DNA of 64,000 nucleotides. It comes from Hyalangium minutum. Lineage in GTDB: Bacteria; Myxococcota; Myxococcia; Myxococcales; Myxococcaceae. This document shows positions 1 through 64,000 of the stretch, piece after piece. The stretch covers positions 186,001-250,000 of the forward strand of contig NZ_JMCB01000005.1 of the NCBI RefSeq assembly GCF_000737315.1. The letters are read 5' to 3'. The stretch's first letter is position 1. Each line of letters begins with the position of its first letter. The notes beneath the pieces are model-generated. The model searched no databases and had not been told where the DNA came from. It saw only the letters and a list, made by a program, of their open reading frames with translations. Both the position numbers and the translations under genes were made by a program.

Positions 1-160
1 GACCGTTCGAAGATGGGCACGTGGCGCCCGTGGCGGCGCCTCCGGGGTGATGCCCGTCCTCGTCTTCTCCGCCACCACACCCTCCGTTGTCTGCGTGCCC
101 GAGGCACAGGTAGGCAGCGAGGGCGAGCGGACCAAGGCGATACAGGGAGCGGAAGGTCAT
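1..160 (-). CDS. Putative secreted lipoprotein, 3'-truncated by window edge (not in ORF track)
   Basis: Manual translation from ATG at 160: MTFRSLYRLGPLALAAYLCLGHADNGGCGGGEDEDGHHPGGAATGATCPSSNG; signal-like N-terminus, GGC lipobox-like site, open to the edge, same strand as mbnH. Confidence 0.65.
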   Translation of the reverse strand, partial: MTFRSLYRLGPLALAAYLCLGHADNGGCGGGEDEDGHHPGGAATGATCPSSNG

Positions 161-392
161 GGCAGGACTCGAAGGAAGGACAGCCACCGGGAGACGGGGC
201 GCCAGGGCCACAATCCAGCAGGACGTTCCCTGCGGAGGTGTGGCGAAATGCCGCATGCTCGGGATTGGGGTTCTTCTTTACGAAGCAAGCGGCTCCCCTG
301 TCGGAAATCCCCGGAGAGTTCGTACTCCGAGGCAGGTCATCGCCCCGGGAGGCTGGAGGTCCGCTGGCCTCCAGCGCTGTCGCTGCGTCCGC

Positions 393-1514
393 TCAGGGAG
401 CGGCGTTGAACGGATCCGACAGACTCGGATCTGTGAGGAACGTGGGGTCGGTGAGAGACTCCAGGAACGCCAGGACGTCCTCCTTCTCCTGCGGCGTGAG
501 GGTGAAGCCCCGCACGAACTCGCTCTGATAGGGGCTCGGGCCGGTGCCCTGGGCACCGGCCCGCCCTCCTGCCGCGTAGTGGTCCAGCACCTCGCTCAGT
601 GTCGCGATAGAGCCATCGTGCATGTACGGCGCCGTGACGGCGATGTTGCGGAGCGTGGGAGAGCGGTAGCGCCCGGTGTCCTCCGACTTGCCAGTGAACT
701 CGAGCAGCCCGGTGTCCGTGGCGGGATAACCTCCGTGTCCATCCACGTTGTAGAGGTTGGTGTTGTGGAAGGTGATCTCAGGGAACACCGTCTCCTTGCT
801 CTTCACCGAGTCGCTGAACGCGAACCCCTGGTGGCAGTGGAAGCACTCCAGGCGCTCCGAGAAGAACAGCGTCATGCCCCGCTTGGCTGACAGGGACATT
901 GCGTCCAGCTCGTTGCCGTACGTGTACCGGTCATAAGGAGAGCTCCCCGAGATCAGCGTGCGCTCGAAGGCCGCAATTGCCCGGACGATCGAGCTCAAGG
1001 AAATCGGCTGCTTCTCCTTCGGAAACGCAGCGGCGAAGAGCTTCGGGTACCGCGCGTCCTCCGAGAGCCGCTGCAGCAGCATCTCCTCCTGGCCCGCCAG
1101 CCCCAGCTCGATAGGGTGCTCGCCGAAGATGGGCACCAGGGCCTGGGCCTCGAGGTCCGGCAAGACGGGGTTGGCCCAGGTGAGGCTGGCGGCATAAGCC
1201 ACGTTGGCCAGGGACATGGAGTTGCGCCGGTGGGACTCGCCCGTGGAGCCGAGCGCCGTCGTCCGCCCATCCGAGAACGCGCGCTCCTGGAGGTGGCAGC
1301 TTCCGCACGCCTGGGTGCCATTGGCGGAGAGCCGCGTGTCATAGAAGAGGTGCCGCCCCAGCTCCACCTTGGCAGTGCTCATGGGGTTGTCAGCGGGCAC
1401 CGCCGGCTCGGGAAACCCGAGTGGCAGATTCCACTGGAAAGGCTCCTCCGCGTCTCCACAGGCCGTGCTCAACAGCAGCACCAAGCCCAGGCACCACCTC
1501 CGAGCGTCGCGCAT
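393..1514 (-). CDS. mbnH: MbnH-family di-heme enzyme (bCcP/MauG superfamily), lipoprotein
   Basis: Two CxxCH motifs (CGSCH, CFHCH), RNSMSLANVAY..LTWANP, PYMHDGS, lipobox STAC; adjacent to MbnP-like gene. Confidence 0.9.
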   Translation of the reverse strand: MRDARRWCLGLVLLLSTACGDAEEPFQWNLPLGFPEPAVPADNPMSTAKVELGRHLFYDTRLSANGTQACGSCHLQERAFSDGRTTALGSTGESHRRNSMSLANVAYAASLTWANPVLPDLEAQALVPIFGEHPIELGLAGQEEMLLQRLSEDARYPKLFAAAFPKEKQPISLSSIVRAIAAFERTLISGSSPYDRYTYGNELDAMSLSAKRGMTLFFSERLECFHCHQGFAFSDSVKSKETVFPEITFHNTNLYNVDGHGGYPATDTGLLEFTGKSEDTGRYRSPTLRNIAVTAPYMHDGSIATLSEVLDHYAAGGRAGAQGTGPSPYQSEFVRGFTLTPQEKEDVLAFLESLTDPTFLTDPSLSDPFNAAP

Positions 1515-1519
1515 GGCCG

Positions 1520-2389
1520 CTACTCCTTTCGGAAGAAGGTCTGAGCGCTCGGAGTCCCCTGAGCGCTGCCAAAGCCGAGCCCCAGCCGTTGGAAGATCGG
1601 AGCACAGTCCTCGTCCGTGCCCTCGGACATGCAGCCCGGCGCCGTCTGGGCCTGGTTCGTGTCCATGTTGGAGCCCGCGAACAGCGCGGCGACGTCCAGC
1701 ACCACACCGCTCGCTCCGGTGGGATCAAAGTTGGAGAGCTCCACGTCGAAGCGGTTGGGCCGCTGGCACGAGGTGACCTGGTTGGGGCCGGACGTCTGGC
1801 ACTCGGTGCTGCCCAGGTGGAGGTTGTGCCCGGTGGGCAGCCCCGAGGTGCGCCCGTCCAGGCGGATGAACTTGTAGCCCCCGGCCCAGCCCCAGAAGAG
1901 TGTGCTGACGTTGAAGGGCGCGCTGGCAATGGACGCGTCCTGGTGGTTCTTCTCGAAGGGCATGCCCACGGTGAAGCGCAGACCCACGTAGTTGCCTCTC
2001 GGAGCCGTGCCCACGATGCGGTCGTTCATCGCCTGGGTCCCGTTGGCGCACAGGCCCGTCTTGTCCTCGAAGTCGAGCAGCACCACCCCTTCCTTCTGCC
2101 AGGCTCCGTCGTCCGTCAGCGCCAGAGGCACTTCCTCGGAGGCCTGGTTGATCAGCCGCACGTTGTGCACGTAGAGCCGGAAGTCTTTGGGCTCGTAGGT
2201 GGTGCCCGTGGTCCCCAAGCCCGTGTACGTCTGCCCACAGGCGAAGGGTTGGGTGCCTACGCGGGGCTTGAAGGTAAGGGCCACGTCGATGGGGCCGTCA
2301 TCGGGATGATTGGGCTCGTCATCTCCACACCCGGAAGCCGCAAGAGCGGTGAGGACCAGCAGCAGGATTCTTTCGAGAGGGCGCGTCAC
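1520..2389 (-). CDS. mbnP: MbnP-family copper-binding lipoprotein (metallo-mystery pair)
   Basis: WGWAGGYKF (WxW motif), HLGSTEC, PGCMS, several Cys, lipobox ASGC; 5 bp from mbnH. Confidence 0.88.
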   Translation of the reverse strand: MTRPLERILLLVLTALAASGCGDDEPNHPDDGPIDVALTFKPRVGTQPFACGQTYTGLGTTGTTYEPKDFRLYVHNVRLINQASEEVPLALTDDGAWQKEGVVLLDFEDKTGLCANGTQAMNDRIVGTAPRGNYVGLRFTVGMPFEKNHQDASIASAPFNVSTLFWGWAGGYKFIRLDGRTSGLPTGHNLHLGSTECQTSGPNQVTSCQRPNRFDVELSNFDPTGASGVVLDVAALFAGSNMDTNQAQTAPGCMSEGTDEDCAPIFQRLGLGFGSAQGTPSAQTFFRKE

Positions 2390-2488
2390 GGTGTGGAACC
2401 TCCAAGCGGGATGGCTGTTGGCACAGCGGAAGGCGTGCGATTAGCAGCAGATCCTCGAGGGGCCCACGCGGCATGTTGCCGCAGGACT

Positions 2489-3217
2489 TCAGGGCGAGGC
2501 TACGACGGCAGTTGAGCTGGCGACATTGCGCAGCACTTGAGTCGCAGCATCCGAGGCCAACGCCGAGGTTCCATTCAGCCATTGATCATAGTGCAGGGTG
2601 AGCCACTGCTCGGACTCCAGCTGCTCCGCCGAGAGAGCGAGCGATTCGAGCGGCAGCTCCACGTTCATGACGCCCGAGCTCTCCAGCCGGAAAGGCTGGA
2701 GCGCGTCATCTCCCTGGGGACGTGCCCAGCCCTCCAGCACGAATGTCCGATCCTTCATGCTGCCATCCACAGGCAGGCCCTCGGCATCCGCATCCGCGGG
2801 CCCGAAGACGAGGTGGATGCGGCAATAGCGTCCCGGCGGCGGACGCAGGACCCCAAGCGTCAGAGGCTCTCCATCCGGCCGCTCCAGGCTGCTCACGGAA
2901 GGGGTTCCCAAGCGCAAGGGACTGGACGCGGTGTGAGCGTGCGCGGTGCCCACAGGGGACAGCTCTCGCAGCCAGCGCAGCGCGGTGGACTCGGGGCAGG
3001 GGATGAGCTCCACGCTGTTCACGGTGATGGAGGCCCGGGTCAGGGTGATCTGCTCTTGCCGATCGGTGGTGAAGTTCCGGGCCGTGCCTGTTGCCTTGGT
3101 GGCATTGGCGGCCTGGTGCGACAGCTTGAGCTGCAGTCGGATGCCCTCCTCGCGAGAGCCGCAGCCGGGCAGAGACAAGGAGACGAGGGCCGCGAGCAGG
3201 AAGGGGAGCTTCTTCAT
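2489..3217 (-). CDS. Hypothetical lipoprotein with AHAH motif
   Basis: Signal MKKLPFLLAALVSLSLPGC; VGTAHAHT; 4-bp overlap with upstream gene. Confidence 0.75.
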   Translation of the reverse strand: MKKLPFLLAALVSLSLPGCGSREEGIRLQLKLSHQAANATKATGTARNFTTDRQEQITLTRASITVNSVELIPCPESTALRWLRELSPVGTAHAHTASSPLRLGTPSVSSLERPDGEPLTLGVLRPPPGRYCRIHLVFGPADADAEGLPVDGSMKDRTFVLEGWARPQGDDALQPFRLESSGVMNVELPLESLALSAEQLESEQWLTLHYDQWLNGTSALASDAATQVLRNVASSTAVVASP

Positions 3218-4104
3218 AAGTCGAACGCCACGGCGGCCTGCACGATGGGCGTCTGCCGGACGCGGCCGCTCAAGAGGTTGAGGACAGGCGCTCGGACGCC
3301 GAGCTGCAGGACCATGTCCGTGGTGGGACTGAAGAGGAACTCGGGCGACAGGTAGCCGATGAACCCGCTGCCCTCCGTGTCGCGCTCACCCAAGAGGGTG
3401 CTGGCGCCTTCCAGGCGCGTATCCGCAGCGACCCTCAGTGCCCAGGAGGTGCTCGGCTGGAACTGCGCTGCCAGCGTGCTCCGCAGAGAGGCTCCGCTAC
3501 GGAAGCCCAGGCGTCCCTCGGTGGACACGGTACCGGTCGTGCTGACGACGAAGGACCAGGCCCCTTGGAATGTCGTGTAGGCCAGCCCCACGAACGGATC
3601 CACGGAGCCAGTGCCCAGCTGTGCATCGATCGAGAGAGGGGTCCCCTGTGCGTCCCGTAACGTGGGGGACGTGGGCAGCTCCGAGCCAACGAGCACCGAG
3701 AGGAGGTGATCCGGAGAGAACGCTCGATCGCGGAAGACGAAGAGCTTGGCGCTGACCTCCAGGTCTCCCGGCCCCAGCGCCTGCTCGCGCGTCAGGCTGA
3801 CGTCTCGCAGTGTCCGGGCCTGAAGGGGCAGGGTGGCGGACAACATGAGCCACGGCAGCGGCGCATAGGCCGCCGAGACGTCCACGCGCAGCTCTCGCAG
3901 GGTGACAGCATCCAGGGAGTCATCGCCCACGGTCTGGCCCCAGGCTCGGGTGACAGCCGCCACGCGCAGTCGTCCCGAGAAGGGCTGCTCCGTTCCCATC
4001 GTGGTGAGCGTGGGGTCTCCACAGGCACAGGAGGCACAGGCTCGTGCGGGCGAAGACAAGAGCAAGAGCGCCACCGGGAGCAGCGCGACACAGGACTTCC
4101 ACAT
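3214..4104 (-). CDS. Outer-membrane beta-barrel transporter-like protein with N-terminal CASCACG motif
   Basis: Signal peptide from MWKSCV, amphipathic strands, C-terminal VAFDL; start trimmed from ORF 3214..4137. Confidence 0.7.
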   Translation of the reverse strand: MWKSCVALLPVALLLLSSPARACASCACGDPTLTTMGTEQPFSGRLRVAAVTRAWGQTVGDDSLDAVTLRELRVDVSAAYAPLPWLMLSATLPLQARTLRDVSLTREQALGPGDLEVSAKLFVFRDRAFSPDHLLSVLVGSELPTSPTLRDAQGTPLSIDAQLGTGSVDPFVGLAYTTFQGAWSFVVSTTGTVSTEGRLGFRSGASLRSTLAAQFQPSTSWALRVAADTRLEGASTLLGERDTEGSGFIGYLSPEFLFSPTTDMVLQLGVRAPVLNLLSGRVRQTPIVQAAVAFDL

Positions 4105-4172
4105 GGTGCGCTGTACTCTACCGGTGGCTCGTCCCATGGTCCCTGCGGTGTGTTGTCGCGGTGACGAGAGCG

Positions 4173-4210
4173 CGGAGCGCGGCCCGAGGAAGAGAAGGGA
4201 CCGCGCTCCG
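4173..4210 (-). terminator. GC-rich hairpin downstream of the ABC ATPase gene
   Basis: Arms cggagcgcggccc (4173-4185) and gggaccgcgctccg (4197-4210); no clear U-tract. Confidence 0.4.
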
Positions 4211-4221
4211 GAGCGCAGGGT

Positions 4222-4950
4222 TCAAGCGGTGGTGCGCAGCGGGAACTGCCGCATCACGGCCTCGGTGAAGGTGCGCGCGCCCGTGTGTGCGCACACCTCG
4301 GAGATGGTCCCCTGGTCAACGATGGCGCCGGCGTGCATCAGCAGCACCCGGTCGCACAGGAACTCGGCATCGCTCAGCGAGCGGGTGGCCAGCAGCACCG
4401 CCTTGCCCGCGTCGCGCGCGGCCCGGATAGACATCAGCACGAAGTGGCTGCCCATCAAATCCAACGAGTGGGTGGGCTCGTCCAGGATGAGCGCCGGAGG
4501 ATCGTGCAGCAGCGCACGCGCCAGGTTGAGCCGCTGCTGTTGGTCGGGTTGCAACGTCGCGACGGGCAGATCCACGAACCGCTCCAGCTCGAAGGCGTTC
4601 ACCACCGCTTCGATGCGCGCCTCCAGCTCCAGCGGAGGCACGCCGTGCAGTTGGCCGCGCTGCTTGAGCAGCTCGCGAGGCGTGGGCCGGGTCGGCAGGT
4701 TGCAGTCACCGGCGGCGTAGCCCACCCGGTTTTTGATGCGGAACGGATCCATCAGGGTGCTCAGCCCCGCCACCACGCCCTCGCCTGAGGACGGCGTGAC
4801 GAACCCCGCCAGCATCTTCAGCAGCGTGGACTTCCCAGCGCCCCGAGGACCGATGATGCCCACCACCTCGCCGCGGGACACGGTGAACCGCACGTTCCGG
4901 ACTGAAGTGCCTCCCTGGACGTTCTTCGACAAATCCCTGGCTTCAATCAC
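4222..4950 (-). CDS. ABC transporter ATP-binding protein with degenerate motifs
   Basis: Walker A GPRGAGKST, Walker B LILDEP; GTG start at 4950 (IEARDLSK) after GGGGG; signature reads LQPDQ. Confidence 0.8.
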   Translation of the reverse strand: MIEARDLSKNVQGGTSVRNVRFTVSRGEVVGIIGPRGAGKSTLLKMLAGFVTPSSGEGVVAGLSTLMDPFRIKNRVGYAAGDCNLPTRPTPRELLKQRGQLHGVPPLELEARIEAVVNAFELERFVDLPVATLQPDQQQRLNLARALLHDPPALILDEPTHSLDLMGSHFVLMSIRAARDAGKAVLLATRSLSDAEFLCDRVLLMHAGAIVDQGTISEVCAHTGARTFTEAVMRQFPLRTTA

Positions 4951-5319
4951 GATGCACGAACCCCCATTCAGCGAAGCCTCCACGGGCAAACCCCTGGCCG
5001 TGCCAACGCCTCGCTGTCGCGGCGCCGGAAGAATCCCTGTCTTGATGGAGCGCCAGGGGCCGTCTGGCGACACTGCGACTTCTCGACGCCTCCCGGCATT
5101 CACCACCGGGTCCTTCTTCACCGCCGGGTGAGCACACGGCAGCGGGGGGGAGGGGACGAGCTGATCCGCCTCAGCATGCGAGCGCTGGTTCGCTCGCACG
5201 CTTCAGAGACAGTAACGGCGTGCATAAGGGGCGTCAATACGGGGTCCCACGCACGAATCCGACCTACCCAGGAAGAGCTGCCAGAGCGGCGCGCTCACCG
5301 GAAGGGAGGGGTGGGGCGC

Positions 5320-5829
5320 TCAGCTCTGAGGAGGAGAACGAGGTGCCTCGGGTTCTCGCTGTGAATCCTTCGCGATGCGGTGGCGCTTGCTGAAGCGCTC
5401 GATCCAGTGCTCCACGGGGCGCAAGCCCACGAGCACCACGAGCGCGAAGCCCACGGTCACGGAGGCGCCCAGGAAGAAGCCGAAGCCCGCCGCGAGGCCC
5501 ACGGAGGCCGTGAGCCAGAGGTTGGCGGCGGTGGTGAGCCCGTGCACGGAGGTGCCGTGGCGGAAGATGGCGCCGCCCCCCAGGAAGCCGATGCCCACGA
5601 CAATCTGGCTGGCGATGCGGGTCACGTCAGCCCGGATGAACGAGGGCTCAGCGCTGTCGACCGCCTGTCCCGCGGTGACGCTGACCAACGTGAAGAGGCA
5701 AGAGCCCAGGCTCACGAGCAGGTGCGTGCGCAGGCCGGCGGCATGCCCGCGCAGCTCCCGCTCCAGCCCGAGCAGCCCGCCCAGCACCAGGGCCAGCGCC
5801 AGGCGCGCGATGAGGGTGCGCTCGTCCAC
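5320..5829 (-). CDS. mgtC: MgtC/SapB family membrane protein
   Basis: GLERE...AGLRTHLLVSLG, RIASQIVVGIGFLGGG, GLTTAANLW. Confidence 0.92.
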   Translation of the reverse strand: MDERTLIARLALALVLGGLLGLERELRGHAAGLRTHLLVSLGSCLFTLVSVTAGQAVDSAEPSFIRADVTRIASQIVVGIGFLGGGAIFRHGTSVHGLTTAANLWLTASVGLAAGFGFFLGASVTVGFALVVLVGLRPVEHWIERFSKRHRIAKDSQREPEAPRSPPQS

Positions 5830-5835
5830 GGAGGG

Positions 5836-6432
5836 CTACTCTCCCAGCTCGATCTTCTCGTCGATGTCCTGATCGTTGAGCTTGGGCTTGGGCAGCGTGT
5901 CGAGCGTGGCCTGGAGCAGCTTGTACGTGGGGACGACGAAGGGCTCCACCTCGGGGCCGAACTGCTGCACGTACTGCGCGGTGCGCTCGCGGAACTTCTC
6001 GTCGCTCGCGCCCCAGCTGCCCGCGGCCTCGGCGCTCCAGACGTCCTCGCCGTCCACGCAGCGCATGAGCCGGGCCCTCACGGCCACGTCCGCGCCGTCC
6101 TGGGTGGCCGTCACCTGCGGATCCAGGTGGAGCACGCCCTCGATGCCCTCGACGCACTGGGCCTTCAGCGCCTCAGGGGTGGCGGGCTCGGCCAGGGTGA
6201 CGTTGGCCTTCACCAAGAAGTCCCGGTTCTGGTTGACGTACTGGCGGGCGATGAGGCTCCACAGCTCGCCCAGGGCCTGCTTGCCGGCGGGGAACGGCTG
6301 CGTCACCACCGCCAGGCGCTTCACCCGCTCCCTGTCCATCTGCTCGTAGTCGGGGCGCGTGAAGCTGTTCTTCACCGTGGCACAGGCGGCGAGCGTGGTC
6401 AGGCCCACCGCGAGCGCGAGTCGCTTCGTCAT
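5836..6432 (-). CDS. MXAN_6521/LA_1396-family lipoprotein
   Basis: Lipobox LAAC, alpha/beta body with LIARQYVNQNRDFLVK; downstream of MMPL gene. Confidence 0.75.
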   Translation of the reverse strand: MTKRLALAVGLTTLAACATVKNSFTRPDYEQMDRERVKRLAVVTQPFPAGKQALGELWSLIARQYVNQNRDFLVKANVTLAEPATPEALKAQCVEGIEGVLHLDPQVTATQDGADVAVRARLMRCVDGEDVWSAEAAGSWGASDEKFRERTAQYVQQFGPEVEPFVVPTYKLLQATLDTLPKPKLNDQDIDEKIELGE

Positions 6433-6519
6433 CGTCGTCTCCCTCTCCCAGCCCCTCCGGGAGGAGGGGCCTCGTTCATCATGGCCGGGGCGGTGAGCCC
6501 TGGAACCCCTGGCGCCGGC

Positions 6520-9132
6520 TCAGGCCGCCCGGGTCTCGCTGCCGCTGCCTCCACCGGAGGCCGTGCCGTCCGAGGGCGGCCGCTGCCCGCTCTTGCGCAC
6601 GCGCCGGTCGTGCATCAGCTGCATCACCGCGGCGAGCACCGTGAAGGACACCAGCAGCGTGGTGATGAGACCGATGCAGGCGACCACGCCCATGGAGCGC
6701 AGGCCGATGTGGCTGGCCGCCAGCAGCGCGGCGAAGCCGGACACCGCCGTCAGTGTCGAGGAGGCCACCGCGGCGCCCACGCTGCGCAGCGCCACCACCG
6801 GCGAGGTGCCTTCCAGGAAGCGGTGCAACAGATAGAGGCCGTGGCTCACCCCGAAGCCCAGGAGGATGGGCAGGATGATGATGTTCATGAAGTTCAGCCG
6901 CAGATCGAAGATCGACATGAACCCCAGCATCATCGCCAAGCCCACGGTGAGCGGGATGACGGACGCGAGCGCCAGCGGCACGCTGCGGAAGTCCGCGAAG
7001 TGCATGATGAGGATCCACAGCGCCACCAGGATGACGGTGAGCTGGCCGTCCTTGAGGACGATGCGCGCCAGCCGCGCGTAGAGCTGCGCGGCGCCGGCGG
7101 AGCGGAACTCCTTGCCGGAGGCGGTCTTGATGACGCTCGTCTCGTCGGCGAACTGGAGCATCAGCTTGCCGTCCCACAGGTCCACGCTCGGGTAGATGAA
7201 CGTGAGGAAGCCGTGGTTCTCCAGCTTGGTCTCCGGCAGGTGACGGAACTGCTTGGCGTAGATGTCCGGCACGCCGTTCACGTCGAAGGGCCGAGCCTCC
7301 AACATCTTCTTGAAGATGCCGGCCTTCTCTTGCATCTCGGGCGGCAGGGCGGCGACGTCGATCTCCTTCAGCTCCTCCTGCCACTCCTGGAGGATCTTCG
7401 CGTTGGCCTTCGCGTTCTCCGGCGGAGGCACGAACGTGTAGATGCTCACCACCTGGTCGATGGACTTGTACTTCTCCGGGTGGCCGGTGAGCTCGTCGTA
7501 GACCTCCTTCGCCTCCTCGAGCGTCTTCGTGTAGACGGCGATGGGATCGCTGGAGATCTGGAACCGGCGGGCAATCTCATCCTGGAGCTGCACGGAGGGC
7601 TGCTTGGCCGGCATCAGCGCGCGGGTGTTGTAGTTGAAGCGCACGCCATGCTGGATGCGCTCGTGCAGCGGCAGCTCCTTGCTGGCGGACACCTCCTGGC
7701 TGCTCCAAGGGATGGCGCACGCGCACACCACGGCGACGATGACGGAGCTGATGCCCAGCAGCAGCCCGGGGCGCGGGAAGCGGATCTCCTTGCCCGAGGC
7801 GTTGATGGTGGCCGGCGGCTTCATGGTGCCGATGAGCTTCTCGGGCAGCGCCGGGTTCATGCGGCCGATGAGCGCCAGCAGCGCCGGGCTCCAGGAGAAC
7901 AGCGTCAGGCCGAGGATGAGCGTGCCGCTGCCGGCCAGGAAGCCGAACTGGCTGAAGCCGCGGAACTCGCTGACCATCAGCACGTAGAACGAGCCCGCCG
8001 TCACCACCGCGGACACCGCGGCGGGGCGGCCCGCGTTGATGATCGCGTCCCGGATGGCGATGTCGTACGGCTTGCCCGCGCCCAGCTCCAGCCTCGTGCG
8101 GAAGACGAAGTGGATGCCGAAGTCGATGCCGAAGCCCATCAGGATGCCACCGAGGATGCTGGTGATCATGTTGAGCTCACCCACGGTGGCGTAGGTGAAG
8201 CCCATGGTGATGATGGTGCCAATCACCATGCCGCTCACCACGATGACGGTGGGCGCCCACTTGCGGAAGAAGGCAATCGTGATGGCGAGGATGGCCAGGA
8301 ACGCAATCACGGCCACCGGCTGCAGCGACTCCTCGATGGCGTACGAGTCATCCACCGCCGTCTTGTACGAGCCGGTGTAGCCGTAGGCGACCGTCTTCGC
8401 GTCGCCCATCGCGTCGTAGTCCTCGACCAGCTTCACGCCCTGCGGGTTCGTCTTCGAGTACTCGGCCAGGTCCTTGTTGAGCTTCTCGACGTACGCCTTC
8501 GTCTTGCCGAGCTCGTTGGTGTCCCACATCGGCTTGATGAGGATCATCATCATCTTGCGGTCAGGCGAGATGTAGTAGTCGTCGATGATGCTCTTCTTGC
8601 CCACGCTCGAGTACTTCGAGATGAGGTCCTGCAGGTCGAGCTTCACGGGCTCGGTCTTCTTCAGCTCGATGAAGAAGGGGTTGTTGCGCCGGAGCTGATC
8701 CTTCATGTACGCGCTGATGCGCTTCTTGCCCTCGGCCAGGTCCTCCGTCTTGATGAAGAGGGCCATGTTCTGCTGCACGAACTCGACCGGAATCTTGTAG
8801 GTGAAGAAACGGACGTTCTCCTTGTCCGCATCCAGCCGGGCCGCGATGTCATCCGCGACGCGCTTGAGCGTGGGCTCGTCCGAGGAGCGCAGCGCGAGCA
8901 TGAAGTAGCCGCTGCCGCCCACCATGTCGATGATGCGCTTGACCTCCTTCACCTCGGGCAGCTCCTGAGAGATCAGGTCGAGCTGGTTCGAGTTGATGGT
9001 CAGCTTGGACGTGCCGTAGAGCGAGATGCCCAGCAGCGCGAGGATGACGAGGAGGACCGTTCCCGGCCTGCGGACCATCAGTCCGGCATAGGCGAGGGCA
9101 AAGCGGTTTGGGGGGTGGGACGAGGTGCTCAT
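6520..9132 (-). CDS. MMPL/RND-family lipid transporter
   Basis: Two repeats of TM + large periplasmic loop + 5 TM; GIDFGIHF and GFGVSHGLYLLHRF helices; 870 aa. Confidence 0.88.
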   Translation of the reverse strand: MSTSSHPPNRFALAYAGLMVRRPGTVLLVILALLGISLYGTSKLTINSNQLDLISQELPEVKEVKRIIDMVGGSGYFMLALRSSDEPTLKRVADDIAARLDADKENVRFFTYKIPVEFVQQNMALFIKTEDLAEGKKRISAYMKDQLRRNNPFFIELKKTEPVKLDLQDLISKYSSVGKKSIIDDYYISPDRKMMMILIKPMWDTNELGKTKAYVEKLNKDLAEYSKTNPQGVKLVEDYDAMGDAKTVAYGYTGSYKTAVDDSYAIEESLQPVAVIAFLAILAITIAFFRKWAPTVIVVSGMVIGTIITMGFTYATVGELNMITSILGGILMGFGIDFGIHFVFRTRLELGAGKPYDIAIRDAIINAGRPAAVSAVVTAGSFYVLMVSEFRGFSQFGFLAGSGTLILGLTLFSWSPALLALIGRMNPALPEKLIGTMKPPATINASGKEIRFPRPGLLLGISSVIVAVVCACAIPWSSQEVSASKELPLHERIQHGVRFNYNTRALMPAKQPSVQLQDEIARRFQISSDPIAVYTKTLEEAKEVYDELTGHPEKYKSIDQVVSIYTFVPPPENAKANAKILQEWQEELKEIDVAALPPEMQEKAGIFKKMLEARPFDVNGVPDIYAKQFRHLPETKLENHGFLTFIYPSVDLWDGKLMLQFADETSVIKTASGKEFRSAGAAQLYARLARIVLKDGQLTVILVALWILIMHFADFRSVPLALASVIPLTVGLAMMLGFMSIFDLRLNFMNIIILPILLGFGVSHGLYLLHRFLEGTSPVVALRSVGAAVASSTLTAVSGFAALLAASHIGLRSMGVVACIGLITTLLVSFTVLAAVMQLMHDRRVRKSGQRPPSDGTASGGGSGSETRAA

Positions 9133-9319
9133 TGCGGGGGGACCCTACCGGCAAATGGCCCGTCTCGGAAGCAGCGCCTGCGCGCCCGGTTGCTGGGGCG
9201 GCGTCCGCGCTACAGGTTGAGCCCGGGAGGGAGGCGGCCGGGCGCCTACCCCTGATGCAGGACGGGCCTCCTCCCGAGGTAGGAAGAGGCCCAGCCGGAT
9301 GCCACACAGACGGGTGGGG

Positions 9320-9904
9320 CTACTTGAGGACGACGGACTTCAGCTCCTGGTCCTTGTCGCGCATCGCCTTGAGCAGCGCGTCCCAGCCACCCTCCTTGAG
9401 GAGCGGGCGGACCTGATCATCGCGGATGCCGGTGAGCATGGAGTCTCCGAGCACCGCCACGTCGACCACCTTCCAGCCGGCCTTGTCCTTGGCCAGGGCG
9501 TACTTGAGCTTGAGCTCCTGCTTCTTCATCGGGTGGTCGATGACGACGGTGGAGGCGACCTTCGCCTCTTCGCCCGTTACTTCAGGGTCCTCGTAGGTGA
9601 TGGAGGCCAGGTTCTTGAAGTTGTCGCGGACCTTGGGGAAGGCAATCTTCGCGAAGAGGTTGTGGAAGAGCTGGATGAACTCCTTGCGCTGGGCCTCGGA
9701 GGCCTTCTCCCACTCCTCGCCGACGAGGAACTTGGCCTGCTGCTCACCGCCAAAGTTCTTGAGGGCGGCCAGGTCCTTGCCATAGCGCACGGACTGGACG
9801 ACGGTCTTCACGGGCTTGGAGACCGCCTCGTTCGGCGCGGCGAAAGCCGGCAGGGCGAGCACGAGGGCGGCCAGAAGGGGGACGCAGCGGAGGCGAGCGT
9901 TCAT
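9320..9904 (-). CDS. MlaC/Ttg2D-like periplasmic lipid-binding protein
   Basis: Signal MNARLRCVPLLAALVLALPAFA; EFIQLF..LF, WKVVDVAVLGDSML; start trimmed to ATG 9904. Confidence 0.8.
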   Translation of the reverse strand: MNARLRCVPLLAALVLALPAFAAPNEAVSKPVKTVVQSVRYGKDLAALKNFGGEQQAKFLVGEEWEKASEAQRKEFIQLFHNLFAKIAFPKVRDNFKNLASITYEDPEVTGEEAKVASTVVIDHPMKKQELKLKYALAKDKAGWKVVDVAVLGDSMLTGIRDDQVRPLLKEGGWDALLKAMRDKDQELKSVVLK

Positions 9905-10128
9905 ACGGATCCTTGTTCCTGTCGAAAGGAAGCGAGGGCTTCCTGTAGCCCAGGGGAACGTCTGGCGCTCTGGAAAATTCACTCAGCGTTCCGGGCCCCT
10001 TGCCTGCCGGGCAGGACACAGAAAATCGAATTCGAGGGCTGCTCACGGGGTTTGACTGGGGAAGGACCCCACGTCTAGTGTCCGGTGACGCGGGACTTCG
10101 CGCCTGCCTCAAAATCTCCCGAGAAGAC

Positions 10129-12709
<2,581 letters not shown>

Positions 12710-12723
12710 GCCGCGGAAGAGAG

Positions 12724-12879
12724 AGGGGAAAGGTTGCTGCCCGAGTGGTGAAGCCACTTTTGGTTGGCTGACCAATTCAGGTCTGGAGCGGAGTTGAACC
12801 GCGTCGCTTATGAGGCGATTACCAGGAGCGTGTGGGGCCTCACCGGCCAGGCAGCTGAGGGGAAGGACGAAATTCCCCT
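12724..12879 (-). ncRNA. Candidate structured non-coding RNA with tRNA-like module
   Basis: Long-range stems gctgcctgg/tcgggcagc and ggtgaggcc/ggcttcacc (G-U pairs favour the minus strand) enclosing hairpins with CTCATAA and TTCAACT loops. Confidence 0.45.
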
Positions 12880-12901
12880 TAAAATCCTGACAGCGCTCCT
12901 G

Positions 12902-13372
12902 TCACTCCGGGAAGGTCGCCAGCGTGAGGGCCTCGGGCGGGCCCTTCAGCTCGCGAGGAAGCTTCAGCACCCCGGAGTGGTAGCGCCAGCCCGTCCCGTC
13001 GTGGCGGAAGTCCGAGCGCTCCACGAACGAGCGGTCCTTTCCCTTCTCGAACACCTTGGCGAAGAAGAGCACCTGCGCCACGCCCTGCTCGTCCGGTGGC
13101 CGGCGGTCCATGACCACCAGCCCTGGGAACTGGTGGGTCTGCAGGTAGGTGCGCAGCTCACGTGACGCCTCGGCCTCCGGCCGTTTCCGGTCCGGGTGAT
13201 CCGGGTGCAGGGACTTCCAGAGCCAGGCTACCTCGCGCATCGCAAAGGCGCTGTAGCGGGAGCGCATGAGCGCCTCGGCGTCGGGAGGCTCGGCCTGGCC
13301 ACGGTGGTAGGGCGCGCAGCACTGGCTGTAGCGAAGGCCAGACGAACAGGGGCAGGGTGGGGCAGGGGGCAT
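12902..13372 (-). CDS. ychJ: YchJ family SEC-C motif protein
   Basis: CPCSSG..YSQCC, EALMRSRYSAF, FVERSDF..W.Y. Confidence 0.92.
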   Translation of the reverse strand: MPPAPPCPCSSGLRYSQCCAPYHRGQAEPPDAEALMRSRYSAFAMREVAWLWKSLHPDHPDRKRPEAEASRELRTYLQTHQFPGLVVMDRRPPDEQGVAQVLFFAKVFEKGKDRSFVERSDFRHDGTGWRYHSGVLKLPRELKGPPEALTLATFPE

Positions 13373-13503
13373 ACCGGTCGCCTCAGAGCCTACCCTCAGG
13401 CGGGCCTTGCCTACCTCCCGACGTATTCACCGGTGGACAGCGCACCGGGAGGTCATGGCCCTTGCGGGCCAGGGGTGGAAGGCTTACATCCGGTCCTCTC
13501 CTT

Positions 13504-14400
13504 ATGAGTCTCATCGAAGCCATCGTCCTCGGGCTGGTCCAGGGGCTCACTGAGTTCCTTCCCATCAGCTCCACCGCGCACCTGCGCATCGTCCCGGAGC
13601 TGCTCGGCTGGAAGGATCCCGGTGCGGCCTACTCTGCCGTCATCCAGCTGGGCACGGTGGCCGCCGTGCTCATCTACTTCCGCGGCGACCTGGTGAAGCT
13701 CACCGTCGCCTTCTTCCAGGGGCTCGCGCGCCGCCAGCCGTTCGCCACCCTGGAGTCCCGCCTGGCGTGGTTCGTGCTCGTGGGCACCCTGCCCATCGGC
13801 ATCTGCGGGCTCGCGTTCAAGAAGCACATCGAGAGCTCCCTGCGCTCGCTCTACATCATCTCCACCAGCCTCATCGTCCTGGCCATCATCCTCTTCATCG
13901 TGGAGCGCGTGGCCTCGCACCAGCGGACCGTGGCTGACATGCGCTGGAAGGATGCCATCATCATCGGCGCGTGGCAGTCCGTGGCGCTCATCCCGGGCTC
14001 GTCGCGCTCGGGCACCACGCTCACGGGAGCGCTGTCGCTCGGGCTGCGGCGCGAGGATGCCGCCCGGTACTCCTTCTTGCTCTCCATTCCCGCCACGACG
14101 CTCGCGGGCGTCTTCGAGCTCAAGCATCTGCTGGAGGCGGAGACCCGGCCGTCCACCGTGGCTCTGGCCACGGGGACCCTCGTCGCGTTCGCCTCGGGCT
14201 GGGCCGCCATCGCGTGGCTGCTGCGCTACCTGCGCACGCGCTCGACGATGATCTTCGTCGTGTACCGCGTGGCGCTCGGGCTGGTGCTGATCGGCCTGCT
14301 CCAGGCCGGCGTGCTCAAGCCGCTCTCGGGCGTGGAGAACGTCGCAACGAATCCGTCGGAGCCTACGAAGCCCCCCGTGGAAAAGCAGGTCACCGACTGA
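13504..14400 (+). CDS. uppP: Undecaprenyl-diphosphate phosphatase (BacA)
   Basis: QGLTEFLPISSTAHL, PGSSRSGTT; start trimmed to ATG 13504. Confidence 0.95.
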   Translation: MSLIEAIVLGLVQGLTEFLPISSTAHLRIVPELLGWKDPGAAYSAVIQLGTVAAVLIYFRGDLVKLTVAFFQGLARRQPFATLESRLAWFVLVGTLPIGICGLAFKKHIESSLRSLYIISTSLIVLAIILFIVERVASHQRTVADMRWKDAIIIGAWQSVALIPGSSRSGTTLTGALSLGLRREDAARYSFLLSIPATTLAGVFELKHLLEAETRPSTVALATGTLVAFASGWAAIAWLLRYLRTRSTMIFVVYRVALGLVLIGLLQAGVLKPLSGVENVATNPSEPTKPPVEKQVTD

Positions 14401-14401
14401 C

Positions 14402-15016
14402 GTGGACGCTCTCTTCGACAGACTGGAGGCGCAGCTCGCCTCCCACCCGCCCCGGCCCCTGAACCTGCCGGGATTGGTGCTGCGCGAGTCCGCGGTGCTC
14501 GTCCCGCTGTTCGAGCGCGACGGCGTGCCTCATGTCCTCTTCACGCGCCGTCCCGCTCACCTGCGCAACCACGCCAACCAGTTCTCCTTCCCCGGTGGAG
14601 GCCGCGACGCGGAGGACCTCACGCCTCTGCACACCGCACTCCGCGAGACCGAGGAGGAGCTCGGCATCGACCGCAACCGGGTGCGGGTGATCGGGATGCT
14701 GGATGAGCTTCCCACCGTCACCTCGTTCCGCATCCAGCCGTTCGTGGGCATCATCCCCAGCGACGGGCAGTACCGACCCAACGCCGATGAGGTGGCGTTC
14801 ATCCTCGAGGTGCCTCTGGCGGGGTTGATGGACCCGTCCATTCGCCGCACCGAGCAGCGCACATGGGAGGGTGTGGAGTACGACGTGTACTTCTACACGT
14901 ACGACTCGCACGTCATCTGGGGCGCCACGGCGCGCATCCTCTACAACCTGCTGGAGCACATCGCGCAGATGCCCTCGGGCAGCGCCACGCCCCTGGCGGG
15001 CAGCGGTACCGGGTGA
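14402..15016 (+). CDS. Nudix CoA pyrophosphatase (NudL-like)
   Basis: TRRPAHLRNHANQFSFPGG followed by Nudix box ALRETEEELG. Confidence 0.9.
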   Translation: MDALFDRLEAQLASHPPRPLNLPGLVLRESAVLVPLFERDGVPHVLFTRRPAHLRNHANQFSFPGGGRDAEDLTPLHTALRETEEELGIDRNRVRVIGMLDELPTVTSFRIQPFVGIIPSDGQYRPNADEVAFILEVPLAGLMDPSIRRTEQRTWEGVEYDVYFYTYDSHVIWGATARILYNLLEHIAQMPSGSATPLAGSGTG

Positions 15017-15029
15017 GGGCGCCCGCGCC

Positions 15030-16454
15030 TCAGAACTGCAGGTAGACGTACGGCCGGGCCTCGACCGAGGCCAGGTGGCGGATGCCCAAGCCGATTCCCA
15101 CCAGCACCACCGCGCGCACCGGAACGGGCAGACGTACGAAGAGCGTCCCCCCGAGCTCGTAGAGCTTCATCGGCAGCGCGTGGCTTACCACCGCAACGGC
15201 GAGCATGATCCACACCAGCATGCTCACGTTGGCCAGCCCCGGGATGAACAAGAGCATGCGCTCGTAGAACTCGGCCGCGTGCGTCATGTCCGGTGCCCGG
15301 AACACCACGCGCGTCAGCACCACCAGCGTGAACGTGAAGAGCATCCCCACGCCCGCGCGGAGCCAGCTCACCGACTCCTTCTCCGGCCGTCCGCCTCGGA
15401 TCCACCACCACGTGCGGGTGATGCACAGGCCCACGCCGTGCACGGCACCCCACACCGCAAAGCGCCAGTCCGCCCCGTGCCACAGGCCGCCCAGCACCAT
15501 CACCGTCATCAGGTTGAACAGCACCCGTGGCTTCGAGGCCCGGTTGCCGCCCAGCGGAATGTAGAGGTAGTCCCGCAGCCAGCTCGACAGGCTCATGTGC
15601 CAGCGGTTCCAGAACTCGAAGAGGTTCTTCGCCAGGTACGGCCGCGCGAAGTTCTCTGGGAACTCGAAGCCCAGCAGTGCCGCCGCGCCAATCGCGATGT
15701 CCGAGTACCCCGAGAAGTCGAAGTACAGCTCGAACGTGTAGGCCACTGCCGCCATCGCGCACTCGGCCGAGGTGTACGCCGCGGGGTCTCCGAAGACCGG
15801 GTCTACCAGCCCGCTCCCCAGCACGTCCGCGATCACCATCTTCTTCACCAGGCCCACCGCGATCCGGTACATCGCCCGGCCGCCCTGCTCGGTCGTCAGC
15901 GTGGGCACGTCGTTGAAGCGATCCAGCAGCGCCGAGGCCCTCACGATGGGCCCCGAGACGACGCGCGGGAAGAAGAGCAGGTAGAGCAGGTGCTCCAGGT
16001 AGCTGTGCTCCGCGCTCGCCTTGCCGCGGTACACGTCCACCACGTAGCTGATCGCCTGGAAGCACAGGAACGACAGACCGATGGGCAGGATCAGCCCGAA
16101 GGGCTCCTGGCGCACCTCGATGCCCCAGGGCGCCAGCAGCGACCGCGCCGTCTCGCGGAACAGCTCCGCGTACTTGAACGTGGCCAGCATGCCCAGGTTC
16201 GACACCACCGACGCCGTCACCAGCAGCTTGCGCAGCCGGGAAGACTGCGTCCGCGCCAGTCCCCGGACAATGAGGTGGTCCACCGCCGCGCCCCAGAAGA
16301 AGACCAGGACCGGCAGCGGTGTCCACACCGTATAGAAGTAGAGGCTCGAGACGAGCAGCACGCCCAGGCGCGCCACTCGGTGGCGGTGCACCGCCCAGTA
16401 CAGCGCGAAGACCAGGGCCAGGAAGGCCAGATAGGAGATGCTGGTGGACGGCAT
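15030..16454 (-). CDS. MBOAT O-acyltransferase (AlgI/PatA-like)
   Basis: LPIGLSF..FQAISY, YFDFSGYSDIAIG, FWNRWHMSLS.WLRDYLYIPLGGNR, GLWHGA. Confidence 0.95.
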   Translation of the reverse strand: MPSTSISYLAFLALVFALYWAVHRHRVARLGVLLVSSLYFYTVWTPLPVLVFFWGAAVDHLIVRGLARTQSSRLRKLLVTASVVSNLGMLATFKYAELFRETARSLLAPWGIEVRQEPFGLILPIGLSFLCFQAISYVVDVYRGKASAEHSYLEHLLYLLFFPRVVSGPIVRASALLDRFNDVPTLTTEQGGRAMYRIAVGLVKKMVIADVLGSGLVDPVFGDPAAYTSAECAMAAVAYTFELYFDFSGYSDIAIGAAALLGFEFPENFARPYLAKNLFEFWNRWHMSLSSWLRDYLYIPLGGNRASKPRVLFNLMTVMVLGGLWHGADWRFAVWGAVHGVGLCITRTWWWIRGGRPEKESVSWLRAGVGMLFTFTLVVLTRVVFRAPDMTHAAEFYERMLLFIPGLANVSMLVWIMLAVAVVSHALPMKLYELGGTLFVRLPVPVRAVVLVGIGLGIRHLASVEARPYVYLQF

Positions 16455-16455
16455 G

Positions 16456-19401
16456 TCAGCCTCCCTCCGCGTTTCGCGCGACCGGCGCTGGCATCGAAGG
16501 GGCCGCGGAGGCGCGGGCCTGAGGCATCGGCGCGGACTCCGTCTCAGGGTGGAGTAGCTGCATCGGAGCCTGGCCCTGCGTCGGACCGGGGGCGGGAGGC
16601 GTAGGGCCGGTCTCCGGAGCGCCCTGCTTCGGCGTGGGCGCCTGGGTTGGCACCTGGCCCGGATCCGGCGCCTGCACCTGCTCGCGGGGCGCCAATTTGT
16701 AGGCCTCGTAGGCGGAGAGCAGGTCCTTCATGAAGGAGGCGGCCAGTTGCTCGTAGCCAGGCTGTGTCAGGTGCGTGCCGTCCTCGTGGCCCAGGGCCGG
16801 CTCAGCGCGCTGCCAGCGCAGCATGGAGCGCTCACCGCCCATCGCCGCCCGGGCGGACCAGTAGGCACAGCCCGCCTCGTGGGCCACCGCCGGGAGCGTG
16901 GTGAGCACCCGTCCCAGCGCGCTCGCCTCCGTCCAGCGCCCATTCGCGTCCTGCATCAGCCGGTCCGTTGGGCCGATGAGCAGGCACTCCGCGCCCGTGG
17001 AGGCGCGCAGCCGTGAGAGCAGGGCCACGTACTCTTTGTGCCATGCCTCCGGGTCGAGATCGGGCAGGCCCGCCTCGTTGGTTCCGTACCAGAGCACGAG
17101 CAACTGCGGCTTGCGCGACGTGAGCTGCTTCTCCAGCGCCGCTGGCTCTTCGCGGCTGAGCGTGAACGCCGTACTGCCAGGAAGGCCGGCGGAGTCGAAG
17201 GTGACGCCGGGCTGCTCGAAGTCCAGAGCTGCGCCGAGCACCGTGATGGGACCTCCTCCTGCGTTCGTGACTTCAATCGAGTGCGCCGGGCCCGTGACAG
17301 GGAAGTGGCGGATGCGCACCGTGGCGGCAGTGACAGCCTCGGGCGGTGGCTCCTCGGCGGGGACTGCCTCGCCGTCGACCTTCACCTCCAGCTTCCCGGC
17401 TCCCGGCGCGTCCAGCCAGTACAGGGACAGCTGCGCCTTGGGCACCTTCGCGTCCTGGCAACCCTCGCAGAACGTCATGCGCAGCGAGGCCCCAGGCGCT
17501 CCCACCGCTCGGATGCCCGTGAGTCCCCAAGCCTCGCCAGGCTGGGCCTCGGGCTGCATCGCGTCCAGCACCTGCCACTCGCCCGTCAGCTCGCGCGACA
17601 CTTGCGCCGCCGCCAGCCGCTGGGAGGACTTGCCCGCCGCGATGAAGCCTCGCCCGCCGTCTCCGAACTTCTTGGTGAAGGTGCCACGGGCCGCGTCCGT
17701 GAAGAAGTGCGCCGCCGTGTGAGACGCGCCCAGCTGGACGATGCCCAGCCGCTCCGTGCTCTTCTTCTCCTCCAGCGCCCGCAGCCTCGCGAAGGTGCCC
17801 TTCAGCGCGGTGCTGCCCTCGATGAGCCCCGGCGGATCGTCCACCATGAGCAGCGGCTCGTGCTCCTTGGCATACGCACGCTGGAGCGCGAAGTCGAACA
17901 GGTGGCCCAGCAGGTCCGAGCCCCGGGCCCTCGGGTGCACCAGGTCCTCATTGAGCAGTCCCGTCGAAAGCCACTGGATCGAAGCGCCCTCGCCACCCAT
18001 CGCCGTCAGCGCGTCCCAGAAGGCACAGCCGCCCTCGCGCGCCACCTCGCGGAAGATGTCTCCCACTTCCTTCGAGCCCCGGCGCGGCACGAGCTCGCCA
18101 CCCATCGTTCGCACCGCCGCGTCGATCGGTGCCATCAACAGGCACGCCGCCTCCGGCACCGACTCGCGCACCTGCTTCACCAGCTCCGTCGCCTGGCTGC
18201 GGATCTCCTCGGGGGTGATGCGGTTGCGCGAGATGTAGAAGGCCTCGTTGCCGCCCACCATCAGCACCACCAGCGACGGCTTGCGGTGGCGCAGCTGCGA
18301 CCGGAAGGCGCCCTTCTGCGCTCGGAGGAAGACCTCCGCCGTCGCGCCCGGCAGGCCGATGGTGTCGTACACCACGCCCGGCTTGCCCGTCTCCAGCGAG
18401 ACACCGTGCAGCTCCACCTTCCCATACGTCTGCAGCGAGAGCGTCTTCGTGCCCTCGGGCAGCGCGAAGCGCGAGAACGCCACGCCCGGTAGCTCGAAGC
18501 GCGTCTGCAGGCGCTGCAGCGGCTTGCCGTCCGCGCTGAACTGCACCGAGCCGCCATCCGGCTTCGTCTGGAAGAACAGCTCCGCGAAGCGCGCGCCCTC
18601 GGCCGGGAAGCGCACGCTCGGATTGCCCGTGCCCGCAGACGCGAACGCCACGCCCGTGTAGCCCAGCTTGTCCTTGGGATAGTTCCGGTCGATGAGCCGG
18701 CTGATCTGCCAGCCCTCGCTCGCCGTGCCCGTGCGCACCGAGCGCCCCGCGCCCGTGGGCCGGTCCACCCAGAGGAACCCCTTGCCGCCCGAGCCGTGGC
18801 GCTCCTGCAGCCGCGCCCGGATCATGTCCGTGATGTGGTCCGAGGCAATCAGCGAGTCGCCCAGGTGCACCACCCTCACGGGTTGCTTCCGCCGGTCCTC
18901 GCGCAGCTCGTTCAAGGCCGTGAAGAACGGGGCCAGTCCGCTCTCCTCGCACCCGTTGGCCCCCATGCGCCGGCAGCCCAGCTCGATGTCCACGTGCTGC
19001 GAGCCCATCTTCTCGCGCAGCGTCTCCAGCGACAGCGCCCGGGCCCGCGTGAGCGTGGTCAGCCCCTCCAGGTCCGACGGCGGCGCCGTGGCCGCGGTGG
19101 GGGACTCCTCCTCAACGGTGGGCGTCTCCTCCTCGGGAACCGCGGGCTCCTCGGAAGGCGGCTGGGTGGGTACTCCCGCCAGCGCATCATCCTTGATAGG
19201 ACCTGACGAGCCCTTTCCCATCAGGGACTTGGGCAGCAACAGCTCCGCCAACCGTGGCGCCAGCGGTGCGTCCTTGCGCAAGGTAGGGATGGGACGAAAG
19301 GCCTCCGGCAGCGGCGCGAGGGAGAGTCCGAGCGCGAGCGCCGCCGTGAGGACGATTGTCCATCCCGTGGTTTTGGCCTTGGGGTCCAACTTGCCGAGCA
19401 T
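16456..19401 (-). CDS. Membrane-anchored protein with two SGNH/GDSL domains (PatB/AlgJ/AlgX-like)
   Basis: Domain 1 GDSL/GGNE/DLVH; domain 2 GASH/GTNE/DGTH; Pro-rich linkers; 1 bp from MBOAT gene. Confidence 0.85.
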   Translation of the reverse strand: MLGKLDPKAKTTGWTIVLTAALALGLSLAPLPEAFRPIPTLRKDAPLAPRLAELLLPKSLMGKGSSGPIKDDALAGVPTQPPSEEPAVPEEETPTVEEESPTAATAPPSDLEGLTTLTRARALSLETLREKMGSQHVDIELGCRRMGANGCEESGLAPFFTALNELREDRRKQPVRVVHLGDSLIASDHITDMIRARLQERHGSGGKGFLWVDRPTGAGRSVRTGTASEGWQISRLIDRNYPKDKLGYTGVAFASAGTGNPSVRFPAEGARFAELFFQTKPDGGSVQFSADGKPLQRLQTRFELPGVAFSRFALPEGTKTLSLQTYGKVELHGVSLETGKPGVVYDTIGLPGATAEVFLRAQKGAFRSQLRHRKPSLVVLMVGGNEAFYISRNRITPEEIRSQATELVKQVRESVPEAACLLMAPIDAAVRTMGGELVPRRGSKEVGDIFREVAREGGCAFWDALTAMGGEGASIQWLSTGLLNEDLVHPRARGSDLLGHLFDFALQRAYAKEHEPLLMVDDPPGLIEGSTALKGTFARLRALEEKKSTERLGIVQLGASHTAAHFFTDAARGTFTKKFGDGGRGFIAAGKSSQRLAAAQVSRELTGEWQVLDAMQPEAQPGEAWGLTGIRAVGAPGASLRMTFCEGCQDAKVPKAQLSLYWLDAPGAGKLEVKVDGEAVPAEEPPPEAVTAATVRIRHFPVTGPAHSIEVTNAGGGPITVLGAALDFEQPGVTFDSAGLPGSTAFTLSREEPAALEKQLTSRKPQLLVLWYGTNEAGLPDLDPEAWHKEYVALLSRLRASTGAECLLIGPTDRLMQDANGRWTEASALGRVLTTLPAVAHEAGCAYWSARAAMGGERSMLRWQRAEPALGHEDGTHLTQPGYEQLAASFMKDLLSAYEAYKLAPREQVQAPDPGQVPTQAPTPKQGAPETGPTPPAPGPTQGQAPMQLLHPETESAPMPQARASAAPSMPAPVARNAEGG

Positions 19402-19508
19402 GAGACTGGCTTTTTAGGGCCGGGTCAAAACTCTGATCACGGGTGTCCCGGTTGGGGGGCAGACAGGCACACAGGCGGTGAAGCTGCCGCCCGCATCTCC
19501 AAGAGGCT

Positions 19509-20588
19509 ATGGTGCGCCGCCTCATGGCTCTCTACCCCGTCATCATGGCCGGCGGCTCTGGCACCCGGTTCTGGCCCCTGTCCCGCCAAGCCCGTCCCAA
19601 GCAGTTCCTTCCTTTGGCCTCGAAGTATCCCCTGATCACCGACACGGCGGCCCGCCTCAAGGGGTTGGCCTCGATGAAGAACCTCTTCATCGTCTGCGGC
19701 CCCCTCCATGCCAAGGCCGCCTCCAAGCTCGTGAAAGGCCTGCCGAAGCAGAACCTCCTGGTAGAGCCGGTGGCCCGCAACACCGCCCCGGCCATCGCGC
19801 TCGCCACGGTGCAGGTGGCCGCCCGGGACCCGAAGGGAATCCTCATCGTCCTGCCATCGGACCACCACGTGGCCAACCCGGAGGGGTTCCGGCAGACGCT
19901 CGCGGAGGCTGCCCGGGTCGCCGAGGCCGGCCACATCGTCACCCTGGGCATCAAGCCCCACCGCCCCGAGACGGGCTACGGCTACATCCAGCTCGGCGAG
20001 CCCCTGGAGGGCGGCGGCCGCAAGGTGAAGGCCTTCAAGGAGAAGCCGGACCTGGAGACGGCCCGGGGCTACGTGGACTCCGGTGAGTTTCTCTGGAATG
20101 GCGGCATCTTCGTCTTCCGCGCGGACGTGATGCTGGAGGCCTTCGCCAAGCACATGCCCGAGATGAAGAAGGGCCTGGAGGCCCTGCGGGCGGCGGCGGG
20201 CAAGCGCACCTTCTCCTCGGTGCTCAAGCGCGTCTTCCCGAAGCTGCCCTCCATCTCCATCGACTACGGCGTCATGGAGAAGGCCGAGAACATCGCCGTG
20301 CTGCCCGGGGACTTCGGCTGGTCGGACGTGGGCTCCTTCTCCGCCATCCCCGAGGTGCGCCCCGCGGACGCGCGCGGCAACGTCATCTCTGGCCCCGAGT
20401 CCATCGTCGTGGACTGCGATGGGTGCGTGGTCCTCGGGGACAAGCGCCCGCTGGCCGTGGTGGGCATGAAGGATGTGGTGGTGGTGGACGCGGGTGATGC
20501 GGTGCTCGTGGTCCCCAAGGACAAGAGCCAGGACGTGCGCAAGGTCGTCGAGGCCCTCAAGGCGGGCAAGCGCCAGAAGTTCCTGTAG
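19509..20588 (+). CDS. manC: Mannose-1-phosphate guanylyltransferase (no PMI domain)
   Basis: AGGSGTRFWPLSR..RPKQFL, EPVARNTAPAI, PSDH, WSDVGS; alternative start ATG 19524. Confidence 0.95.
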   Translation: MVRRLMALYPVIMAGGSGTRFWPLSRQARPKQFLPLASKYPLITDTAARLKGLASMKNLFIVCGPLHAKAASKLVKGLPKQNLLVEPVARNTAPAIALATVQVAARDPKGILIVLPSDHHVANPEGFRQTLAEAARVAEAGHIVTLGIKPHRPETGYGYIQLGEPLEGGGRKVKAFKEKPDLETARGYVDSGEFLWNGGIFVFRADVMLEAFAKHMPEMKKGLEALRAAAGKRTFSSVLKRVFPKLPSISIDYGVMEKAENIAVLPGDFGWSDVGSFSAIPEVRPADARGNVISGPESIVVDCDGCVVLGDKRPLAVVGMKDVVVVDAGDAVLVVPKDKSQDVRKVVEALKAGKRQKFL

Positions 20589-20636
20589 GCGCTTGCCCGA
20601 AGCTCGTCGTCCGGCGCTCCCGGTCCGGAGCGCGGC

Positions 20637-22193
20637 TCACGGCTGCAAGTCGGTGCCCTGCTCCGTGCCGACCAGCAGCCGCCACACGTCCAGCCGCTCC
20701 GGGCCGGAGAGCGGGAGGGCCTCTCCGATGAACACGTGGTGGTAGTCCGCGAAGGCGCCGCGGAACTTCTCCTGGATGCCATCCATGGACAGGGCGCCGT
20801 TGCGGCCGTAGTGGTTCTCTCGCATGACGAGCCCCGGGCGGTACGACTCGCGCCCGAGCCGCAGGAGCACCGGCTGCAGGATGCTGGGCTTCACGCGGTT
20901 GTGGCGGACCGTCAGCCCATTCACCACGATGCCATCGGCCGCCAGCATCAGCCCGTAGCTGGCCGTGCGCTCCACCACGTTGTCGACCACCTGTACGTTC
21001 TGGCCGCCCGCCACGCGGATGCCCTGGCCGTTGTGCAGCGGGAAGTTGCGAATGTCCTGGATGGTGTTGCCCTCCAGCCGGATGTTCCGCGGGGCCGCCT
21101 CCTGGCTCAGCACCGAGATGCCTCGGCCCGCCCGGGAGATGTCATTGCCCTGGATGAGCACGTCCCGAGCGCCCCGCGAGATGAGCACCGCCTCGCCGGC
21201 CGACGAGCCCACGGCGCGGATGCTCACGTTGGGGAAGCCGTACATCTGGTTATCGCGCACGGTGACGCCGTAGCACTGCTTGATGTCCACCCCGTTCTCG
21301 CCGTTGTCGTGCAGCTCGTTGCCCTGGACGAGCAGGGTCTCCGCCGGAGCCGAGCCCGCCTGGCACTGCACCGAGTCCCCCGAGTTGTGGTGGATGTTGT
21401 TGTTCTGGATGGTGATGTTGCGCGACGGGCCCACCACGACGATGCCGTGCGAGTCATCCGCCGGCTTGATGAAGTGGTGGATGAGGTTGTCCTCGATGGT
21501 CACGTTCCGGGCGCCCTGGACGATGATGCCCGCTCCGGCTCGACCATCGCGCAGCTCGCTGTGGGCCAGGCGCGAGCCGTCCGCGCCCACGTGGAAGACG
21601 ATGGCGGCCATGGGCGCCTCGTCCACGTCCAGGTGCAGGTTCTCCAGGTTCCAGTTCCCGCGCACGAAGATGAGCGAGCCTGGGGCCCGGTTGGCGGGCT
21701 TGAGGGTGGGTCGTGCCGTGCCCTCGCCGCGAATGGTGACGGGAGCGGCGCCCGAGCCCCGGGACTCCAGGACCAGCGTCTCCGAGTACGTCCCCGCCAT
21801 GACGCGAATGACATCGCCCGCCCGCGCGAGCGAGGTCGCCCGTGCGATGGTGCGCAGCGGCAGCGCCTGCGTGCCCAAGCCCACGTCCGAGCCCTTCATG
21901 CTCACGTACCAGCTGCGCGAGGTATTCTGCGAACCCCCTGAGCCGCCGTTCGCCGGAGGAGCTTCATCGGACGGGGCCTGCGGAGACTGGCTCTGCGGCG
22001 GCGGCGGGCTCTCCTGAGCGGGGGGGCTCGTGGGAGACTGCACCCCGGAGCCGGCCTGCGCCCCCAGGTCCGACGGATCCTGGGTGAACCGTTGCTCCAT
22101 CAACAGCGAAGGCTCACAGGCACTGAGGAGCAACCCCGTGAGTACGCCGCATGCCCCCTGGAAGGTGCGTCCGCTGCTTTCCCTACGTTTCAT
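20637..22193 (-). CDS. Right-handed parallel beta-helix lipoprotein (pectin lyase-like fold)
   Basis: Lipobox LSAC, Pro/Gln/Ser linker, WYVSMKGSD..GTQALPLRTI motif, repeated I.NN.IH rungs. Confidence 0.8.
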   Translation of the reverse strand: MKRRESSGRTFQGACGVLTGLLLSACEPSLLMEQRFTQDPSDLGAQAGSGVQSPTSPPAQESPPPPQSQSPQAPSDEAPPANGGSGGSQNTSRSWYVSMKGSDVGLGTQALPLRTIARATSLARAGDVIRVMAGTYSETLVLESRGSGAAPVTIRGEGTARPTLKPANRAPGSLIFVRGNWNLENLHLDVDEAPMAAIVFHVGADGSRLAHSELRDGRAGAGIIVQGARNVTIEDNLIHHFIKPADDSHGIVVVGPSRNITIQNNNIHHNSGDSVQCQAGSAPAETLLVQGNELHDNGENGVDIKQCYGVTVRDNQMYGFPNVSIRAVGSSAGEAVLISRGARDVLIQGNDISRAGRGISVLSQEAAPRNIRLEGNTIQDIRNFPLHNGQGIRVAGGQNVQVVDNVVERTASYGLMLAADGIVVNGLTVRHNRVKPSILQPVLLRLGRESYRPGLVMRENHYGRNGALSMDGIQEKFRGAFADYHHVFIGEALPLSGPERLDVWRLLVGTEQGTDLQP

Positions 22194-22287
22194 GCTTGTC
22201 CCCTCGCCCCCCAGCCCTATTGAGGCGGGCCGAAAATCGACACGACCCGCTTGGTCAACAAGGGGACTGCCCTGGGGAGAAGTGGGA

Positions 22288-23145
22288 TCAGGTGCCCGCG
22301 CACTGTCTGCGGCGGGACAGCCAGAGCGCCACGGCCACCCACGCGGCGGGGGCAAGCAAGGGAGCAGCCGAGCACCCCTTGGATTCATCACCTGGGCCGG
22401 AGCACTCGGGCACATTGGTCACCTGGACCTGGAGGGTCTCGGTGGCAGGGCCCAGGTTTCCGGCGGCGTCACGGGCTCTGAGGCGGACGTTGAAGCGCCC
22501 CGTGCCGTGGGAGGGCAGGGCCGCGACACAGATGCCACCGGGAGCGAGGGAGACCTGGAGCTTGCCGTTGGTGAGGATGGCGCTCGGTGCTCCCATCATG
22601 GTGGGCTTGCTGTTCAGGTCCGGCTCGGTATCCGCCGAGCTGATCCAGATGTCGTAGCCGAGCTCGCCGCGCGGCGTGCGGTCATCCGTGGGCGAGGGGA
22701 ACTCGATGGAGACGTCTCCGATGGAATCCTTGCCGGTGCGCGCCACCATCACGGTGGGCTCGGAGATGGCGGAGGGCGGCGTGGTGTCGGGTCCACCCGC
22801 GACAGACACCGTATACGACTCGGAATCTGTAGCGAGCGTGTAGCTCCCTTCGGGCAGCGGGGCCGAGGGCGTGACCAGAACGCCTCCTCTCTCGTCGGCG
22901 TCCGCAGTGATGGTGCTGGGGATCTCCTGGCCCATGGAGCCGCGCAGCGCGACCTGGGTGGCGTCGATCCGATAGCCCTGGCTTGCGTGCGCGACGATGG
23001 CCGGGTTGGAGGGGAGAGGTGGGGCTTGGTACTTCGGGTAGATGCGCACGATGGGGAGAGGGGACTCGGCGGACGCGGCTTGTGCGGCCAGCAGCACGGC
23101 GAGGCACGGCAGGCGAAGGGCAGGGGCGAGCTTTCTTAGGAGCAT
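22288..23145 (-). CDS. Secreted protein with MYXO-CTERM-like sorting tail
   Basis: Signal ending AQAASA; DTTPP and RARDAAGN (Ig/FN3-like); C-terminal GCSAAP + hydrophobic segment + RRR. Confidence 0.7.
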   Translation of the reverse strand: MLLRKLAPALRLPCLAVLLAAQAASAESPLPIVRIYPKYQAPPLPSNPAIVAHASQGYRIDATQVALRGSMGQEIPSTITADADERGGVLVTPSAPLPEGSYTLATDSESYTVSVAGGPDTTPPSAISEPTVMVARTGKDSIGDVSIEFPSPTDDRTPRGELGYDIWISSADTEPDLNSKPTMMGAPSAILTNGKLQVSLAPGGICVAALPSHGTGRFNVRLRARDAAGNLGPATETLQVQVTNVPECSGPGDESKGCSAAPLLAPAAWVAVALWLSRRRQCAGT

Positions 23146-23289
23146 GCCCAACGCGGTAGCAGGGGCTGTGCCACCTTCACGGCTCGCGGGCTGGCAGAGG
23201 CGCTCATGTGGATGCGCGCTGGGGAGCGCCCCTGCCACCTGTGTCGGAGGCTCGCGGATTTCTGAGTCAGCGAGTCCTCCAGAGCAGCC

Positions 23290-25068
23290 TCACTCCTCCT
23301 CGGGCGGGGCCTCCATGTAGTCCGGCGCGTGGATGCCCAGCAGTGCGAACGCGCTCTTCAGCGTCTGCTTCAGCGCCGCCACCAGCGCCAGACGGCCCTG
23401 CGTCTTCTCCACATCCGTGCTGATGATCGGGTCCGACTTGTAGCGCGTGTAGTAGCTGTGGAAGTCGGTGATGAGCTCCTGGCAGAAGTACAGCACGTGG
23501 TGCGGCTCCAGCCGCTCCGCCGCGCTCGCCACCACGTCCGGCAGCTGGCTCATCTTCTTCAGCATCGCCAGCTCCTCAGGCAGCGTCAGCCGCGCCAGCT
23601 GCGCCTCCGTCACCTGAGCCACCCCGACGAACGGCTGACCCTTCTCCGCCGCCTTCTTCAGGATGCTCGCGCACCGCGCGTGGCCGTACTGGAAGTAGAA
23701 GACCGGGTTCTCCTTCGATTGCTCCTTCACCTTGTCCAGGTCGAAGTCGAAGCGCGAGTTCGCCGTCTTCATGAGGAACAGGAACCGGCACACGTCCGGC
23801 CCCGCCTCGTCGATGAGGTCCTCCAGCTCGAACACCGTGCCCTTGCGCTTGCTGACCTTCACCTCCTCGCCGCCCCGGGTGATGCGGACGATCTGCACCA
23901 GCAGGAACTCGAGCTTCTTCGGATCCAGCCCCAGCAGCGTGACACCCGCCTTGATGCGCGGCGTGTGGCCCGCATGGTCCGCGCCGAGCACGTCGATGAT
24001 CCGGTCGAAGCCGCGCTCGTACTTCTCCTTGTGGTACGCGAGGTCCGCCGTCAGGTACACCGGCGTGCCGTCGTGCCGCAGGATGACCCGGTCCTCGTCA
24101 TCCCCGTGCTGGCTCGTCTGCAGGAACAGGCCGCCCTTCTGCCGATCCGCGTAGTGGGCCGCCTTGCTCTCCTCGTTCCGGACCTTCTCGGTGTCGCGCC
24201 GGGCCTCGGTCGCCTCGTACGTCACCCCGCGCTGCTTGTACTCCTCAGCGACGGCCTTCACCTTGCCCGCCGCGTGCAGCGAGGCCTCGCTGAAGAACAC
24301 GTCGTGCCGGATGTTCGCTTTCTCCAGGCTCACCTTGATGTTCTTCAGGTTCTCCCGCACCGCCACCGCGATGGCCGGTGCCAGCCACTCGGACTCCGAC
24401 GCCTTCAGGTACTTGTCCCCCACCTCGTCCCGCCACGTCTTCGCGATGTCGATGACGTACTCGGCCGGGTACTCGCCCTCGACCAGCTGCACCTGCTCGC
24501 CAAAGAGCTGCCGGTAGCGCTTGTGCACCGTCCGCCCCAGCGTCTCCACCTGCTTGCCGTAGTCATTGATGTAGAACTCGCGCGTCACGTCGTGCCCGGC
24601 CGCGTCCAGCAGCCGCGACACCGCGTCGCCCATGAAGGCTCCGCGCGCATGGCCGATGTGCACCGGCCCCGTCGGGTTCGCCGAGACGAACTCCACCATC
24701 ACCCGCTTGCCCGTCGACTTGGCCACCCGGCGCCCGAACGTGTCCCCGGCTTGCAGCACCTCGCGCGCCACGTCCTGGATGACCTTCTGCTTCAGCGTGA
24801 AGTTCAGGAAGCCCGGGCCCGCCACCTCCACCTTCTCGACGATGCCCTCCTGGTCCACCAGCCCCTTCACGAGGGCGTTGGCGATGTCGCGGGGCGGCTT
24901 GCCCTCTGGCTTGTTGAGCAACAGGGCCACGTTCACCGCCCAGTCGCCGTGGGCCGGGTTCTTGGGCGGCTCCACCGTGTAGTGGGGCGCCTGCTCCAGC
25001 TTGAGCGTGCCGGCCGCCTTCAGCGCCGCGAGCGTTGCATCGATGAGTGCGAAGACCTTCTGCCGCAT
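23290..25068 (-). CDS. argS: Arginine--tRNA ligase
   Basis: VEFVSANPTGPVHIGHARG, YLTADLAYH, VSKRKG, YFQYGHAR. Confidence 0.97.
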   Translation of the reverse strand: MRQKVFALIDATLAALKAAGTLKLEQAPHYTVEPPKNPAHGDWAVNVALLLNKPEGKPPRDIANALVKGLVDQEGIVEKVEVAGPGFLNFTLKQKVIQDVAREVLQAGDTFGRRVAKSTGKRVMVEFVSANPTGPVHIGHARGAFMGDAVSRLLDAAGHDVTREFYINDYGKQVETLGRTVHKRYRQLFGEQVQLVEGEYPAEYVIDIAKTWRDEVGDKYLKASESEWLAPAIAVAVRENLKNIKVSLEKANIRHDVFFSEASLHAAGKVKAVAEEYKQRGVTYEATEARRDTEKVRNEESKAAHYADRQKGGLFLQTSQHGDDEDRVILRHDGTPVYLTADLAYHKEKYERGFDRIIDVLGADHAGHTPRIKAGVTLLGLDPKKLEFLLVQIVRITRGGEEVKVSKRKGTVFELEDLIDEAGPDVCRFLFLMKTANSRFDFDLDKVKEQSKENPVFYFQYGHARCASILKKAAEKGQPFVGVAQVTEAQLARLTLPEELAMLKKMSQLPDVVASAAERLEPHHVLYFCQELITDFHSYYTRYKSDPIISTDVEKTQGRLALVAALKQTLKSAFALLGIHAPDYMEAPPEEE

Positions 25069-25216
25069 GGGGATTTCTTCTCCGAGAACAAGCCTAAAGA
25101 CGGTGCAATGTAGGCAGTTTTGACACGGGGTTCACGGCTTCCGTGAAGCTTCTGGCGCCTGCCGTACTCCAGGTACCTTGACGGAGGCATTCGCCCTCCT
25201 CATTCTGCCGCGCCTC

Positions 25217-25858
25217 ATGCCCGTCCTGCGTGGAGCTGTCACCTTCTCCCGCTTCCTCGTCGAGCCCGACAAGGAAGCCCCCGCGGACCTCAAGCGCTCG
25301 CTCTCCCGCGCGCTCAAGGCCCGTGCCTTCGCCCCCATTGATCGCCGCGCCGAGGAAGAGCGCGCCACCGGCTTCGTGGAGCTCGAGAACTCCGACGGTA
25401 CCGAGTTCGCCGCTGGCAGCATCTTCTATGGTGAGTACGCCCTGTTCGCCTGGCGCGTCGACACCATCAAGATCCCCGGCCCCGTCCTCAAGGCCGAGGT
25501 GGAGAAGTGGGCCGCCGCCTTCGAGAAGGAGAAGGGCCGTCCCCCCAGCCGCGGCGAGAAGAACGAGAACAAGTCCTCCGTGCGCCAGCTGCTCCGCAAC
25601 CGCGCCGTGCCCCTCACCAAGGTGCACGACATCAGCTGGAACCTGAAGACCCAGCAGCTGCAGATCTGGGCCGCCTCGCGCAAGGCCGTGGAGGAGGCGA
25701 TGGCCGGTGTGGAGACCGCCTTCAAGGTGAAGCTCATCCCGCTCGTGCCGGCCGCCGTGGCGCAGCGCACGGGCATCGACGATTCGGCCTTGGGGCCCAC
25801 CGCCGAGCTGATCGGCATGGAGCTGAAGGCGGAGGAGGTGAGCCATGGGGAAGCGTGA
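25217..25858 (+). CDS. RdgC-like protein, N-terminal half
   Basis: GAVTFSRF, AFAPID, GFVELE, WRVDTIKIP, VHDISWN resemble the N-terminal part of RdgC. Confidence 0.65.
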   Translation: MPVLRGAVTFSRFLVEPDKEAPADLKRSLSRALKARAFAPIDRRAEEERATGFVELENSDGTEFAAGSIFYGEYALFAWRVDTIKIPGPVLKAEVEKWAAAFEKEKGRPPSRGEKNENKSSVRQLLRNRAVPLTKVHDISWNLKTQQLQIWAASRKAVEEAMAGVETAFKVKLIPLVPAAVAQRTGIDDSALGPTAELIGMELKAEEVSHGEA

Positions 25859-26519
25859 GCAGGCCCGGGAGGAGGCCGCCTTCATGCGCGGCGATGTCGG
25901 CGTCGACGGAGGCGCCACCGAGGAGAAGAAGGACACCGCCGAGGTGGAGCGCGACAAGGCCCGCGAGGCGCTTCTGCGCGGCAAGGCGTACCTGGGCCGC
26001 GAGTTCCTCACCTGGCTGCTGTGGCGCTCGGAGTCCGGCGACCCCATCACCGAGTTTGAGAAGTTGGGACTCACCGTCCTCTTCACCGGCCGCGTGGTGC
26101 TCAAAGGCGTCAGTGGCGATGTGACGGAGCTGTCCGCCCGTGGCGCCATGGCCCCGTACTCGGAGCAGGTGCGGCATTCGCTGGACCGGGGACTGCTCGT
26201 CCACCAGGCCCGGATGCTCCTCACCCACGGCGAGAAGGCCTATGAGGTGACGCTGGATGCCGAGTTCCTCGACGTCCGCGCCGCCAAGCTCCCGGAGCTG
26301 ATGAGCGAGGAGGATGACTCGCGCACCTCCGAGCGCCTCTTCCTGGCCGAGCAGCTCTCCGCGCTGATCCACGCCCTGGTCGAGGCCTTCATCGCCGTGC
26401 GCGCGGGCAAGGCCTGGAGCAAGCAGATCGTCCCCGCCATGAAGGAGTGGATGCGCGGCGAGGAGGGCACCCGGAAGCAGACCACCCTCCAGCGCGCCGC
26501 CAACGTCCGGAAGCGGTAG
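25845..26519 (+). CDS. RdgC-like protein, C-terminal half
   Basis: YLGREFLTWLLWRSE motif; GGAGGAGG RBS before ATG; 14-bp overlap with upstream gene. Confidence 0.6.
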   Translation: MGKREQAREEAAFMRGDVGVDGGATEEKKDTAEVERDKAREALLRGKAYLGREFLTWLLWRSESGDPITEFEKLGLTVLFTGRVVLKGVSGDVTELSARGAMAPYSEQVRHSLDRGLLVHQARMLLTHGEKAYEVTLDAEFLDVRAAKLPELMSEEDDSRTSERLFLAEQLSALIHALVEAFIAVRAGKAWSKQIVPAMKEWMRGEEGTRKQTTLQRAANVRKR

Positions 26520-26735
26520 CTCTTCTCGCCCCACGGGGCTGAATCGTGGCGGGCGGGTGATCACCGCTGATCATCCACCCTGCCCCAGCCACCTGGGAAA
26601 AGCCGTAAGTCCTGGAGTCTCTTTTCAGGGCGCCCCCGTAAGAATGACAGCCGCCGCGCCCCGGTTTCGCGGGCGCACTCGCTGCTTCGCGGGGTTCGAA
26701 CGTCCGCCAGCCCACGCCTGGGCTCTGCACGAAGG

Positions 26736-28601
26736 TTGCAACACTCCCCGGTGCAGAAGTCCCGAGGGGCCCACGTGGGGGTGGCGTCGATGGGGTGCGT
26801 TCGAGCCCGAGAAGAGGTGGAGTCCATGGTTGGCCAGCGTCACGGTCCCCTCATTCTGGAGCGCATGCTGGGTGTCGGCGCCATCGGCTCCGTGTACCTC
26901 GCCATGCATCCGGCGACCGGTAAGCGGTTCGCCCTGAGGCTCCTCCATCCGCATCTGGCGGCCAATCCCGTGGTGCGCTCGCGCTTTCTCGTCGAGGCCC
27001 AGGCCGCCAGCCGCGTCATCCACCGCAACGTCGCGCGCGTGCTGGATGTGCGCGTGGGGCCCGCGGACCTGCCCACGCTCCTCATGGAGTACGTGGAGGG
27101 AGAGCGCCTGTCCTTCATGCCCGTGCCGTTCTCGCCCACCGAAGTGATGAGCCTGCTCATCCAGGTGCTCGAGGGGCTCGAGGCCGCGCACGCCCGCGGC
27201 GTGGTGCACTGCGATCTCAAGCCGGACAACCTCATCCTCACGCGCGACACGCACGGCGAGCGGCAGGTGCAGGTGCTCGACTTCGGCATGGCCAGTGTCC
27301 TGGCCTCGTGCTTCTCGCAGGAGGAGATTGCCTCGGGCGTCGTCCTGGGCTCGCCCGCGTACATGGCGCCCGAGCAGTGGGTGACCACCGCCGCGGACAC
27401 CCGGATGGATGTGTATGCGCTGGGCGTCATCGGCTACCGGTTGCTCACCGGGCGCCTGCCCTTCGGCCGTGGCCGCCTGGGCGAGGTGCGCCTCCAGGAG
27501 CAGGAGGCCCGGCCGCCCGCGCCGCACACCCTGGACTCGCGCATCTCCAAGGTGCTCTCGCTGGTCATCATGCAGGCGATTGCCTGGCGCCCGGAGGACC
27601 GCTTCCCGAGCTCCCGTGACTTCCAGCTCGCGCTCATCCAGGCCCAGCGCCACATTCCCAAGCCGACGCTCACGCTGCAGCCCGTCGCGCCGCGCACCCA
27701 GGAGCCCGCGGGCCTGCAGGTGCGCGTGGCGGGCCTCGGGAGCTCCGAGCCCCGCGCCGTGCAGGCCAGCGACGTCACCAGCGAGGGCCTCTTCATCGCC
27801 TACGAGGGGGCGCCGCCTCCGCTCGCGGCGCGGCTGGCCCTGGAGCTGTCCTTCCACGGGAAGACGCTGCCGGCTGCCGGGGACGTGGTGCGCCATGTGT
27901 CCCAGGACGAGGCCCGCGCCTGGAGCGTCTCCGCGGGCTTCTTCCTCCACTTCGTCGAGCCCTCACCGGAGCTGAGCGCCCTGGTGGCCCAGGTGCGCGC
28001 CAACAACGGCGAGCCGCCCCCGGATCCCGAGCTGGCTCAGCTGCTCTCGCGCACCGCGGCGCTCGGCAAGGATCCCTACATCTTCCTGGGGCTGCCGGAC
28101 TCGGCCAGCTTCGATGAGGTGCGTCAGCGCGCGGAGACGGCGCTGCGCCGCGTGGAAGTCTTCTGGAGCCGTCCGCTTCCGGCGAACCAGCGGCGGGATC
28201 TGGAGATGCTGCGCGCCCGGGTGGATGCGGCCCGGCGCACGCTGGGAGATCCGCTCACGCGCGCCAGCTACGACGCCACCAAGGGCAACGCGCACGGCAT
28301 CGCCCGCTGCATCCTCGCAGGGCTCTCGGACGAGGCGGTGGGACCCATCCGCCGGGCGTTCCTCGACGCGCGGCCGGGCTCCGAGGCTCGCGCGCGCTCG
28401 CTCTTCATCCAGGCCCGGAGCCTGGAGGCGCAGCACGCCCTGCAGCAGGCGGTGGATTGCTACGGCCAGGCGCTGGCGCTGGATCCGTTGCACCTGGCCG
28501 CCCAGCGCCACTACTGGGCGCTGCGCCGGCATCTGCGCCCCATGACCATCTCGGTCCCTACAATCAACCCCGGGAGGAGCCCCGAGGCGGTGCCGCGCTA
28601 G
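26736..28601 (+). CDS. Pkn1-like Ser/Thr kinase or pseudokinase with PilZ-like, J-like and TPR-like C-terminal regions
   Basis: GVGAIG, FALR (K>R), [20 protein letters not shown]; start uncertain (26736, 26778 or 26826). Confidence 0.85.
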
Positions 28602-29233
28602 CCCCACGTCACCTCGTACTCGCTGTCCAGAGGTCCAATCGAGCGGGAGCGCACCTGCGGGTGCTTTCCCGTGCTGACCTCCATCACCGCGAGGATGACG
28701 CCCTCGGTGTGGGGCAGGGGGAGGAAGTCGCGCTTGAAGGTGAGCAGGGCGCTCTTGTCCCCGGTCACCGTCATCTTCCGCTCGCCGAAGTTCACCGAGG
28801 CGCGGTAGGCGGCGGGGATGTTGCCCAGCAGCCGGTGAGGAGCACCTCCTGACAGCGAGACCAGCGTCTTGCCCGCCATGGAGTGCACGAAGTCCTGCAC
28901 CGTGGCCATGCCCAGCCGGCGCGAGCACTTCTCCACGTTGTTGCCGAGCAGGGGCGCCAGCACGAGGGTCGCCGCATGGGCCAGCCGGAGGAAGTCCGTG
29001 GCCGGGTAGGTGGCGAAGCTGATGAAGCCCCGCTGGAAGCGTTTGTCCATCAACAGCTGCTGGCAGTGCTTCAGGCCTGACTCGCCGGCCTCCCTCTTCA
29101 CGAGGTTGAAGAGGCTGGTGAAGAACAACCCCCGGAAGTTGTCCTCGGGAGAGGGCAAGGAGAGGTAGCGCGTGTAGAGGGACTCCCCTCCTTCAGAGGA
29201 GGGAGGTTTCACCGAAACGGGGGGCGTGTTCAT
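28598..29233 (-). CDS. DUF2378 (TIGR02265) Myxococcales-family protein
   Basis: RGLFFTSLF, FATYPATDFL, RLLGNIPAAYRASVNFGER, EYEVTW. Confidence 0.85.
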   Translation of the reverse strand: MNTPPVSVKPPSSEGGESLYTRYLSLPSPEDNFRGLFFTSLFNLVKREAGESGLKHCQQLLMDKRFQRGFISFATYPATDFLRLAHAATLVLAPLLGNNVEKCSRRLGMATVQDFVHSMAGKTLVSLSGGAPHRLLGNIPAAYRASVNFGERKMTVTGDKSALLTFKRDFLPLPHTEGVILAVMEVSTGKHPQVRSRSIGPLDSEYEVTWG

Positions 29234-29428
29234 GTGAGGGCGGGGAAGCTCGGGGCTTCAGTATAGCTTCCAACCTGCTGGGTTGGATAGTGGACTCGAG
29301 ATACACCCTGAGGGCCCCGTGTTCCAGGGGCAGGTAAAGTGTTTCCCTGTGCGGTGCTGTCGGCTTCCTCGAAACCATGCGAAGCCCGCGCCAACACGGT
29401 GGCTCAGTGTTTGCTCTGGGCCCTCGGT

Positions 29429-31255
29429 ATGAGAAAGCCGTTGCTGGTATGGGGGGCATTGCTCCTGGGGGCATGTGGGGGCGCCACGGGGAAGCCATCG
29501 TCTGCCCCGCAGACCGTTCTGCAAGAGAAGCCCGCAGGCACTCCCGGTGTGGGCCCGACGCAGCCGCCCGAGGCGGGAGGTCCCGACACAGGGACACCTC
29601 CGCTGGATCCCGGGCCTCCGGATGCAGGCCCTCTGGAGCCGCTGCCCGCGCCGGACGGGGGCACACTGGCGTCGCCTGCCTGGCCAGCGCTGCAGACTTC
29701 GATTCCGACCTTGGCGCTCACCGTCACGCCCGAGCACCTGCAGGCGCTCGAAGCGAACGTGGAGGCTCGGGACTACGGGGTGCCCGCCCAGTTCACCTAC
29801 CAGGGCCGTACGTGGGCGGTGGAGCTGCGCTACCGGGGCCGCTCGACGCGCGCCGAGCCGAAGAAGCCGTACTCGGTGCGCTTCCCCAAGGACGATCGCT
29901 TCCTCAACGGCGTGAAGCGGCTGGAACTGCTCGCGGCATATAAGGATGCGGGCTACTTGACGGAGAAGCTCTGGTACGACGTGGCGGCCAGCGTGGGGTT
30001 GAAGGTGCCGCGCACCCACTACGTGCACCTCTCGCTCAATGGCCAGTACCAGGGCATCTACACGGAGATTGAAGACCTGGAGAAGGCCTTCCTCCGCGCG
30101 CATGACCTGGATGACGACAGCGACATCTACCGCTGCGGCATGCAGGACTGCGAGCTGCGCCCGCCGCCTCGCGAGGCGTATATGGAGGACTGGGACAAGC
30201 GCACCAACGAGGATCAGCCGTGGGATGGGTTGTGGAACTTCATCGACGGCATCAACCGCACGCCTCCCCACGCGTTCCGCGCCTTCGCCGAGAAGGAGGT
30301 GGCGCTGGACGACTACCTCACGTGGATGGTGCTCGACACCTTCATCTCCAATGATTACCAGGTCGACTCGCGCAGCTTCCTCGTCTACGAGCGCGAGCAG
30401 CGGCAGTGGATCTACGTCCCGTGGGACTTGAACAACGCCCTGTCGCTCTACAGCCGCAAGCACGACGTGCGGCAGGGCGTCTCGGATCGCGTCTCTCGGC
30501 CGCTGTTCGGGTTCACCGCGTATGACCCGTACGTGTACGACCTGGCGGAGTGGCGCCGGAGCTGGGGCGAGTTGGACATGAAGCCGGCGTGGAGCACGCT
30601 CACCACGCGCATCCTGGATGATGAGGTGCTGCGTGCCCGCTACGTCGCTCGCCTGAGGATGCTGCTGGACACCTGGCTCACCGAGGAGAACCTGTCCCGG
30701 CGCATCCACGCGATGCACCAGCTGCTGAGGCCCTTCATTCTCCCCAGCGCGCAGGGGCAGACGCTGGACCCCTTCGTGAGCCCGGAGCACGCGGCCCGGA
30801 GCCCCGAGTTCCTCCGCAACTTCGTGCGCGAGCGCCGCAAGTGGCTGCTGGCCCACATCGCCGACATCGAATCCCTGGGCAGCGGGCCGCTCGTCATCGA
30901 CCGCGTGGGACGGGAGGCCTCGGGCGCGTGGTGGGTGCAGCTCTACAACCGCGGGAACACGCCCGTGTCACTCGACGGTCTGTACCTGTCCGGCTTCACC
31001 CGCGTGCCCACGCAGTCGCTCTTGCCTGCCACCACCGTGGCGCCGCAGGGCTTCGTGACGCTGCGGCAGGGGAGCGCGGACGCCGCGGGGCGGCTCAGTG
31101 CGGAGATCAACGCGCAGCGGCCCGAGCTGTCCCTGTTCGCAGCGGATGGGCGCACGCCCGTGGATCTGCTCTGGCTGGCGCCGCTCGCTCCGGGCGAGGC
31201 CTACGGACGGCAGCCTCGCGGCGCGGAGACGTTCGGTCCTCAAGCGGGACCATGA
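29429..31255 (+). CDS. CotH-kinase family lipoprotein with C-terminal lamin-tail-like domain
   Basis: Lipobox LGAC; RYRGRSTR.EPKKPYSVRF, YQGIYTEIE, PWDLN; WVQLYNRGNTPVSLDGLYLS. Confidence 0.85.
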   Translation: MRKPLLVWGALLLGACGGATGKPSSAPQTVLQEKPAGTPGVGPTQPPEAGGPDTGTPPLDPGPPDAGPLEPLPAPDGGTLASPAWPALQTSIPTLALTVTPEHLQALEANVEARDYGVPAQFTYQGRTWAVELRYRGRSTRAEPKKPYSVRFPKDDRFLNGVKRLELLAAYKDAGYLTEKLWYDVAASVGLKVPRTHYVHLSLNGQYQGIYTEIEDLEKAFLRAHDLDDDSDIYRCGMQDCELRPPPREAYMEDWDKRTNEDQPWDGLWNFIDGINRTPPHAFRAFAEKEVALDDYLTWMVLDTFISNDYQVDSRSFLVYEREQRQWIYVPWDLNNALSLYSRKHDVRQGVSDRVSRPLFGFTAYDPYVYDLAEWRRSWGELDMKPAWSTLTTRILDDEVLRARYVARLRMLLDTWLTEENLSRRIHAMHQLLRPFILPSAQGQTLDPFVSPEHAARSPEFLRNFVRERRKWLLAHIADIESLGSGPLVIDRVGREASGAWWVQLYNRGNTPVSLDGLYLSGFTRVPTQSLLPATTVAPQGFVTLRQGSADAAGRLSAEINAQRPELSLFAADGRTPVDLLWLAPLAPGEAYGRQPRGAETFGPQAGP

Positions 31256-31283
31256 GTTGAAACCCTCGCCAGCCCTGGAGGAG

Positions 31284-31323
31284 GCAGTGGCCCGCCGTCT
31301 CGCCCCGGCGGGCCACTGCTTTT
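31284..31323. terminator. 14-bp hairpin (copy 1) between convergent cotH and RCC1 gene 1
   Basis: gcagtggcccgccg-tctcgccc-cggcgggccactgc followed by tttt on the + strand. Confidence 0.7.
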
Positions 31324-31333
31324 GGAGGCGGGC

Positions 31334-33625
31334 TCAGGGCTCCGCGTGGCAGTGGTGCTCGCGGAAACCTTCCGCGGCGCTCAGGTCCTTGAGCTTGCAC
31401 GGCAGCTTCACGCGCACGGGCCGCAGGTGCACGGACAACTCGCCATTGCCGATGTTGCCGAGGCTGTTGCTTCCCCAGGCCATCAGCCTGCCATTCTCGC
31501 GCAGTGCGTACACGGTGAAGGAATCGGCGGCCAGCGCCACCCCGCCGCTCAGCCCCGGCACTTGTGCCAGCTCATACGAGGTGGCCTCCTCGGTGGGGAA
31601 GCCTCGCTCGCTGTAGAGGTTGCTGCCGAAGTTCCAGACCGTGCCGTCGGCGCGGAGGATCTGGATCGAAGAGGCGCTGGCCACCAGGTCCACCGCGCCC
31701 GTGATGGCCTCGAAGGCTTCATCAGGGTACACCGCGAAAAACGGGCTGACGTTCCACTGGCGCGCGGTGCCGTCCGCGCGCAGTGCGATGAGGCCCGTGT
31801 ACATCACGACCACCTTCACCGCGTTGGACAGCCCCGGCGCCGGCTCGGGTGGGCGCGGCATCATGTCGCCGGAGTACCAGGCGAGCATGGTACTGCCCCA
31901 CTGCCACACGGTGCCGTCGCTCGTGATGGCCGCCGAGAAGTCCAGTCCGGCGGCGATGGAGGAGACGCCCTGGAGCCCTTGCACCTGCACGGGCACGGGC
32001 GAGTCGTACAGCTCCAGCGCCACGTTTCCGAGCTGGCCGAAGTAGTTGGCGCCCCAGGCCCAGACGGTGCCGTCACGCTTGAGCGCCAGCGAGTGGAAGT
32101 CCCCCGCGGCCACCGCGACCACGTCGCTCAGGCCCTGCACCTGCACGGGCGTGTCCTGGCCGGCGTCAAACGTCCCCTGGCCCAACTGCCCCCGGAAGTT
32201 ATCGCCCCAGGCCCAGACGGTGCCGTCCTGGAGCGCCACCACCGAGTGGAACGCGCCCGCCGCGATGGCCACGGCGTGCGAGAGCCCCTGCACCCGCTCG
32301 GGGGTTGCGCGGGTGATGAGGGTCCCGTCCGTGATCTCCTGGCCCCACCGCCACACCGAGCCGTCCTGGCGGATCGCCACCGCATGGGCGGAGTTGCTGG
32401 CCATGGCGCGCACGTCCCTCAGGTCCACCCGGGTGGGTGTTGCTTGGCGGTCCGAGCCCGTGCCCATGGCGCCCAGTTGGTTGTGGCCCCAGGTGTACAC
32501 CGAGCCATCCCTGCGCAGCGCCAGGCTGTGGACGGAATCCGCGGCGGCCGCGATCACCCCCTCCAGGCCCGGCACCGGCTCGGGCAGGCCTGTGGGGCTC
32601 TCGGTGCCCCGGCCGAGCTGTCCCGAGTGGTTGGTGCCCCAGGCCCAGAGGCTGCCATCCCGGCGCAGCGCCAGGGCGTGGCTATGCCCTGCCGCCACGG
32701 ACACTACCTGCGTCAGCCCCGGCACCGGCGCGGGCGTGGCCCGGTAGGTGCTCTGGGTCCCATCCCCGAGCTGGCCGGAGAAGTTGGCGCCCCAGGCCCA
32801 GACGGAGCCGTCGGTGCGCACCGCGTACGAGGTGGCGAATCGCGTGTCGATGGCCACCACGTCCGTCAGCCCCGGCACCTGGACGGGCGACAGCCGCTGC
32901 GTCCGCGTCCCATCCCCGAGCTGGCCGTAGCTGTTGGTGCCCCAGGCCCAGACGGTGCCGTCAGCGCGCAGCGCCAGCGAGTGGCTGCTTCCCGCCGCCA
33001 CCGCCACGATCTGGCTGAGCCCTGGGATGGGCGTGGCCAGGAGGCGCCGCGTGGTGGTCCCATCTCCGAGCTGGCCATAGCTGTTGGAGCCCCAGGCCCA
33101 GACGGAGCCATCGCGGCGGGCCGCCAGGGAGTGGGTGTCCCCCGCGACGATCGCCACCACCTCCGTGAGACCCTTCACCTTGACGCGCTCAAACCCGGTG
33201 AGCGTCGTGCCATCCCCGAGCTGGCCCACGTTATTGATCCCCCAGGCCATCACGGTGCCGTCCTCGAGGAGGATCAGCGAGTGCCCGCCCCCAGACGCCG
33301 AGGAGGCCGAGACGGCCTCTGTCATTCTCGGCATCCGGACAGGGAGGCCGGTTCCCAGTTGGATCTCCGGCCACGTGCCGAGATCCCGCCCGAGGCCGTT
33401 ACCCCAGACCCAGACATCCCCGCTCGGGCTCACGGCCACGGAACGATAGCTGTTTGTCGCAAGGAGCCGCCGCGCGGCCCGGTGCTGCCGCTCCGCCAGC
33501 GTGCCCTGCTCCAGCGGCTCTGGCTCCAGTGGCGCCTCGGCTCGGGCGCTCCAGCCCAGCACGAGGCTGAGCCCCAGCATCAACTGCCACAGCAACTCCC
33601 GTTTGAATCTCAGGGTGTGTCTCAT
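31334..33625 (-). CDS. Secreted RCC1/BLIP-II repeat beta-propeller protein (paralog 1)
   Basis: Many HSLAL..DG.VWAWG.N..GQLG repeats; signal ending WSARA; start trimmed to ATG 33625. Confidence 0.9.
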   Translation of the reverse strand: MRHTLRFKRELLWQLMLGLSLVLGWSARAEAPLEPEPLEQGTLAERQHRAARRLLATNSYRSVAVSPSGDVWVWGNGLGRDLGTWPEIQLGTGLPVRMPRMTEAVSASSASGGGHSLILLEDGTVMAWGINNVGQLGDGTTLTGFERVKVKGLTEVVAIVAGDTHSLAARRDGSVWAWGSNSYGQLGDGTTTRRLLATPIPGLSQIVAVAAGSSHSLALRADGTVWAWGTNSYGQLGDGTRTQRLSPVQVPGLTDVVAIDTRFATSYAVRTDGSVWAWGANFSGQLGDGTQSTYRATPAPVPGLTQVVSVAAGHSHALALRRDGSLWAWGTNHSGQLGRGTESPTGLPEPVPGLEGVIAAAADSVHSLALRRDGSVYTWGHNQLGAMGTGSDRQATPTRVDLRDVRAMASNSAHAVAIRQDGSVWRWGQEITDGTLITRATPERVQGLSHAVAIAAGAFHSVVALQDGTVWAWGDNFRGQLGQGTFDAGQDTPVQVQGLSDVVAVAAGDFHSLALKRDGTVWAWGANYFGQLGNVALELYDSPVPVQVQGLQGVSSIAAGLDFSAAITSDGTVWQWGSTMLAWYSGDMMPRPPEPAPGLSNAVKVVVMYTGLIALRADGTARQWNVSPFFAVYPDEAFEAITGAVDLVASASSIQILRADGTVWNFGSNLYSERGFPTEEATSYELAQVPGLSGGVALAADSFTVYALRENGRLMAWGSNSLGNIGNGELSVHLRPVRVKLPCKLKDLSAAEGFREHHCHAEP

Positions 33626-33727
33626 GTGTGAACGGCCTCCGGGTGAAGGGGGACTTGCGGCAACACGCCTCCCGCGCGAGGCGGACGCCTCGGGAGGAAG
33701 GGGTGGAACGGGGTGGGAAGGGGACAG

Positions 33728-33769
33728 GAGGAAGTGGCCCGCCGTCTCGCCACGGCGGGCCACTTCCTC
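33728..33769. terminator. 18-bp perfect hairpin (copy 2) downstream of RCC1 gene 2
   Basis: gaggaagtggcccgccgt-ctcgcc-acggcgggccacttcctc; core nearly identical to copy 1. Confidence 0.7.
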
Positions 33770-33828
33770 GGGTGCTGGCTCGGGCCTCAGCGCGGTGGAG
33801 CGCGAACACCCTCGCCAGTGCTCAGGCC

Positions 33829-36063
33829 CTAGTACCTGCGCGGCAGTAGGACGCGCTCGGGCCGGAGGTGCATGGGCGACGTGCCGTCACCCAGGGTGCC
33901 GTAACGGTTGCTCCCCCAGGCCATCAGCGTGCCGTTCGCGCGCAGCGCGTACACGGTGGCCGACTCAGAGGACAGCGACACCACGTTCCTCAGCCCCGGC
34001 ACCTGTTTCACCTCGAGGGAGTAGAGGTCCGTGGAGGGGAACCCGCGCTCACCGTAGGTATTCCCGCCGATGTTCCACACGGAGCCATCCGCGCGGAGGA
34101 TCTGCGTCGTGTTGGAGCTGGCCACCACATCCACCGCGTCCGTGAGGCCTTCGAGGGCCATCGGGGGGAACACCCAGTCCGGAGGGCCCAGGTACCACTG
34201 CCACACGGTGCCGTCCGTGCTCAGCGCGGTGATGCCGGAGAAGAACACGCTCACCTTGATCACATCGGAGAACCCCTCCACCGGCGCGGCCGGGTGCGGC
34301 AGCATGTCGGTCCAGAACCAGGTGCCCATGTCACTGCCCCACTGCCACACGGTGCCGTCGTTCCTCACCGCCACCGAGAGGTCCATGTGGGCGTGGATGG
34401 ACGCCACGCCGTCCAGCCGCTGCACCTTCGCGGGCTGCGGCTGGTCGTCCAGCGTCAGGTCTCCGAGCTGGCTGTAGTGGTTGGCGCCCCAGGCCCACAC
34501 GGTGCCGTCGCGCTTGAGCGCCAACGAGTGGAACTCGCCCGCGGCCACGGCCACCACGTTCTCCAGGCCCGGCACCCGCGCGGGGGTGTCCCGGCGTCCG
34601 CCCAGCGTGCCGTCCCCGAGCTGGCCGCGGGAGTTGTCACCCCAGGCCCACACGCGGCCGTCCTGGCCCAGCACCAGCGAGTGCCAGGTGCCCGCCGCGA
34701 TGCCCACGGCCCGCGACAGCTCGCGCACCCGGGCGGGCTTGGGCTGAATGCTGCCGCCCCAGCCCTGCTCGCTGCCCCACGTCCACACCGAGCCATCTGC
34801 CCGGAGCGCCAGCGTGTGGAAGAAGGAGGAGGAGAGGGTGCGCACGTCCTTCAGCTCCACCGGCGCGGGCGAGGGCCGGGCGTGGGTGCCCGTGCCCATG
34901 GCGCCCTCGGTGTTGTGCCCCCAGGCGAACACGGAGCCATCCTTGCGCAGCGCCAGCGAGTGGTAGGTGGCTGCGGCCAGCGCCACCGCGTTCAGCCCGC
35001 GCACCGGCTGGGGCAGGCCCGTGCCGCCCTGCTCCCCGTTGCCCAGCTGGCCGAAGGAGTTGTCACCCCAGGCCCACACGCTGCCATCCCGACGCAGCGC
35101 CAGCGCATGCTGGTAGCCCGCCGCCACGGATACCACCTGCGTTAGCCCCGGCACCGGCCCGGGCGTGGCCCGGAAGGAGTCCTCCGAGCCGCCCCCGAGC
35201 TCTCCGGACTGGTTGTTGCCCCAGGCCCACACGGAGCCGTCCGCGCGCACGGCGTACGAGGTGGCGTGGTGCGTCGCGATGGCTACCACGTTCGTCAGCC
35301 CCACCACCGGCACGGGCCGGAGCTGCTGCTGCTGCGTCCCATCCCCCAGCTGGCCAAAGAAGTTATGGCCCCAGGCCCACACGGTGCCGTCGGCGCGCAG
35401 CGCCAGCGAGTGCAGGTTGCCGGCCGCCACGGCCACGAACTGGGTCAGCCCGTCTACCTGCCAGGGCTTGGGGCGCCGGCTGTCATAGCCCCGGCTCCCA
35501 TCCCCAATCTGGCCGTAGTAGTTGCCACCCCACGTCCAGACGGAGCCGTCCCGCAACACGGCCATGGAGTGCATGTTGCCCGCGGAGACACTCACCGCGT
35601 TCGCCAGCCCCGTCACCGCGACGCGCCCGTCCCGGTTGCTCGTCGTGCCGTCTCCAAGCTCGCCATAGGAGTTGCTCCCCCAGGACACCACTCCGCCGTT
35701 CTGCAGCAGGGCCAGCGAGTGGCCGCCCGAGGAGTCCGCGGCGACGGAGACGGCCCCCGTCAGGCCGGGGATCCGCGCCGGCAGTCCGTTGCCGAGCTGT
35801 TGCTCCGGCCACGTGCCCAGCCGCTGCGCCGGGCCCGTGCCCCAGGCCCAGACTTCACCGTCCTCGCTCACCACCAGGCCGTGCTGAGTGGACGCGGCGA
35901 GCCGCTGCCGCGCGGCCCGTTGCTGCCGCTCCAGCCGTGTGCCCTGCGCCAGCTGCTCCGGCTCCAGCAGCGCCTCGGCCCGGGCGCTCCAGCCCAGGAG
36001 GAGGCTGAGCCCCATCATCAGCTTCCACAACGTCTCCAGCGCGAACCACGTCGAGCGTGTCAT
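33829..36063 (-). CDS. Secreted RCC1/BLIP-II repeat beta-propeller protein (paralog 2)
   Basis: Same repeats and signal as paralog 1; start ATG 36063 (the ORF-track extension to 37017 is antisense to pmm). Confidence 0.9.
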   Translation of the reverse strand: MTRSTWFALETLWKLMMGLSLLLGWSARAEALLEPEQLAQGTRLERQQRAARQRLAASTQHGLVVSEDGEVWAWGTGPAQRLGTWPEQQLGNGLPARIPGLTGAVSVAADSSGGHSLALLQNGGVVSWGSNSYGELGDGTTSNRDGRVAVTGLANAVSVSAGNMHSMAVLRDGSVWTWGGNYYGQIGDGSRGYDSRRPKPWQVDGLTQFVAVAAGNLHSLALRADGTVWAWGHNFFGQLGDGTQQQQLRPVPVVGLTNVVAIATHHATSYAVRADGSVWAWGNNQSGELGGGSEDSFRATPGPVPGLTQVVSVAAGYQHALALRRDGSVWAWGDNSFGQLGNGEQGGTGLPQPVRGLNAVALAAATYHSLALRKDGSVFAWGHNTEGAMGTGTHARPSPAPVELKDVRTLSSSFFHTLALRADGSVWTWGSEQGWGGSIQPKPARVRELSRAVGIAAGTWHSLVLGQDGRVWAWGDNSRGQLGDGTLGGRRDTPARVPGLENVVAVAAGEFHSLALKRDGTVWAWGANHYSQLGDLTLDDQPQPAKVQRLDGVASIHAHMDLSVAVRNDGTVWQWGSDMGTWFWTDMLPHPAAPVEGFSDVIKVSVFFSGITALSTDGTVWQWYLGPPDWVFPPMALEGLTDAVDVVASSNTTQILRADGSVWNIGGNTYGERGFPSTDLYSLEVKQVPGLRNVVSLSSESATVYALRANGTLMAWGSNRYGTLGDGTSPMHLRPERVLLPRRY

Positions 36064-36390
36064 GCCCGAAGCCCTTTCTTGCGAGTGGCGGACTTGCGGC
36101 AACACGAAGCCCCTGCGAGACGAGCGCCTCGCTGAGAAACCTTCCGTGACTGCCATGTGCCGTGTGGGCAGCGCACAAAGCAGCCGACGTGCCAGCGGCC
36201 CGGTTCGCGCCGGATTCCCGGATTCCGGTGACTTGGCGGGGGAGCGCACTCCGGGAGTGACAAAACGCTGTGTCACCGGTGACCAAACGCGGCCAGCGGT
36301 GGCGCTTACCCCTCTGCCTCCGCTTGTGTAGAGTCCGCCGCCTTTCGGTAGGGCACCTCTCCCACCTGGGGGGAGGGCAAGGACGCACCT

Positions 36391-37761
36391 GTGAATACCC
36401 ACATCTTCCGCGAGTACGACATTCGGGGCCTGGTCGATAAGGATCTCACCGTCGAGGTGGTGGAGCTGCTCGGCAAGGGCCTGGGCACCATCATCCGCCG
36501 CCAGCACGGGCGCTCCATTGTCGTCGGCCGCGACTGCCGCGAGTCGTCCACCCGCTTCCGCGATGCGCTCGCTCAGGGCCTCACCTCCACCGGCCTCAAC
36601 GTGCTGGATGTGGGCGTGGTGCCTACTCCGCTGACGTACTTCGCGGCGAACACGCTGCCGGTGGACGGGCTGGCGATGATTACGGGCAGCCACAACCCGC
36701 CGGAGTACAACGGGTTCAAGATTGGGGCGGGGAAGACGACCTTCCACAGCCACGAGATTCAGGCGCTGCGGAAGCTCATCGAGGCGCGCGACTTCGAGAA
36801 GAGCGACAAGCCGGGCACCGTCACCCCGTTCGACATCATCACCCCGTACAACCACTTCGTGTTGCAGACGGTCAAAGTGGGGCGCACGGGGATGCGCATC
36901 GTCATTGATGCGGGCAACGGCACGGGCGGCGCGGTGGCGGTGCCGCTGTTCCGGGCCATGGGCTTCGACGTGGTGCCGCTGTTCTGCGAGATGGACGCCA
37001 CGTTCCCCAACCACCACCCGGACCCCACGGTGGTGGAGAACCTCGAGGACCTCATCGAGGCGGTGAAGCGCGAGAAGGCCGAGGTGGGCATCGCCTACGA
37101 CGGCGACAGCGACCGCATCGGCGTCATCGACGACCAGGGGAACATCCTCTGGGGCGACCAGCTGATGGTCCTCTTCAGCCGGTACGTGCTGAAGGAGAGC
37201 CCGGGGGCGGCCATCGTCGGCGAGGTGAAGTGCAGCTACACCTTATATGACGACATCGCCAAGCACGGCGGCAAGCCGGTGATGTGGAAGGCGGGGCACT
37301 CGCTCATCAAGGCGAAGATGAAGGAGACGCACGCGGAGCTGGCCGGGGAGATGAGCGGCCACATCTTCTTCAAGAACCGCTACTTCGGCTTTGATGACGC
37401 GGTGTACTCGTCCGCGCGCCTGCTGGAGATCCTCACGCACGAGCCCAAGAAGCTCAGCGAGCTGCTGTCGGACGTGCCGAAGACGTACGCCTCGCCCGAG
37501 CTGCGCGTGGACACCAAGGAGGAGAAGAAGTTCGAGCTCGTGCGCCGCTGCACGGAGACGCTGCGGGCCGCGGGCCACCAGATCATCGACGTGGACGGCG
37601 TGCGCGTGACGTTCCCGGACGGGTGGGGCCTCATCCGCGCGTCCAACACCCAGCCCATCCTGGTGCTGCGCTTCGAGGCCAACACCCCCGAGCGCCTCAA
37701 GGAGATCCAGCACCTCATCGAGGGCACGGTCGAGCAGATGAAGCGTGAGGTGGGAGGCTAG
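36391..37761 (+). CDS. algC: Phosphomannomutase/phosphoglucomutase
   Basis: FREYDIRG, TGSHNP, DGDSDR, GEMSGH, RASNTQP. Confidence 0.95.
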   Translation: MNTHIFREYDIRGLVDKDLTVEVVELLGKGLGTIIRRQHGRSIVVGRDCRESSTRFRDALAQGLTSTGLNVLDVGVVPTPLTYFAANTLPVDGLAMITGSHNPPEYNGFKIGAGKTTFHSHEIQALRKLIEARDFEKSDKPGTVTPFDIITPYNHFVLQTVKVGRTGMRIVIDAGNGTGGAVAVPLFRAMGFDVVPLFCEMDATFPNHHPDPTVVENLEDLIEAVKREKAEVGIAYDGDSDRIGVIDDQGNILWGDQLMVLFSRYVLKESPGAAIVGEVKCSYTLYDDIAKHGGKPVMWKAGHSLIKAKMKETHAELAGEMSGHIFFKNRYFGFDDAVYSSARLLEILTHEPKKLSELLSDVPKTYASPELRVDTKEEKKFELVRRCTETLRAAGHQIIDVDGVRVTFPDGWGLIRASNTQPILVLRFEANTPERLKEIQHLIEGTVEQMKREVGG

Positions 37762-37763
37762 TC

Positions 37764-38315
37764 ATGAGCGCGCCCCGGATCATCGCCATCTCCGGTAGCC
37801 TCCGCACCGGCTCCTTCAACCGCAAGCTGCTGGCGCTGCTGGTGGAGCAGGCCCGCGCGAAGGGCGCCGAGGTGGATGTGGTGGACCTCAAGGTGCTGGT
37901 GCTGCCCATCTATGACGGAGACATCGAGGCCCAGGGCTTGCCGCCCCCTGCGGTGGAGCTGCGCGAGCGCATCTCCAAGGCCCAGGGGCTGCTCATCTCC
38001 AGCCCGGAGTACAACGCCTCCATCCCTGGGAGCCTGAAGAACGCCATCGACTGGGCGTCGCGTGGCGGGCCCAACGTGTTCAAGGGCAAGTGGGCGGCGC
38101 TTGCGGGGGCCTCGCCTGGCATGTTCGGGACGGTGCGGATGCAGGCCCACCTGCGCCAGTCGCTGACGCACTTGGGCATGAACCTGCTGCCGGACCAGTT
38201 CCTCGTCTCCCACGCCGACCAGGCCTTCACCGAGGAAGGCCGGCTCAAGGACGAGTCCCGGCTCAAGAGCCTCGAGGGGCTCGTCACCGGATTGATTGCC
38301 CGCATCCAGGGCTGA
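37764..38315 (+). CDS. NADPH-dependent FMN reductase (ChrR/SsuE-like)
   Basis: GSLRTGSFN, PEYNASIPGSLKNAIDWASR. Confidence 0.92.
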   Translation: MSAPRIIAISGSLRTGSFNRKLLALLVEQARAKGAEVDVVDLKVLVLPIYDGDIEAQGLPPPAVELRERISKAQGLLISSPEYNASIPGSLKNAIDWASRGGPNVFKGKWAALAGASPGMFGTVRMQAHLRQSLTHLGMNLLPDQFLVSHADQAFTEEGRLKDESRLKSLEGLVTGLIARIQG

Positions 38316-38375
38316 GGTGTAAGGGGCGCCCGCCGCCCATGTCTCCTATATATATAAGGAGCAGAGGAGAGCCTG

Positions 38376-39311
38376 ATGCCGACGCTGGGAATCGATCTGG
38401 GAGGGACCAACGCTCGCGCCGCCGTGGTGGACGAGAAGGGGAACATCCTCACCTCGTCGAAGCTGTCCCTCACCGAGCGCAGCCCTGCAGCCGTGGTGGA
38501 GGTCATCGCTCAGGCCGCCGCCGGGGCCCTGGCCGCCGCGGGAGGGTTAGAGGTGCGAGGCTGTGGAGTGGGGGCTGCCGGGCAGATCCACCGGGACTCG
38601 GGGATCATCGCCGTGGCGCCCAACCTGGGCTGGCGCAACGTACCGCTGGGGGCCATGTTGACGGAGCGGCTCGGGCGGCCGGCGCGCATCGTGAATGACT
38701 TGGCGGCCGCCGCGTATGGCGAGCTGCACGCGGGCGCGGGCCGGGGCGCCACGGATGTGTACACGGTCTTCGTGGGCTCGGGCGTGGGCAGCTGCATCAT
38801 CGCCAACGGCCAGCTGGTGCGCGGCGGTGGCGGCGTGGCTGGCGAGCTGGGCCATACCAAGGTGATTCCCGGGGGCCGGCGGTGCGGCTGTGGCGAGCTG
38901 GGGTGCCTGGAGGCCTACGCGGGCGGGCACAACCTCATCGCCCAGGCGCGCGAGCTGATGGTGGCCGGGCGCTCCACGGTGCTGTCGGACCTGACGGGGG
39001 GCGAGCCCTCGCACCTCACGCCGTTGACCCTCGAGAAGGCGGCGGAGGCGGGGGATCCGGGCGCTCGGGAGATCCACGAGCGGGCCGGGCAGATGCTGGG
39101 CATCGCCATTGCCAACATGGTGACGGTGCTGAACCCGGCGCGGCTGATTCTGGGCGGCGGGGTGCTGATGAACTGCCCGGGCATCCGCCGCTACGTGGTG
39201 GAGGCGGTGCAGACGCTGTCCTCCAACAGCTCCCGCGAGGGGCTGCTCATCGCCGAGGCGGAGTTGGGCGACGACAGTGGTCTCATTGGAGCGGCGATGC
39301 TGGCAGCCTGA
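38376..39311 (+). CDS. ROK family sugar kinase (probable glucokinase)
   Basis: GIDLGGT, GELGH, CGCGELGCLEAY; no N-terminal HTH. Confidence 0.92.
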   Translation: MPTLGIDLGGTNARAAVVDEKGNILTSSKLSLTERSPAAVVEVIAQAAAGALAAAGGLEVRGCGVGAAGQIHRDSGIIAVAPNLGWRNVPLGAMLTERLGRPARIVNDLAAAAYGELHAGAGRGATDVYTVFVGSGVGSCIIANGQLVRGGGGVAGELGHTKVIPGGRRCGCGELGCLEAYAGGHNLIAQARELMVAGRSTVLSDLTGGEPSHLTPLTLEKAAEAGDPGAREIHERAGQMLGIAIANMVTVLNPARLILGGGVLMNCPGIRRYVVEAVQTLSSNSSREGLLIAEAELGDDSGLIGAAMLAA

Positions 39312-39362
39312 CCTGCTACGCTGGGCGGAGCGTTGTTCCTCCGCCCCGTAGCGAGGTCATTC

Positions 39363-41654
39363 ATGCCCTTCGAATGGAAGCTGGCCAGTCTCGATGAGCT
39401 CAAGGAACTGCTCCTGGACACGTCCCTCCAGGACTCGCAGGTCCGCGTCAACCTGGCCACGGCCAAGGTAGAGCAGCCGATCAGCCTGGGGCTCGAGGCG
39501 CTCTCATTCGTGTTGGACGGCGGCACGGAGGCCAACATCGAGGCCTTCAACGCGCCGGGGGACGTGGACGCGGACGGCGTCGTCGGTGACAAGCCCGCGC
39601 AGGAGGACATGACGAAGCTGAGCCCGCCGCTGCTGCTGGGGCAGGACGCGTGGCTGAAGTACGCGGTGCGGGTGCGCGCCAAGGCGCAGGCCGGGGTGGC
39701 GCTGCCGTTCCTGTCGGGCTCGGGCAGCGGCGAGGTGGCGATTCAGGTCGCGGACTACCACGTGCACTCGCTGACCGACCGGCTGCGCGACGCCATCAAC
39801 ACGGACACGCGCAACCTCCGGCTGCCGCTGGTGCTCGAGCACGTGCTGAAGATCCAGCCGAAGGAGGCGCTGAGCTTCCAGGCGCGCACGCGGCTGGAGA
39901 CGTCCGTCACGCTCGCGTGGGGAGACGTCTTCAGCACCAACCTGAACCCGCTGAGCCGGCTGCTGCCGGTGGGGACGCTGCTGGCCATCAAGGCCACGGC
40001 GGGTGCGACTGTCACAGGCAGCGTGAGTGTGACGGATGACTTCATGGTCACCTTCTCGCGCGAGAAGGCGGGGGCGATGGTGGTCTCCGTGCAGAAGGGC
40101 GCGGTGCGCGAGGCGAAGCGGGCGGCGCAGATTGGCGTCACCGTGGAGGCGGCGGTGGATCCGGCGGTGGTGGACGCGGCGCTGAACGCGCTGGTGGGGC
40201 TGCCGGGGCTCTCGCACTTCGAGCAGCTGGTGGACAAGCTCTCCACCACGCAGCTGTCCGAGGAGGAGAAGAAGCTGCTGAGGCTGGCGTTGGACCGGCT
40301 GGGGATGACGGACTACGAGGCCGACGCGACGGCGCTGAAGCGGGCCTGGGAGGACCAGAAGGCGAAGGCGAAGCAGGCGCTGGTGACGATGGCGGCGGAG
40401 AAGATCTCCTCCGGGTTCCAGTACGAGTACGCGCGGGTGTCCGAGCAGCAGACGCTGCTGCGGCTGGAGGTGGCGGATGCGCAGCTGGCGAAGCTGCACC
40501 TGCCGCTGGTGATGGGGCGGCTGACGCAGGTGCTGAAGCAGGTGGAGCCGGGGGCGCTGCGCAGCTACTTCCAGCAGAACACGCGGACGCTGAGTGAGGC
40601 GTGGGGCTTCACGCTGGGGTTCTCGAAGTGGCAGGTGCTGAAGAGCCAGACGCAGAGGAAGCTGCAGCGGGTGGCGCAGTACGGCTCGCCGGATCCGGTG
40701 CATGGGCCTCGGCGGTACGCGTTCATGGGGATGCGCAGCTATGAGGGCGGGCTGTTCCAGGGGACGGGGCGCTGGTCCGTGGACTTCAAGGCGGACATGG
40801 GCGAGTTCCGGGCGCAGCCGACGGTGCGGGACTTCAGCTACGGGCTGTATCTGCAACTGCAGCGGAAGGGGAAGCTGTCGGAGACGGCGGTGCGGCAGGC
40901 CATCGACGAGGCGATCGTCTGGCACGTGTTGGACGACGCGGACGAGGAGCAGGTGCTGAAGCAGATCCAGGAGGCGGCGAAGGGCGAGGCGGTGGAGCTG
41001 CGGCTGGAGGTGAAGCTGGCGGACACGGTGTTCCGGGAGCTGACGGCGCTGGCGGCGATGGGAGTGCCGGAGCTGTACGCGAAGGCGCTGGCGCGGTCGA
41101 TGCCGTGGGACAAGAGCCCGGCGCGTGCGAACCCCGAGTTCCGGCAGAGCGTGTACGCGCCGCTGTGGATGACGTACCTGACGGAGAAGGGGAAGGACTG
41201 GACGCCGCCGAGGGCGGCGCAGCGTGCGGCGGCGTGGCTGAAGCAGAACAAGATCGCGAAGGGGAGTGCGGGGGAGGTGGCGTACTGGGAGGGGCAGGGG
41301 ACGGCATACCCGAACACGTTCGCGGACGTGCTGGACAAGAACTCGCGGTTGGCGGACGTGGGCAGCCAGTACGGGGGGACGTACGTGCGGTGGCAGCGGC
41401 TGGTGGCGGGGATGGCGTTGCTGCGGGATGGGCTGCAGCAGGGGGCGGATCCGGCGGTCATCGAGAAGGTGTTCGAGGAGCTGGAGGAGCTCTGGCGCGT
41501 GTCGTTCCACGTGAAGGCGTTCGGCGCGATGTTGCTGGAGCTGTCGGCGAAGAGCGTCCAGGGCATGGCGGCGGTGGAGCGCACGTTCACGGTGGTGACG
41601 GGGACGGGGGACAAGCAGTCCCAGCTCGTCTTCACCGCCTCCCGCGAGGGGTAA
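39363..41654 (+). CDS. Large hypothetical protein (763 aa)
   Basis: Long ORF with strong GC3 codon bias; no recognised motif or signal peptide. Confidence 0.8.
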   Translation: MPFEWKLASLDELKELLLDTSLQDSQVRVNLATAKVEQPISLGLEALSFVLDGGTEANIEAFNAPGDVDADGVVGDKPAQEDMTKLSPPLLLGQDAWLKYAVRVRAKAQAGVALPFLSGSGSGEVAIQVADYHVHSLTDRLRDAINTDTRNLRLPLVLEHVLKIQPKEALSFQARTRLETSVTLAWGDVFSTNLNPLSRLLPVGTLLAIKATAGATVTGSVSVTDDFMVTFSREKAGAMVVSVQKGAVREAKRAAQIGVTVEAAVDPAVVDAALNALVGLPGLSHFEQLVDKLSTTQLSEEEKKLLRLALDRLGMTDYEADATALKRAWEDQKAKAKQALVTMAAEKISSGFQYEYARVSEQQTLLRLEVADAQLAKLHLPLVMGRLTQVLKQVEPGALRSYFQQNTRTLSEAWGFTLGFSKWQVLKSQTQRKLQRVAQYGSPDPVHGPRRYAFMGMRSYEGGLFQGTGRWSVDFKADMGEFRAQPTVRDFSYGLYLQLQRKGKLSETAVRQAIDEAIVWHVLDDADEEQVLKQIQEAAKGEAVELRLEVKLADTVFRELTALAAMGVPELYAKALARSMPWDKSPARANPEFRQSVYAPLWMTYLTEKGKDWTPPRAAQRAAAWLKQNKIAKGSAGEVAYWEGQGTAYPNTFADVLDKNSRLADVGSQYGGTYVRWQRLVAGMALLRDGLQQGADPAVIEKVFEELEELWRVSFHVKAFGAMLLELSAKSVQGMAAVERTFTVVTGTGDKQSQLVFTASREG

Positions 41655-41663
41655 CGAAGAACC

Positions 41664-42371
41664 GTGAGCGCCTCACGCCCATGGTGGCTGCTGGTGGCTA
41701 TAGCGCTAGCAGCCTGTGCGACGACACCCCGGGGAAGTGAGAGGCTGGGCTGCGAGGAGTCGGCTGAGCTCGTTTCTTACGAGGAAGCATGCTCGCACGA
41801 GAACAGCCTGGTGGCGCTGTGCGCAGGTGAGCAATGCGGGCTGTACCGATGCTGGCAGGTGCAGGAGCAGGGGGACGAAACGCGCGTGGTGCTTGCGCGG
41901 CACCCGGTGGGGGCATTGCCCAATCCTCAGCGGGGCGCGCAGAGGAACTGGGGGAGCGCACAAGAGTTGCCGCGGGATGCGCGGCCGGTGTTCATCATCC
42001 CGTGGCAGCACAAGCCGCCGCTGTTGCCCAGTCAGCAGCAGATGCTGGAGGAGGCAGCCAAGGAGCGGGCCAAGCCGCATGAGCAGCACCACATCTTCCC
42101 GCGAATGTTCAAGGAGTGGTTTACCCAGCAAGGCATCGACATCGACAAGTATGTGCTCCTGCTGGAGTTGGAGAAGCACAGGAGCATCCATCGCGGAGCC
42201 AACGGAGGCCCGTGGAATGCCGCATGGGCTCGTTTCATCCAAGAAAACCTGGCGGGGGCCCCGAAAGAGAAGATCCACAGATACGCCGGACAACTCATCT
42301 ACGAGTTCGAGCTGTTCGGCCCTGTCATTCCGTATTCGAGACAGCCGCCCCCGCTGCCTCCAGGGTACTAG
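41664..42371 (+). CDS. sitA6: SitA6-like (TIGR02269) polymorphic toxin lipoprotein, HNH-like nuclease
   Basis: Lipobox LAAC, Cys-rich N-domain, HEQHHIFP...HRSIH...WNAAW. Confidence 0.85.
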   Translation: MSASRPWWLLVAIALAACATTPRGSERLGCEESAELVSYEEACSHENSLVALCAGEQCGLYRCWQVQEQGDETRVVLARHPVGALPNPQRGAQRNWGSAQELPRDARPVFIIPWQHKPPLLPSQQQMLEEAAKERAKPHEQHHIFPRMFKEWFTQQGIDIDKYVLLLELEKHRSIHRGANGGPWNAAWARFIQENLAGAPKEKIHRYAGQLIYEFELFGPVIPYSRQPPPLPPGY

Positions 42372-42376
42372 CGCCG

Positions 42377-43102
42377 ATGCGATTCTATTGGCTCAGCACC
42401 CCTCCATCGCCGCGTGACTCAGGCGGGTATACGTACGGGCATACATGGAGCCTGCCTGGAGTGGCCTGCCCGGTGTGCAATCTCTCTGGGGGCACGGCTG
42501 CGAATGCCTACCCTTCTGTAGACCTGTCTCACCTGCCGGCTCAGGAGCAGCGGAAGTACTTCGCGCGGTTCGAGGAAGACTTCGTGGAGTTCGAGCGGCT
42601 GCGCGAACAGGTGCGCCCGTTGGTGCCTTCCGGAATCCCCCTCTGGCCAGGGACTGCTTTCGGTCCCCTGCATGGCTCGGCCTGGGGAGAGTTTGGCCCG
42701 CTGAGCCTGATTCACGCGTGGGAGCTGTTGATCAGGCGTGAGCCATTCGAGCGTCTGCAGGCTGAGGGCTTGAGGGGCTTGAAGGGCTGTCGCACGGCCC
42801 TGCGCTTTCGCAAGAAGAACCCACCCGAGTTGCTGGAGATGGAATTGGTGCCCCGGGGCGAGTTCCACTCGGATTGCCTGCCGGAACGTCCCCTGCCCTG
42901 TCCGAAGTGCGAGAGGAGAGAACTCAAGTGTCCAGACGAGCCCATTCTGGATGCGGCCTCTCTGCCTGAAGACCAGGATTTGTTCCGACTGGCTGGGTTT
43001 CTGTCGATGATCATCGCCACCGAGCGCTTTGTAGATGCAGTGCGGCGTCTGAGCTACGAGCAGGATATCGCCTTCCGCGAACTGCCGGTGCGCGGCGCGT
43101 AG
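42377..43102 (+). CDS. sitI6: SitI6-like double-CXXCG immunity protein (TIGR02264)
   Basis: LPGVACPVC and CPKC motifs, IIATERFVDAV; 5 bp after the toxin gene. Confidence 0.85.
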   Translation: MRFYWLSTPPSPRDSGGYTYGHTWSLPGVACPVCNLSGGTAANAYPSVDLSHLPAQEQRKYFARFEEDFVEFERLREQVRPLVPSGIPLWPGTAFGPLHGSAWGEFGPLSLIHAWELLIRREPFERLQAEGLRGLKGCRTALRFRKKNPPELLEMELVPRGEFHSDCLPERPLPCPKCERRELKCPDEPILDAASLPEDQDLFRLAGFLSMIIATERFVDAVRRLSYEQDIAFRELPVRGA

Positions 43103-43139
43103 CACAGGCTGGTTCAACTGATCGCGCCATGAAGCGGCG

Positions 43140-44591
43140 TCATGGCTGCTCGGAGGTGGGCGGCGGGCGGCTGTCGAAGACGGGCATGTAGCATTGGCCC
43201 TCTCGTTCGTAGGCTGCACCGCACGGCGGATCAATCCGGAGGATGGACCAGCAAGCTCCTATGACCACGACCTCCGAGCGTGGATTGCAGGGGGGCTTCT
43301 TCTGCCCAGGAAGAGGAGTCTTGGGCATGGCCAAACCGATGGCAGAGACAGGCAGTCCCGTTCGCGGACCCTCCTGCACGGAGGCCATGGCGGCATCCGC
43401 GACGCCAGCATCAGGCGTCTCTATGGGGGGTGTCGGAACCTCTTTGGCCATCAGCGGGGGGCCGGAAGGGGCCGATTCTTCTCGGGGCGCTGGGCCTGAT
43501 GGGAGCTTGGAACCGATGAGCACGACGAACCCCCCCACCATGGCGGCTGCAGCCCATGAGAGCAGCGCCAGGGTGGCGTGGTGCGTGGCGTCTGCTGAGG
43601 AGCGCTGACGGCTCGGAGGGGGAGGGGACCCGCTTGAGGACGCAGAACGGGACGGTGCCTCTAACTCAGAAGGAACTCCTACCCGAAGCAGGCGGATGGG
43701 ATTGTCCGCCACATGCCGAGTATGGAGCGCAGCGTGCTCTAACGCCTCTACCGTCTGAGGAGTGGTACCGCGGTTCGCTTTATCCTCGGAGAGCAGGCGC
43801 AGGATGATGCTGTCCAATTCTGGAGTGACCGTGGCGAGCTCTCTTGGGGGGCGCAGTTCCCGCTGCTCCTCATGCTGGGTCTCGCTGATGGGCGGGGGGT
43901 AGGTGCCCGTCACGAGCCGGTAGGCGGTGACGCCCAGCGCGTACAGGTCATCGCAGGGGCTCGCTTTCCAGCGCGCCTGGTCATCCCTGTAGAAGCGCCA
44001 CGTGAAGCGTAGCAGCTCCGGCGAGCGGTAGACGCTGGTGCCCGGAGGCGCACAGGTGTCCGTCAGCGGGCGCGCTCCCGGGAACCATCCGGCGCCGAAG
44101 TCCACCAGCACCGCGCGGCCTTCAGGAGTGACGCGGATGTTGTCCCCCTTGACGTCCCGGTGAACGGCGCCCGAGGCATGAACCGCCGCCAGTCCTTGTG
44201 CCACCTGGGCGAGCACTTCGAGCACGTCCCGGGAGGAGCGCTCTTCCTCGTGGCCCCACTCATAGAGGATGGAGCCCGCCACGTACTCCATGACTAGGTA
44301 AGGGTGGTCGTCACCCCGGGCCGAGATCCAGATCCCAAAGTCCTCAAAGCGAGGCAGCGCGGGGTGTTGAGTGCGCCGGAGCAGCTCGGCTTCCCGCTCG
44401 AAGCGCGGATCACCGGCTTGCTTGGCCATCTTCATGGCGAAGGGGCCTGCTTCCGGCTTCGAAGCGCGCTCCACCAGGAACACCACTCCGTAGCTGCCGG
44501 AGTCGATGCGTTCGAGGACACGCCAGGGGCCTACGAGCGAGCCGGGGCGCAGATCGCGAGGGTCAACAGGGGTCTCCAGGTCATCGCTCAA
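43140..44591 (-). CDS. Membrane Ser/Thr protein kinase (Myxococcales type)
   Basis: SGSYG, AMK, HRDVKGDN, DFG, YRSPE; TM segment; Cys-rich C-terminus MPKTPLPGQKKPPC..GACW. Confidence 0.9.
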   Translation of the reverse strand: MSDDLETPVDPRDLRPGSLVGPWRVLERIDSGSYGVVFLVERASKPEAGPFAMKMAKQAGDPRFEREAELLRRTQHPALPRFEDFGIWISARGDDHPYLVMEYVAGSILYEWGHEEERSSRDVLEVLAQVAQGLAAVHASGAVHRDVKGDNIRVTPEGRAVLVDFGAGWFPGARPLTDTCAPPGTSVYRSPELLRFTWRFYRDDQARWKASPCDDLYALGVTAYRLVTGTYPPPISETQHEEQRELRPPRELATVTPELDSIILRLLSEDKANRGTTPQTVEALEHAALHTRHVADNPIRLLRVGVPSELEAPSRSASSSGSPPPPSRQRSSADATHHATLALLSWAAAAMVGGFVVLIGSKLPSGPAPREESAPSGPPLMAKEVPTPPIETPDAGVADAAMASVQEGPRTGLPVSAIGLAMPKTPLPGQKKPPCNPRSEVVVIGACWSILRIDPPCGAAYEREGQCYMPVFDSRPPPTSEQP

Positions 44592-44696
44592 GGGGCTTCT
44601 CCCGCAGGGGCGCGGAGCTGAACCCGAGCCTACCGAAGAGGTGGCCCAGAAGATACCCGCTCTCTTGGGTTGTGTCCGCCTGCCTCACGGGCATGA

Positions 44697-44750
44697 CTGT
44701 TCGGAAATGTCGGGACTTTTGCGTCCAAAACCCCCGACATTTCCGAACAG
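44697..44750. repeat. Perfect 18-bp inverted repeat with internal ttttg/caaaa stem
   Basis: ctgttcggaaatgtcggg (44697-44714) and cccgacatttccgaacag (44733-44750). Confidence 0.9.
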
Positions 44751-44940
44751 GCGTCCGCGAGAACTCTTCGTAGCTGTGCCGGCCGCTGTGGACCCGGAAG
44801 GGAAGCCGATGTCAACCAGGAGGTAGGTTCTGCGCCCACCTCTGAAAGCGCATGCAAAGTCTTGCGGGCGTTACGAACCGGCGACAGGATGCGCCGCCGT
44901 TTTCCCTACAACTGCCACAACTCACCAGAGGGAGGGACGA

Positions 44941-46086
44941 GTGGACACCCGTTCTTCGATGACTCGTATCGGCGCCGCATCGGTGCTGGCTGCTGTGATG
45001 CTGCTGAGCCCCGCCTGCAAGAAGGAGGAGAAGCCTGCCGGTGATACCACCGGGACGGCGACGGGGACGCCTCCCGCGGCCGAGAAGAAGCCGGCCGGCG
45101 GGAAGATCGCCCTGCTGCTGCCCGAGACGAAGACGGCTCGTTACGAGTCCCACGACCGCCCTCACTTCGAGCGCAAGGTGAAGGAGCTGTGTTCCGAGTG
45201 CGAGGTCATCTACAGCAACGCGGATCAGGACGCGTCCAAGCAGCAGAACCAGGCCGAGGCCGCGCTGACCAACGGCGCCCAGGTGCTGGTGCTGGATCCG
45301 GTGGACTCCGCCTCGGCGGCCGCCATCGTCACGCGCGCCAAGCAGTCGAAGATCCCCGTCGTCAGCTATGACCGCCTCATCACCGGCGCGGACGTGGACT
45401 ACTACATCTCGTTCGACAACGAGAAGGTCGGCAAGCTCCAGGCCACCGCGCTCGTGGACAAGCTCAAGGCGGACGGGAAGACGGGCGGCACCATCGTGAT
45501 GATCAACGGTGCGCCCACCGACAACAACGCCAAGCTCTTCAAGGCCGGCGCGCACAGCATCATCGACGGCAGCGGCCTGAAGATCGGCGCCGAGTACGAC
45601 ACCCCGGACTGGAGCCCGGACAAGGCCCAGCAGCAGATGGAGCAGGCCATCACCTCCATCGGCAAGGACAAGATCGCCGGCGTGTACTGCGCCAATGACG
45701 GCACGGCGGGCGGCGCCATCGCGGCCATGAAGGCCGCGGGCGTCAAGCCGCTGCCCCCCGTCACGGGCCAGGACGCGGAGCTGGCGGGTATCCAGCGCAT
45801 CATCGCGGGCGAGCAGTTCATGACCGTCTACAAGGCCATCAAGCCCGAGGCCGAGGTCGCCGCGGAGCTGGCGGTGGCGCTGGTGCGCGGCCAGCAGGCC
45901 CCGGCGGGCAAGGTCAACGCCAAGGTGAACAACGGCAAGCTGGACGTGCCCTCCATCCTCCTGGAGCCCGTGGCCGTCACCAAGGACAACGTGAAGACCA
46001 CGGTCGTCGCGGACGGGTTCTGGAAGCCGGACGAGCTCTGCGCCGGCTCCTACAAGGACGCCTGCACCGCGGCCCAGATCCAGTAA
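44941..46086 (+). CDS. Monosaccharide ABC transporter substrate-binding lipoprotein (XylF/ChvE-like)
   Basis: Lipobox SPAC; RYESHDR, SFDNEKVG, NDGTAGGA, TGQDAE. Confidence 0.92.
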   Translation: MDTRSSMTRIGAASVLAAVMLLSPACKKEEKPAGDTTGTATGTPPAAEKKPAGGKIALLLPETKTARYESHDRPHFERKVKELCSECEVIYSNADQDASKQQNQAEAALTNGAQVLVLDPVDSASAAAIVTRAKQSKIPVVSYDRLITGADVDYYISFDNEKVGKLQATALVDKLKADGKTGGTIVMINGAPTDNNAKLFKAGAHSIIDGSGLKIGAEYDTPDWSPDKAQQQMEQAITSIGKDKIAGVYCANDGTAGGAIAAMKAAGVKPLPPVTGQDAELAGIQRIIAGEQFMTVYKAIKPEAEVAAELAVALVRGQQAPAGKVNAKVNNGKLDVPSILLEPVAVTKDNVKTTVVADGFWKPDELCAGSYKDACTAAQIQ

Positions 46087-46101
46087 CGCCTGGAGGGTGG
46101 A

Positions 46102-46890
46102 ATGACCGCTACATCGTTGCTGGAGCTGAAAGGGGTCTCCAAGCGCTTCGGGGCCGTCCAGGCCCTCACCACGGTGGACTTCGAGGTCCGCCCCGGTGAG
46201 GTCGTGGCCCTGGTGGGCGACAACGGGGCCGGGAAGTCCACCCTCATCAAGATCATCTCAGGAATCATCCCCATCGACGAAGGGCAGGTCCTCTTCGAGG
46301 GCCGGCCCGTCTCCCTGAACGGGCCTCAGGCCTCGTCGTCGCTGGGAATTGCCACCGTGTACCAGGACCTCGCGCTGTGCGACAACCTGGACGTCGTGGG
46401 CAACCTGTTCCTCGGGCGCGAAGTGCGCTCGGGGGCCGCGGGCAAGCTCACGGGGTGGCTGGACGAGACCGCCATGGAGCAGCAGGCGAGCGCGCTGCTC
46501 CAGCGGCTCAGTGTGAGCATCCCCAGCGTGCGCACGCAGGTGGCCGCGCTGTCGGGTGGCCAGCGGCAGTCCATCGCGGTGGCTCGCGCGATGATGGGCT
46601 CGCCGAAGATGGTGCTGCTGGACGAGCCCACCGCGGCGCTCGGTGTGGCGCAGACGCGCCAGGTGCTGGACCTCATCCGCCGCCTGCGCGAGCAGGGCCT
46701 GGGCGTGGTGGTCATCAGCCATAACCTGATGGATGTGTTCTCCGTGTCCGACCGCATCATCGTGATGCGGCTGGGCAAGCGGGTGGCGACCTTCGACACC
46801 CAGGCGGCCAAGGAAGTCGAGGTCGTCTCCGCCATCACCGGAGCCAAGAAGCAGGAAGTCGTCGAGACGCTCAAGACGGAGGCCCAATGA
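46102..46890 (+). CDS. Sugar ABC transporter ATP-binding protein
   Basis: GDNGAGKST, LSGGQRQ, LLDEPT, ISH. Confidence 0.95.
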   Translation: MTATSLLELKGVSKRFGAVQALTTVDFEVRPGEVVALVGDNGAGKSTLIKIISGIIPIDEGQVLFEGRPVSLNGPQASSSLGIATVYQDLALCDNLDVVGNLFLGREVRSGAAGKLTGWLDETAMEQQASALLQRLSVSIPSVRTQVAALSGGQRQSIAVARAMMGSPKMVLLDEPTAALGVAQTRQVLDLIRRLREQGLGVVVISHNLMDVFSVSDRIIVMRLGKRVATFDTQAAKEVEVVSAITGAKKQEVVETLKTEAQ

Positions 46891-48122
46891 GCTCCCCCCG
46901 TGAAGTCGTGGCCTATGTCGATCCGCGCTTGATTCAGGATGCCCCGGGTCTGAAGGGTGCGTGGCAGGGCTTCCGCCGCCGCGTGTCCCAGGGCGAGCTG
47001 GGCAGCCTGCCCGTCATCGTCGGACTGAGCCTCATCTGGCTCATCTTCTATGTGGCCAACGAGCGCTTCCTCTCCGCCGTCAACCTCACCAACCTGATGC
47101 TGCAGATCGCCGCCATGGGGACGATCTCCGCGGGCATCGTGCTGGTGCTGCTGCTGGGAGAGATTGACCTGTCGGCGGGCGCCGTGAGCGGCCTGTCCGC
47201 CGCGGTGATGGCCATCCTCAACGTGAAGCACGGGTGGGGGGCTGTTCCGGCGCTCCTGGCGGGCCTGGCCGCCGGCGCGGGCATCGGCCTGTTCCACGGC
47301 CTGTGGATTACGCGGTTCCGCGTGCCCTCGTTCGTGGTGACGCTGGCCGGACTGCTGGGCTGGCAGGGTGCGCTGCTTTTCGTGCTGGGCAACACCGGCA
47401 CGGTGAACCTGAATGACCCGGTCATCAACGGGCTGACCGGCACCTTCTTCGAGCCGGCCATTGCCTGGCCCATCGCCATCCTCATCATCGCCCTCTACGT
47501 GGCCACGGTGCTGGTCGAGCGGATGCGCCGGGGGGCGGCGGGGCTGCCCCAGGCGCACCTGCGCTCCACCGTGGCGCGCATGGTGGTCATCTCCGGCGCG
47601 GTGGTGGCCTCGGTGGCCGTGTTCACCCAGGACCGCGGCTTGCCGCTGGCGGCCATCATCTTCGCGGGCTTCGTGGTGGGCATTGAACTGCTCATCAAGC
47701 GCACCCGCTTCGGCCGGCACGTCTTCGCGGTGGGTGGCAACGCCGAGGCGGCTCGCCGCGCGGGCATCCGCGTGGAGACCATCCGCGTGGCCATCTTCAC
47801 CCTGGCCTCCACCATGGCGGCTGCGGGTGGTATCCTTGCCTCCTCGCGCTTGCTGGCGGTGAACCAGTCCTCTGGCAGCGGCGACGTGCTGCTCAACGCC
47901 ATCGCCGCGGCGGTGATTGGCGGCACCAGCCTCTTCGGCGGGCGCGGTTCGGCCTGGTCGGCCATCCTGGGAGCGCTGGTGATTGGCTCTATCTCCAACG
48001 GAATGGACCTGCTCGCGCTATCCTCGTCCGTGAAGTTCATGGTCACGGGCGCGGTGCTGCTGGTGGCGGCCTCCATCGACGCGCTCTCACGGAGAGGCCG
48101 GCAGGCGGCGGGCAGGGCGTGA
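46887..48122 (+). CDS. Sugar ABC transporter permease (XylH/GguB-like)
   Basis: GEIDLSAG, FAVGGNAEAARRAGI, AAAVIGGTSLFGGRG. Confidence 0.93.
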   Translation: MSSPREVVAYVDPRLIQDAPGLKGAWQGFRRRVSQGELGSLPVIVGLSLIWLIFYVANERFLSAVNLTNLMLQIAAMGTISAGIVLVLLLGEIDLSAGAVSGLSAAVMAILNVKHGWGAVPALLAGLAAGAGIGLFHGLWITRFRVPSFVVTLAGLLGWQGALLFVLGNTGTVNLNDPVINGLTGTFFEPAIAWPIAILIIALYVATVLVERMRRGAAGLPQAHLRSTVARMVVISGAVVASVAVFTQDRGLPLAAIIFAGFVVGIELLIKRTRFGRHVFAVGGNAEAARRAGIRVETIRVAIFTLASTMAAAGGILASSRLLAVNQSSGSGDVLLNAIAAAVIGGTSLFGGRGSAWSAILGALVIGSISNGMDLLALSSSVKFMVTGAVLLVAASIDALSRRGRQAAGRA

Positions 48123-48165
48123 ACCGGGCGCCGGGGCGCAGGTCCCCGGCCCTCAGGGAGACGCG

Positions 48166-49254
48166 ATGACGACGGGAGCACCCGCCCTTCGAGTGGGCAT
48201 CATCGGCACAGGCTTCGCGCGCTCCACGCAGATCCCCGCATTTCAGTCGCTCCCGGGCGTGGAGGTGGTCTCCATCGCCAGCGCCCGGCTCGAGCGCGCC
48301 GAGCAGGTGGCGCGCGAGTGTGGCATCCCTCGCGCCACCCAGGACTGGCGCGAGGTGGTGCGGGACCCGGGGGTGGACCTCGTCAGCATCGTCACCCCGC
48401 CGCACCTGCACCGCGAGATGGCCATCGCCGCGGTGCACGCGGGCAAGGCCGTGCTCTGCGAGAAGCCCACCTCGCTGGAGGCCGCCGAGGCGGAGATCAT
48501 GTGGCTGGCGGCCGAGCAGCGGGGCGTGCTCGCGCTGATGGACCATGAGCTGCGCTTCCTGCCCTCGCGCCAGCGGATGCGGGAGATCATCCTCTCCGGA
48601 GAGCTGGGGACGATTCATCACGCCCGCGTGCGCTACCGCAGCGACAACCGCGCCGGACCCGGGCGGCCGTGGGACTGGTGGTCGGACGTGGCGCGCGGCG
48701 GAGGACTGCTGGGGGCGCTGGGCTCGCATGCGGTGGACGCGCTGCGCTTCCTGCTGGGCCGCGAGCCGACGGAAGTCTTGGGCGTCCTGGCCACGCACAT
48801 CCCCTCGCGGCCGGATGCGCAGAGCGGCACAGCGCGGATGGTGACGTCCGATGACGAGGTGCAGGCGCTGCTGGGCTTCGGCGGAGGCCTCACGGCCGCG
48901 ATGAGCCTCTCCGCGGTGGAGCCCGGCAAGCCGATGCACGTGGTGGAGGTGTTCGGTACGCGCGGCGGCCTGCGCGTGGAGGGCTCGGAGTTGCTGCGGG
49001 CCGAGGTGGGCGGCCGGCGGTGGGCGCCGGTGGAGCTGCCTTCGCTGCAGCCGCTGCCCGCGGGCATGCCGGAGACCGAGTGGGCGCTCGGCTTCGTGCA
49101 GTACGCGCGCGCCATCGTCGAGGCACTGCGGGCGGGCGCCCGGACGCTGCCTGGGGCGGCCTCCTTCGAGGAGGGGTGGCGCAACCAGCGTGTGCTGGAT
49201 GCCATTCGCCGCTCCCACTCCGAGCGCCGCTGGATTCCTCTCAGCAAGGTGTAG
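48166..49254 (+). CDS. Gfo/Idh/MocA family oxidoreductase
   Basis: VGIIGTGFA, VLCEKP, GGGLLGALGSH. Confidence 0.92.
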   Translation: MTTGAPALRVGIIGTGFARSTQIPAFQSLPGVEVVSIASARLERAEQVARECGIPRATQDWREVVRDPGVDLVSIVTPPHLHREMAIAAVHAGKAVLCEKPTSLEAAEAEIMWLAAEQRGVLALMDHELRFLPSRQRMREIILSGELGTIHHARVRYRSDNRAGPGRPWDWWSDVARGGGLLGALGSHAVDALRFLLGREPTEVLGVLATHIPSRPDAQSGTARMVTSDDEVQALLGFGGGLTAAMSLSAVEPGKPMHVVEVFGTRGGLRVEGSELLRAEVGGRRWAPVELPSLQPLPAGMPETEWALGFVQYARAIVEALRAGARTLPGAASFEEGWRNQRVLDAIRRSHSERRWIPLSKV

Positions 49255-49330
49255 CAGGGCGAGAAGCTGCCTGCCGGGCGGGCCTGTGTCTGCGGCTCGG
49301 GGCTCCCCACCTTTCAAGGTGGAGCCACGA

Positions 49331-52129
49331 ATGGATTCGATAAAGACACCCCAGACGAGCAGCCCTGCGGCCGCCTCCTGGCACTCGCTCGCCGCCGAAG
49401 ATGTGCTGAAGCGCCTGCAGACCACCGCCGAAGGACTCTCCCACCAGGAGGGCCAACAGCGGCTGGCACGCCACGGCCCCAACGTCCTGGAGCGCCAGAG
49501 CCAGAGCGGCCCGCTCCGGGTGCTCTTCCGGCAGATCAACAACCCGCTCATCTGGGTGCTGCTCGGCTCCGCGGTGCTGGCCATCGCGCTGGGGAAGGTG
49601 ACGGACGGGCTGGTGGTGCTCGCGGTGGTGGTGCTCAACACCGTCATCGGCTTCGTGCAGGAGTTCCGGGCTGGCCGCGCCATCGAGGCGCTGTCGCGCA
49701 TGGTGCCGGAGCTCACCGCCGTGCTGCGCGGCGGGCACAAGGTGACGGTTCCCGCAGCGGAGCTGGTGCTGGGGGACGTGGTGATGCTGGCCTCGGGAGA
49801 CAAGGTGCCGGCGGACCTGCGGCTGATCTCCGTGCGCAACCTCCAGGTGGAGGAGGCCGCGCTCACGGGCGAGTCCGTGCCCGTCATGAAGCAGCTCCGG
49901 CCCGTGGCCGAGGACGCGGCCCTGGGCGACCGCTCCAACCTCGCCTTTGGTGGCACGCTCGTGACGTCTGGCACGGGCACCGCCGTGGTGGTGGCCACCG
50001 GAGGGCATACGGAGCTGGGGCGCATCTCGAAGATGCTGGGCGAGACGGTGGATTTGCAGACACCGTTGACGAAAGCGCTGGCGACCATTGGCCGCTTCCT
50101 CACCATCGGCATCCTGGCGGTCTCGGTGGTGCTGCTGGCCGTGGGGCTGCTGCGTGGCTACGCGGTGGGCGAAGCCCTGCTCGTGGCCATCACCCTGGCC
50201 GTCGCCGCCATCCCCGAGGGCCTTCCCGCCATCGTCACCATCGCCCTGGCCATCGGCGTGCAGCGCATGGCGGCGCGCCGGGCCGTCATCCGGAAGCTGC
50301 CTGCGGTGGAGACGCTCGGGAGCACCACCGTCATCTGCTCGGACAAGACGGGCACGCTCACGCGCAATGAGATGACAGTGCAGGCGCTGTGGACGCCTGC
50401 GGGTGGCTGGACCATGTCGGGTGTGGGGTATGCGCCGGAGGGGCGCCTCCATCAGAAGGGCGTGCCCGTGGACGGAGTGCCCGAGGCCGCGCGGGAGCTG
50501 CTGCGGGCCGGAGCGCTCTGCAACGACGCCGCGCTCCAGTCCAAAGGGGGGAAGTGGGAGCTGACGGGAGACCCCACCGAGGGCGCGCTCCTGGTGGCGG
50601 CGGAGAAGGCAGGACTGCCCGTGGAGGAACTCTGTGAGCGTTTCCCCCGGGTGGATGCCATCCCCTTCGAATCGGAGAGCCAGTTCATGGCGACCCTGCA
50701 TGAGGACGGAGAGGACCGCCGGTCTATCTTCCTCAAGGGCGCTCCGGAGGTCATCCTGCGGCGCTGCGCGCTCCCCGAGGGCCTACGCCCAGAAGGAGTG
50801 CTCGCCGAGGTGGAGCGGATGGCCGAGGGGGGCATGCGTGTGCTGGCGGTGGCCTCGAAGGCGGTACCCGCCACGCACGAGCGGATGGAGCCGGAGCACG
50901 TGGCCGGAGGCTTCTCACTGTTGGGCCTGCAGGGGATGATCGATCCGCCGCGCCAGGAGGCCATCGCCGCGGTGCGGGCGTGCCACGAGGCAGGCATCGT
51001 CGTGAAGATGATCACCGGCGATCACCAGAAGACGGCGGAGAGCATCGGCCGGGAGCTGGGGCTGCACGGGACGGGACCCGCGCTGACGGGGCGGCAGCTC
51101 GCGGAGCTGAACGACCACCAGCTGGCGGAGGCCGGGGCCACCACGAACGTGTTCGCGCGCGTCGCTCCCGAGCACAAGCTGCGGCTGGTGCGCGCGCTCC
51201 AGGCCCGGCACCAGGTGGTGGCGATGACGGGCGATGGTGTCAACGACGCGCCCGCGCTCAAGCAGGCCAACATCGGTGTGGCCATGGGCATCACCGGCAC
51301 GGCCGTGTCGAAGGAGGCGGCGGACATCGTCCTCATGGACGACAACTTCGCGTCGATCGCGGCGGCGGTGGAGGAGGGCCGGCGCGTCTATGACAACCTC
51401 ATCAAGTCCCTGGCGTTCGTGCTGCCCACCAACCTGGGGCTGGCGCTCATCCTGGCCTTCGGCGTGGCCTTCTTCCCCATCCAAGAGGTGGGCGGAGCGC
51501 TGGCGCCGCTGATGCCCATGCTCCCGACGCAGCTCCTGTGGATCAACCTGGTGGCCACCGTGGCGCTGGCCCTGCCGCTGGCCTTCGAGGCCAAGGAGCC
51601 CAACGTCATGCAGCGGCCGCCGCGCAGTCCCAGCGGGCCCGTGCTGAGCCGCTTCGTGGTGGTGCGCACCCTGGTGGCGGCGGTGCTGATGGCCGCGGGC
51701 GCCATCGGGCTGTTCCTCTGGGAGTACACCTCCGAGGTGGGACGCTCCGGGCACGCGGTGGCGCTGCGCGAGGCCCAGACCATGGCCGTCACCACCGTCA
51801 TCCTCTTCCAGATCTTCTACATGCTCATGTGCCGCAGCCTGAAAGGCTCGATCTTCCGGCTGGGCTGGCTCAGCAACCCCACTGTCTTCGTGGGCATCGG
51901 CGTGCTGGTGCTGCTGCAGCTGGGCTTCATCTACCTGCCCTTCATGCAGAAGGTGTTCGGCACCTCCGCGCTGGATTGGAAGGCGCTCGGGATGTCCACC
52001 CTGGTGGCGGTCGTCATCCTCCCCGTCATTGGCGCGGAGAAGCTCTGGCGCTCGCGGCGGGAGCGGACCTCCCTGGATCGCCGCGAGCCACCTCGGGGCT
52101 TGCGTGTGGGGCCTCGGCTCCCGGCGTAG
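49331..52129 (+). CDS. Type II P-type cation-transporting ATPase
   Basis: TGES, PEGLP, DKTGTLT, KGAPE, MITGD, TGDGVND; start trimmed to ATG 49331. Confidence 0.95.
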   Translation: MDSIKTPQTSSPAAASWHSLAAEDVLKRLQTTAEGLSHQEGQQRLARHGPNVLERQSQSGPLRVLFRQINNPLIWVLLGSAVLAIALGKVTDGLVVLAVVVLNTVIGFVQEFRAGRAIEALSRMVPELTAVLRGGHKVTVPAAELVLGDVVMLASGDKVPADLRLISVRNLQVEEAALTGESVPVMKQLRPVAEDAALGDRSNLAFGGTLVTSGTGTAVVVATGGHTELGRISKMLGETVDLQTPLTKALATIGRFLTIGILAVSVVLLAVGLLRGYAVGEALLVAITLAVAAIPEGLPAIVTIALAIGVQRMAARRAVIRKLPAVETLGSTTVICSDKTGTLTRNEMTVQALWTPAGGWTMSGVGYAPEGRLHQKGVPVDGVPEAARELLRAGALCNDAALQSKGGKWELTGDPTEGALLVAAEKAGLPVEELCERFPRVDAIPFESESQFMATLHEDGEDRRSIFLKGAPEVILRRCALPEGLRPEGVLAEVERMAEGGMRVLAVASKAVPATHERMEPEHVAGGFSLLGLQGMIDPPRQEAIAAVRACHEAGIVVKMITGDHQKTAESIGRELGLHGTGPALTGRQLAELNDHQLAEAGATTNVFARVAPEHKLRLVRALQARHQVVAMTGDGVNDAPALKQANIGVAMGITGTAVSKEAADIVLMDDNFASIAAAVEEGRRVYDNLIKSLAFVLPTNLGLALILAFGVAFFPIQEVGGALAPLMPMLPTQLLWINLVATVALALPLAFEAKEPNVMQRPPRSPSGPVLSRFVVVRTLVAAVLMAAGAIGLFLWEYTSEVGRSGHAVALREAQTMAVTTVILFQIFYMLMCRSLKGSIFRLGWLSNPTVFVGIGVLVLLQLGFIYLPFMQKVFGTSALDWKALGMSTLVAVVILPVIGAEKLWRSRRERTSLDRREPPRGLRVGPRLPA

Positions 52130-52140
52130 GCGAGGGACAC

Positions 52141-53055
52141 TCAGGGCGTGACGGCCCGGACGTCGCGGGCGGCGGCATCCGGGAGCGCGCGGTCCTCGGG
52201 CTCGAAGACGAGCTGGCACTTGTCCAGCTTCGTCCCACACACCCGGTCGAGATCGCTCCGGGTGTCGCAGCCATACCGCTCCGTGCAGGTGTCCGGCAGG
52301 AAGGCCCAGACGAACTGGAGCACGGTGCTCCGGCGGCCCTCCGGCAGCGCGGCGAGGAAGTCCTCGCGGTAGGTGTCGAAGACCTGAGCCAGGTGGACGG
52401 TGTCCTTCTCCAGCCGCACGTGGCGGCGGTCGCCGACGAAGCGGCGGGCCGCGTCGTTGAGCTGCGAGTCGAGGAAGGAAGGGTCAAAGGGCGCGCCATC
52501 CAACAGGGGCCCACCGCGTGTGCCGTGGAAGAGCGCGAGGTGGATGCGCGGATCGGCGTACTCCCGGTCGAGGATGCGGTGCTCCAGGGCCCAGAGCGTC
52601 AGGCGCTGGCCGCCCACCGGCCACGAGCGGCCCCAGAAGAAGTGCCCGAAGGCCTTGTCATGCACGCTCTCGAGGTAGGGGTACTCGTCCACCAGGGACT
52701 GCAGCACGAGCGCGTGGTAGGCGTTGAGCCAGTAGGCCAGCGCGTCCTCGGGCTTGGGGAAGAGGTCCGGCCGCGAGCGCGGTGAGAAGGTGGCCAGCGA
52801 GCGGACGAAGGTGTCCAGCTCCTGGCGGTCCCGGCCGATGGCGGAGAAGTCCACGTCCCCATCCGGCTTCACGTTGCGCAGCACGTGGGCGTAGCCGTTG
52901 TAGTGGAAGGGGAAGTCCCCGCTGGGGACCGAGGCGGGCAGCAGCCCGTAGAAGAAGAGCACGCTGCCCACGGCGAGCACCGCGGGCAGCACGAAGGCCC
53001 CCAGGACGAGCAGGAGACGGCGGCGGCTGGGCGAGGGAGTCTCCAAGGCTGCCAC
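52141..53055 (-). CDS. DUF547-domain membrane-anchored protein
   Basis: LAYWLNAYHA, LEHRIL, DPRIHLAL; N-terminal TM; start approximate (GTG 53055 or TTG 53046). Confidence 0.8.
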   Translation of the reverse strand: MAALETPSPSRRRLLLVLGAFVLPAVLAVGSVLFFYGLLPASVPSGDFPFHYNGYAHVLRNVKPDGDVDFSAIGRDRQELDTFVRSLATFSPRSRPDLFPKPEDALAYWLNAYHALVLQSLVDEYPYLESVHDKAFGHFFWGRSWPVGGQRLTLWALEHRILDREYADPRIHLALFHGTRGGPLLDGAPFDPSFLDSQLNDAARRFVGDRRHVRLEKDTVHLAQVFDTYREDFLAALPEGRRSTVLQFVWAFLPDTCTERYGCDTRSDLDRVCGTKLDKCQLVFEPEDRALPDAAARDVRAVTP

Positions 53056-53107
53056 AGTGTAGCCCAGCGGGGCTTGGCTCGCAGGAACGCGCAAGGGCGG
53101 GGGCGGT

Positions 53108-54631
53108 TCAACGCGCCGAGGCGGGCTGTCCGCAGCGCTCCGCGTATTCGGCGAGCCTGCGCTGCATCGCCTCTTGCGTGGCCTGGGCCATGGAACGCAG
53201 GGCCGCGGTGACGTGGCCTCCGAGCACGCCGATGGCCCGTTGCTGCGCGGTGAGGCTCTCCTCGCAACGGCCCGCCTGGAAGAGCAGCGCCGCGTAGGCC
53301 TCCAGCGTGGAGGCGCGGCCAGGGGCCAGCTGAACGGCGCGGGCGGCCCTCGCGAGTCCCTCTTCGGTCTGCCCCTGCTCCGTGTGCAGCCACGCCATGG
53401 ACACCAGCGCATCCACGTCGTCGGGGTCCAGAGCGAGGGCCCGCTGCAGGGCCTGCTCCTGCTCGGACGCCGGGGCGTTCGCGTCCTGGAGCGCCTGGCC
53501 CAGCAGGCTCCACGCGGGCCCACTGTCCGGCCGGGCCTGCACCAGCGCCCGGGCCAGCGCCAGCCGCTGCTCTGGATCCACCGTGAAGCTCGCCTGGAGC
53601 AGCACCGCGCTCACATTCGCTGGATCCTCCCGGAGCGCTTCTTCGAGTTCCTGGCGGCCCAGGCGCAGCCGCTCGCGCAGGGAGCGCGGCCCGGGGCTGC
53701 GCAGGAACAGCCGCGCCCGGATGGCGTGGATCTCCGCGCAGTCCAGCGTCCTCACGTCGAACTCGGGCTTGATGAACGGCAGCTCCACCGTGAGCTGCTT
53801 CTCGTCCTGGGGCTCGTACTTCTCGAGGTCCTCCTCCAGGCCCGTCACGCCCTGGAAGGCTGCCTCCCACGCGCGGCGAGGTTCCTCGGCCCGCGCCAGC
53901 CGCGAGGTGAAGTCCCGGAAGCGCTGGGGGTGCCGCTCCCTCAGGTACGTCACCCACAGCCACGAGGAAGCGTAGTACGGCAGGATCTCCGCCGAGGAGA
54001 GGAACGGATACCGTTCCCAGGCCCACAGCTTCTCCATCGACAGGGGCCGGTGGTTGCGCACGTACTGCGCGAAGCCTGGGTGGATCTCCCCGAAGGAGGC
54101 CTTCCTCCGCAGCGAGGAGAACTGCACCGTCTGGAGCCACGTGGCCAGGCCCTCGGTGAGCCACCGGGGCTGCCGCACCATCACGAAGCGGGTGATGTGG
54201 TGGGCCAGCTCGTGGGCCTGGACCTGGAGGGACTCAGGCTCCTGCAACAGGAACTCTCCCTCGCCGGCCATCACCATGAGCGGGCTGCGCCCGGACGAGT
54301 CCAGGAAGGCCTCCAGGGGCGCGCCTTGGGTGAACTCCTCCAGCTCCGTGTCGCTGCTCACGACGATGACCTCCACCTGTCCTGGCGGATCCACTGGGCC
54401 CCCCCAGGCAAGCAGGAGAGCGGTGCGCAGCTGCTCCAGCTCCAGCGCCGTGAAGCGAGCCACGCGCTGGCCCAGGTCCGTGAAGACACGGAAGTGGGGA
54501 CTGTTCACTTCGCGCCACTCCTTGCCTCCCTTGTCCGGACATGTGGCGACCGGACGTTTGACGCAGCCTGTCCCCAGGGTCAGCAGCATCCCTCCGAGCA
54601 GTGCGAGTATGTTGAGGCGTATGGAACCCAT
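53108..54631 (-). CDS. Lipoprotein with HExxH zincin-like (DUF1570-like) domain and TPR repeats
   Basis: Signal ending GTGC; SPHFRVFTD, HELAH, WLTEGLA; C-terminal TPRs. Confidence 0.75.
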   Translation of the reverse strand: MGSIRLNILALLGGMLLTLGTGCVKRPVATCPDKGGKEWREVNSPHFRVFTDLGQRVARFTALELEQLRTALLLAWGGPVDPPGQVEVIVVSSDTELEEFTQGAPLEAFLDSSGRSPLMVMAGEGEFLLQEPESLQVQAHELAHHITRFVMVRQPRWLTEGLATWLQTVQFSSLRRKASFGEIHPGFAQYVRNHRPLSMEKLWAWERYPFLSSAEILPYYASSWLWVTYLRERHPQRFRDFTSRLARAEEPRRAWEAAFQGVTGLEEDLEKYEPQDEKQLTVELPFIKPEFDVRTLDCAEIHAIRARLFLRSPGPRSLRERLRLGRQELEEALREDPANVSAVLLQASFTVDPEQRLALARALVQARPDSGPAWSLLGQALQDANAPASEQEQALQRALALDPDDVDALVSMAWLHTEQGQTEEGLARAARAVQLAPGRASTLEAYAALLFQAGRCEESLTAQQRAIGVLGGHVTAALRSMAQATQEAMQRRLAEYAERCGQPASAR

Positions 54632-55667
54632 GCCGGATGTCACCCGTTTCTTCCACCCCGTGCTGTCCGCCCGTGAGCTGCGCAAGAAGCCGCTGCGCAT
54701 CGAGCTGGCAGGCAGAGCATACGCGCTGTTCCGGGATGGGACGGGAAAGGCGGCCGCGCTCGCGGACGCTTGCCCCCATCGCTTCGCCCCGCTCTCGGCG
54801 GGCCGGGTGAGCAAGGAGGGACGGCTGACGTGCCCGTACCACGGCTGGAACTTCGACGCGGAAGGCCATGGCCGCAGCCCCAGCCAGCCGGACCTGAAGA
54901 AGTGCGACGCGCGCGCGCTGCAAGTGGTGGAGCGCCACGGCTACCTCTGGGTGGCCTCCCGGGACACGCCGCTGTCGGCCTTCCCGGACTTCGCGCCCGA
55001 GGGCCATGAGGCCACGGGCAGCTTCTCCATGCTCTTCCGCGCGCCGCTCCACGTGGCGCTCGACAACTTCAGCGAGGACGAGCACACCCCGTTCGTCCAC
55101 ACCCGCCTGGGCTGGGACGACCACGACACGAGCGCCATCGAGTTCTCGGCGGAGAACCACGAGGACCACACCGAGGTGCACTACCGCGCGCCTCAGCGGG
55201 AGAGCTGGCTCATCCAGCTGCTGCTGCTCAAGAAGGGGGACGTCTTCCACAATGACTGGGTGACGCGCTTCGATCCCGTGCGTACGAGCTACTCCATCCA
55301 CTGGAGATCGCCGTCGGGAGAGCCCCGCCCGTTCCTCTACCACTTCGCCATCTTCATGGTGCCGGAGACGGAGAAGACCACCCGCTTCCACGTCTTCTCG
55401 TTCGTGAAGGTGTTGGATCCGCGCTTCCAGCCGCTGCTGCCCGTGGTGCGCCTGGCTCAGCCCGTGCTGGCCTGGTTCGAGATCCGCGATGACGCACTCT
55501 TCATCCCCACCGTGGCCGACACGCCGTACAGCCTGAAGGGCATGCGCCTGGGCAAGTACGACAAGCCGCTCATCTACCAGCGCAAGCTGCTCGAGCGCAT
55601 CTACTACGGCCAGAGCCCCGAGGAGCATGTCCCTCCCGTCTCGCTCGTGCAGAGCTCCGGGAGCTGA
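54630..55667 (+). CDS. Rieske non-heme iron oxygenase (VanA-like alpha subunit)
   Basis: CPHRFAPL..CPYHGW Rieske motif; DNFSEDEHTPFVH Fe site; start ATG 54630 (or 54621/54609). Confidence 0.9.
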   Translation: MPDVTRFFHPVLSARELRKKPLRIELAGRAYALFRDGTGKAAALADACPHRFAPLSAGRVSKEGRLTCPYHGWNFDAEGHGRSPSQPDLKKCDARALQVVERHGYLWVASRDTPLSAFPDFAPEGHEATGSFSMLFRAPLHVALDNFSEDEHTPFVHTRLGWDDHDTSAIEFSAENHEDHTEVHYRAPQRESWLIQLLLLKKGDVFHNDWVTRFDPVRTSYSIHWRSPSGEPRPFLYHFAIFMVPETEKTTRFHVFSFVKVLDPRFQPLLPVVRLAQPVLAWFEIRDDALFIPTVADTPYSLKGMRLGKYDKPLIYQRKLLERIYYGQSPEEHVPPVSLVQSSGS

Positions 55668-55691
55668 GGCCCGGAGCCCGGCTTCACGGCG

Positions 55692-56663
55692 TCAGCGGGG
55701 CTCGGGCTTCCTGCCGGAGATGACGCACATGCCGCCCAGCGTCTTCAGGCGAGGCACCGAGAGCAGCGCCTGATCCACCCTCCCGAGCATGTCCACCGCC
55801 AGCTTCCTCGCCAGCGGCGCGTGCTCGTAGGTCTGGCACGTCGGCAGGATGAGCGAGCTGAGCCGTCCCAGCAGGTGGAACCACTTCAGCTCCAGGTCCG
55901 GCAGGTGGCGCAGGATGGTGGACAGCTCGGCCTTCTCCAGCGGCCGCTCGTCCGGCGTGGCATTCGTGTGGATGGGCACGCCCTTGCGCAGCTTCCGCAG
56001 CCACGGTGTGAGGCTCACCGGCTCGGAGAAGACGAGGAGAGCGCCCGGCTTGGCCCACTTCACCAGCTGCCGCATCACCGCATCCAGCTCCGGGATGAGG
56101 TGGTGCAGGATGCCGTCGCCCCAGATGATGTCGAAGTGCCCCGCGGGCAGCTCCACGGTCTCCAGGGGCGAGCAGAAGAACTCGGCGCGCGCCTCGACAC
56201 CCTCCAGCTGCGCCCGTTGCTTGCACAGCTCGACGAAGCCCGGAGAGATGTCCACGCCCGTGACGTGCGCGCCGAACTTGGCCATCAGCGTGGCGTTGAT
56301 ACCGTCGCCGCACCCGACGTCGAGCACGCGCTTGCCGCGCAGGTTGCCCAGCAGCTGGAAGCGGAACTCCTTGTGGAACCAAGGGTGCTGCGGCTCGCGG
56401 TAGCGCGCCACCGTGAGCGGATCCAGCGGCTTCAGCTCTGCGGCCATCTGCTGGGCGATCTCATCGAAGAAGCGCGCCTCGGACGTCCAACGCGAGAAGA
56501 AGTCCGCACGGGCCCTGGCAGGAGACAGCTCCTCCGGCAGGGCCACTGCGTTCCTCTCCGTACATGCTGGATCCGGCCTCAGCAGCCCCGTCAGCGTGTT
56601 GGCCAGCGGCTTCCCCGTAGGCCCCAGAGGTGTTTCGAGGGTTGGTTCGTTGCCGATCTCCAT
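55692..56663 (-). CDS. Class I SAM-dependent methyltransferase
   Basis: VLDVGCGDG, VTGVDIS, FDIIWG..ILHHL. Confidence 0.9.
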   Translation of the reverse strand: MEIGNEPTLETPLGPTGKPLANTLTGLLRPDPACTERNAVALPEELSPARARADFFSRWTSEARFFDEIAQQMAAELKPLDPLTVARYREPQHPWFHKEFRFQLLGNLRGKRVLDVGCGDGINATLMAKFGAHVTGVDISPGFVELCKQRAQLEGVEARAEFFCSPLETVELPAGHFDIIWGDGILHHLIPELDAVMRQLVKWAKPGALLVFSEPVSLTPWLRKLRKGVPIHTNATPDERPLEKAELSTILRHLPDLELKWFHLLGRLSSLILPTCQTYEHAPLARKLAVDMLGRVDQALLSVPRLKTLGGMCVISGRKPEPR

Positions 56664-56780
56664 GCCGCCCCCTTCCAGCCTTCTCCGCCGGGCATGGCGG
56701 AGTGTCTGGGAGGGTGAGCCCGGTCCTTCAGCGAGGGAAGAGGCCCTGCCGGACGATAGACAGGGGGCGGAGCGGCTGTT

Positions 56781-58181
56781 CTACGGAGTGGGAGCCGGAG
56801 TGGGAGCCGGGGCCGCGCTGCCCTCCGAGAGGCTGGGGGGCGGAAACGCGCCCACCGTCTTCAGCAGCCGCAGCGCCGCGAGCGAGGCCTGGAGCCGCTC
56901 GGCCACCAGTCCCACCTCGGCCTGGGTGAGCGTGGTGTTGGTGTCGGCGACTTCCAGGTAGGTGGCCACGCCCGCGCGGAAGCTGACGTCCGTCAGGCGC
57001 TGACCCTCGCGAGCCAGCTCCACCGCCTCCTGGGCCTTGGCGCGGTTGGCCAGGGCGCTCTGCAGCTCCAGCTGGTAGCGCGCCACCTCCTCGCGGGCCC
57101 GGGCCTCGGCCGCGTCTCGCAGCGCCTCGGCCTCGGCCACCTTCGCCGACTGCTCCTTGAGGTTGGCCTCGCGCAGGCCGCCATCCCAGATCGTCCACGA
57201 GGCGGCCAGGGTGATGAGCCACGAGGTGTTCTGCCCGGTGAAGCCCCCGGCGTTGCTCACGCGGTACGCGCCGGACACGCCCAGCGAGGGCAGGTAGGCG
57301 AGCCATGCGCCTCGGCGGTTCGTCTGCGCCAGGTCCACGCCCACGCGCGAGGCCTCCACGTCCGGGCGGTACGTGAGCGCGGCCTCCTCCAGGTTCGCGT
57401 TCTGTGCAGGCAGCTGGGGCTCGGGCGGGGGCTCCAGCTCGAAGTCCGGCGAGCGCTGCAGCAGCGTGGCCAGCGCCAGCTTCGCGGCGGCCAGCGAGTT
57501 GCGCGAGCGCAGCAGATCCTGCTCGGCGCGCGTCCGGTCCAGCTGGGCGCGCAGCACCGCCACCTTCGTCACCGTGCCGGCCTCGAAGCGCGCCTGGGTG
57601 TCCTTCTCGCGTGCCTGGTTGAGCTCCAGCAGCCGCGTCTGCGCCATGAGCGCCGCCTGCGAGGCCGCCGCGCCGTAGTACGCCTGCGCAACGATGAAGA
57701 GGATCTCCCGCCGCTGCGCCTCGGTGCTCAGCGCGGCCAGGTGCTCGGCCTTGCTGGCGGCGGAGATGGCCGCCCACAGCGTGGGGACGATGAGGGCCTG
57801 GCGCGCCTCGAGCTGCGCGTTGAGCATGTTGAACGGCTGGATCGTCACATCCAGCACCTGCTCGGGGACGACCACCAGGTTGGTGGGGGCGCCCGGGCCG
57901 GCACCGGGATCGCTCGTGGGGGCGCCCACGTCGCGCACGAGGTTGCCCACGGGGAACGCGATGCGGGCCTCGTCCGAGTTGCGCGTATAGGCGCCGCTGG
58001 CGGTGATGGTGGGGAGGTACCCCGACCAGGCCTTCCGCGAGGCCTGCTCTGCTTGCTCGAGCCGGGCGCGCGCGGCCTTCAGGTCCAGGTTCTTGGCCTG
58101 GGCCTCCGTGAGCGCCTCGTCCAGCGTGAGCACCGGACCTGCCGTCATGACCGCGAGGGAGAGCGCCAGCAGGGGCGTCAT
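56781..58181 (-). CDS. TolC family outer-membrane efflux protein
   Basis: LTLDEAL..A...N, two OEP repeats, RFEAGTV, SFRAGVATYLEV. Confidence 0.92.
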   Translation of the reverse strand: MTPLLALSLAVMTAGPVLTLDEALTEAQAKNLDLKAARARLEQAEQASRKAWSGYLPTITASGAYTRNSDEARIAFPVGNLVRDVGAPTSDPGAGPGAPTNLVVVPEQVLDVTIQPFNMLNAQLEARQALIVPTLWAAISAASKAEHLAALSTEAQRREILFIVAQAYYGAAASQAALMAQTRLLELNQAREKDTQARFEAGTVTKVAVLRAQLDRTRAEQDLLRSRNSLAAAKLALATLLQRSPDFELEPPPEPQLPAQNANLEEAALTYRPDVEASRVGVDLAQTNRRGAWLAYLPSLGVSGAYRVSNAGGFTGQNTSWLITLAASWTIWDGGLREANLKEQSAKVAEAEALRDAAEARAREEVARYQLELQSALANRAKAQEAVELAREGQRLTDVSFRAGVATYLEVADTNTTLTQAEVGLVAERLQASLAALRLLKTVGAFPPPSLSEGSAAPAPTPAPTP

Positions 58182-58280
58182 ACGAACTTTCCTCCTAAGG
58201 CCCGCCGGAGCGGGCGTTCACAGCAGCCAATGTTGCATGGACCACACTCACGTGGCTGAAGCCAGTGAGAACTGCACCGC

Positions 58281-61200
58281 TCAGGGCGAGGGCTCCGCGC
58301 GGCGAGCCGGCGGCGCGGTGTGAGCCAGCGCCTCCGGGGTGACATGGGAGACGGTGGCCACGCCCTTGGCCATGGTGTGCGGGGGCTCCGCGTAGGCCAG
58401 GAGCACGTCGGCCTGGCCCGTCTCCTCGGGGGTGCGTGGGGAGAACACGGAGTTGAAGAACCGCTTCGCGCGCTCCGCGAGGCTGTCCAGCAGCGAGTAG
58501 GCCACCGGCGTCACTAGCAGCGTGAGCACCAGGGAGAGCGTCTGTCCGCCCACCACCACGCCCGCGGTGGCGCGGTTGAAGCCGGCGCCGATGCCCGTGG
58601 AGGTAACGAGCGGCAGCATGCCCGCCACGAACGAGAGCGTCGTCATGAGGATGGGGCGCAACCGGTCGCGGCTGCCCACGACGATGGCCTCGGTCTTCTC
58701 CAGGCCCGCGGCGCGCAGCTGGTTGGCGTGGTCGATCTGAAGGATGGAGTTCTTCTTCACCACGCCGAAGAGCACCATCAGGCCGAGCATCGAGTAGATG
58801 TCCAGGGACTGGCGGAACACGAGCAGCGAGATGAGGGCGAACGGGACGGTGAGCGGCAGCGAGAGGAGGATGGTGAGGGGGTGGAGCCAGCTCTCGAACT
58901 GCGCCGCCAGGATGAGGTACATGAAGACGAAGGCCAGGCCGAAGGCGATGGCGAAGTTCGTCATCGTGCGGCCAATCTCGCGCGACTGGCCCAGGGGCTT
59001 GGCCGAGTAGCCCGGCGGCAGCTTCAGGTCCTTCACGGCCTGCTCCAGCTGGGTCAGCACCGTGCCCGAGCCAGTGCCCGGCGCCGTGTTGGCGGTGAGC
59101 AGCACCTGGCGCTGGCGGTTGAGGCGGTTGATGGTGGCGGCGCCCTCCTCGTGCTCCACGTGGAGCACGTCCATCAGCGGCACGCTGCCCGCCCGGGCCG
59201 AGGGCACGGTGAGCTGCGAGAGCGCCTCCACGCTGTCACGGGCGGTGGGCTCGGCGCGCAGGCGCACGTCGTAGATGTTGCCGTTCTCCACATAGGAGGA
59301 GACCTCCACGCCGCCCACGAAGAGCTGAAGCGTGGCGGCCACGTCCGACACCTGCACGCCCAGGTCCGCGGCGCGCGAGCGGTTGATGAAGGCGCTCACC
59401 TCGGGCTTGCCGAGGATGAGGTTGGTGTCCGCGTCCACCGCGCCGGGGATGGCCTTGAGCTTCTCCTTGAGGGTGTTGGCGTACCGGGTCAGCTCCTTGA
59501 AGTCCGGACCGGTGACCACCATCATCACCGCGGCCTGGGTGCCGCCGCCGCTGAAGGCGGAGACCTCGGACACGTTCACGCGCCACTCCGGCGGCAGCTT
59601 GGAGGTGAAGTCGCGGCGCACGCGCGCCATCACCTGGTCCTGGCTCTCCTTGCGCGTGCTCGGGTGCGTCATCTGCACGAAAATCTTCGCCAAGTTGGGG
59701 GCGCGCTCGTTGTTGTCGCCAATGGTGACGAGCGTGGAGCGCACCTCGGGCAGCTCGCGCAGCTGGCGGCCCAGGCGCTCGGAGACGAGCTGAGTGGAGG
59801 CCAGGCTGGTGCCCTCGGGCATGCGCATGTTCACCTCGAACTGGGCCTCGTCGCTCTTGGGGAGGAAGCCCTTGGGCACCGCCTGCATCAGCGGCACGCA
59901 CGAGCCCAGGGTGGCGAACGCCATCACCACCGCCACCCACCGGTGCCGCAGCATCCACCGCAGCGACCGGTCATAGGCGCGCTCGATGGGCAGGTAGAAG
60001 GTGTCGGTGACGCGCTCCAGGAAGGGCTTCTGGTGGGCCCCGCCCTTGGGCGCGCTCAGCCACCGCGCCGACAGCATGGGCGTCAGCGAGAAGGACACCA
60101 GCAGGGACACGGCGATGGAGAACGCCATGGTCCACCCGAAGCTGCTGAGGAAGCGGCCGGGGATGCCGCCCATGAAGGCCATGGGCAGGAACACGGCGAT
60201 GAGCGACAGCGTGGTGGCGAGCACCGCCAGGCCAATCTCCTTCGTCGCGAGGATGGCGGCGGGGAAGGGCTTCTCTCCCTTCTCGTGGATGTGGCGGAAG
60301 ATGTTCTCCAGCACGACGATGGCGTCGTCGATGACGATGCCCACCGCCAGCGCCAGGGCCAGCAGGGTGATGGTGTTGAGGGTGAAGCCCTGGGCCTTCA
60401 TCAGCGCGAAGGTGGAGACGATGGAGGTGGGGATGGCGAGCGCGGCGATGAGGGTGGAGCGCCAGCTTCCCAAGAAGAGCAGCACCACCAGCGAGGCGAA
60501 CAGGCCGCCCAGCACGAGGTGCTCGCGCACGGCCTCCACGCTGGTGCGGGTGGTGGCCGAGTTGTCGCGCACCACCTCGAGCGTGTAGCCCGAGGGGAGG
60601 TTCGGGCGCAGCTGCGCCACGCGCTCGTTGATGGCGTCTACCACCGCCACGGTGTTCTCACCGGACTGCTTGCGGATGGAGAGCATGACGGACGGCTTGC
60701 CGTCCTGGCTCGCGGCGGTGACGGCCTCCTGCTCGCCGTCCTCCACGCGCGCCACGTCCGAGACGCGCAGGATGTGGCCATCGCGCTCGCGCAGCACCAG
60801 TTGGCCCAGCTCCTCCACCTTCTCCACACGGCCGCGCAGACGCAGCGACAAGCGCGTGGGGCCCGTCTCGATGGCACCGCCGGGCACCATGAGGTTCTGT
60901 CCGGAGATGGCGCGCTGCAGCTCCGCCGCGCTCACTCCGGCCGCCCGCATCTTCGCCGGGTCCAACCACACGTTCACCTGGCGCTTGCGGCCACCGATGA
61001 GGGTGACCTGGCCCACGCCGGGCACCGTCTCCAGGCTGGGGCGCACCTTGCGATCCGCCAGCTCGGTGATCTCCCGGATGGGCCGATCCGCGTTGAGCGA
61101 CAGGAAGAGCACCGGCGAGGCATCCGGATCCAGCTTCTGGACGATGGGCGTCTCCGCGTCGCGCGGCAGCTCGGGGATGATCTGGCTGACGCGGTCGCGC

Positions 61201-61526
61201 ACCTCCTGCACGGCGGTGTCCACGTCCTTCTCCAGGACGAAGCCGATCTGCACCACGCTCACGCCCTCGGAGGTGGTGGAGATGAGGTCGTCAATGCCGC
61301 TGACGGTGTTGACGGCCTCTTCGATTTTCTCGGTCACCTCCGTCTCCACCTCCGGCGGCGCGGCGCCGGGCAGGCGGGTGACGACGGTGACGAACGGCAA
61401 GTCCACCTTGGGGAAGCGGTCCACGCCGAGCTGCATGTAGCCAGCCACGCCGAGGACGCAGAAGAAGAGGATGAGCACCGTCGCGAGGACGGGCTTGCGG
61501 ACGCACAAGCTCGCGAGCCACTGCAT
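58281..61526 (-). CDS. RND efflux permease (HAE1, AcrB/MdtB-like)
   Basis: GIVIDDAIVVLENI, GVVKKNSIL, RLRPILMTT. Confidence 0.95.
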   Translation of the reverse strand: MQWLASLCVRKPVLATVLILFFCVLGVAGYMQLGVDRFPKVDLPFVTVVTRLPGAAPPEVETEVTEKIEEAVNTVSGIDDLISTTSEGVSVVQIGFVLEKDVDTAVQEVRDRVSQIIPELPRDAETPIVQKLDPDASPVLFLSLNADRPIREITELADRKVRPSLETVPGVGQVTLIGGRKRQVNVWLDPAKMRAAGVSAAELQRAISGQNLMVPGGAIETGPTRLSLRLRGRVEKVEELGQLVLRERDGHILRVSDVARVEDGEQEAVTAASQDGKPSVMLSIRKQSGENTVAVVDAINERVAQLRPNLPSGYTLEVVRDNSATTRTSVEAVREHLVLGGLFASLVVLLFLGSWRSTLIAALAIPTSIVSTFALMKAQGFTLNTITLLALALAVGIVIDDAIVVLENIFRHIHEKGEKPFPAAILATKEIGLAVLATTLSLIAVFLPMAFMGGIPGRFLSSFGWTMAFSIAVSLLVSFSLTPMLSARWLSAPKGGAHQKPFLERVTDTFYLPIERAYDRSLRWMLRHRWVAVVMAFATLGSCVPLMQAVPKGFLPKSDEAQFEVNMRMPEGTSLASTQLVSERLGRQLRELPEVRSTLVTIGDNNERAPNLAKIFVQMTHPSTRKESQDQVMARVRRDFTSKLPPEWRVNVSEVSAFSGGGTQAAVMMVVTGPDFKELTRYANTLKEKLKAIPGAVDADTNLILGKPEVSAFINRSRAADLGVQVSDVAATLQLFVGGVEVSSYVENGNIYDVRLRAEPTARDSVEALSQLTVPSARAGSVPLMDVLHVEHEEGAATINRLNRQRQVLLTANTAPGTGSGTVLTQLEQAVKDLKLPPGYSAKPLGQSREIGRTMTNFAIAFGLAFVFMYLILAAQFESWLHPLTILLSLPLTVPFALISLLVFRQSLDIYSMLGLMVLFGVVKKNSILQIDHANQLRAAGLEKTEAIVVGSRDRLRPILMTTLSFVAGMLPLVTSTGIGAGFNRATAGVVVGGQTLSLVLTLLVTPVAYSLLDSLAERAKRFFNSVFSPRTPEETGQADVLLAYAEPPHTMAKGVATVSHVTPEALAHTAPPARRAEPSP

Positions 61527-61547
61527 GACTGGACCTGAGCCTTTCGA

Positions 61548-62663
61548 CTACTGCAGCTTCACGCCGTCGCGGAGCTCCGCGCTGGCAGTGGCCACCACGC
61601 GCTCACCCGGGCGCACTCCGGACAGCACTCCCACCGTCGTCCCCACCGCCTCGCCGAGCTGCACCAGCCGCTCCTCGAGCTTGCCCTCGCTCGCCACGAA
61701 GACGCGCGACTCGCTGCCCTCGACGCGCACCGCCGTGCGAGGCACCACCGGCAGCGCCACGTCTCCCAGCCGCAGCTTCACGGTGGCGAACTGGCCCGGA
61801 ATCAGCTTGTGGCCGGGGTTGGGCACCAGCGCCTCGACGACCAAGTCACGCGTGCCGCGGCGCAGCGCCGGGCCCACGTAGGTGACGGTGGAGCGGTGCA
61901 CGGTGCCCGGGTCAGCGGTGAGGGTGAACTCTACCTCCTGGTTCTTCTGTACGCCGGTGGCCTGCGCCTCCGGCACGGTGATCTCCAAGCGGAGCGGGTC
62001 GGTGGCCAGCAGGGTGACGACGCGCGAGTCCTGGCGGACGTACTCGCCCACGCCCACGGCGCGCTCGGCCACCAGCCCGTCGAAGGGTGCGCGGATGGTG
62101 GTGTCCGCGAGGTTGTTCTCGATGAGGCTCAGGCGGGCCTCGGCGGCGGCGGCCTGAGCAGCGGCGTTGCGGCACTGCGCCTGCATCCGCTGGTGGTCCG
62201 CGGCGGAGACGGAGCCGCCCTCGAAGAGCTTGTCGTTGCGGGCGCAGTCGGCCTCGGCGAGCTCCTTCTGCGTGCGGGCCAGCTCCACCTGGGCGCGGGC
62301 CTCGGCGGCGCTGGCGCTGGCGGCGCGCGCATCCAGCCGGACGAGCACATCGCCCTTCTTTACCAGCGCGCCGCGCTCCACGTGCACGGAGAGCACTTTG
62401 CCTGCGGCGCCCGCAGCCACGTCCGAGTCCTCGAACGCGGTGAGCGAGCCGGTCAGCGTGAGGAAGCGGGGCACGGCGGCCTCTCCCACCACCACCGTGG
62501 AGGCCTGGACCGTGGGCATCGGCGCGGGGGCCACCTTCGCGGGAGCTGCGGCCTCATGGGAACCACAGCCTGCGCCCAGCACCGCCATCAGCCCACTCAG
62601 CCCCAGGGCCCACAGGCCAGACCGAGAGAAGGCGCCGCCCCCTCGAAGAAACCGCTGCCGCAT
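61548..62663 (-). CDS. RND periplasmic adaptor (membrane fusion protein)
   Basis: Lipobox GAGC, lipoyl halves VERGALVKKGDVL and IRAPFDG; start 62663 or 62705. Confidence 0.92.
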   Translation of the reverse strand: MRQRFLRGGGAFSRSGLWALGLSGLMAVLGAGCGSHEAAAPAKVAPAPMPTVQASTVVVGEAAVPRFLTLTGSLTAFEDSDVAAGAAGKVLSVHVERGALVKKGDVLVRLDARAASASAAEARAQVELARTQKELAEADCARNDKLFEGGSVSAADHQRMQAQCRNAAAQAAAAEARLSLIENNLADTTIRAPFDGLVAERAVGVGEYVRQDSRVVTLLATDPLRLEITVPEAQATGVQKNQEVEFTLTADPGTVHRSTVTYVGPALRRGTRDLVVEALVPNPGHKLIPGQFATVKLRLGDVALPVVPRTAVRVEGSESRVFVASEGKLEERLVQLGEAVGTTVGVLSGVRPGERVVATASAELRDGVKLQ

Positions 62664-62732
62664 GACTGCTCTCCTGCGCCCTGTCCGGAAATGGCCAGGT
62701 TCCATGGTGCACTGCACAACGAATGGGGCGAG

Positions 62733-62791
62733 CTTGTAGCCCTCAATAGTTGAGCATGTCAATTGTCGACCTGTAACGAGTGAATTACGAT
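62733..62791. promoter_or_regulatory. Divergent sigma70-like promoters overlapping a MarR-type operator
   Basis: Minus strand TTGACA(62762-62757)-N18-TACAAG; plus strand TTGTCG-N17-TACGAT; inverted repeats TTGA-gcatg-TCAA and CTCAA-tag-TTGAG. Confidence 0.6.
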
Positions 62792-62797
62792 GGAGCC

Positions 62798-63355
62798 ATG
62801 AGCAGGACGCACGGGGACAGGACGGAGGCACGCGCACGTCGAGGCGCGGAGGCAGCGGAGCCCGCGCAGCTTCAGGAGGAGCTGGCGCGCGAGGCGTGGG
62901 CACCGCTTTTCGAGCTCATCCAGGATCGGATGCGGCACTTTCCACTGCTGGCGGCGGAGTTCGAGCTGTCGCCGGTGCAGGCGCACGTGTTGAGGACGCT
63001 GGGGTACGGCCCGCAGCCGATGAGCATGTTGGCCGACTACCTCTCGTGTGACGCGTCGAACGTGACGGGGCTGGTGGACCGGCTGGAGACGCGGGGCCTG
63101 GTGGAGCGGCGCAACGCGGAGCACGACCGGCGGGTGAAGATGCTGTGCCTGACGGCGGCGGGCGCGGAGGTGCGACGCCGGCTGATGGAGCGGCTGAGCG
63201 AGCCGCCGGTGGCCATCGCCGCGCTCAGCGCGGAGGACCTGCGCGTGCTGCGGGACGTGATGCTGCGCGCGGTGGACAAGCTGAAGGAGCAGTCCCAGGA
63301 GGGGCGCGGCGTATTTGGTCCGCCGCCTCTGCGCGGCGAGAAGACGGGCCCTTAG
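62798..63355 (+). CDS. MarR family transcriptional regulator
   Basis: LSPVQAHVL, SNVTGLVDRLE.RGLVER, DRRVK..LT..G. Confidence 0.93.
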   Translation: MSRTHGDRTEARARRGAEAAEPAQLQEELAREAWAPLFELIQDRMRHFPLLAAEFELSPVQAHVLRTLGYGPQPMSMLADYLSCDASNVTGLVDRLETRGLVERRNAEHDRRVKMLCLTAAGAEVRRRLMERLSEPPVAIAALSAEDLRVLRDVMLRAVDKLKEQSQEGRGVFGPPPLRGEKTGP

Positions 63356-63454
63356 CGGCGCACGGTCCAGCCGCTCGCTCTGACAGCGGTCCTCCTTGGG
63401 AGCTCACGCATCGCCGCTCCAATCCGAGCCCTGGGTCCTGCTGGAGCTGGAACA

Positions 63455-63580
63455 GAGGCGCCGCATCCAGCGGCGCAGGTTGTCACCACCGGGAGGCCAC
63501 CAAGCGAACCAGTCGAAGCGCTCTTCGTAGAAGAAGGGTTCCAGCAGATGTGCCAGGGCCCGGTACTTCGGCACTGTCAG
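63455..63580 (-). pseudogene. C-terminal remnant resembling DUF3396-type immunity proteins
   Basis: VPKYRALAHLLEPFFYEE...NLRRWMRRL with no intact upstream portion; begins 14 nt after the preceding stop. Confidence 0.5.
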
Positions 63581-63594
63581 GCGCGCAGCCCCCC

Positions 63595-63999
63595 TCAGCG
63601 CGGAGTGACGCGCCCGCCGATCTCCGGGAAGCGCTCGTAGGCCCTCTTCAGGGCGTCCAGGTGGGCGGAGGTGCCGAGTTCCAGCGGTGCCTCCGTGAGC
63701 TGGACCACCCACCCGCCCGACGCCGTGCGCCGCGCCCGAGAGAGCAATTCGGCGTCGCGCGAGGGGTCTGGGAATCCGATGGCGCGTGCGGCAGCGGCCG
63801 ACCAATAGTTCAGCCACCCGAGGTGAGCGGGAATCTCAGGCGAGCGCAGGTGCTCGAAGAGTTGCAGGGCGGGCAGCCCCCGGCGTGGGGACGGCGGCCC
63901 CTCTGGCGTGGGCGCTGTCTGATACGCGATGTCGAGCGCAGCGTCATCTGGCGTCGCGCGCCCCCACAGAGCGCACGCCCCCTCCGCCACGCCCTCCAG
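63595..63999 (-). CDS. DUF5953-family putative immunity protein, 5'-truncated by window edge
   Basis: LGWLNYWSAAAARAIGFPDPSRDAELLSRARRTASGGWVVQLT...RAYERFPEIGGR; frame open to the edge. Confidence 0.8.
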   Translation of the reverse strand: MEGVAEGACALWGRATPDDAALDIAYQTAPTPEGPPSPRRGLPALQLFEHLRSPEIPAHLGWLNYWSAAAARAIGFPDPSRDAELLSRARRTASGGWVVQLTEAPLELGTSAHLDALKRAYERFPEIGGRVTPR

Positions 64000-64000
64000 C

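Follow-up and report, generated by a model that had tools for sequence, protein, structure and literature searches.

The spacer between the convergent ahcY and ychJ genes of Hyalangium minutum holds a genuine, conserved small-RNA gene on the minus strand, which stands above chance expectation and carries no annotation at present. On balance, we lean towards reading its product as an independently transcribed minus-strand RNA of ~125–130 nt and a divergent YrlA-like Y RNA, for which a Ro60/Rsr orthologue would be the most probable partner. From the sequence features described below, it would best be filed as a D-armless, rsr-unlinked variant of the Y RNA class and not as a wholly new class. A preliminary description of the locus had set a Y RNA aside for want of an rsr/Ro60 neighbour; Ro60 genes do adjoin relatives of the RNA in other Myxococcota.

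A conserved minus-strand RNA gene between ahcY and ychJ

In the window (the whole 64-kb stretch of DNA that was analysed), ahcY (AdoHcyase; 11339–12709, plus strand, preceded by metK) and ychJ (YchJ_M-like/SEC-C; 12902–13372, minus strand) converge, as had been claimed, and their stop codons are separated by 192 nt. The predicted small RNA gene (~127 nt; 12729–12855, minus strand; GCUGCCUGG...CGGGCAGCAACCUUU) lies 46 nt past the stop codon of ychJ and 20 nt from that of ahcY, and has 11 homologues elsewhere. It scores 112 bits with R1, a covariance model built from the 12 stand-alone copies only, which finds no second copy within the window. A coding region was considered and rejected, since the lengths of the homologues (122–136 nt) differ by non-multiples of three; the sole overlapping ORF is antisense to ychJ.

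The 127-nt core has a minimum free energy of -53.1 kcal/mol on the minus strand, with a z score of -5.37 (0/200 shuffles as low), versus -2.15 for its reverse complement. Three pairs of the rod are G-U on the minus strand (U7-G114, G9-U112 and G17-U105) and would be A-C on the plus strand, and the T loop is likewise present on the minus strand only. We therefore read the RNA from the minus strand, in line with the preliminary description.

Homologues were collected in two ways. A YchJ scan of species-representative genomes gave 12 Myxococcaceae loci, and the element follows ychJ directly in a Hyalangium MAG (whose YchJ is 84% identical to that of the window), two Corallococcus exercitus assemblies, C. 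carmarthensis and two Myxococcaceae MAGs; at the remaining six loci, all from Myxococcus, it is missing from the post-ychJ site. An RNA motif scan of metagenome contigs added three ychJ-linked copies (L023–L025) and two in unrelated contexts, one with ThiF-like and methyltransferase genes upstream and a MarR gene downstream (L019), the other between divergent HupE-like and universal-stress-protein genes (L021). Overall, this yielded 11 further Myxococcota loci besides the window, with compensatory changes in every helix. In 10 of the 13 stand-alone copies, ychJ directly precedes the RNA on the same strand whatever the downstream gene; it is not near the L019 and L021 copies, the phage copy (L033) or the copies of a metagenome contig with a tRNA array (L037), both of which are described below. 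The gene on the far side varies, being ahcY (window, L010), metK (L004) or a GspG-like pseudopilin (L006). As it differs between loci, the RNA does not travel with SAM-cycle genes, and the link to Met/SAM metabolism that had been suggested has to be given up, two copies also lying in unrelated contexts.

Conservation and covariation were both found. RNAalifold recovered the rod, part of the V hairpin and the T arm from an unedited MAFFT alignment of seven copies. In a second alignment (A3) of 12 copies, which was hand-segmented, N-padded and fitted to the structure, so that its figures lean towards that structure, 98.7% of the cells in the 36 modelled pairs are standard pairs and 16/36 pairs are doubly changed (0/500 shuffles reach this), and pairing is only 37–54% when the 3' partners are slid by 1–3 columns. 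Conservation covers the rod and the T arm together with the hairpins on either side of the latter. The two variable hairpins differ wholly in sequence and length between genera but remain paired. The rod is near-identical across genera while the flanks diverge, which, together with the compensatory changes in the hairpins, indicates purifying selection.

A further conserved feature lies upstream of the RNA. In the window, GTCAGG (12891–12886) and CGTC (12869–12866), separated by 16 nt, form a promoter-like motif (12866–12891, minus strand) that ends 10 nt before the first base of P1, the outer helix of the rod. GTCAGR-N15-16-CGTC is found 8–10 nt before P1 in 13/13 stand-alone copies, those in unrelated contexts and the phage copy included. 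The motif is not rare in itself (2.45 matches expected per 64 kb; one found, at the RNA), and its weight comes from a position that stays constant from one unrelated context to the next. The sequence that separates and surrounds the two blocks is variable, and local hairpins overlap GTCAGG and CGTC in registers that differ between genera, with the blocks themselves staying fixed, which argues for a DNA signal rather than an RNA structure. One such inverted repeat, AGGGGAA-UUUCGUCC-UUCCCCU (12858–12879, minus strand), is lineage-specific, shares bases with the promoter spacer and with the CGTC block, and lies outside the conserved RNA; the alternative folds that had been drawn from gaggggaa and ttcccct are confined to the window lineage and gain no support. 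By its sequence and placement, GTCAGR-N15-16-CGTC looks like a promoter of the RNA, from which transcription would proceed, and its presence in all 13 copies, including L019, L021 (between divergent genes) and the phage copy, argues that the RNA is an independent gene. The spacing of a CGTC block ~16 nt after an upstream hexamer recalls, as we presume, the promoters of ECF sigma factors. No sigma-70-like promoter was detected at the RNA locus. A scan for an intrinsic terminator at the locus found none.

Structure of the RNA

On the minus strand, 12855–12729 folds into a 9-bp helix (P1), a 2x2 internal loop CC/AC, a second 9-bp helix (P2) and three hairpins. All of the pairings listed in the preliminary description are present in the sequence (GCUGCCUGG/UCGGGCAGC, GGUGAGGCC/GGCUUCACC, both hairpins, ctgg/ccag, ttggt/accaa and gaggggaa/ttcccct), and its general picture of a rod with a minimal tRNA-like module, made of a hairpin and a T arm with a TPsiCRA-type loop and lacking a D arm, stands. 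Some of the individual helices fared differently across the homologues. The ctgg/ccag helix, which was thought to close the module, has only G-U pairs in L010 and Corallococcus, is broken in L023 and L021, and in Corallococcus competes with the conserved third hairpin. The ttggt/accaa hairpin is likewise specific to the window lineage and unconserved. Neither was kept.

The 5' strand of P1 (GCUGCCUGG, 12847–12855) pairs with its 3' strand (UCGGGCAGC, 12744–12736). Its outer pairs covary, being G-C in most copies, U-A in L019 and C-G in L021; the sequence of P1 differs in two of the L037 copies (a and b), and the helix extends to ~14–15 bp in L033. The CC on the 5' side of the internal loop (12845–12846) is invariant in 12/12 sequences of alignment A3, as is the AC on the 3' side (12745–12746), and the CC with its flanking G and GRNG occupies the place of the YrlA motif GNCGAA(N)G. 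P2 is formed by GGUGAGGCC (12836–12844) and GGCUUCACC (12755–12747); its second and third pairs covary, and the second is G-C or A-U in the wider family, as read by eye.

Linker J1 (CCACACGCUCCUGGUAA, 12819–12835) joins the rod to the hairpins and contains an invariant ACACGC, a YUAY-like CCAC (CUAC in relatives) and a GG-containing UGGUAA. The CUAC...UGGUAA linker looks like a D-loop remnant that keeps two G residues, a reading suggested by the Rfam tRNA model, which aligns GGCU-ACUUCGGUAAG-AGC of a Polyangia relative (L041) as a D arm. Next comes the variable hairpin UCGC-CUCAUAA-GCGA (12804–12818), the 'V' or anticodon-like arm, which is 100% paired in the alignment with 6/8 pairs doubly changed. 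Its stem is 4–8 bp across homologues and its loop sequence is unconserved: the homologues have CUCAUAA, CUGCAAA, CUCACAC, UCAC, UUCACG, CUGAAAC or GAAA, and the Met-like CAU anticodon proposed for the window is not maintained. The T arm, GCGG-UUCAACU-CCGC (12788–12802), appears as GGUUCGAAUCC in relatives, has compensatory changes in 2/4 pairs, and is aligned as a T arm by the Rfam tRNA-Sec and tRNA models in L007 and L041. The third hairpin, GACC-UGAAUU-GGUC (12770–12783), is again 100% paired, with 5/6 pairs doubly changed, and holds the position of the closed acceptor-like 'AS' hairpin of YrlA.

Where YrlA has a D arm, the window RNA has a CCA-rich linker (J4, AGCCAACCAAAAGU, 12756–12769), which is 9–14 nt long in homologues and unable to form a hairpin. 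Its CCA pairs with the UGG of J1 in the minimum free energy folds of the window and L007, a predicted contact on which no covariation bears. The 3' tail AACCUUU (12729–12735) has counterparts in relatives, which show a similar tail of A-rich bases, CC and a U run, and Ro60-adjacent phage Y RNAs have a comparable ending, a stem followed by ACCCUUUCUC.

Relation to bacterial Y RNAs

YrlAs are defined by a terminal stem, GNCGAAN0-1G near the 5' end, YUAY at nt 22–25 and four stem-loops (V, T, AS and D), of which D is near-invariant and V less conserved; their genes normally lie within 4 kb of rsr on the same strand, and GNCGAAN0-1G, which resembles the GGUCCGA contacted by Ro60, is the proposed Ro60 contact (Chen et al, 2014, PMC4201824). 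The window RNA has a covarying terminal stem (P1 plus P2, 18 bp) and a T stem-loop with compensatory pairs, with a V hairpin upstream (12818–12804) and an AS hairpin downstream (12783–12770). At the site of GNCGAAN0-1G, it reads GCCGGUG (nt 9–15), two positions off; the exact GCCGAAG is found in L010, L021 and L033, Corallococcus has GCCGGAG, and the others have GCCGGAG or GCCGGUG. At the YUAY site, the window has CCAC (nt 21–24), as does L019, and CUAC is found in 9 of the 11 other stand-alone copies as well as in L033 and L037. No D stem-loop follows AS in the window RNA, and a D arm is present in the relatives L033 and L037 a and b. A tblastn search with D. radiodurans Rsr and human Ro60 found no Ro60/TROVE gene within the 64-kb window or flanking any stand-alone copy.

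The relatives supply the connection to Ro60. One metagenome hit (L016; L037 in its extended form) has three tandem rod copies embedded in a tRNA gene array. A circularly permuted tRNA (T arm, loop-closed acceptor stem, D arm, anticodon arm) sits on the rod of copies a and b, and the Rfam YrlA model scores 25.7 and 18.1 bits on them, respectively, over the T, acceptor-like and D portion (gathering score 69). On its rod, copy c has a cloverleaf in normal order, tRNA-Pro(UGG), which scores 50.7 bits with the Rfam tRNA model. The contig has, in order and on one strand, a 37-gene tRNA array, an HNH gene and a TROVE/vWA_Ro60 gene, with the three rod RNAs 5.1 kb upstream of Ro60. A flanking peptidase of this Polyangia-like contig is nearest to proteins of Minicystis, Polyangiaceae and Myxococcota, and the arrangement of tRNA array, HNH and TROVE recurs in three further contigs with homologues of the L037 Ro60. 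The GTCAGR/CGTC motif was not found upstream of these tRNA array-HNH-Ro60 modules.

In a Polyangia MAG (L041), an RNA lies ~50 nt upstream of TROVE. It has a 7-bp terminal stem followed by GCCGGAGAGGGCUAC...GGUAAG, for which the Corallococcus counterpart is GCCGGAGAGGCCCUAC...GGUAAG, and also a hairpin, a T arm, a closed hairpin and, on the 3' side, GCCUUCUCCAC versus GGCUUCUCCAC in the stand-alone family. Common to this RNA and the stand-alone family are GCCGGAGAGG(G/C)C..UAC, GGUAAG, the T arm and GCCUUCUCCAC. A third relative, L033, is on a viral contig with terminase, portal and a Mu-F-like gene with an intein, and its copy combines the longer P1 with the exact GCCGAAG and with a tRNA-like insert in permuted order; this was the only phage copy in two scans of viral contigs. 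R1 scores the L037 copies at 41–56 bits and L033 at 47 bits; the L041 RNA reaches 23.5 bits (E 0.0013 over 215 kb), a modest match, and the YrlA of phage Sebata 13.3 bits (E 0.3), these E-values being rough.

The likeness to YrlA (RF02553; PMC4201824; Wang et al, 2018, bioRxiv 10.1101/312249) covers both the RNA and its genomic setting: a length of ~100–130 nt with paired 5' and 3' ends, a GNCGA-like motif on the 5' strand of the stem followed by a YUAY-like one at ~nt 21–25 (both near-matches in the window RNA and exact in some relatives), a U-rich 3' tail, and a tRNA-like module composed of a less conserved hairpin, a T arm and a closed acceptor-like hairpin. In L037 a and b and in L033, the T, closed-acceptor and D arms come in the permuted order of YrlA. 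Relatives adjoin Ro60 genes, in or beside tRNA arrays, and one is phage-borne, as are the actinophage YrlAs. There are also clear differences. Unlike YrlA, the window RNA has no D arm and, ahead of the variable hairpin, just a GG-containing linker; it has no rsr within 64 kb and has its own conserved promoter-like motif; and the stem core of the stand-alone family is the invariant CC/AC loop, AGGCC/GGCUU and ACACGC. Whereas the YrlA stem continues the anticodon stem, the rod here joins the tRNA at the variable-arm site (permuted copies) or at the acceptor ends (copy c). Lastly, the Rfam YrlA model does not detect the window RNA: RF02553 gave no match on the window or L007 at E ≤ 10, let alone its gathering score of 69 bits. 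The YrlAs beside the Ro genes of phages Sebata and FuzzBuster themselves score only 37.4 and 33.3 bits with this model, so the RF02553 threshold is weak outside its seed group.

Reduced layouts of this kind already exist in the Y RNA class. Yrn1 of Deinococcus radiodurans (RF01053) has a Ro-binding stem, a T stem-loop and an anticodon-like arm with a non-canonical loop, together with D-loop features but neither a full D arm nor a V arm (PMC4201824), a layout close to that of the window RNA. It differs in adjoining rsr and in having no detectable sequence similarity; RF01053 scores 14.6 bits on L037 copy c and has no match on the window. With tRNAs, including permuted or split tRNA genes, the window RNA shares the T arm with its TPsiCRA-type loop, and its relatives hold full cloverleaves in normal or permuted order, but the window RNA itself forms no cloverleaf: only its T arm is tRNA-like, the acceptor stem, D arm and anticodon loop consensus are lacking, and the Rfam tRNA model has no match. 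The 6S, tmRNA and SRP RNAs resemble it in being structured and stand-alone, with a rod shape in 6S and SRP and a T arm in tmRNA, but the window RNA has no central bubble, tag reading frame or SRP domain IV motifs.

The preliminary description had suggested that the RNA may be undescribed. In agreement with this, ARAGORN finds 0 tRNA or tmRNA genes in the whole window, no Rfam 15 family reaches its gathering score in the window, and there is only noise at E ≤ 10 in 12600–13000, where the 6S RNA and tmRNA models have no match. Literature searches found no myxobacterial tRNA-like RNA or Y RNA already described. The RNA is thus unannotated, but its relatives tie it to the YrlA-type bacterial Y RNAs.

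Partners, alternatives and implications

As a Y RNA, the primary transcript would start at or just before P1 and end after the A-CC-UUU tail, and its 5' and 3' ends would pair into the rod, with P1, the CC/AC loop and P2 with its invariant AGGCC/GGCUU half. The 5' strand of the rod, where the Y-RNA-type GCCG(R)NG is followed by CYAC, would be the likely docking site of a protein, most probably a Ro60/Rsr orthologue, and the rod with its CC/AC loop, AGGCC/GGCUU and the ACACGC block would form the protein platform. Homologous rods are found next to Ro60 genes, which makes Ro60 the leading candidate. At its far end, the rod would bear a reduced tRNA mimic, consisting of the GG D-loop remnant, the variable hairpin, the T arm and the closed 'acceptor' hairpin, and its mimic of the tRNA elbow (GG linker plus T loop) may be a handle for a second factor, which by analogy could be PNPase, TruB or RNase P. 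Precedents are the Ro-Y RNA-PNPase complex and the modification of YrlAs by TruB/DusA and their cleavage by RNase P; in M. smegmatis, RNase P cuts YrlA and CCA is added. This would let the RNA tether or gate its partner when structured or damaged RNAs are handled. Both the binding of Ro60 and this tethering function are inferred.

The points counted against the Ro60 model are the missing TROVE gene within 64 kb or in the flanks, the missing D arm, the deviant GCCGGUG, the missing Rfam YrlA match, the modest L041 match and the want of any named Myxococcaceae protein among the listed Ro60 homologues.

Among the alternatives, the one that survives best is a Y-like RNA that works without Ro60. Its rod would bind another protein, possibly the product of ychJ, which has a SEC-C zinc motif and an NTF2-like domain, and the tRNA-elbow mimic would titrate or guide a factor that recognises tRNA. 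We regard this as possible but doubtful. It would fit with the lack of TROVE in the 64 kb or in any stand-alone flank, with the ychJ genes directly before 10/13 stand-alone copies on the same strand, and with the rod core, which is invariant over genera as expected for a protein-binding site. It would fit, too, with the 116 listed homologues of the Polyangia-type Ro60, a search that was not exhaustive, among which none is from Myxococcaceae by name; in a search with D. radiodurans Rsr, the matches listed, of 6815, were all Deinococcus-like. If there is indeed no Ro60 in Hyalangium and Corallococcus, the RNA must serve another partner. However, the rod motifs match those of Ro60-linked relatives, and the case for the ychJ product is weakened by the L019, L021, L033 and L037 copies, which have no ychJ nearby, and by the restriction of the ychJ linkage to one family, where it could be inherited synteny.

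A cis element of the neighbouring mRNAs, whether a terminator serving both ychJ and ahcY or, for ychJ alone, a terminator or structured 3' UTR, we consider improbable. The position of the RNA between convergent genes, close to both stop codons, and its long stem with a short U run after it would suit such an element, but the terminator scan was negative, the U run is only 3–4 nt and set 3–4 nt off the stem, and the contexts in which the RNA occurs also include a pair of divergent genes (L021), a phage (L033) and a tRNA array (L037); the T loop, the invariant single-stranded blocks and the conserved upstream motif are, moreover, unneeded for termination. Least probable of all is a relic in decay that stems from a tRNA and no longer has a function (for instance a pseudo-tRNA or an old phage attachment site) or a precursor that is cut into a tRNA-like adaptor, for although relatives hold complete cloverleaves (L037 copy c is an Rfam tRNA), one copy is phage-borne (L033) and YrlA of M. 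smegmatis is cut by RNase P and gains CCA, the RNA is under purifying selection, with a near-identical rod and compensatory changes in every hairpin across genera, and the window copy has no acceptor stem, anticodon loop consensus or CCA-ready end.

To our knowledge, bacterial Y RNAs have so far been found almost only by looking beside rsr/Ro60 genes. If the Y RNA reading favoured here is right, Y-like RNAs can sit away from rsr behind a promoter-like motif of their own, and are thereby overlooked by rsr-anchored searches and by the Rfam model. It would also extend the Y RNA class to the Myxococcota, which are social, developmental and predatory bacteria with large RNA-repair gene sets. The covariance model R1 is an immediate means to annotate the family, and the fixed upstream GTCAGR/CGTC motif predicts a specific regulator. 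It is tentatively conceivable that the Myxococcaceae (Hyalangium, Corallococcus) keep the Y-like RNA without Ro60, with the rod serving another partner and a dedicated ECF-type sigma factor driving the RNA; if true, this would be the first Y-RNA-derived ribonucleoprotein working without Ro60. Comparison of the sequences shows that one rod, putatively protein-binding, can carry interchangeable tRNA modules in normal order, circularly permuted or D-armless. This series, from complete tRNA through permuted tRNA to D-armless stump, lends itself to asking which part of the tRNA mimic matters for function.

Hairpin at the ychJ stop codon

The ychJ stop codon overlaps on the minus strand with a 5-bp hairpin (GACAG-GAGCG-CUGUC, window 12889-12903), after which comes AGGAUUUU, an arrangement that could possibly serve as a weak terminator of ychJ. 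The 3' arm of the hairpin doubles as GTCAGG, one block of the promoter-like motif upstream of the small RNA. L025, one of the ychJ-linked metagenome copies, carries a compensatory GACG/CGUC version of this hairpin.

The post-ychJ site in Myxococcus

Myxococcus species have, at the position following ychJ, an SAH riboswitch (RF01057, 60.9 bits; L001 3570-3643, also L002, L003 and L005) and then an ahcY gene on the ychJ strand. This ahcY is a different gene, only ~40% identical to the window ahcY, and no Rfam riboswitch was found at the window metK-ahcY pair. L005 (BNCN01000012.1) is titled 'Comamonas sp. KCTC 72670'; as the layout and sequence of its ychJ, SAH riboswitch and ahcY are nearly identical to those of the Myxococcus loci, this assembly may be mislabelled.

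Neighbours of the phage-borne and L019 copies

The small RNA copy on the viral contig L033 adjoins a phage Mu-F-like head morphogenesis gene that contains an intein splicing domain (1098-2762, minus strand). Upstream of the metagenome copy in L019, a small ORF is arranged in tandem with genes for a ThiF-family E1-like protein and a methyltransferase (1140-2618); together they may represent a ubiquitin-like modification set.

The Polyangia-like Ro60 module and its Y-like RNAs

Polyangia-like Myxococcota contigs share a module, encoded on a single strand in each, in which a large tRNA array (10-37 genes) is followed by an HNH endonuclease gene and a Ro60 (TROVE/vWA) gene (L037 11950-20310, L039 4067-11527, L040 8274-11715, L041 1164-5105). 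Immediately 3' of the Ro60 gene in L040 (12569-19954) are genes for a MoxR-like AAA protein (bpMoxR/AAA_5), DUF5682, VWA_CoxE and HEAT_2.

Y-like RNAs with a T arm lie immediately upstream of Ro60 in this module. The three tandem copies in L037 (13268-13729), located among four tRNA-Pro genes, have one rod in common and differ in their tRNA inserts, with a circularly permuted insert in two copies and a normal-order insert in the third. The anticodon-like loops of these copies (CUAUGGA, UUGUCCA and CCUGGUG) are partly non-canonical. Within the same array, ARAGORN called a tRNA with anticodon UUA ('tRNA-Stop', 16118-16190), a possible ochre suppressor, as well as a permuted 'tmRNA*' (15391-15893) that overlaps ordinary tRNA genes and is probably an artefact. 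The layout of the module is reminiscent of actinophage regions with a tRNA array and Ro.
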